A DNA stretch of 50,656 nucleotides, filler included, from Sphacelaria rigidula (taxonomy: Eukaryota): assembly GCA_964200075.2 (NCBI GenBank). It is 3 parts of 3 records of this genome, joined end to end, with 100 filler letters (N's around TTAATTAATTAA, not from the genome) between each part and the next. Parts side by side here need not be neighbours in the genome. Positions count along the whole stretch, not along the records: positions 1 to 16,824 come from CAXNAA020001246.1; 2 more parts are not named here. The stretch is one strand, 5' to 3'. The notes below the pieces were generated by a model. The model was not told the origin of the DNA and did not search any database. It saw only the letters and a list, made by a program, of their open reading frames with translations. A program made the position numbers and the translations under genes. Positions 1-50,656 of the stretch are shown piece after piece; the stretch's first letter is position 1; each line of letters starts with the position of its first letter.

Positions 1-2001
1 TGCACGAAGCACGCACACACGCACTCAGGACACCCTACTTGCAAGCAGTTCAAACCGTAGTACAGACCATGCACCGTTTCACGGATTTCACTGTCTTTTT
101 TTGATCAAAAGCTTGAAAATTCATCCGGACCCAACTGCATCAAAACGAGAATTTTTCACTCGACTCAATTCCACCGCTCGTTTTTTCTATCGAAGAAAAA
201 AGTGCTAAGACACGCCCTCACTCTTACATTTGTATAATATTATCAGACAACTACCAAGTTTATGATCACAACAGTCGCCAGCAGATGTAAGGCGGTGCAA
301 GTACTACAATCGCTCCATAAGCCTCGGCTTCTGCCCTGGAGCTCTGACGCGAAGCAGCCGCTAGCTTTGTCTTTCTTCTGTGAACTCCCCCTCTGAAATT
401 CGACACTTGGAGGGATACTCGCTGTTTCAAGGCGAAATTGCCTTTTGCGCACAGCCGCACAGAAATAAGCGGCAGCGCCTGCCAACACGCAACCAAACTG
501 CATGTCGTGTCAACTTGCGGCGAGAAAAACAACATGCGCACCGATTTTTTTTAATTTGCGATGTTGGACCTCTGATGGCGGTAGATACTAACCCTCAACC
601 CGAAAGTGCCGATCGCGCAACGCGTAGAACTCGGCAACGAAGCAGAGGATTGGACTGCAGTTTCTTGCGTGCGCTTCCCACACACCGAAGCCAGGTCAAT
701 CTGTTTTATTTTTTCGTTTGAGCGTGATACTGAGTCGCAACAAACCCAAACGTACAAAAATGAGGTGTTTTGCGCTCTGGGAGGGGGGTTTCTCGCTGCT
801 GGCGCGACGCCAGAAAAATGTGAATCAGAATCCCCTAGATCCTGTGTGTATGCAGGGGGGTGTGAAGTGCCGTGGGCTGGCTTGCTTCCTGTGTCGAGAA
901 CCGCGCGATCTCCCGTGCTAGAGCTGTCCCATAGTAAACCAAGTTTTTAAGTGATGAAGCGTGCGTTCTGCTCGAGAGGGCCTCGGCACAGGTGTGACCA
1001 CCTACTGACGTGTTCATTATTCCTCTGCACTTCTGTCTTTTTTAGTTTGCCGCTGATTTTTGGTCGTGAGGCCCTCTACTCCCACGCATAACTGTGCTGT
1101 GCGTTGGTCCTTTCATCGGAGCACGGGGTCTGGCCCAGCCGGTCGAGCGGTTTACATCGGCGCTGGTTGTGTGTCTTCGCCCAACCGTGTTGGGTATCGC
1201 GCAATTGACGGATCCGGGTAACATGAAGTTTTCGACAGTCAAGTGTGCAGACCGCACTCCGTCCCAACTGATACTATATTTTATAGAGAGACGAACACAA
1301 CCATACAGCACCTCGAGCAATCTCAGCGGAGACCAAACCATCTCTGCAAGGTCCAAACACACCACAGAACTATGATGGCTACAGCACATGTGAGAGCGGC
1401 CGTGAGTGTGTTTGTGCTGCGGTACAGTGGAACAGACATGTCCCATGTTTTAGTTACTCGGCTGATGTAGACTGGGTCCTCACTGTGGGGTGCCTGCCTT
1501 GAACGCTCGGCCATGATCGCGCTTCGCGCAAAAAACAAATCCACTACAAAATCATTCTTACGTATGGATCCTGTGCCTAAAGTCCGAGTACGGGTGACCC
1601 GAAATATCGATACTGAAGGCATGATGACATACGCAGTATTTCCGGCGGCCAATACTTCAGGTATTTTGTTCAACTGAGTACTGACGATACCCGAAAACCC
1701 AAGAGTACGTTGTGTGTGGTTCTACTCCATCCCAGCCACCTCCGTGAACGGGAAGCACCGAGTCTACTGGCACTGGTGCAAATAGAGACTGCAACACTGC
1801 AACACCAACCCCGGCCACCGCAACTATACCGCGGGCACGGCGACACTCAACGCAAACGTTGGGTACACTACCCCGTATACCAATAGACAGCACCGCTCGT
1901 AAGACATCCGCCGTCCTGAATATCACCCTGCCTCCATACGGTGCTGTACAGCGACTGGGGGCAACAGAAGACCGGCAAAATCATGTGTGACGGAACCTAT
2001 A

Positions 2002-2966
2002 CAGGCTGGGCCGCGTAAGAAGCTCACTTTCCTTTAGCCCGTTCTAACTGACGATGTATCGCGAGTTGTGCTTACTATGACACATCGTGGTAATCGGCAA
2101 ATCAGCGCGCGTCTTCAAATCTATGTAGCACTGCGATCCGACTAGGTCTCATCAAACGAAATACCAAAATGTAGTTAAGTGAGAAGGTGTAAAGGGTTGA
2201 CGGTATTATGTGCGGCGAAATTATCCACAAGAAAACGGCTGAGATTGGATTTTCGGCTACAGTCAGTTTTGTGTCGCGTGGTGCCGCACAAGCCGTAGCA
2301 CAATTCCCGAGCTCAATATTTCGTCGTTTTTGATGGAATTTTGACGTGATGTACAGGACGTGTGTTCAAACACCCCTTCGTTTCTCCCGTGTGCTTTTTT
2401 CTTTTCGTAAGTTATTGGCGGCGGAACATGTCAAAACAGTTTTTTCTGGAACAAAATTACCAATAAGTTACGAATAAAACAAAAAAGACATGGGAGGAAA
2501 GATTCGGTATTCGCACATATGTCCTGTTCATGGTGTCGAAATTTGATCGAAAACAGGTTGACATTAAACAGCATGAATTCGTTTTAAATATCTTGACTGG
2601 TTCACCTCCCCACACTACAGTAACCGGTTGTCGACGGAATGACGCATGTTCTTTGCTCAATTGTGGATCGTTTTCGATGAAAATTTGACACGGTGTGCAG
2701 GACGTTTGTGCGGATACCGAACCTTCCCTCCCGTGTGTTTTTGTTTTCTCCGTGAGTTATTGGCGACGAAACATTTCAGAACATTTTTTCGGAACAAAAT
2801 TGCCAATAACTCACGAAGAAGAAAACCAAGAATACACGGGAGGAAAAGTTCGGTATCCGCACATAATGCCTGTACATCGTGTCGAAATTTCGTCGAAAAT
2901 GATCCACATTTGAGCAGAGAACATGCGTTTCAACATTCCTGGTGGCTTCTTGGGCGGCCCAGCTCG
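2002..2966. mobile_element. Non-autonomous Tc1/mariner-like TIR element with TA flanks and two internal hairpin units
   Basis: Left TA|CAGGCTGGGCCGCGTAAGAAGC and right GCTTCTTGGGCGGCCCAGCTCG|TA form an imperfect TIR. Internal foldback units at ~2310-2555 and ~2655-2900. A second family copy starts at 32771. Confidence 0.7.
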
Positions 2967-4230
2967 TACTCAAATTACGTTTCCACTATGAAATGTACTG
3001 TGAAACGAAGAGGGGAGGGTCAAATATTTTAATCAAATTACTTGAAAATTGTGTTCGTGCTAAGAAATGAACCCGTACCAATGGACCTACCGCCGTATGT
3101 GAACCTTCTCTTTATTGCAGCCGTTTTGTTTTATTTCCATCGTCAACCCTTTCGCCCAGACTCGTAGTCGATAGGTAATTTGTCTGCTAGCGTTCGCGCG
3201 CAAGAGGCGTTACTCTTCAGGCAGGAAGTACACGTAAGTGAGGTATCGAGAAAAGGACGACTGCAATATTCGTTGTTGACGTTGTTTTCGCAGTGATGAC
3301 CGTTCCGATGTCTGCTCAGTATTCCATACTGAGCATCCGATGTGGAGGCGTTCCGTTGTCACAGGGTAACTACCCACACTAAGGTGTAACGCCGCTTCGT
3401 ACGACAAACAAAAAATCCTTTGAATATGCTTATTTGGTCGTCCGTCCCTTTATGTATTCAGAGCGAGCTGAGCGGAGTCTGACACCTTGGAATTATTTGT
3501 TCAACTCATCGAGACGGTTGCTGGACACCTTCGTTCTCCAGCGCCCGCAGTTTTTTTCGTACCTAATTTCCGCGTTTGCCCCCGAGAGCGATCGAATGTA
3601 GGAAAGGCTGCCATTTTCCCCTGGACTGGACCGTCTCTGTACATGAATGCTCGTTCGCCCAAAAGCAAAACTGCCGTCACCGGAAAACGCAGAAATAACC
3701 GTCCCAACGAGTAGAGCAAGTCAGTCCAAGGTGTCAGAATCCGCCTCGCCCTCCTTAAGCCCGTTCAACGATGCAGAAGCACGAAAAATGCAATTTCACA
3801 GTTTTTGGTTTTCCGTTGAAAGAAGCGGCCTAAAGAAATAAAAAAAATGAACCACAGATCGCGTGTGGGCAGCGACAGGATTTGAAGTCTTGCGATGTGA
3901 GGCGGGAGGAGTCGGCGGTGGTCCGCGTGGTTGTGCGGCTGGCGTGCCGACTGAGCCCACCGCGATGGTTTGCGGTGCCGACGACGGAGAGCGCCGGCCG
4001 CGGTGACCAGAGGTGTGGTCGTCCCGATCTTCCTCTTGTTCTCCATCTTCGTGGGCAAGATGCTCAGCATTGATGATCGTATGGTGCTGTTGATCTTCAG
4101 CCATGACGGAATCTGGAACCGGATCGTCTGTCTCCTGTCACCTCACGTTCTCACGCCTGCCAGGTCGAGAACCAGTTTTTTCATTAATAATAAGGCTAGA
4201 AACAAAATATCTACACAAAAAAGAATGCAC

Positions 4231-4748
4231 CACGCGTCCGGCGAGTCAAAATTCGTCGAAATGAGTGCACTTGTGGACGTTTTTTGCGAACACAACGAGC
4301 ATGGCTCGTGTGCTAGCGTCATTCAGTTTTTTTCACAACAAGCTATGACTCGTGTGCTCAAGCCATTCAGTTTTTCACGACAAGTGGTGACTCGAGTGCT
4401 CGCCCTACAAATATACTACTCTAATCTTTGTGTGTGTGTTTGGGGGGGGGGGGATGCTTGGATGAAATGAAACGAGCTTTGGAGCTTGGCACCTGTACAT
4501 GTGCAGATACATGCATATTAAAAGTCCAGGTTTAGGATTGTCGAGGAGCTCATTACAATTATTTGCTCGTCGGATTGCTGACTCCTTCATTCGAGTCTTT
4601 TATCACGAGCAATGAATCGAGTGCTCGCCCTAATAATTTTTACAGCAACGAGCAATGACTCGAATACCCGCCCTGTAATTTTCACGGCCAACGAGCAGCC
4701 CAACGAGTGCGAGTGCCACGAGTCATACTCGTGCTCATACGACGTGTG
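4231..4748. mobile_element. Putative small TIR element with CAC...GTG termini and internal tandem repeats
   Basis: Ends CACGCGTC / GACGTGTG; repeated motif ACGAGCAATGACTCGAGTGCTCGCCCT with variants. No TSD seen. Confidence 0.4.
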
Positions 4749-5372
4749 AAAGGCACCTACACCATGGAAGATCCGTAAAAGACCGATTGAACTGCAGGAT
4801 ACCTACTGGGAGCCGATCATCCCACTACGCATAAACTAGCGTATCGCTTACTAATTTGATCGCGGAGGCACGAAGGTCGTGTGTGAGAGCAATCGCTCAC
4901 ACGAATTAAGGAATCAGAAGCGCATTGATACGTCATGTTGAATGGACTTGTGCTGTTAGCGTTCATGTCTCCAAATGGTGGAGTAAAATCATGTTATCGT
5001 CGAACTACCTCTGCGTCGGTGACATCCTGCATTACCAGCATTAAGATCCATATCGAGTTTGTGCCGAGGGGACAGTATGAGACGGAAAAGAATGGCACGA
5101 AGAGCACCATATGGTTGGCATCCCCATCCAGCAGCTGAGTGAAAGACTTGGACAACGGGACTACTCCTTCTGTGGGCATTGCTCCCGGCTTCGTCGACAC
5201 TTATGGTGAAGCGATGGGTTCATCAAAAAGTCAGACTTATCTTCGCTGAAATGAGGAATTGTGTATTGGCCGCCCTTGCGTGTGTGCACTTGGTGAGTTG
5301 TGATGTGCGGTGCTATTTCTTCCTTGCCAATATCGTTCTTCTGTGCCCGTGGCGGGCGTTGTTTTGTGGCAG

Positions 5373-8300
5373 GCCGGAGGAGGGTCCCAAGAGGTCTTCG
5401 GAAAACCTCGGCGAGTTCTTGACGGGGGACCGCATCGAGAGCTCGCCCTACGCTATCTTCATGCAGCACAACATATCTTGCTCTCCTTTATGCCAGGTGA
5501 GCGCCTTGTGTGTGTGTGTGTGCAGTCATTTAGCCAAAGGACTGAGTTTTGGGGGGAGCGGTTGAAGCAAACCCGGAACGAGGCGAGGGTGAAGCAATGC
5601 TACGGTAGGGGTGCCCTTTTTGCGCGAAATAATGCCTAGTTCAGGGGCTCTTCAACATTCTAGATGCACGAGAACATGGGTCAGGGCACCCACCTATGCA
5701 TATTCATTCGGGACATCCCTAGCACGTTGGACTAGTAATCCTAGCGTACTCTTACATATTTCAAAAGTCGTGTCTTGGATGAGATGAAGGGCTCCCGACA
5801 ATGCAAACCTCATGAAATATTTGTGCACCCCCACCGTAACATCCCTCGCTACAAGGAAGGAGAGGGGGAAAAGGTTGAAGGACGTGCAACTGAAAATGAG
5901 TTGCGACCTGTTGTTGTTCTCAGCAGCGTTTCCATTCGCCTTAAACGGCGCAAAAACTAGCTCAGCAGTTGCTGGCGGTCCCCGCCCGCACTCCAGCGCG
6001 TAGTTTTGGCTGATGAAACCCCCCCCGTGCATGGACACTCATGATCGCCAGGACACTCTGACGTTGACTCCATGTACTTCTTCTCTTGGTCTAGATGCGC
6101 GCCAGCATACATGTTTCATGTAGCTCAATCTAGATTTTGAGCTTGCATTGACGGCACCAAGTGGACATCTAGTAGTTCGCTGGAACGTCGAATACCCCTA
6201 GGTGATGTTCAGGCTCGTTTTTTACACGATCTCGGTATCTGCAGGGGGGAGTGTAGCTAGGACAGAAATGAAACGACCGAGGAAGCTCCTGTAACTTCCT
6301 TCACTCCGTCTATACAGCTGTGAGGCGTGCGCGGTATGTGATGAACTGATGCACTGGCGAATATCCTTTCAACTCGGGGAAGTGCCGACGTGCGTAGTGA
6401 CGGGTGTCGCAGATAGTGCGAGAAGCTGACGTGTGTGTGCGCGCGTGCTTGCGTGTTTGCGTGTTTGCGTTCATGTACGCATAAAATACCAAATGTTGTG
6501 TTCTGAACTACTCCCACTTTGTTCTTCTGTCGACACGAGGATTGTTGCGCAACATGGGCGGCGGACTCTACCGTGAGGTTTGCGACTATGATAGTGCTGT
6601 GTCTATCACCTGGCGCCGAGGGGGTAGAAATAGTACTCGAGCACAAGAACTAGCCAGTCGAAACATGCCACCTGAAAATCACTATTGATATCCATGCACA
6701 CTTTTTCTGTAACAAATTACAAATACTGTACCCGCGGAGCTGCCGTGTCATTCTCCGCTGTAGGGCATGAGTCCCAGCGGATTATTTACGGAAGCAGCCG
6801 GAAGTTTGTAGTACGCTACATCCTCCCAGATACCACCTCCAGATAAGGATTTTTTTAATTCCAAAAGCCTTCTCAATGGTCGTCGACACCATCAACTACG
6901 GTTCGTGTGGCTTGGCGCGCGTTTTTTGTCCTTCGTGTCGTTGTTGATGTTATTTCTGCTGCTGCTGCTGCTTAGATGGACCTTGACGAGAACGACAAGC
7001 ACATCGCAGTCAAGGTCAAGAACCTACAAAAGGCCATTGAGGGGGACTACAGGCACAACTGGATTATTGACAACCTGCCGGCGGCGTCTTTGATGGAAAC
7101 CGCTGAGGCGAGTATCGGACGAGATTTGTCAACGTCCAAGTGGGTTTTTGTATTTCACGTCTCCCTGCCGAGTGAATGTGCATGCATGACTGTTCGATCA
7201 TGGCTCGATAAGTTCGCCACAATTTATTGTCTTTCGCCGTTCTTTTACCCCTTCCCCCCCCTCCCTCCCTCCTCCGGACGAGTCCTTAGTCTAGAGAAAT
7301 GTACCCATCTCTTCCCCGATACGTGCCTGAATTTTTGTTGTTGTGGATTGGACCAGCACTCTTGAACCGCGTCGAATATTGTCATTTTTTACTTTTCTGC
7401 TCACATGCTTCCGTTTTCAAGGACATGATTAGAACAGCAGAAGTCAGATACTCGTGAGAAAAAAAGAACACATCCGCTGGAGATCGGACTCCCTCGTCCG
7501 CCCTAGCCGGTGTACCGTTTTATATAATACTTATTTAGACCACTTGTGCGCGGCGGCTGTTCGAGTTCTAATTCCAAGCTGTGGTAGGACCGGCCTGAGC
7601 ACGAGCGAACACAGAGGAGGCGTACAGCAATGCCGATAATGGTGACTTCGCGTAGATATTTATGCCATGCACGCACAAGGTGTACATACTTTCACAAATA
7701 ACACAAGTGAACCTCGTAGCGGATCAGGTGCCGGGCGACAATCCTGCTATGGATCAAACAAATACAAACTTGAAGCCAGAGAAGTTCATGGTTACGCACT
7801 ACTGCGCCATATTCTCATGTGCCGCAGATATCCTTCCCCCCCCCAAACGAATCACTCACGTCCTGAACTATTATGTTGTGTTTGTTGCTTGTTCTCCGTT
7901 TCCGCGGCGGGCAGGGCAAGACCTTGACGTACTACGCCCAGGGCTTCCCCGTAGGGTTTAAGGACACGAGCAGTGGGACGTACTACGTGAACAACCACGT
8001 GCACATGGTGGTGGAATATCACGTCATGGACGAGACTCAGGACGTGAGTGGGTGTGGGGAAATACCCGCAAGTGTCCTATTGGTCGTTAATTCACCGATA
8101 GATTGCTTGTTTGTCGCACACAAACAGATTGCTACGAGTCCGTTCATGTGATGACAGGGTTGACGTACGTAGCCATGATGAAAGAGCGGTAAGTCTCGTT
8201 GAGGGAACTCGAGAACGGGGATAAAAAATATTGAAGAGAGTGAAGACAAGGACACGAAAGGTGAACATCATGGGCGAGGAGGAGGGAAAACAGGAGAGAT

Positions 8301-11300
8301 GTCACGGTGAAGTACCCTGCGGTGTTTGTGAGTCAAGCCCTTTAACTGCCGCTGAAATCGGTGCACACTTGGTGATCTCAGCCGATGTGACGCACCCAGC
8401 TACGGGTGACGAGGGAGGTAACGCTGCACCATGATTATTGGAGTACGACTTGTCGAACTGTTTAGGCTCCGAGGGATAGTTCACAAGATCGTCGAGTGCG
8501 GGTAAGATGGCAGGTGGGATTTGATCTTGTCGCGGACACTGAGGTTATGAGTTTTTAGCTTCTGCATGACCACCGGGATTAATCAAGTCTACTTTCTTTT
8601 CTGGGGTTTTCGCCAATATCATTTGTACATGAAATTTTTTGTTGAATCTGGCGTCGAAGACCTCCAAGTCATCAGCGCTGTTTGAATATGTGAGTGTGTG
8701 TGACGTCATGTTGTTTTCCAATACTGTTCCGAAATGTTGCCAACGAGGCCGTCGGGGGTGGGAAATTCCCGGTTGCATTTCAATGGTGCGCCGTCATGCC
8801 CGCATATGTGTAGTGCAAGCACCTCCCTGTCGACATAATATTCCACTCCCGACTCGCAGCCCCCCGCTCCTCATGTTGAAAGGAGCAATTGCATTTTCTT
8901 CACGTGGAAGCCAAGAGCTGCGTTCGAATACCATGCCATTATAGTGGGCCACAAATACAAGAACAGAAGAAATTGACGCGTTGGGGAGGTCGGGGTAGCT
9001 TTTGCCCTCCTCTCCCGGCAAAAACAGAAGAGCTCACCCATTTGCCGCCAGTATACAAAAAGGCTCACCATGGGGTGAAGAAGGGTCCCCGGGCACCACG
9101 CCGATAAAGCGCAGCTCTCCCCGATGTACAAAATTCCGATGTTTTGTTGGGTGGTGCCGACTTTCTTCTTTTGGTTGTTGCTTGCCGCTTGCTGCGCCGC
9201 CACTAACGCGTTGCGTTTCGTTTCGTTCTTTTCGTTTTTTGCTCTCTGCTTCAGCAACCGCCCGCCAGGGTGGTGGGGTTCAAGGTGGAGCCTTTTTCCG
9301 TCAGACACACGCACACGTCGCCTGGCGCGAAGTGGGCAGGGGGTGAATCCCCTTTACCTCCCTTGGATACGTGCGACGACACCGACCCCGTCTCTCCCGT
9401 CAAGATGCCCAAGGTATAGAGATGGCCTAGGCTCACCATGCACACGCCACTTTTGATATGGTTTTTGTTTTGTGTGGGCCAAGGCCTGTAGAATTGACGA
9501 TGGTGGGCTGGGGCGCGTGTGACGGAGTTAGACTGTGCAGGTTGACTATGATTAGCCTGGGCGTGTCGTGTATCATATCCATTAGGGTGCGCACAGTATC
9601 GGTGTTATAAGGGGGCCAGACTTTGCTTCCGAGAGGCGTTGTGCTGACGGCCATGTCTCTGTGTGGATCTCTTACCTCATGCAAGTTTTTTTTTGTTAAC
9701 GCCTCTTGACTGCGTACCTGAAGGTATCAGTTTTTCATGTACGGTATCGTGGTAATTGCGAAAGGTGGACCGGATTACATGTTGTTCATTGTTTGAAGCA
9801 TGTGCACGAAACACTGTTGAATGGTCGTCGCGTTTATTTTCTTGGTATTTGTTAGTTTTTTCTATGCCGATGTTTATAAGAGGCTTTGCCTCTTGTCAGT
9901 CATTCTTACTTGAATTCATACAGGAGTGGTCCTGAAATACATTACGTTATGCCTGACTTCACGGTGCTACCGTCTTGCTCGCTTGTCTTCCTGTTTTTTT
10001 TTTCTTGTGAATGTAATCGTGTGCGTACGCTCTTCTATGCTGGTCCAACGACTGGCGTAGTCTCTGGCGGAGGCACAAGCGGTGGCTCTGGGGGAAACCA
10101 TTCTGTTCACGTACGATGTATCGTGGGTGCCGTCTGACACTCACTGGGCTAGCCGCTGGGATATTTACCTCACCATGAACAAGGCCGTGAAGAACAGGGT
10201 GAGTAGTGCTGCACTCGAGGTAGACACTTCGCCCTCACTGTCGGTATAGAGTGTTGAGTGAAACAAGAAGTAGTGTATAATGGTGTACCGTAACACACAG
10301 TTACTCATGCCTGGATGGAATTTATTATGGTGAGCGCGTTATCTTCTTGGCTCGGAAGATGAACAACCTGCCTGTATGTAGTTAATCTTGAGAAAGTGAC
10401 AAGTCGTGACCCAGGAAATAAGGCCGATCCAAATCGATGGCCCGGTACGGTATGCAGCGTACAGCGTACTCATTCTGAGCCTTTTAGTTTTCGTCAACGA
10501 AACAAAACATGTTTCTTTGTTTTTCGTTCTCAGTGAAGTTGTGTCACCTGTGGTCATGTTGATTCGTATATCTCGAATAAGAAAATGCGTCTGCTGCATG
10601 TACATGAAAATGAATCGAAGTTAATGCATTTACCGCAAGAATTACACAATTCTTCTTTTTTTCTTTTCGCTCTCTCTGCCCTTGTCCGCCACCCTCGTTC
10701 TTTTTTTTTTCGTTTGTTATCCTCCTGTATTTATGATGGAATGGGGGACGATGCACGGGGTGGGTGTATGCATGACTGGATGCACAGGTGCACTGGTTCT
10801 CCATCGTGAACTCTTTGTTGATCGTGCTGTTCCTAACGGCCATGATCGCGATGATTCTCATCCGCAACCTTCACCGCGACATCATGCGCTACAACCGCGT
10901 CCCCACGGACGAGGAAAAGGCGGAGGAGCGCGAAGAGACGGGATGGAAGGTGAATTATTATGGTTTGTGTGGTGGCGCAGACAATGGATTTTTTTATCGT
11001 TCTGACTTCGTTTGTCGCACTTTAACTGACCACCAATGGGTCTAGAAAAGAAGTACAGCCAAAATATAACATGATGACTAGCAGTGCCTTGGCTACGCGC
11101 TTTTCCCGCGATCTGGCTTGCACTGAGGCAAGAAACAATGTACTCGGATTAACCTTCGGCGCAACCGGATGGGTTTCCGTTCAATAGATGGACTTTATTT
11201 TTGGACGTACGTGAGAAGGGTACTGGCTGCTCCACCATCACGGCGCTTCGCACTTAGTGATCGTGAGCCTGGTCCAGTGAAGACGTACTTCGGGTCGGCT

Positions 11301-14300
11301 TTGTGGGGATGCGAAGTCAATTACCCCCATTACACCAATGGAAGATCATGAGTACACACCGCTCCCCTTGTGATGAACCCGTAGAATGGGGGAATCACCC
11401 CACCTTTCGATTTATTTGAGTATGAGGCATTGGATCAGCACTGCCGCCGCGCGTGCACGTTCTCCTGTATCAGTTCTTACGTCCTGAGTCATGTTGTTGC
11501 TGGTGATCATATCATCTTGGTGCTGCTGCTGCGGATCTGGGCTGTTTGGGCGGTCGTCCCATTGTCTTTGCACTTACATGCAGAGCTGTTTTTTTCGTAA
11601 ACTTTTTCGACGTGTCGTTCGTGCGCTGTTCTACCTGCTGAACATATATTGCTGCTGCTGCTGCTGCTGCTACTACCGCTGCTATGACCCCTTCTCCTGA
11701 AATCGTACGGACGGATGGATGGATCCAGCTTGTCCACGCGGATGTCTTCCGGCCTCCGGCTAGGTATCCGATGCTGTTTTGTGTGCTTGTGGGCACCGGA
11801 GTTCAGCTATTATGTATGGGTCTAGTCACCATCGCCTTCGCGGCAATCGGGTAAGTGTAATCCATTTTTTATCGTGGGCAGTTAGTTGTGTGTGTGCGTG
11901 GTTTACTTTACGCTGTAGAAGGTCGACCACCTCTTGGCCCAGTAAACAACGAGTTTCGGCAGCTCTTCTCCTTTGACAGCTACGAGACTGACCCATCCCT
12001 TGCTTAGCCGTGACGCTACCAGTTGTGCGCCGGGCCATGACATGGGTCAGTGAGTGAGTCCCCTATGATGCCACAATCTTCTCTCCTATTCAGCTGTGAG
12101 GCACAATTCTACAAACATCGTATCGTTTAAAGTTTTGACGGTCTGAGGGGACCATCCGCCCGGCATGACGCGTTGCGGCTCGGTTGCTGCAGCGTTTCCT
12201 CTGTCTTGCTTTCGTTTTGCGTACACGTGTGCAGTAGCTGTTGCGGTACCTTCAAGTGAAAACTAGGGGATGGTTTTGCCATGCAATTGAAGACAGAAAT
12301 TTGTTTCAGCCTGATGTTTGTTCACTTGCACAAGACAATCCAGCGCATCAAGAGAGGGTGTGTTCTTGTTGGTGTGTCGAGGAGGCGTTTTTATCCCTTC
12401 TTCTTTGCCTCTCAAGCATAGAAAGAAGAAACCACGGCGTCTTATAAAGACCTCTTGCGTCATCACTATTCCGCTCTTGTCTGACGGGGAAGACTGTTGG
12501 CTCTTTTTCCCAGTGTTTCTATGCGTGCAAGGACCTTTATTTGCTGAAACAAGGCGAAGCGCGTTTAATTTCCGAGGTTGGGTTTCTTCGACGTCGTGGA
12601 GGTGACACGGATGAAAATGGGCGATGTCCCGCGACGCTTCCAGAGGGCCAATCGCCGACAGCTTGTGTTTCAATCATCACGATATACAAAACCAACTGGT
12701 TTACACGTATGGATTTTCTCGAGAGTAAAAGTGCGGCTGAAAAGTGCGTCCCGTTTCTGTGTGTACTATCGGTGTATCATTTGAGGCTATCGTTCCGTTC
12801 CGCCCCAACACGCTTGTATGCTGGCAATACTTTACAGTTAGGAGAATACTCGAGCTTGCAAATGTTGGAGAATCGCATGTTATCATATCTTGTTTCGGAA
12901 AACAAAAATAGGCCAAAAAAACTCGGGCATAATTATCGTTTGATTGAATTTTAGTGAGAACGCAAATTATCGCGAAGTTTCTGGCTCAAAATTTTGGTTT
13001 GCGTAACTATCTTGTATAGATGTGTGCGTGTAGGGTAAAGGACGTGCATCCGCATTTCTCTCACTGAGGATGGTGGAGGTTCCAATTTTTTAGAGATTGG
13101 TGGCACATGCGTGGGGTACAGGGATGGACAGGAGTAGCCAAACTGGTGGGCTATTTTTACTGCATTTTAGGGTCAGCTGCTGGAACTTGCGGTGTACCTT
13201 CTCTGGTCGAAGTCACTTCCTTGCCGTGAGAGCGAGCAAGTGTAGGTAACGAAGAGTGGGATAGCAGTCGATCGTGTGATGTCAGCAAGCGTCTTGTGTT
13301 CGCCTCATGAATTTGTGCGAAAACGCCGGCGTGTGATAACTGGCGAGCTGGTCCGTGGCACGAGTCCGTGAGTGAGTCCCCTATGATGCCACAATCTTCT
13401 CTCCTATTCAGCTGTGAGGCACAATTCTACAAACATCGTATCGTTTAAAGTTTTGACGGTCTGAGGGGACCATCCGCCCGGGATGACGCGTTGCGGCTCG
13501 GTAGATACTGTGCTGAGGGGGGGGGCAGAGGAGGTTCAAGCTGAAGTTTGGTAGCGTAGCGTGCGATATCCTTCGCTTGATTTAATTTTTCGCGCGTGTG
13601 AGTTTGTGTATGACTCATGCCGCTTCTTCGCTAAACGTAGAAGACCATGATTGTTCAATTTTTTTTAACGAATCACGAGAAAATATCCCGGCCGGTTGGT
13701 TCGCATTGCATAGAATGGATCAGCGTGCCAACTGTTGTCAGCGCAACAACAGTCAGTACATAGCATAGAAACACGGAGTAGGGTTACTTCTGCACGTTCT
13801 ATTACGACCCCAAGGTCTTCATGTGCCACACCCCTTCTCTACGTTTACTCCTCCCGGCCCCCACCATCACCTGGGCTACTCTTGGTTGCTTTTGCTGTTG
13901 CGGTGATTTGCACCGCTTTTGGCTTCAGGTTCGTCAACCCTTCCAACCGCGGCAGTCTTGCGGTGTCAATGCTGCTTCTCTACGTACTCATGGGGGTGCC
14001 GGCGGGCTACACGAGCTCTGTGCTGTACAAGTCTTTCAAGGGGAGGCAGTGGCAGCAGTGCACCTTGCTGACGGCGCTGTTGTTCCCGTCCTTGTGCTTC
14101 ACAGTTTTCTTGCTGCTCAATCTCATGTCGAGGAGATATCACTCGACACAGGTGAGGAGAAGGAAGAAGGGGGAAACGAGTCCGGGAGAAGAAAAAAGTC
14201 GGACATTTTTCATCACACGAAAGCCACATGCTGCAGCTGTCGTGAATAGCTTTATTTCTTTTTGGTTTCATGGGGAATAACTGAATATTGGTGGCTTTTA

Positions 14301-16102
14301 GTCAGGCATATACTGAATCATCGTTTTGGTATTTTTCCCTTCGTGGGAATCCTGATTTTGCGACCAACATGCCAACCAAACATCTATGCTTGGCCCTCTT
14401 TGTGCTCGGTTTGTGCCTGAACCCTTCTTACAGGCTGTACCTTTCGTTGAGCTCCTGGAGGTTTTAGCGTTGTGGTTCTGCATCAGCGTGCCCATGGTAT
14501 TCCTCGGCGCATACTTTGGGTACCGTAAGCCAGTCGAACCTTACCCGGTGGTTACATCCAACATCCCGCGCCAGGTGTGTGTGTCTCCGTCTGCGTCTGT
14601 GTTTGTGTCTATGTCTGCCTCTGTGTCTACAGTTTCACCTAGATTGTGCATAATGATCGTAATAATCTTGGCCAGAGAGCGTTCCTAGAGATGTTGTATG
14701 CTTCTCCTTCCCGTGATATCTCCGGTAATTGCGGTGGTTTCCCAGCCGATCCGGGCATAACCGAGCCGAGCTATTGTTTCTTCGATGTTTGGATGTGTGA
14801 CACATTCTGATGTCAAAGCACATCTGTTGCTATGATCGAGAGCGGTCGGTTGGCGTTGGTCTTTATCTCTTGATTTTCACGCATGCCTTGATACCCTTCC
14901 TCGGAACAAGTCCGTCGTCTGACGGACGAGAATAGTCCGTCTCTCCCCCGCTTGTTGCCTTGTGAGCTTGTTTTCGAACGTTTGGTTCAGAACTGACGCA
15001 GCCCGCCGACTTCACTTCGTGGACTTCTTTTCTGTTTCTTGTTACAAGTCACGTTCCGTTTTTGTCGGTAAGGTGTGGTCGAACGTTTCACCGACTCGGT
15101 CGTGCGCAGCAAACGTACGCTGCAGCCTTCCTTTGGCCCTCCTTCTTTCCTGCCTTGTAGACAACAACCAAAACAAAACGAAAGAAGGGAGGAAGGAGAG
15201 AAAAAAAAATGTCTTTTTGTTGGCAGATGGGTAATTTTCTCATGGAGTTGTGTTCTATATCACTGCGGGAAAGGGAGAGTTTTCGACGTATGATGGGAAA
15301 AAGAAGTAATTGCGATGACAACGGCATCATGTAGTTCTACGCCCAGCATGCACTGTGATTTCGCTACCGTTGTTGCAGATTCCGGACCAGCCGTGGTTCC
15401 TGTGGAGCTGCTTCACGATTGCTGTCGGCGGCATCCTTCCCTACGGAGCTGTGTTCATCGAGATGTTCTTTATCCTGCAGTCCCTGTGGATGGGCAGCTA
15501 CTACTACGTGTTCGGGTTCTTGTTGTTGGTCTTCATCATCTTAATTGTCACCTGCGCCGACATCGCGATGGTGTTCTGTTACTTCCAGCTCTGCGCTGAA
15601 GACTACCACTGGTGAGACTGAGGAAGGCGATAGAAGGAGGTACCGTGCACACTTGCCAGTTTGGGTATTTATTTCAACACCATAAACAGGAGACGATGTA
15701 ATGGTTAATTCTTTTTTTTTCGCCATTTTGCTAGAGAGGAGAGTTACTCTCAGACGTTTCACGGCAAGAAGGGATGGAGATGTCCTTCTGCCTGTGCCTG
15801 TTCCTCACCAATAATCCTCGTCACCTCATCTCACGTCATGTCTTCGATTCCCCGCTTCCCTCGCCTGTCTTCCTGTCCCATGTAGGTGGTGGCGCTCATT
15901 CCTGACGACCGGGTCTACCGGCGCGTGGGTGTTTGCCTACTCCACTGTGTACTTTGCCAACCTCCAGGCGACGAAGTTCGCCACCTACGTGTTGTACTTC
16001 GGCTACATGGCGCTGCTGTCACTTGGACTATCGTTGCTAACTGGCTGCATCGGCTTCTACTCATGCCTGTGGTTTACACGGAAGATCTACGGCTCCATCA
16101 AG
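5373..16102 (+). CDS. TM9SF: Transmembrane 9 superfamily (nonaspanin/EMP70, TM9SF2/4-like) protein; 11 exons found, 5' exon(s) and terminal micro-exon not located
   Basis: Phase-consistent exons: 5373-5496, 6976-7107 (GC donor), 7915-8043, 9255-9413, 10061-10198, 10788-10949, 11729-11850, 13929-14151, 14434-14574, 15379-15611, 15886-16102 (~593 codons). Family motifs: SENLGEFLTGDRIESSPY, NWIIDNLP, GFPVG, RVVGFKVEPFSV, WASRWDIYL, VHWFSIVNSLLIVLFL, EETGWKLVHADVFRPP, NPSNRGSL, TSNIPRQIP, GGILPYGAVFIEMFFI, CAEDYHWWWRSF, RKIYGSIK. Confidence 0.95.
12058..12152 (+). ncRNA. Candidate intronic box C/D snoRNA, copy 1 (possible U6 2'-O-methylation guide)
   Basis: Terminal stem GTCCCC (12058-12063)/GGGGAC (12147-12152). 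Box C-like ATGATG at 12065-12070 and box D CTGA at 12143-12146, in K-turn spacing. AATCTTCTCT (12075-12084) is complementary to U6 AGAGAAGAUU. Same strand as the host, in TM9SF intron 11851-13928. Confidence 0.65.
13376..13470 (+). ncRNA. Candidate intronic box C/D snoRNA, copy 2 (identical core)
   Basis: Identical to 12058-12152, 1318 nt downstream in the same intron; ATGATG at 13383, CTGA at 13461. Confidence 0.65.
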
Positions 16103-16773
16103 GTGTGTGTGTGTGTGTGTGTGCGTGGGGTGGGGATGGAAGGGAGTCTCTCGGACCGGTAGGCGGTTATAGGTTACTTTTCTGGGGGTGAAATCTGTAT
16201 TCTGCGGCTGTGGCCCTGCTTGATTTTGATGTCGTTTGTTTCTTCCTGTCGTTGCCTCTCATTCAGAAACATAGACTTTCTTTTGTACTGTTTGTACTGC
16301 ACGTGTCAAAGAATTGCGCCATCCGACAGCTTGAGGGCTCCTGGCGTTGAATCGTGCGTCTAGGCGGCAGCTTTTGATTTGGTTAATCGGTTGTCGTACG
16401 TCGACTGATGCCCAAGGAATTCCGCAATGGCGCACGAGATAGACTTCCCCAACCCGAACGAAATGAAAACACTCGCTGAAGGAAATTCAAAAAGGGAGAA
16501 GACCAAGAAAAAAAAGTCAAGCAATCGGAGTAAACTGAACAACAAAAGATGAGTAAAAGCAAGATCATGAAAAACGATGACGACAAAAATATGGGGAGGG
16601 GGGGGGAGGGGCAAGAAATTGAGTGTTGAAATGTGTGTCCTTCGAGCAGTGGCGAAGTCGCTGTTCCTCGACCTCGGTGAACCTTGACCCTACATTTCGT
16701 TCGTTGTCCAGTTTCTCTTTTTTTTTTCTCTGTTGATGAAGAAACAAACAATAAGATCACGACACTGTTTTCA

Positions 16774-16815
<42 letters not shown>

Positions 16816-16824
16816 CCCCCCTCG

Positions 16825-16924
16825 NNNNNNNNNNNNNNNNNNNNNNNNNNNNNNNNNNNNNNNNNNNNTTAATTAATTAANNNNNNNNNNNNNNNNNNNN
16901 NNNNNNNNNNNNNNNNNNNNNNNN
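16825..16924. other. Assembly gap with artificial TTAATTAATTAA spacer
   Basis: 44 N + TTAATTAATTAA + 44 N, preceded by a long poly-C run. Confidence 0.95.
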
Positions 16925-17303
16925 AGTAGGAACGGTGCTCCGTCTCGAAAGGGATGCGTGATCAATGGTCAAGCGACTAAGGTACGCAATAAATGAGTAC
17001 GCGACCCCCCCTTCCTCCGGCGTCGGTTGGCGATAACGCTGTAAAACACGTCACTCACTGCGTGAGCTAGGCAACCAGGTTATCGATTTTTTTGCGCGCT
17101 TGCGTTTTTTTGCGGTAACCATGATGGTAGTCGAGCTAGATCATGTTGTGCGGCGTGGGAGGTTTCGTGAGGTGGTACATCCATTCGCGCTTCTGCACCT
17201 TCTGTTTTCTTTTTCTCTATTCCAAATTCTGACGACCTGAACGAACGACTGCGTACTAGAACCCTTCTGAAGACCCATTATTTCACGTTTTTGCATATGA
17301 CAG

Positions 17304-20300
17304 GGTTCCTTCTTCCGTATGGTGGCGTTCGCCGGCGAGCGCGTACTGGAGCTCGAAGCACCCATCCGTAACGAGGGCACCAAATCAACGCTCGCAGTCT
17401 GGGGACGCACTCAGGAGGAGGTGGAGGCGGGAAGGCGCAGCCTGGAGCCGGCCATGGTGCGCGATTGCTTCGAGTATCTCTTCTCCAAGGTGACCGCAGG
17501 AACGCAGGAGAGAGAGGAGGATGTACTTCCGGCATTCTTTTTGGCCAACCTGTCATCCGCAGTTGATTGGGCCGTATTTTATCGAAACATATTTTACGAA
17601 AAAAAAAATGCGCGGCGGAAAAAAAAGTTCGGTCTGATGGGTCAGGATAGGTCATCCATCTATGTCCGCGTCATTTTTTTTCTTCAATGCCGACCGAGCA
17701 GATCGTTTTGTTTTTTCACCGCATATTTTCGATCGAAAAATAATTTGGAACAACACCATTCCAGCGAGAGAGTCCACGCCGTTTTCATACTCATTTGTCA
17801 GCGAAAACACTATATTGAAACTGTGGGCATCGACCCCGCGCTTTCTGCTCGGCTGGTTAGGTTGTTGCATGCTGTTTGGAAGTGACGTGAGGAAACGATA
17901 TCTTGGACTAAAGACTCCACTGCAAGAAAGTGTACTGGGTACAGTATCGACTGGTGCGTCCATTGCAATAGAGAAAAGATTTCATACTGGGCACAAAAAC
18001 ATTTTTTGACGATGGAATCTATTGCCAAGGGTGTGGAGAAAACGCCTGGTGACGAAATGAACGCTTGAGGAACGTGAAGGGGAAAGCGGAAGGCGCGGCA
18101 GCACCGCCTTGACATCGTCGGCGATTACAAAAAATAGCATCGAATCATGCGCTTTCTCCTCTTCCCGTCCTCATATACAAGATAATTAGTACGCTTTTGG
18201 TTGAGCAATCTTGCCAGGATGCAGCTCGCCCGTCATGCGACTCGCCGAACACATGGCGGCGCTTCCGCGCTTGTAGGTTGCTGGCTTGGTCGGGCGAAAA
18301 CCCGGCGTGCTCCGTGCCGGCTTTGTAGGGATGCGAAGTCAGTGGTCTCATAACTATGGCATGCAATATCACGAGTACACCCTCTCCCTATGGGGGAAAT
18401 ATGGTGATGTAGATTTTACCCATGAGCCGAGGTTTCGCCGATTACCCCTACAGTATACCGTGATTTTGATGTTGGAATGATTCGTCTAGAAATTACCTGA
18501 TTTTAGAGTGATTGATAAGTACCGTACGAATAAATCATTGGGCTTTGTTTTCAGCGCTGCAACTCAAGCACGCACAGCCCAGGCACGTGGAATGGCGCAA
18601 AAATTGCGTGGAAACCTTTTTGACCTGCGATCGACTTTTTTTCTCTCTTTCGAGCAACCCGGCCTGAAATACCGCGGATTCGGTGATTCCAACCGGCGAT
18701 GATGCGTCCGAACCGTGAATTTATCCGTACCTGTTCTATTTTCATCACAGAGTATAATCAGAGGACGGATGTTGATACTCCAGCTACTCGTCAGATACCC
18801 GATATCGTCGGGGGGTCGGTACTCTAGATACTGGAGAATATCCAGTATTTTCGGCTGTCGATACTCTTGGAGTAATCAGTAAATGCTCAGTACTTGCGAT
18901 GGATTAAAACTCCAAGTGCTCTCATTTTTTTTTTTTTTCGGCGGTCGATACTCCATCCAGGTACTCTGGACTCATGTAAATACTGAAAATATTTGGAACT
19001 CTAGAATTCTCAAAGTACCGCGCTCCATCTCAAGCACTGTTGATATCGTGTACTCTATCAAGCAGATGGATGGGCTAGGGTACACATACTCGAATCCCGT
19101 GTTGCCACCGCTGCGGTCTCTTGAGGTCAGGGCGAGCGAGTGTCGTGTCTTCCTTGACGAGAAATAATACCGAGCACCAACCGTAAACATCCCCTTTCCC
19201 CCTTCTCCAACTCGCATGACGTACTTTTCCCGTGCCGCGAAAACCACAAACACGCCGGATACAGACGGACGAGATCCACGTTGATATCCTCAACGCGCAT
19301 CTCCAGATCGTCACGCCGTTCCTCAAGCAACACGGCGTGGAGTATGAACGCGATCGCTTCACCGAAAAGCTCGACGCCGGCGATCTGTCGCTCGACATGA
19401 CCCACCTCTGGCTCCACCGCGCCATCCGCAACCTACGCATCGCCGCGGCTACTCCCACCCCGGCCGCTCCCGCTGCTTCACCCCAGAAGAACGGGTCGCC
19501 TCCTCCGCCGGAGCACCCGATCACCGCAACAGCAGAAGTGCTGTTCTACCGCCAGCTGCTGACGGACCTCGAGCACAAACGGGGGGATGCCTACCTCAAG
19601 CTTTTGCGCGTGGCGATCGTCGACAATCTGTTGGGCGCTATTGTCCGCGTGGAGCGCAAGATCGATCCAGCTCCCGGCAGCGGCGGCGCCGCTGCCGCCG
19701 CAGGGGGGGGATCCAAGAGTGATTCTCTGTCTCCTGGATCTCCTGCGTCACCGCCGAGGGACGATCAGCAGGAAGATATGTTGGAAGGGGTGGCTGTGCC
19801 CGAGACCTTGATGTTGGATCAGTACCGACTGGTCGTTGTGGCGGCGGGGGCGGAGCAGGCGGCGTACACGGCATCTCTGGTGGCGTTTTCGCGGCAGGCG
19901 CTGGCGGCGGCGCAGGTGGCGCTCGTTCGGGCGGACGAGGACAAAGTGCGAGACTCGCTGATGGTGCTGTTTGAGACGGAGGATGTGACTAGCGCGGACA
20001 TCACGGCTCAGGTTATGATCGCTATTCGCTCGCGTGTTTTTTTTTCTTTTCCAGAGGGCGCGCTGTTTGTCATGTAGTACGGGCATGTTTGAGTCCGAAC
20101 AAGAAGTTGTTGCGTACCCCAGTGGTGCGGCTGGATTGATGTTTGAGGTGTTTTCTAGTTTGTCGTTTTGTCATAATTGTCAGATGATCACACAGAAGCT
20201 GATGTTACCATCTCCTCTTTGAAATGAGACCACACGTTAGACAACTCATGAGGTAACACCCGGCCGGAATGTGCACCGCTGAGATATCGTTTATAACTCA

Positions 20301-23258
20301 CCTGGCCAGATTTTGCAGTGTTGAGTTATGGTTCATAACTCACCCGGCCAGAATGGGCACCGCTGAATGCTCCTTCTTTAACTTACCTGTCCAGATTCTG
20401 CACCGCTGAGCTATAGTTTATAACTCACCCGGCCGCAATGAGCACCGCTGATTGATGCTGCTAAAACTCACCCGGCCACAATGGGCACCACTGAGTGATC
20501 TTTCTTATGACTCACTGGTGACTTATTGGGGAATGATTTCAGAATGACAACTCACCCGACCAAAAACACGCAGAGAACAGTGGGCGGCACTAGTCCCTCA
20601 CTCAAGAGGAAACGCGTGATCACGTGACACGTCTGCTGCTTCACGTCGCGTGAGAAGCCTCGGAGTATATACGCATATATCAATGCTGCCGTAGTTGTAG
20701 TATGAACACCTGTACATGATACGAGGAGTATAAAATACCAACATAAGACCATTTCTCACGGTTTGTTTCCTGGGGGGGGAAAGCGGTGTTTTTCATGTGC
20801 CGTAGCACCGCTGGAGTCCGTGGTGGGTGCCATAGTCGAAGATCGTATCGTGTGTGTCGCATGCAAGGCGACTCTCCATGATCGTCGTGCACGCGCCAAG
20901 CGTGTGGGTGTGGAAGGGGGGGTGTCGCACAAACTGAGGAATGAAAGCGAGTGCTGTAGCCGTGTTATGAGTTGACCCTTTGACCGCGAGGGTAGGTCAC
21001 CCGCTGAATCGGCATCAATTTTGACTTGAAAAATATATGCATGGTCCAGATGGACTGCCCTCGCGATCTAGGGATTAAGGGATAAAGATGAGTTATCTCA
21101 GAACTCCGAACAAAAAACTGAGTGACATGGCTATGTTACATGAGTTTGGGGGTAACGGTGAGCTATCTCGAACTCAGAACACATCACTGAGCTCCACATT
21201 AATATTTTTGTTCTTTGATTTTTATGCTAGAATTTACCCGGCCAGAATGTGCACCGCTGATTTCTCTTCTTTAACTCACCTGGCCAAGATATGCATCGAT
21301 GAATAATCTTCTCTTACTCACCCGGCCAGAATGTGCACCGCTAAGTTATAGTTCACAACTCACCTGACCAAGATATGCATCGATGAACTATAAGCTATGA
21401 CTCATTCGACCAGAATGGGCACGGCTGAGTGATGCTTTAGATCACTGGTGAGTTGACGCGAAGGAGAGTAAACTCGTGTTAACCTGAGTTGATTTGTCCG
21501 ACGTGTGCATGTTTGTCATACGGTAGGTATGCCTTTTACGCCTGCGGCGGTCAGTGTGTTTGTCCCCTTCTCTGTCCCACGGACCCATATTTAGTTCCTG
21601 CTCGGTCTTCTTTCTGTAGCGAGAAACAGAGTTGCTTAACCAACCACAGCCGTTGATTAACTGTCGTTGTCCTTAGGAACTCGAAGTCAAACGTGGTCTG
21701 ACTTGTGAGTACACTTGCTCTGATCAGCTCAACTTTTAGTCGTTAGACCGAACGATTCTTCACCCGGATGTCTGGCTTGGCGACGACTCGAACAACCGAA
21801 GTCTTGAACCCTGAGTTGGACCACAAGCCTTTGTGAAAGACTCCATTAGTCTCTACCCCGCAGTGTTGATTGCCGAAGAGGAAGGATGGTGAAGATCAGG
21901 TCACAGGGGTGGGGTCTAAAATCTAGGAATAATGACTCGGACAGACGTGTTTACCACAAGCTATCCCTCGTCAACCATATCTGATCCTGTGCGTTTTCGA
22001 ACCTTCGCACGCGCACCAATTATCCGCACCACAAACAGAATTCTGTCAAAGTTGAAGCTCTGATGTATCATCTGTACTCAGCGTATCTTTCATTCACCAC
22101 ATATCCAACAGCAACCACTACCATATCGTACGTCATCGATCCTATGTTCAACAGTGATATTAACCAACACCTTCTCATGTATCCAACGTAGGGTCCCCAT
22201 CAGTTTCACGTGTAAATATGTCAATACGCTTGCTCTCACTTGTGAATAAAGAGTACGAGATCTATTTCAGTTGAATAATGACTAAGCAAGAATATACTTC
22301 ATGACACCACAATCACATCACATTTTTACCGCCATGATTCCATCATATGCCAGGTCGGAGAAATGGCACGTGTGATCGCCATCAACGCTGGGAGGGCGCT
22401 GCCGTCTTCGCACCTCTCTATACTCTGCGCGCGCGCGAAGAACGTGCTAACCACGGGCGAGTGCCCCGTATACAAGCTATTCCTGCGCCGAACGATGGCC
22501 CTCCTGAGAGACACGCTGGTCGAGGGGGGCATGCCGGAGGCCCGCTTCGAGGGCGTGCTACGCAAGGTGAGCAGGGTTGGGAAGGATGGAGAATAAATAG
22601 GGAGGGCGAAAGGAGATGCCTCGGGTCGGGTGCAACCGGATCGCGTGTGTTGCTCGTTTTGTTGCCGTACATATTGTACACTCACATGAAGATCAACGAT
22701 GAAAGTAGTCAAAACGGAGCGAAGCAACGAAGCAGACGCCTGTGATGAACAAGGAAAATCAAAATCAATACGAAGAAGAAATGAACAGGATGTCAGATGT
22801 CTCAACAGTTGGTTTTTGATGTTGGGAAAGAATGATGCATGCAATTGAACTTTCGTGTAACGGTTTATATCGTACGCTAGCTACGGTACGCGGTTGCAGC
22901 TGCTTCCGCTCACAGATGGCGACGTGTCGCGGTTGGCAGTGAGACACACAAGAAGTAAGTGAATGTTTGTATACCATTGTTTGTCTTTGAGGTTTCACCA
23001 TCTCCGTTGTGTCGAGTTCGCCTCGTGGGAAGCTCGTGCTTTCGATCGCCCCTTCTGAAAAAATGTTGTCAATGTGGTCCTCTGTTCTCCGCTACACGGA
23101 AATCGAAGGTCATGTGACTCTTGAGCATGTACGAGGGAGTCTTCCGCTATCATACTCGAAATATGTTCCGAGATTCCACGGTTGTCACCACAAGACTGGT
23201 AGGCTGGCTGCCTCTGCACGCGCATGACGTACGTTACAAACGAACCCGGTCAAAAGTT

Positions 23259-23298
<40 letters not shown>

Positions 23299-23632
23299 GG
23301 TATTGAGTTGTGCGGTACATCGATCGTCCCCTCGCGGCGCCCTTTGGGGTCCGCCTCCCCTTGTTATAAGTATCTCTCGGCCGTGTAATCGTTGTTTCAG
23401 CTGTTGTTGACGTCGCATCGTCGTTGATACTTTGTTCTTGTCGGCGCAGGCTGGGTTGTTCGACTACAAGACCTTCTTGCTGGAACGTGTGGTGCGACCC
23501 CTGATGGTCATCCAGCGCCACAACGAGGCGGTGTTCGCCACGTTTTACAACGAAATTATTCCGCTCGCCCTGCAGACCACGAGCCCCGACGCCATGGCGG
23601 CCCACGCGGGCGTCCTCGCCAGCATCGACTAA
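17304..23632 (+). CDS. T-complex protein 11 (TCP11) domain protein, 3' part (5' exons probably lost at the gap 16825-16924)
   Basis: Exons 17304-17489, 19265-20011, 22354-22566, 23450-23632 (TAA), all phase-0 GT-AG joins (~442 aa). Motifs recalling the Tcp11 family: LEAPIRNE, DILNAHLQIVTPFLKQHGVEYERDRF, PETLMLDQYRL, C-terminal HNEAVFATFYNEII. Confidence 0.85.
20231..21507. mobile_element. TIR element with arrays of ~55-57-bp repeats near both ends, in a TCP11 intron
   Basis: Ends CACACGTTAGACAA / TTGTCCGACGTGTG. Repeats of AACTCACCCGGCCAGAATGTGCACCGCTGA at ~20255-20520 and ~21230-21440. Confidence 0.55.
21514..22306. mobile_element. Possible solo LTR
   Basis: TGTCAT...ATGACA inverted termini, ~0.8 kb, AATAAA near 22245. 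No matching TSD (ATGTT vs CCACA). Confidence 0.3.
23260..23298. repeat. (ACT)n microsatellite
   Basis: Perfect run in the last TCP11 intron. Confidence 0.95.
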
Positions 23633-37004: not shown

Positions 37005-39308
37005 ACGCCAACGTTTAGCTGTACGGGTACGGATGTTGGGACTAGCGATAGCGGCGCTGCTGTTGTGCCGGAGACTGGTGAGCTTGGTGCCGAAGCGGAG
37101 GCGGAGGAAGAAGCCGAGCGGGCGTTTGAGGTCAGAAATGCAGAAGCTGTCAAAACCCACGTGAACACAGTAGAGCTGTGCTGTGCTGTAGTTTCAGCTT
37201 TCAGCGTCTTCCAGTTTGGAGAGGAAATACAGATGTGGAGAGTCGTGATATTGAAATTTTCATTTTGTTGATGCCGATGTCGAAAACAATACGGTACAGT
37301 GGTGCAGCGCTCGGTGAACGTCCCATGTGAAACTCGACAAGGAAGTCACAAGGGAGTGTTAGTCCTATCCGAGGGGATGTTGGATTTCCCGCCACACGTT
37401 ATCACACGTTCGGATGTGTTGATTTCCATGTACTGTAGGCAGCAAGTGGCAGCCTCTTCGATGATTCATTGAAAAGATTCACTTCGTACTGTACTGTACC
37501 GAATAGCGCTGTAGGTTGTTCGAAAAGTCGCCGCTTCCCGCGATCGCGTGGGTCAGGGCGAGTGCTCTTCATGCGGTTTATTGTCATGTGCATGTGCGTG
37601 CGGCGCATTTTTCGTCGTTCGCTCTACAACTCGTGCCTCGGAACGAGGGAGCTTGAAGTCCGTACATATGTAGTACAATATGACGACGTAGGTACAACAA
37701 GGTATTGCGTGCACGCGAGGGCCTATTCACAACACAGCTAATTAGCTCTGTGAAGCCAACAAACTGCAGCAAAGGAAAAGGCAGTTCGGCAGTGGTGGTG
37801 GGACAGTGTGCATGTTTTACACACACAGAGCATGTTCTCGAAATCATGACATGAAATAAAAAGTATGCCATCGATTATACCCACGTGACGTGTCCTTAAA
37901 AAACGTCAGGGCATGAGAGTATGAAAGCTTGATCCCCTCGGTGCTCATGAGCAAGCAGGACAGTCCTTTTCAAGTCCTCCGCAGGGGAATCGGGATCGTT
38001 GTTTTGAGAAAAGAAGACAGCGACTTGATGAAATGAATGGGGCTCGGGCCTGCTAGGCCATTGCCACGCACATGGCTCGTGCCCTCCCCTGGTGAGTTGC
38101 ACACATGCACACTACCAGTAGCGGTTCTGTAATCATGTGCGGTGTGCATCTCTGCGGTTGTAGCCATCAAGGGTAATGCCAGCGGGATACTAGGACGTAC
38201 AGGGCGCAGGCATCCTGCTCGTTGTAAGCGTTGAATAACAGACGCTAGATTGCAACAAAACTCCACTTCGGTTGCTCCACCATGTTGAGCCTACTGCGAT
38301 GCTATTGGTCTTAGCGCCATGACGTCCTGCTAGGCCTCAATGATCTACAATATCGCCATCCTCCACGGGACTGTCGGGACTCGCAGCAGGCCGCGGGCGC
38401 TAAAACGCTGAACCGCGTGACCATGCGCTCCCGCGAGCAAACACGCGATCATCAAGACGATGCAAAGTGTCCCGATGGTAGCACTGTCCTGTGGTGCGCC
38501 TCAGAGCCGGATACACGTTGCCGGCGCACGTGCGTTACGTTCCATGTGTCGTCCTCAAGGCCTGGGGTGGATGATGAGGCGTTCTAGACGGAGATGCTTC
38601 TAACGTATCCAAGCAAGACATGTTACACTTCTGTCATCCGCTAGTGTTGTTGGGTCAGCTGAGTGCGTTACACCTACGCAGAGTGCAAACTTGTTCATAG
38701 CCCCGCTGGATTAAGTGGACCGCTTGCCATATGGTCGACAGCAACTGCTGTTGTATAGAAGAGGGACAAACCAAGATGCGAAAAAAGCTCGTTTGTGCAT
38801 CGTCTCTCGAGATATGTCATCACGTGGTTTGAAGCAAAATAATCACAAAGTGGCAATCGACGAGATCTGCGGTATTAAACCCTCGACGATGGTGTAGTTC
38901 TCGTTCGATATAGGTTTCCATGTCACAGGTGTAGTCCCAGCAAACATGAAACAAGGTGTGTCTCGGGAAAGGAGTGATTCCCGCCACTGGACTCCATTAC
39001 GAAGCGTATTGTGGGGGTGCAGGACTCAGTACTGTAGCCTTGCGTTAGACGTGATGGGCAACACAACCACGGGTGGAAGCCCCTCCTCCTTGGCTTGCGG
39101 ATCGACAAGCACAGCTTCCCGAGGAGCGTGTTTTCAATGTCGAGGGGGAAAAAATCTGGTGCTCGTATCATACGCTGGTAGCTGGACCACGATTACGCCC
39201 CTCAGTCTATGTTTCAAATAGACAAAACGCAACGTCGGGATCAAGTCGAAATAATTTCGGCAGCCAAATCTCACGCCGTTGTCCAGAGTTGGGAGACAAA
39301 ATTAGTCG

Positions 39309-39472
39309 GAGGTAAGTCAAAGGTCGCCCATGTTGGTGTCAAATTAGTTTCGCTCGGTTTTCACTGATTTCTTGGAGTCTGCTGTCATCGATGCGGATAG
39401 GAACCCCCAAGAAACCAGTAAAACCGAGCGAAACTACATTTACAACCACATAGGCGACCTTAATCTTGCCTC
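39309..39472. repeat. Long imperfect hairpin / mini-MITE
   Basis: ~65-bp arms including AAGGTCGCC, TAGTTTCGCTCGGTTTT, TTTCTTGG and their reverse complements. Confidence 0.8.
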
Positions 39473-39509
39473 AACAGTAGACTCCAAACCCTTCTTATTG
39501 GGCTAGGTC

Positions 39510-40185
39510 GGCTATGCCACATTTGGGGTTTAAAACAACTGTTTTCTCGTTACACAGGAAGCCTTTGGCCATCAACATGTGGATGTTGGCAATTTATTTA
39601 CAAACTACTCCCGGAGAAACCCCGACCAGTTTTTATCCCGTAGTCAACTGTGTGCAGAGTCAGCATGTGTGCCGTATGTCTTGGTTGGATACAACGGCAA
39701 AAAACAGTCAGCGTGCCATCGTTCTCCGCTGAGCAGTTTGCTGCGCGCCTCTGATGTCTCTTCTTGTTCTTCCATAACAATACTACAGACAGAGTAAAGC
39801 TATGCTAGCAACTCAAGAGAGGTCAGGCAGACGGCACAGACCACGAGCAGAGTGAAAGGCATGTCGTTTGTACCCATGTTGTCTGTGGTTGTATTGCCTT
39901 GACCAAAATGAGAAACACGGCTAGCAGGCGAGGTGGTCCATCTGTAGACCATCTGTAGGGGTACAAGTGACCATTCTAAACGATCACCACTCTCAAAATG
40001 GTTACTCCGCTCCCCTCGGGCCTCGTTCCTGGCTTAGAATTTTCCGTGGGAAACTTTTAAACACGTATGCTTGACTTGCTTTTTGGCTATTCTGTGAACA
40101 GGTCTCCGCCCCCTGACGAAAACACCCCCTGTCCCTGTCCCTGAACCGTCATCCGGTGAAACTGTTCCGAGGCGACGCTCGCGGT
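39510..40185 (-). repeat. Dispersed repeat family, copy B (inverted relative to copy A)
   Basis: Reverse-complement similarity to 30720-31445. Confidence 0.7.
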
Positions 40186-40844
40186 CCAAGAGTTGAGTAA
40201 CACGTGTGTAAAATTTCGTCTTTCCTGGAAATGACGTGAGAAATAAACTAATCGTACGTCTGTTCTCCGGAGACTTTTGGTTGCTCATGACCGGAAGAAA
40301 TCACGCGATCGGACCGAACCCCCGAGTACCGAAGACCTGCGACCTCAGGCTTGCCCACAGGAACGTGTGTGACATATGGTCGTCATATTTTTGTAAACGG
40401 CGTGATAACTGCAGCTAACGTGAAACAGTTTCGAGAATACGCTCTGTGATGGCCGAAAACCCCATGAAACCGGTCAAACCGAGTCCGAGAAAGAATACCC
40501 AAACACCGGTGACCTTCGTCTTGATAGAGGAATACGTGGGCGATAGTGGTTTGCTCGTATTTGGTTATGGCCTGAGAAGTCGAGCAAAAGCAAAGTTGTT
40601 CCGATAATGTGGGGGCATACATTGATCGGGTGCCCCAAGAAACCTGTTCAAACGAGTAGAACTTCCTTGTCGTGAAGCACACCCACATCCTTGAACTTGA
40701 TCCAGAAGCATCTGTGTAAAAAAATGCGTTCCTGAGTCTTACAAGCGACCTTGTAAGTGGAGCAAACCGGAGAACGTTCCAAAACTGTATGCACATGACG
40801 GGCAGGGGGGCGGCAAAGAAATCGCACAACTTTGGCTGAAGGAG

Positions 40845-41336
40845 CAGTTATAATAGGGACAAATCTGCGTGCACACAAATTTGCTGAATTCAGGCCTTTT
40901 ACCCGCGGAATTGTGGGTTGTGGAGGTGGATTTTGAACCAGAGTAGTTGAGGAAAAGTTGTTGACTCACTCAGGCCGAGCCCAGATCGTTAGTCCGATTC
41001 TTTGGGCGTTGACTGTTGTCATGTGAAGGAATGTTGCGCAGATTTATGCGACATGAAATTATCTCCCTCCCCCATCGAAAATGCGCCCATGATCGGGTCC
41101 AAATCTGTGCAGCCCTGCTATATGTGTACAGTTGCCCAAATTTGCGCAACATGGCGATGTATAAAAAAAGTCAACATGCAGAAAATCAAAGAATCGACAT
41201 GGTTTCGTCCTAGTGAGCCAAGAAACCTTATTCAAGGGAGTTCGGTCCACAAACCGAATCTTCGAGCGAAAATACACGGTGAAAGACCGAAATTGTGCAC
41301 ATTTCTGTGCACGCAGGTTTGTCCCGATTATCACTG
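40845..41336. mobile_element. MITE with CAGT...ACTG termini and ~40-bp TIRs
   Basis: CAGTTATAATAGGGACAAATCTGCGTGCACACAAATTTG vs CACATTTCTGTGCACGCAGGTTTGTCCCGATTATCACTG. No TSD seen. Confidence 0.7.
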
Positions 41337-42535
41337 GGCTAAGTTATACTGTATGTGACTCAACTCCTCTCACCTCGTCTCGGGATGTCTTGCAAACTTC
41401 AGTGTGAGCGAAGAAGCGTGCTCCGTCATCACCGCGGCTTTTTGCTGGATGCGAATTTACGAGAATGCGGTCCTAAAATAGCGGTAAAACTGGTTTCACC
41501 GCACTAGATCTTACAAAATTTGGGATACTCTTTTTACACGTCGCTGAATTGCGCCCGCCCCCTTTGTGGGCAAGCTGAGAAGGAAACCACGTCTCAACTT
41601 GTTATCTACATACCAACCGGCATTGACAGACTTGGTTTGTGAGATGTGTGCGTAGAGAATACGTTGACGGACTAAAATTATGGATCCTTTTTCCGACAAA
41701 CCAGCCCGTAACGGTTGGTTAATGTCTACATCGTCATCGCAGCCAGCAATAGCTTCGGTTTACACAGTCTGCTTTCCTTGCGTTAAATCTGTTCCGGAAT
41801 GGTGACTACCGACGCATTTCTTTCCTATTTACGTTATACTTTTAACCCCCCCCCCCGTTTCTCTGGGGCGATTCCGTGCTCTCGTGGAAGGCATCGATCC
41901 AGCTCTTTACACATGTACGTTTCGCAAGGACATTGATCGTGGTCACCCATCAGCTCACCATCTGTATTCGGCGAGCGAGCGATTGAATTAAGTAAATCTC
42001 GTAATACTCGGGGTATGTGTCGCGATAACAAGAGTTGGGGGGGGGGGGGGGGGGACACTTCTGTAGAGTTGTTGTCCCAGCCTTCGGTGCAATCTCAGCA
42101 ACTTGTGTGCGGCCTCTGTCCTGCATGGCGCAGGTTGGTTGTGTTCTATGGTTGCCTGTGTTGGCGATTTGGCTAACTAGATATGTAACAACAATACTGT
42201 CTAGATGAGGTGTGCATGGCAACGCGAGAGATCATCTGCAGCTGCAAGGGTAGCAAACCGCCGTTTAATTGAGCGGCGTGCGTTGGTGGTGCCAAGCGAC
42301 TTCACTTATCTTGTCTAGATCACTGCCGCGTATGACATGTACTGAACTATCCCGCCCGGGAAGACTTGTGGTAGCTTGTAGGGCGCATGTAGGAACTTTC
42401 CCTCTTCGAAATATCATGTCGAAGAACAGCAGGAAAAAGGGGTATGTCATCCGTTCGCTCCATCTGCCTGGGCTGACTGCGCGCGCATTTTTATGTTATT
42501 TTTGCCACTTACTCATCTCAAATGAACTACACTAG

Positions 42536-45457
42536 GCCCAGCTTCGAGCAAAGGGTTGGGAGCTGCGAAGGCAGGAAGGTGACGGAAACTGCCTGTTCCG
42601 AGCAATTAGTCAGCAGATCTACGGAGATCCCGGCATGCATGCGGATATCCGCCGCCAGTGCGTGGATTTTATGCGCAAGGTACGTCGTAAGTCAAGGGCA
42701 CGTTCGTGGAACATCACGATGGCTCATACCCACCCGTATCGCGTGCAGGAGTAGAAGTGCAACGGGTCATGCTCGCCGTGTCTTCTCATGATGCTATTTT
42801 AGCAATCAGTATGCTGAACAAGATGTTGTTCTCGTTTGTTGTTTCACCTCATGTCTCATGTGATACGAAGAGGCAGACCTTCATCGACTGGCGTCGGAAG
42901 TGAATTTGCCATTCCGCGTCGAATCGGTCGTGTTGAGTGAGCGCCATTGCCGTCTGTCTGTCTGACTGTCTGTCTGTGTATCTGTCCGTCACCAAATGAT
43001 AAGGAACGAGACCACTATTCTCAGTTCGTGTCAGAGCCGTTCGATAGCTACGTCAACCGGAAGGAGAAGGATGGCGTCCACGGAAACAACCCGGAAATGC
43101 AGGCCGCTAGCGAGCTGTTCAACCGTCCCATCGAGGTCTATGTACCAGAGAGGGGCGCGATACCTATGAACATTTTCCACGGGGGATACCGCACCAGCAA
43201 TGCACCCATTCGGGTCAGCTACCACGGACGCAGCCACTACAACGCCGTTATCGATCCGCAGGAAGCGAGCATCGGGCAGGTGAGCACAGCCAAGAACCAT
43301 ACGGTAACCTTATCTCGTCAGCAACTGAAGTACTCGATAGAGCAGCGAAGTACTCTTTTCCATTGTACGAGCTGGGCCAGCAGTAAATCCCGCATTCGCT
43401 TTCCACACCACAACTTCTCAGGTTCTCAAATCAGTGCGACTTGAGCATACCGCTGTGAACTGCAGACCAACCTCGTAACATCCGGTACCGCCGCTGAATG
43501 AAAAAGGAAAATGAAGAAAAATGTACTGCATAATGTAAGATCCTAACGACGGAACAAGAAAAAGAGAGAGTTTGTCGGGATTCGAGCTCATGACCTCCAT
43601 AACTGGAGTCTCCCCTGTCACTTAGATTAAAGGGGCGCAGTCGTGTCACACGAAAAGTGCGATGGGGCGCCCAATTTGAGGTATTTTTGGCCGAAACTCG
43701 ACTAGGATTGTCCTGGGCGCAAGTGCCCACAACACTGTCGGGGTGCAGCCGCATTATCAATTTTTCACGGAGTTTTAGCATTTTCCCTGTTTTCCTGAAA
43801 CTTCAACTCGCTTTAACTTCCTGCTTTTTGCCTCTGTAATCCCAATAATGTTGCGCGGTTTGATGATGAAAATATGTCAAAATTTGAGCGCGTAACTCTT
43901 GGAACTACCAATAGCATCGTCGGGATTTATTCAAAAAGCACTGTCAGGTGGCCCAGCTCGTGCCGTGGACGGCCCTTGGTATTTCGCACTAGTACTATCC
44001 TTCGTTTCGGAGTTGTATTTCAGACTACAACATTTCTGCGACGTAAATATATATATATATATACCAGTCTTTCTGTGAAATGTGATTTTGAGTATACTCT
44101 GATGGTATGGTTCAGGGGGTGGACCATCGAATGTTTTCCCGTGGACTTGCACCTGCGTATGATTCCTGTTGGCCGCCCCCCAGGGTCTGGGCGTCCCCGG
44201 ACTGTCGAAAGAAGCTGCGGAGAAGGAGGCCTTGAAGCGTGCCCTGGCAGAGTCTTGCTCTTCGGCTCACCAGGTCTTTCCGCACGGTAGTGCTACTTCG
44301 CCTTTTTACGGAGGAGGGGGAAGAGGCTCGCTTAGCGAGGCGGATTTTGTAGAGTCGGATCTGAGGGCTACGGAGGAAGAGCTGGAGCAAGCGGTGAGCA
44401 ATACGGTGGAGGCAGATATATATATATATATAAAGAGAGAGAGAGTAGTATACACAGGCCTTTTATTATCTTAACTGTGTGTCACTGTATTGTTGAACCA
44501 AGGCTTTCAGCATCTGCCAGAAATGTCTGAGCACAATTCTCGCCGCGCCGCGGTGGTGTAAATTAACGTGGTACGACTGAGAATAGGTAGCGCAGAAAAT
44601 TGAGGGTTCGAACCTTGGCAGATGCGTTTTTTTTTTTAAATTTCAAGTGTATTGTATCTGCTGCTCGTGGTTGAAGATGTCAGTATGTGAGTATCATGAG
44701 CCGCAAAGAGAGTTTGTTCGACGAGACTGGATGCGGTGCGAGAGTGCTGGTCATGATCCAATCCGCGATACCGGAATTCGAAGCGCGTACCTGCGGGCGG
44801 GGTAGAGAGGGATGGCTTGATCCCGTACGACTGCGGGATCTTCCCCAGCGAGGGAGGAGTGGAGAGTATGAAGAAGAGTACATGTAGGGTGTCCTGGAGT
44901 GTGTGCGTTCGTGCTTTCCGTCTGGTGTTGTTGGTGTCTTCAGCGTCTTGGCGTATTTAGCGTGGATATGCGTGGATTTGTGTATTCCGTCTTGTAGCGG
45001 AGACTGCTGTTGCATGTGGTCATATTGCTTCGGTGGGCGGCAGGTTTCATCATGTCGTTGGTACTGGTCCGGTTTCATGACGGTGGATATCTAGCGTCGT
45101 GACCGCAACTACGCCGGCCGAAGGAGCTGACGACGCACGCACATTTTGCCCTCTGACCGTGTAGGCTATCACCGCATCCCTCGCCGAGTTTAACGGCACC
45201 AACGATTTTGGAGGCAGTAGCGCGTTCGGTCGAAGTAGTAGCCACAACAGCAATGACTACCTTGCCAAGGCTGCTGCTGCTGCAGCCGCCGCTGCCGCGG
45301 GCAGAAGCGAAACTTCTTTTCCGCTGTCGCGTCGTGGAGGAAGGGGAAGCCACAGCGGGCTTGCAAGTGGAAGGTGCGCAGTTGTTGTCGTGCGTTTGGT
45401 GGGGGGAGAGCCTCGACTGGAGTCTGTGGAGATTGATCTTCTCTCATGTGGCTGGCT

Positions 45458-45508
<51 letters not shown>

Positions 45509-47719
45509 CCCTCACACTTTGAACCCCTCCCCTTCCTCGGGATGAGTCCGTGGTCTCAAGGGATCAAGCCATCTCTCTCCCAGTGTGTTGTAAAACGATA
45601 ATGACCTTACTTGCGTGGTAACTGATGCACAGCGTCGATGGATAGCTACAAGGCCAAACCTCCTTTCGTGTACTACTGTCTGTACAGCGTTAGGATTTTG
45701 ACTTACACAGGGGATTGAAGGTTGAAAACACAGCTTTACCGTGCCGCAGGCAGTCCTTGATATTACAACGTCTTGGGCACGAGACTCCTTTCTCCGTGTA
45801 CCTGTTGAGTCTGATAGCGTCACATGTGCTTTTTTTTCATGCGTTTCGAGGGATGCGATAGATATGCGACATCGTTGTGATGGGTGCAACGGGACATACT
45901 GTTTCTCATGGAGCGCCATGCAGTCAGTCTTGAATCTGAGAGTCTCCTCTGCAACCTCCCCGACGTTTTTGCTGCAAATGATTATATACCGTAACAGACA
46001 TGCAGCACGTGGCAGCTCGTCAAGTAGGGGGGTGGGAGGGGGCAGGGGTGAAAGAAGAGGGGTGGAAGGAGGCTCTGGAAGGGCACCAGGTGGGGGCGAT
46101 GCCGGTAGGGGTTCGAGCAGAAACGCGGATTTCGGCAGCGGCTCCGGAAATTCTCCCAGGAAAAGAAGACGCCCTGGAAGCCCCACTAGTCCGTTAAACC
46201 AAGCGACGACGGTGCGTGGTGTTTGCTGCGCTGTACTAGATATTGCGAAGTATTGAGAGTTGAACCTTACTTCGCCCGGCGCAGTGAATCTTGCTGTTGT
46301 ACCATTGATAGCATACATCAGGTATCAATAAGATAATTCCCTGTTGATGGTTGTTGAAAACACTATGAGGTTGGCGTCACTTACTCCGTTTACCGTCTAC
46401 TCGTCTAACATCAGACTATAGGTAAGGTGGTGCAGGAGCTGTAGGACTTGTTTTTTCTCGATATTTTCCGCCGTCTTGAATGATTTTGTTTGATGAATGA
46501 TGACACGTGTTGGGCGTTTTTCGTCGCAAAATGTGAGGGGTGAAAAAAAGTATTTAGAACGTTTATCGTGTGATACCACCGGAGACTCAAACCCAGGGAG
46601 GTAATATGTTGGCCCAGCCGCATGTTTTGGGTCCTGCCCCGACTGGATACGTTGCGGCCGCTGTATGTACTTCCTCAACAGTCTTGCCCTACACAGTTTA
46701 CCACTATCGTGCCCTCAGTCGTATGTATTCTGAGTCCGTGAGCGCCATGCCTGGGGGTTGGAGATAGTCTACACATACGTAGGAAACGGAGTGGATTATG
46801 TTGCATGCGAAACACGGTATTTAAATGCGCCATTTCTCTCCACGAGTCGTTGTTCGTGGATGATGGTGCTCTTCGGCTTGAATAAACCATCAAATCGCAT
46901 TGGTCCCGATATATCGATCCTGAACGAATGAGCGAGTGCGCAGGTTGCTCATGGCTAGTTTTATGCGTTCGAAATGGACGTTGTTGGTTTGACTCTCCAC
47001 GTTCGCGGCTTGACGTCATAATTCATATTGCCAACAGCGGAAAGGGTCGCCAGGGTCGCAAGATACATTAGGAAGCTCAGCGGATAGCTCTAGTGCCGTG
47101 AGGGAGATGGTTTGGTCGTACGGCTTCCCGCTTGCCAGGTGAAGTACCACCAGGCAGCGTAAACCTTGAGATATTCATTTTTGAAATCCGGCACTATGTC
47201 AACAAGAGTGAGTCATTTCATCAACGGCTCTAAGGATGAGCAGTAAGCCTTTTTTCAACTCGATATCATTGCCACGTTACGCTCTTCCTGTACTCACCCA
47301 TCAGCTACTCCCCGCTGTGGGTCGACTCTGGTGTGCGTACAGAAGAAGTATGTGCAGAACATGCCACCAGGCTGCCGATACTACAGGTACCCCTAGTCTG
47401 TGAATGGCGTGTTGTTTTTTGGCGTAAAGTACCCAATATCATGTTTCGAAATCCAACCGAACAAAGCAAGATACTACTCTTATCATGTACCTCTTTGGTG
47501 TCTTCGGTGTCGTGCCATGGCCTTCCCCCGTTTCCCCTGTTTTGGTGTCTGTTCCGTTCATTGTTGGTTAGGGTTTTGCACGCCCACGACCTAGTGGGAG
47601 ATAGCGTGGAGGACATGTTGGTGTTGCTCACGTCTGATGCCTTCCAGCCGCCAGAACCCTCTCATCAGGATGGTAGTCAAGGGGCTGCCGCAGCTCCTCC
47701 CTTCAGCGATGGCGTGTGA
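42536..47719 (+). CDS. OTU-domain deubiquitinase, OTUD5/plant OTLD1-like, with UIM-like and C-terminal UBA-like motifs; start exon not found
   Basis: Phase-consistent exons: 42536-42679, 43004-43279, 44184-44393, 45165-45373, 45998-46211, 47038-47138, 47572-47719 (TGA), ~433 aa. Catalytic Cys loop GDGNCLFRAISQQIYGD, HGNNPEMQAASELFNRPIEVY, His loop PIRVSYHGRSHYNAVIDP, then IGQGLGVPG, ATEEELEQAAITASLAE (UIM-like), SPRKRRR (NLS-like), VREMVWSYGFPLARVLHAHDLVGDSVEDML (UBA-like). Confidence 0.92.
44547..44637 (+). other. tRNA-like / SINE-head-like relic in an OTU gene intron
   Basis: GCCGCGG then TGGTGTAA (A-box-like), T-arm TGAGG-GTTCGAA-CCTTG (B-box GGTTCGAACC), then a T11 run. The acceptor stem does not close. 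Confidence 0.35.
45459..45506. repeat. (GT)n microsatellite
   Basis: Perfect run in an OTU gene intron. Confidence 0.95.
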
Positions 47720-50656
47720 AGAGATGGCCGACATTTTTGGTGTTGTGGGTTGGTTGAGACATGTTGCAGCCTCCCCACCCACCCCCCGCAACCTCTCTCG
47801 TGGTACGTCTCCCCAGCCCCAAGCCCTCCCACTGGGCGCCCACCCTCCTGACTAGTCTCGTGTTTTGTCTGGGAGTTGTCTACGAGTTGAAGCGGTGAAG
47901 GCTTTCTCTCCCGGTATATATATATATACATTTAGATATACGTGTACACGTTTATGTGGAGTGCTTCTTTGTATCATAAGTTTGTGTCTTTAATATGTTT
48001 TCATGAGACGGTTGGGTTGGACTTGCTGGCTGCCTCAGTGAGTAGTGGTTCCCTTCAGGCCTACGTCAGTTTTCGTGCTCCTGCTGTGCAGTGCGGTGAT
48101 TGAGGTTTGTGGTAACGCAGTGGTGGTGAGGGTTTTTGCTTGTGATTTGATGTTACCGTGTGAATGTTCTCGATGTCATCAACTTATTTCAGTGGTCGGA
48201 AGCGTTGTTGTGTGGGCGCCTCAATCGTGGTGCCCCGCCCTGGGGTGTAGGTGTTTTGTTGCATGTCTTGTTTGGTACTGTAATTTACAACCTGACACCG
48301 CCTGGCAGTAGCTCCTTCACACCCAGTTTATTGAGAGAGGGAGATGGAGGACCCATCTGTAGTGCCCCAGAATCGCCCTCTTTATCAGACAGGTTTGGGC
48401 GAAGGTGTTTCCCATGGACACCCCCCGGTGAAGGTGCAGCAGCGCCGTAGTCTTCGATAATGTGATCGTCGGCAGGTGTCGTACGGTGTGAAGTACGATA
48501 CAGCTTTTGGGGTGACATAAGGTGATAAGGTGATATCGTCCGAATTATTCGGGGCCACAGAGGTGCGGCGTTGGAAGCACCACACTACTACGTTGGTCAC
48601 ACGTCGCCATTTGGATGTGGGAGGAGGGTCATGATCGATTGTTGTGGGGGTGCTTCTCTTGAACGAGGAGCTTTTTGTTCTAAAGGGCATGGGAGGCAGG
48701 AAAAAGACTGCTCGCTAAGACTTTATCGCGCAGAGTCTTGGTGCACCGTGTGGGTGCATGCAGCCCATGTACTGTAGTACGATAAAGCATGCCATCGGAC
48801 GGCAATGGCGTGTGATTGAAATCAGGTCCGGATGATGAATTTGTATTACTGCCACAAAAGTTTGGACAGCAGCCACATGCACATGAGCCATACAGTACGT
48901 GAGAACGTGTAATGGTGACTGCGATATGTAGATAATAAGAAGATGGTATTTTTGGCTTATTAATTAGACTGTTTTTTCTCCATGTGATATCGTTTTTTTT
49001 TCCTTCTGTTTTGGTACGCCATGCATGCTATATCTACCACGTATTCCCAAGTGCGCCTTGCAGCCGCGCTTTAAAGTTTTTGAATTGTATGTGTTGCTTT
49101 TGAAGTGCAGGCGTAGCAGTGTTCCGAACGTGCTGCTTGTCGATTTGCGTTCGATTGTTCTGTCCAAGGTCTTGCACTACTTCACTATTAATGAATGTCT
49201 GCAAACCGGTCGGTAACGAGAGACATGAGCGTCTGTGCAGAGGGTATATGGTGCTGGTTGCATGAAACGAATGCATTGCGAGCGCCTCACACCTATATCG
49301 AAAAGTGTGGGTCCTCTACACTGAAGGCGCAGCAGAGGGCCCATGGGCTGCATTGGGCCCCCTTTCCTGAAACAAATTTGAACAGTTCCGTGAGTTTTTC
49401 GTAGGAGAGGGGTGATACATATATATCGATCCCATCGACAGAATGAAATGAAGTTGTGAAACCATCTCTAGCTTGCCTTACCGAGAGAATAATCACCACG
49501 CCCTCAAAAAAAGGATATGTTGGGCGTACCTCATACACGTCGTGCCATTTTTGAAACCCAAAGTGTGTATCATCCCATTGATTTTACCAACCGAAAGCAG
49601 CGATGACGCACTGATTTGAAAATTTAATTACGTAAAGTACACGTGATGGGCTAATTTCACGCCCTCAATAATCGTCGTCTACAGAGGCTAGTTTATTCGT
49701 GAGCTCTGACAAAAGGTTGAGTCTCTTCAGCGAAAATAGAAAGATGGCCTGTCGTCTTAGTGACATGGGTCCCCCCTTGATCGACTGATAGTAAGAAAAA
49801 ATGATGATTCACACTGCGAGCCTCGCGTCACTCGGAGCATGTGTCCAGGCAAAATGATTCCGGGCGCTCCCCCATGTACTCTGAGCAACTATTGCATCTT
49901 GCACCATGAGTAAATCGATTAAGTTTTCAGATGACAGGCAACAGGATAAAAGCCAAACCTGCCGCAGATAAGAAATTCTACTTTTCAAATCGGTTGTTAT
50001 CTCGAGCAATTCCAGATTCGGCATTGAATTTCTGTTACAGAAAAACAAGCAGAACATTTTAAAAACTGCCCAAAACGTGAACCCATTATATGGAGTACAG
50101 GGTAGTACACTGAACACAACACAGTCCTGCAGTGTTTGCAGTGTTACTTTAAAGAACCTGCTGTACACAGATACCGCACAGCAGACAGCAGACGAATTGT
50201 AGTACCACGATGGTGTATCATCCAATCCCGCGAGGGAGCTACCGTACCGCTCATCATACGATCCCGCAACACTCAAGGCAGAGCAGCAAGCAGGGAGATA
50301 AGTCGAGGTGAAATTAATTGGCCCAGCGTTTGAAAACCGCCTCTCTGCCAAAATCGAGCCCATCCGAAATCAGGGGAAGAACTATCGCATGGGACATGTC
50401 CTATATCACTGTGCCGCAGCACGAACACACTCATGCGCTGTCTCTTGCGCTGTAGCTGTCGCTGCGCTGTGGTGTCTCCAGGCCGTTTCGAAGACAGCTT
50501 GGTCTCCGCCGGGACTGACTGCCTGAGTTGCTTTACTTCTGTCATGTCGTTCGCTTCGAAAAATAATGCTGTCGGCACGCAGCGTGCTAACAGCGAATCA
50601 TCTATGTTGAGGATGGTACTTTTTGTTGAGGATGAAACACAGTCGGAAAAACTTCG

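Follow-up and report, generated by a model that had tools for sequence, protein, structure and literature searches.

A predicted pair of U6-directed box C/D snoRNAs in a TM9SF intron of the brown alga Sphacelaria rigidula

Background

A single intron of a TM9SF/EMP70 gene in the brown alga Sphacelaria rigidula contains two nearly identical 135-nt units, which raises the question of whether they are a pair of box C/D snoRNA genes acting on U6 or a non-functional duplicate. U6, the spliceosome's catalytic RNA, carries beside its ACAGAGA box a methylation that animals, fungi and plants share, and guides for the position equivalent to A47 have been described in human and S. pombe (PMC5855946, PMC10484740), in Drosophila (PMC3884663), in N. 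crassa, where CD11 uses its D' element (PMC2780460), and in Arabidopsis, where U27-2 uses box D (PMC2685112). Among the papers listed by a literature search, none was found to describe snoRNA guides for the U6 ACAGAGA site in brown algae or other stramenopiles; the word "snoRNA" does not occur in the Phaeoexplorer preprint, and no U6 guide appeared in a diatom small-RNA paper.

The window analyzed is the whole stretch of 50,656 nucleotides, filler included. Our best explanation, with a probability of about three in four, is that the locus is a U6-directed box C/D snoRNA pair, as predicted from its sequence. If real, it would extend a guide for the U6 ACAGAGA site to a distant multicellular lineage, and it would constitute an unannotated pair of non-coding genes of a sort that would otherwise escape genome annotation.

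Results

Both units lie within one spliced intron

The intron and its neighboring exons are as follows.

11729..11850, + strand: upstream TM9SF exon, 5' edge approximate (joints 10947->11727 and 11849->13928; open reading frame ...LVTIAFAAIG)
11851..13928, + strand: host intron of the TM9SF/EMP70 gene, 2078 nt, GT..AG, containing both snoRNA copies
13929..14151, + strand: downstream TM9SF exon, 3' edge approximate (joints 11849->13928 and 14147->14430; translation FVNPSNRGSLAV...)

The preliminary description had placed the units within a TM9SF gene, and this location is confirmed. A spliced RNA contig from run X6 joins 11849 to 13928, skipping 2078 nt with GT..AG ends (GT at 11851-52, AG at 13927-28) and spanning both copies, and the reading frame runs AIG|FVNPSNRG across the joint. 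The host protein was assigned to the TM9SF/EMP70 family through its PF02990 homologues, and the TM9SF exon tested is 100% identical to a Sphacelaria rigidula protein. Four sequencing runs were examined, all as contigs; the X6 contigs cover the intron thinly and the snoRNA stretches little or not at all, and are uninformative on small RNA. The motif GTGAGT at 12050 and 13368 was considered as a used 5' splice site and rejected, since the splice seen in the RNA contig skips over it and its bases belong to the external stem described below.

The unit is present in two copies and its core is maintained

Direct comparison of 12050-12184 with 13368-13502 (offset +1318) bears out the earlier claim of two 135-bp units with one mismatch outside the core and diverging flanks. 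They are identical at 134/135 nt, the sole mismatch (12164 C, 13482 G) lying 12 nt 3' of the core, and the 95-nt cores are identical. Upstream of both units a weaker similarity extends to 12029/13347 (14/21 identical), and sequence further out cannot be aligned; on the 3' side, similarity ends abruptly after 12184/13502. A 22-mer comprising box C and the guide has exactly two occurrences in the window when up to three mismatches are allowed, and none in 100 shuffles.

Contig depth, which is not an exact copy number, is consistent with two genomic copies and speaks against a dispersed repeat: the collapsed 114-nt repeat contig had a depth of 54 in run X1, where its neighbors had 26-29, and of 53.4 in run X4 (neighbors 22-41). 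At approximately twice the neighboring depth in both runs, these values agree with the two-copy status proposed earlier, and the many dispersed genomic copies expected of a transposon fragment were not found. Genuinely dispersed repeats in this stretch are spread over dozens of contigs, at depths of hundreds to tens of thousands. High-copy repeats also occur inside the host intron, at 12892-12960.

Run X4 derives from a diverged strain. Outside the copies, its intron differs by 23 substitutions and three indels in 1808 bases; inside both copies there are no changes in 270 bases, where approximately 3.9 would be expected (Poisson P ~ 0.02). The core has thus been maintained while the flanks diverged.

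Each unit has box C/D architecture within a predicted external stem

The elements of the two copies are listed below; U6 positions follow the numbering of L019, one of the 11 U6 genes introduced in the next section.

12027..12056, + strand: copy A, 5' arm of the external stem (-27.8 kcal/mol with the 3' arm)
12058..12152, + strand: copy A, predicted box C/D snoRNA core, 95 nt (sequence, folding and architecture scan; weak Rfam alignments put its ends at 12058/59 and 12151/53)
12058..12063, + strand: copy A, 5' strand of the terminal stem, GTCCCC, pairing with 12147-12152
12065..12071, + strand: copy A, box C, ATGATGC (6/7 to RUGAUGA)
12075..12084, + strand: copy A, 5' (D') antisense element AATCTTCTCT, with 10 perfect pairs to U6 AGAGAAGAUU
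12085..12088, + strand: copy A, putative degenerate D' box, CCTA (a sequence reading only; not CNGA/NTGA)
12095..12101, + strand: copy A, putative C' box, GTGAGGC (on the same basis)
12120..12142, + strand: copy A, 3' (D) antisense element, 23 nt, abutting box D, with 20 pairs to U6 nt 20-40
12143..12146, + strand: copy A, box D, CTGA (sequence, architecture scan)
12147..12152, + strand: copy A, 3' strand of the terminal stem, GGGGAC (sequence, folding)
12153..12187, + strand: copy A, 3' arm of the external stem (folding)
13347..13374, + strand: copy B, 5' arm of the external stem, diverged from copy A (-27.4 kcal/mol with the 3' arm)
13376..13470, + strand: copy B, predicted box C/D snoRNA core, 95 nt, identical to copy A (sequence comparison, architecture scan)
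13383..13389, + strand: copy B, box C
13393..13402, + strand: copy B, D' antisense element
13438..13460, + strand: copy B, D antisense element
13461..13464, + strand: copy B, box D
13471..13502, + strand: copy B, 3' arm of the external stem (folding)

Every structural statement made earlier about the 95-nt core, namely its 6-bp terminal stem, 3-nt bulge and GA/GA kink-turn, held on inspection. The GUCCCC/GGGGAC stem, separated from box C by T 12064 in copy A, leads into a 3-nt bulge (U-A-U) followed by G.A, A.G, U.U and G-C, and boxes C and D are spaced 71 nt apart. A home-made scan for box C/D architectures with a stem of at least 6 bp returned four loci in the window, the duplicate copies among them counting as one independent event, whereas 200 first-order Markov simulations averaged 0.35; such architectures are approximately 10 times commoner in the window than in the simulations. 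The internal boxes offer degenerate candidates only, all off consensus: CCUA or CUAU as D', and GUGAGGC as C', within a possible C' region of TGTGAGG/GTGAGGC at 12094-12101 of copy A. Divergent C'/D' motifs can function (PMC3116282).

The external stems keep their energies in both copies despite the differing 5' arms. As background, -28 kcal/mol or lower was reached in 45 of 7007 placements and -24 or lower in 141 of 7007. The folding energy of the whole unit is no better than that of shuffled sequences (z = +0.36, +0.43 and -0.55), which is the usual situation for C/D snoRNAs and neutral either way.

The D' element is antisense to the ACAGAGA region of U6 genes from other eukaryotes

Complementarity was assessed on 11 U6 genes verified with Rfam RF00026, which come from unknown eukaryotes, contaminants in MAGs, and are not the U6 of S. 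rigidula. The D' element AATCTTCTCT forms 10 perfect pairs with U6 AGAGAAGAUU at -12.4 kcal/mol in 11/11 of these genes, although the pattern with which they were fetched included AACGATAC and AGAGAAGATT, and both matches are therefore in the set by construction. The 10-mer following box C is accordingly antisense to U6 in every gene tested, as the preliminary description had it. Taken alone, such a 10-mer is at chance level, with seven antisense-U6 10-mers in the window versus 9.4 expected. An unrelated one lies at 21304-21314. With CCUA as the D' box, the A47 equivalent falls at the fifth paired position, and with CUAU it is G46 instead; we infer the A47 register, because the D' box is degenerate and no consensus box fixes it.

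U6atac was considered as a target and dismissed, as brown algae are reported to be without a minor spliceosome (bioRxiv 10.1101/2024.02.19.579948). A search of the window with the 11 U6 genes (blastn-short) found no U6 gene or pseudogene, with nothing below E 0.2.

The D element is predicted to pair with the adjoining part of U6

Against U6 gene L019, picked after the fact as the best of the 11, the D element forms 20 pairs at -22.7 kcal/mol with a target just 5' of ACAGAGA. Counted upstream from CUGA, pairing sets in at the second base and gives 11 bp and then 9 bp, with an internal loop and three G.U pairs. None of 3000 shuffles of the element reached this energy (mean -8.5, sd 2.6, best -20.7 kcal/mol). 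Among 100,716 23-mers from both strands of the window, it ranks first against U6 nt 18-40, where the 23-mers average -5.7 (sd 2.2) and the runner-up among unrelated sites scores -17.0. This range was used because ranking against nt 1-40 was swamped by GC-rich pairs with the hairpin at the U6 5' end. When the D region was extended to 41 nt, energies across the 11 U6 genes ranged from -12.7 to -24.5 kcal/mol, with only -15.1 for the animal-type L007.

In cofolding, 12075-84 pairs with U6 41-50, and 12120-28 plus 12131-41 pair with U6 20-40. Since the D target lies immediately 5' of the D' target, the two arms as modeled cover one continuous U6 segment of ~31 nt, their targets abutting without a gap. 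The bipartite pairing suggested earlier is thus recovered at a larger scale than proposed, for the 8-mer on which it was based, GTATCGTT (12120-27), is the 5' end of the 23-nt element. Cofolding further indicates possible pairing of nearly the whole RNA with U6 nt 4-55, the exception being a 35-nt insert in the C'/D' region.

Searches for family membership and homologues

Rfam yielded no match for the whole window at gathering score or for 11900-13700 at E <= 10, and the 121-nt core gave generic sub-threshold matches without a family, the best being SNORD23 (15.1 bits vs gathering 64, E 0.51) and snoR53Y (12.4 bits vs gathering 43, E 9.2). The likeness to SNORD7 drawn previously therefore stands as a functional one, and not as membership in the family. 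In metagenome, genome and viral contig collections, which hold no brown-algal genomes, no homologue outside S. rigidula was found. Metagenome matches to box C with the 10-mer and 8-mer amounted to six chance-like loci, none with box D and a terminal stem; the one with a stem-like flank (L004) was rejected because it lies inside a 394-aa open reading frame. The 20-nt D-arm word had no match in the genome contigs or in the viral contigs, and the U6 motif had none in the viral contigs.

Discussion

If the locus is a U6-directed snoRNA pair, each unit would be expressed and would fold during or after splicing, with the ~30-bp interrupted external stem and the 6-bp terminal stem bringing boxes C and D into the kink-turn. 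Snu13, Nop58, Nop56 and fibrillarin would assemble on this kink-turn, and the flanks would be trimmed or cut. Both guide arms would recognize U6 snRNA, the alga's own U6 presumably carrying the complementary segment; the locus would in that case predict the sequence of the variable region of that U6. The D' element would pair with AGAGAAGAUU, which comprises the 3' half of the ACAGAGA box and the bases that follow, and with CCUA as D' box the last A of ACAGAGA (A47, human numbering) would be targeted for 2'-O-methylation. The D element would pair with the U6 bases immediately 5' of this target, where it might, by "extra base-pairing", clamp a guide duplex that at 10 bp is minimal, or direct a second methylation, at the U opposite the fifth base upstream of box D (~position 25, human numbering). 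A real pair would thus provide a clean case for weighing a long second antisense arm as a clamp versus a second guide.

Three other explanations were weighed. The units could be a non-functional intron duplicate, whether a transposon fragment, the relic of a retroposed snoRNA or what is left of an antisense U6 pseudogene. High-copy repeats do lie nearby in the intron (12892-12960) and an antisense U6 copy would likewise pair with U6 nt 4-55, but the contig depth fits two copies and not many, identity is 134/135 in the units vs 14/21 in the homologous flank, and the diverged strain is without changes in the copies. The exact kink-turn geometry, the placement of antisense blocks at guide-arm positions with one abutting box D, and the external stems kept in both copies via different sequences also argue against such a relic, which we consider quite improbable.

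U3 and U14 act as chaperones on pre-rRNA, and the product could be a U6-binding box C/D RNP that serves mainly as a chaperone or clamp, holding 31-33 U6 nt open in maturation with no guiding of methylation. We know of no U6 chaperone snoRNA, box D is perfect and lies at the canonical distance from the end of the D arm, and the D' register with CCUA as the box agrees with a methylation that animals, fungi and plants share; these points make a pure chaperone more improbable still, even with the unusually long contiguous complementarity across both arms, the degenerate D' box, and the lack of any reported 2'-O-methyl 5' of A47/A41 in human and S. pombe U6 (PMC5855946, PMC10484740). Least probable of the three is a genuine box C/D snoRNA for rRNA or another RNA whose complementarity to U6 is incidental. 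The chance-level frequency of antisense-U6 10-mers in the window would allow it, as would the N. crassa D' guide CD11, which has been assigned to both 18S and U6 (PMC2780460). It would, however, take a very unlikely double chance for two arms to match neighboring parts of a single 31-nt U6 stretch, the second arm being the window-wide best match to it.

Read as a U6-directed guide pair, the locus belongs to the same box C/D class and addresses the same U6 stretch as mgU6-47/SNORD7 (vertebrates, Drosophila), snoZ30 (S. pombe), CD11 and U27-2, and the same methylation site as well if CCUA is D'. SNORD7 and snoZ30 are likened here by target and not by their guide sequences. The predicted RNAs are intron-encoded, as are many mgU6-47-type guides, but resemble no Rfam snoRNA family detectably, either in sequence or by covariance model; they also differ in their degenerate D' box, in a second arm on the adjoining U6 target, and in occurring as two copies in one intron. 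A separate family, mgU2-19/30 (SCARNA9), targets U2, which is transcribed by Pol II and modified in Cajal bodies; it resembles the present prediction as a double guide, one C/D RNA for two nearby sites in one spliceosomal snRNA (PMC2685112, PMC2780460). CD11 resembles it in having the guide after box C and using D' (PMC2780460), whereas U27-2 uses box D for the A47 site (PMC2685112). In Arabidopsis, snoR126 likewise is one box C/D snoRNA with both arms predicted on a single U6 molecule, its dual antisense elements addressing the neighboring sites Gm75 and Gm84 (PMC2685112); these lie in the 3' part of U6, whereas the targets here abut and run from the 5' stem-loop to just past ACAGAGA. Two paralogues in one intron are also known from Arabidopsis, as snoR123a/b (PMC2685112).

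The clamp option has its closest counterpart in the "extra base-pairing" of the yeast and human snoRNAs snR75, snR76, snR70 and others (van Nues et al. 2011, PMC3116282), which was found in snoRNAs with the shortest guides. Correspondingly, cofolding pairs 12120-12141 immediately 5' of the U6 bases bound by 12075-84. The published cases have an rRNA substrate and mostly short blocks (down to 4 bp) (PMC3116282), in contrast to the U6 substrate and the 20-pair extra block in canonical D-guide position predicted here.

In its fullest form, the proposal would have one box C/D RNP grip ~31-33 nt of U6, beginning at the foot of the 5' stem-loop and continuing through ACAGAGA, with both arms, and either add two methyls, one of which would fall on a U ~22 nt 5' of A47, where human and fission-yeast U6 have no reported 2'-O-methylation, or act as a U6 folding clamp, the gene perhaps having arisen from an inverted U6 copy captured in the intron. 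This version is tentative, and we think it unlikely to hold in full. The 3' stem and flank of the snoRNA resemble the U6 5' stem-loop, and together with the antisense relationship of nearly the whole RNA to U6 this resemblance suggests that the gene may have originated from an inverted copy of U6.

Results

Two near-identical units (copy A, 12050-12184; copy B, 13368-13502) most likely encode, within an intron of a TM9SF gene of Sphacelaria rigidula, a box C/D methylation guide directed at U6, and we put the probability that they are functional U6-directed snoRNA genes at roughly three in four. The repeat is exactly as the preliminary description had it: sequence comparison gave 135 nt with a sole mismatch. 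The mismatch is 12164 C/13482 G; similarity decays upstream (14/21 identical, 12029-12049 against 13347-13367) and ends abruptly past 12184/13502. The relevant features are as follows.

11851-13928 (+), host intron of the TM9SF gene, from a splice joint in run X6 together with sequence
12058-12152 (+), 95-nt core of copy A: GUCCCC stem, one U, AUGAUGC box C, 71 nt, CUGA box D, GGGGAC stem
13376-13470 (+), 95-nt core of copy B: same parts
12027-12056 with 12153-12187 (+), predicted external stem of copy A, long and interrupted
13347-13374 with 13471-13502 (+), predicted external stem of copy B, long and interrupted

Core geometry is that of a canonical kink-turn (6-bp stem, 3-nt bulge, G.A, A.G, U.U, G-C), and the kink-turn proposed earlier, with its stem, bulge and G.A/A.G pairs, was recovered in both copies. 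The 22-mer of box C plus guide was located at two places in the window and was absent from all of 100 shuffles. An architecture scan returned 4 loci with a stem of at least 6 bp, compared with a mean of 0.35 and a maximum of 3 in 200 first-order Markov simulations (at least 2 loci in 13/200); copies A and B were counted as one independent event because they are duplicates of each other. Rfam gave no match in the window at gathering score, no match at E<=10 within 1.8 kb around the copies, and only generic matches on a 121-nt core (SNORD23, 15.1 bits against 64; snoR53Y, 12.4 bits against 43). Folding energies of the whole unit were no better than those of shuffles, which is normal for box C/D RNAs.

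The exon at 15379-15612 matches a Sphacelaria rigidula-labelled NCBI protein at 100% identity over 78 aa and proteins of Ectocarpus fasciculatus and Ascophyllum nodosum at 96%; all of these proteins carry Pfam PF02990 (EMP70/TM9SF), and the window is therefore brown-algal and not apicomplexan. Contigs of four sequencing runs were aligned to 10700-14700. A spliced X6 contig has three GT..AG joints, one of which (11849->13928) skips 2078 bases and, taken together with the sequence, defines a single intron. Copy A starts 207 nt inside its 5' end and copy B ends 458 nt short of its 3' end, which confirms the intronic location suggested previously. X6 contigs cover the putative snoRNA stretches thinly or not at all.

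DNA contigs of runs X1, X3 and X4 (the last a diverged strain) are all broken at the repeat. In X1 the 114-nt contig into which the copies collapse (13368-13481) shows a depth of 54, where neighbouring contigs show 26-29; in X4 the figures are 53.4 and 22-41. Contig depth tracks copy number loosely, and these values fit two genomic copies. Hundreds of dispersed copies, the possibility that the preliminary description had raised against its own reading, do not fit them. High-copy dispersed repeats are present in the TM9SF introns (10968-11101, 11236-11369 and 12892-12960), where they appear in all DNA runs as dozens of contigs with many loose ends, whose depths add up to between hundreds and tens of thousands.

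The core is under constraint, based upon three lines of evidence. Core and 3' flank are identical between copies at 134/135 positions, as opposed to 14/21 in the homologous 5' flank and an unalignable remainder. Relative to the window, X4 differs by 23 substitutions and 3 indels over the 1808 bases of the intron that lie outside the copies; the 270 bases inside are unchanged, where ~3.9 differences were expected (Poisson P ~0.02), a count that drops three rows from a multi-copy repeat (12925, 12928, 13004) and in which copy A 12080-12133 is represented by the collapsed contig alone. Lastly, an external stem is predicted for both copies, with flank-to-flank duplex energies of -27.8 kcal/mol (copy A) and -27.4 kcal/mol (copy B) against a background of 7007 placements (mean -12.5, sd 4.8; <=-28 in 45, <=-24 in 141). 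The 5' arms differ in sequence between copies, as do the pairing registers, and the variant base 13482 G in the 3' arm of copy B is predicted to pair with 13366 C. Two snoRNAs within one intron presumably could not both be optimally spaced from the branch point; such long stems may plausibly serve as an assembly aid or an RNase III-type cut site.

U6 genes were fetched by a short motif from a prokaryote genome collection. Rfam RF00026 identifies all 15 loci, found in MAG records, as U6 (59-118 bits), and they are evidently eukaryotic contaminants; four of them (L007, L008, L012, L016) lie in bacterial-MAG contigs, several with flanking tRNA genes, and the eukaryotic contamination of these bins is evident. 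Pairing tests used 11 of the 15, leaving out two incomplete genes (L011, L018) and two duplicates of L010 (L020, L021). All 10 bases of the D' arm (12075-84) pair perfectly with AGAGAAGAUU in 11/11 genes, by construction, since the fetch motif contained that word. The window contains 7 antisense-U6 10-mers, among them an unrelated one at 21304, where 9.4 would be expected. Thus the U6-antisense 10-mer noted previously does pair perfectly with the fetched genes, is at chance level alone, and by itself means little for U6 targeting.

In the D arm, the 8-mer GTATCGTT of the preliminary description is just the start of a 23-mer (12120-12142) that ends adjoining box D and pairs with U6 between the 5' stem-loop and ACAGAGA, so that the proposed second U6 stretch and bipartite pairing were borne out at greater length. 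Its duplex with L019, the reference for U6 numbering, consists of 20 pairs, three being G.U, with a 2x1 internal loop between the first 9 bp and the other 11 bp. The energy is -22.7 kcal/mol, a value reached by 0/3000 shuffles (mean -8.5, sd 2.6, best -20.7); L019 was chosen post hoc among the three best of 11 genes, and multiplying by 11 for this choice still leaves the shuffle result <0.004. Among 100,716 23-mers from both window strands, scored against U6 nt 18-40 (mean -5.7, sd 2.2), the D arm ranks first, and the next unrelated site has -17.0. For the longer 41-nt D region, best energies were -24.5 (L019, L013, L017) and, with other genes, -20.3, -19.1, -17.4, -17.0, -15.1 (animal-type L007), down to -12.7 (L012); the targeted part of U6 varies among lineages, and the energies, obtained with foreign U6, may differ for the alga's own.

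When core and L019 were cofolded, 12075-84 paired with U6 41-50, and 12120-28 plus 12131-41 with U6 20-40, covering a single unbroken 31-nt U6 stretch while 35 nt with the putative D'/C' looped out at the junction. Boxes and 3' stem paired with U6 as well, and were left out of the count because they would be blocked in a snoRNP. At 12147-12160 and 13465-13478, 3' stem strand and flank (GGGGACCATCCGCC) have a same-sense likeness to the U6 5' stem-loop, namely to its 3' strand and the next bases (GGGGAUCAUCCGUU, L019). An antisense alignment to U6 nt 4-55 can thus be drawn for nearly the whole snoRNA, leaving out the 35-nt insert in its middle. The likeness may be a coincidence of GC-rich stems, or it may be the trace of an origin from an inverted U6 copy.

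Discussion

If CCUA (12085-88) is read as D', the last A of ACAGAGA (A47, human numbering) would occupy the fifth pair upstream of it, and the mgU6-47 register claimed in the preliminary description would hold. The alternative CUAU would place G46 in the methylation register. Since neither candidate fits any D' consensus, the box is degenerate and A47 is a predicted site. Box D of the D arm is perfect and canonically spaced, and the fifth base of the arm (12138) would pair with a U that precedes A47 by ~22 nt (position 25, human numbering). Because no 2'-O-methyl 5' of A47/A41 is reported for human and S. pombe U6 (PMC5855946; PMC10484740), this arm may act as a long "extra base-pairing" clamp that assists a minimal 10-bp guide, of the kind shown for rRNA guides (PMC3116282), or as the guide for a methylation site not known elsewhere; we consider the two about equally likely. 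U6atac was rejected as a target; brown algae are reported to be devoid of minor-spliceosome genes and U12 introns (bioRxiv 10.1101/2024.02.19.579948).

The A47 equivalent is methylated under snoRNA guidance in human and S. pombe (PMC5855946; PMC10484740) and Drosophila (PMC3884663), guided by CD11 via D' in N. crassa (PMC2780460), and guided as U6 Am42 by U27-2 in Arabidopsis (PMC2685112). The Sphacelaria pair is the predicted functional counterpart of mgU6-47/SNORD7, snoZ30, CD11 and U27-2, would share D' use with CD11, and has no demonstrable membership in any described snoRNA sequence family. In Arabidopsis (PMC2685112), snoR126 (Gm75, Gm84) is a predicted precedent for engaging U6 by both arms, and snoR123a/b is one for two paralogues in one intron. 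Judged from sequence, contiguous double coverage of the U6 5' half and the degenerate D' would be the variant features of the pair.

No homologue turned up elsewhere: a metagenome scan for a three-part pattern gave 6 loci, all chance-like, and the D-arm word had 0 matches in prokaryote and viral collections. Brown-algal genomes are in none of the collections scanned, so this does not imply absence. In the main-text passages that our literature search covered, U6-directed snoRNAs are not described for brown algae or other stramenopiles; Ectocarpus snoRNA predictions are mentioned in PMC4513859. The lineage is poorly charted, and we regard the two copies as a sound pair of unannotated non-coding genes, one feature of which is unusual and readily testable.

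Other elements in the window

Box C/D-like loci, the main pair included, occur at ~10x the simulation level. The additional candidates are as follows.

35734-35823 (-), probable further box C/D snoRNA: 7-bp stem CAGTGAG/CTCACTG, box C ATGATGC, box D CTGA
46860-46923 (+), further box C/D-like locus from the architecture scan: ATGATGG...CTGA, 8-bp stem including wobbles
25126-25217 (+), weaker box C/D-like locus
36727-36655 (-), weaker box C/D-like locus

The first has an internal CTGA 20 nt past box C, and in Rfam it drew a sub-threshold SNORD123 match alone (13.1 bits against 45, E 6.2). Between the copies, in the same intron (+), lie a 12-mer antisense to AAAAAUUGGAAC (13079-13090; blastn-short E 0.23) and a 9-mer antisense to GGAACGAUA (12788-12796), each at chance level singly and with no boxes adjoining. 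Arrays of a 42-nt tandem repeat occupy 20253-20506 and 21231-21440, and the repeat unit with TAATCTTCTCT (21304-21314), an 11-mer antisense to U6, illustrates how easily such words arise by chance. N runs around TTAATTAATTAA mark the joins between records (16825-16924 and 33743-33842), and long poly-C/poly-G runs are found at 16776-16824 and 24443-24667. A large inverted repeat at 27665-28329, with 139-nt arms that are 92% complementary and 387 nt apart and with internal direct repeats, looks like a foldback or MITE-type element.
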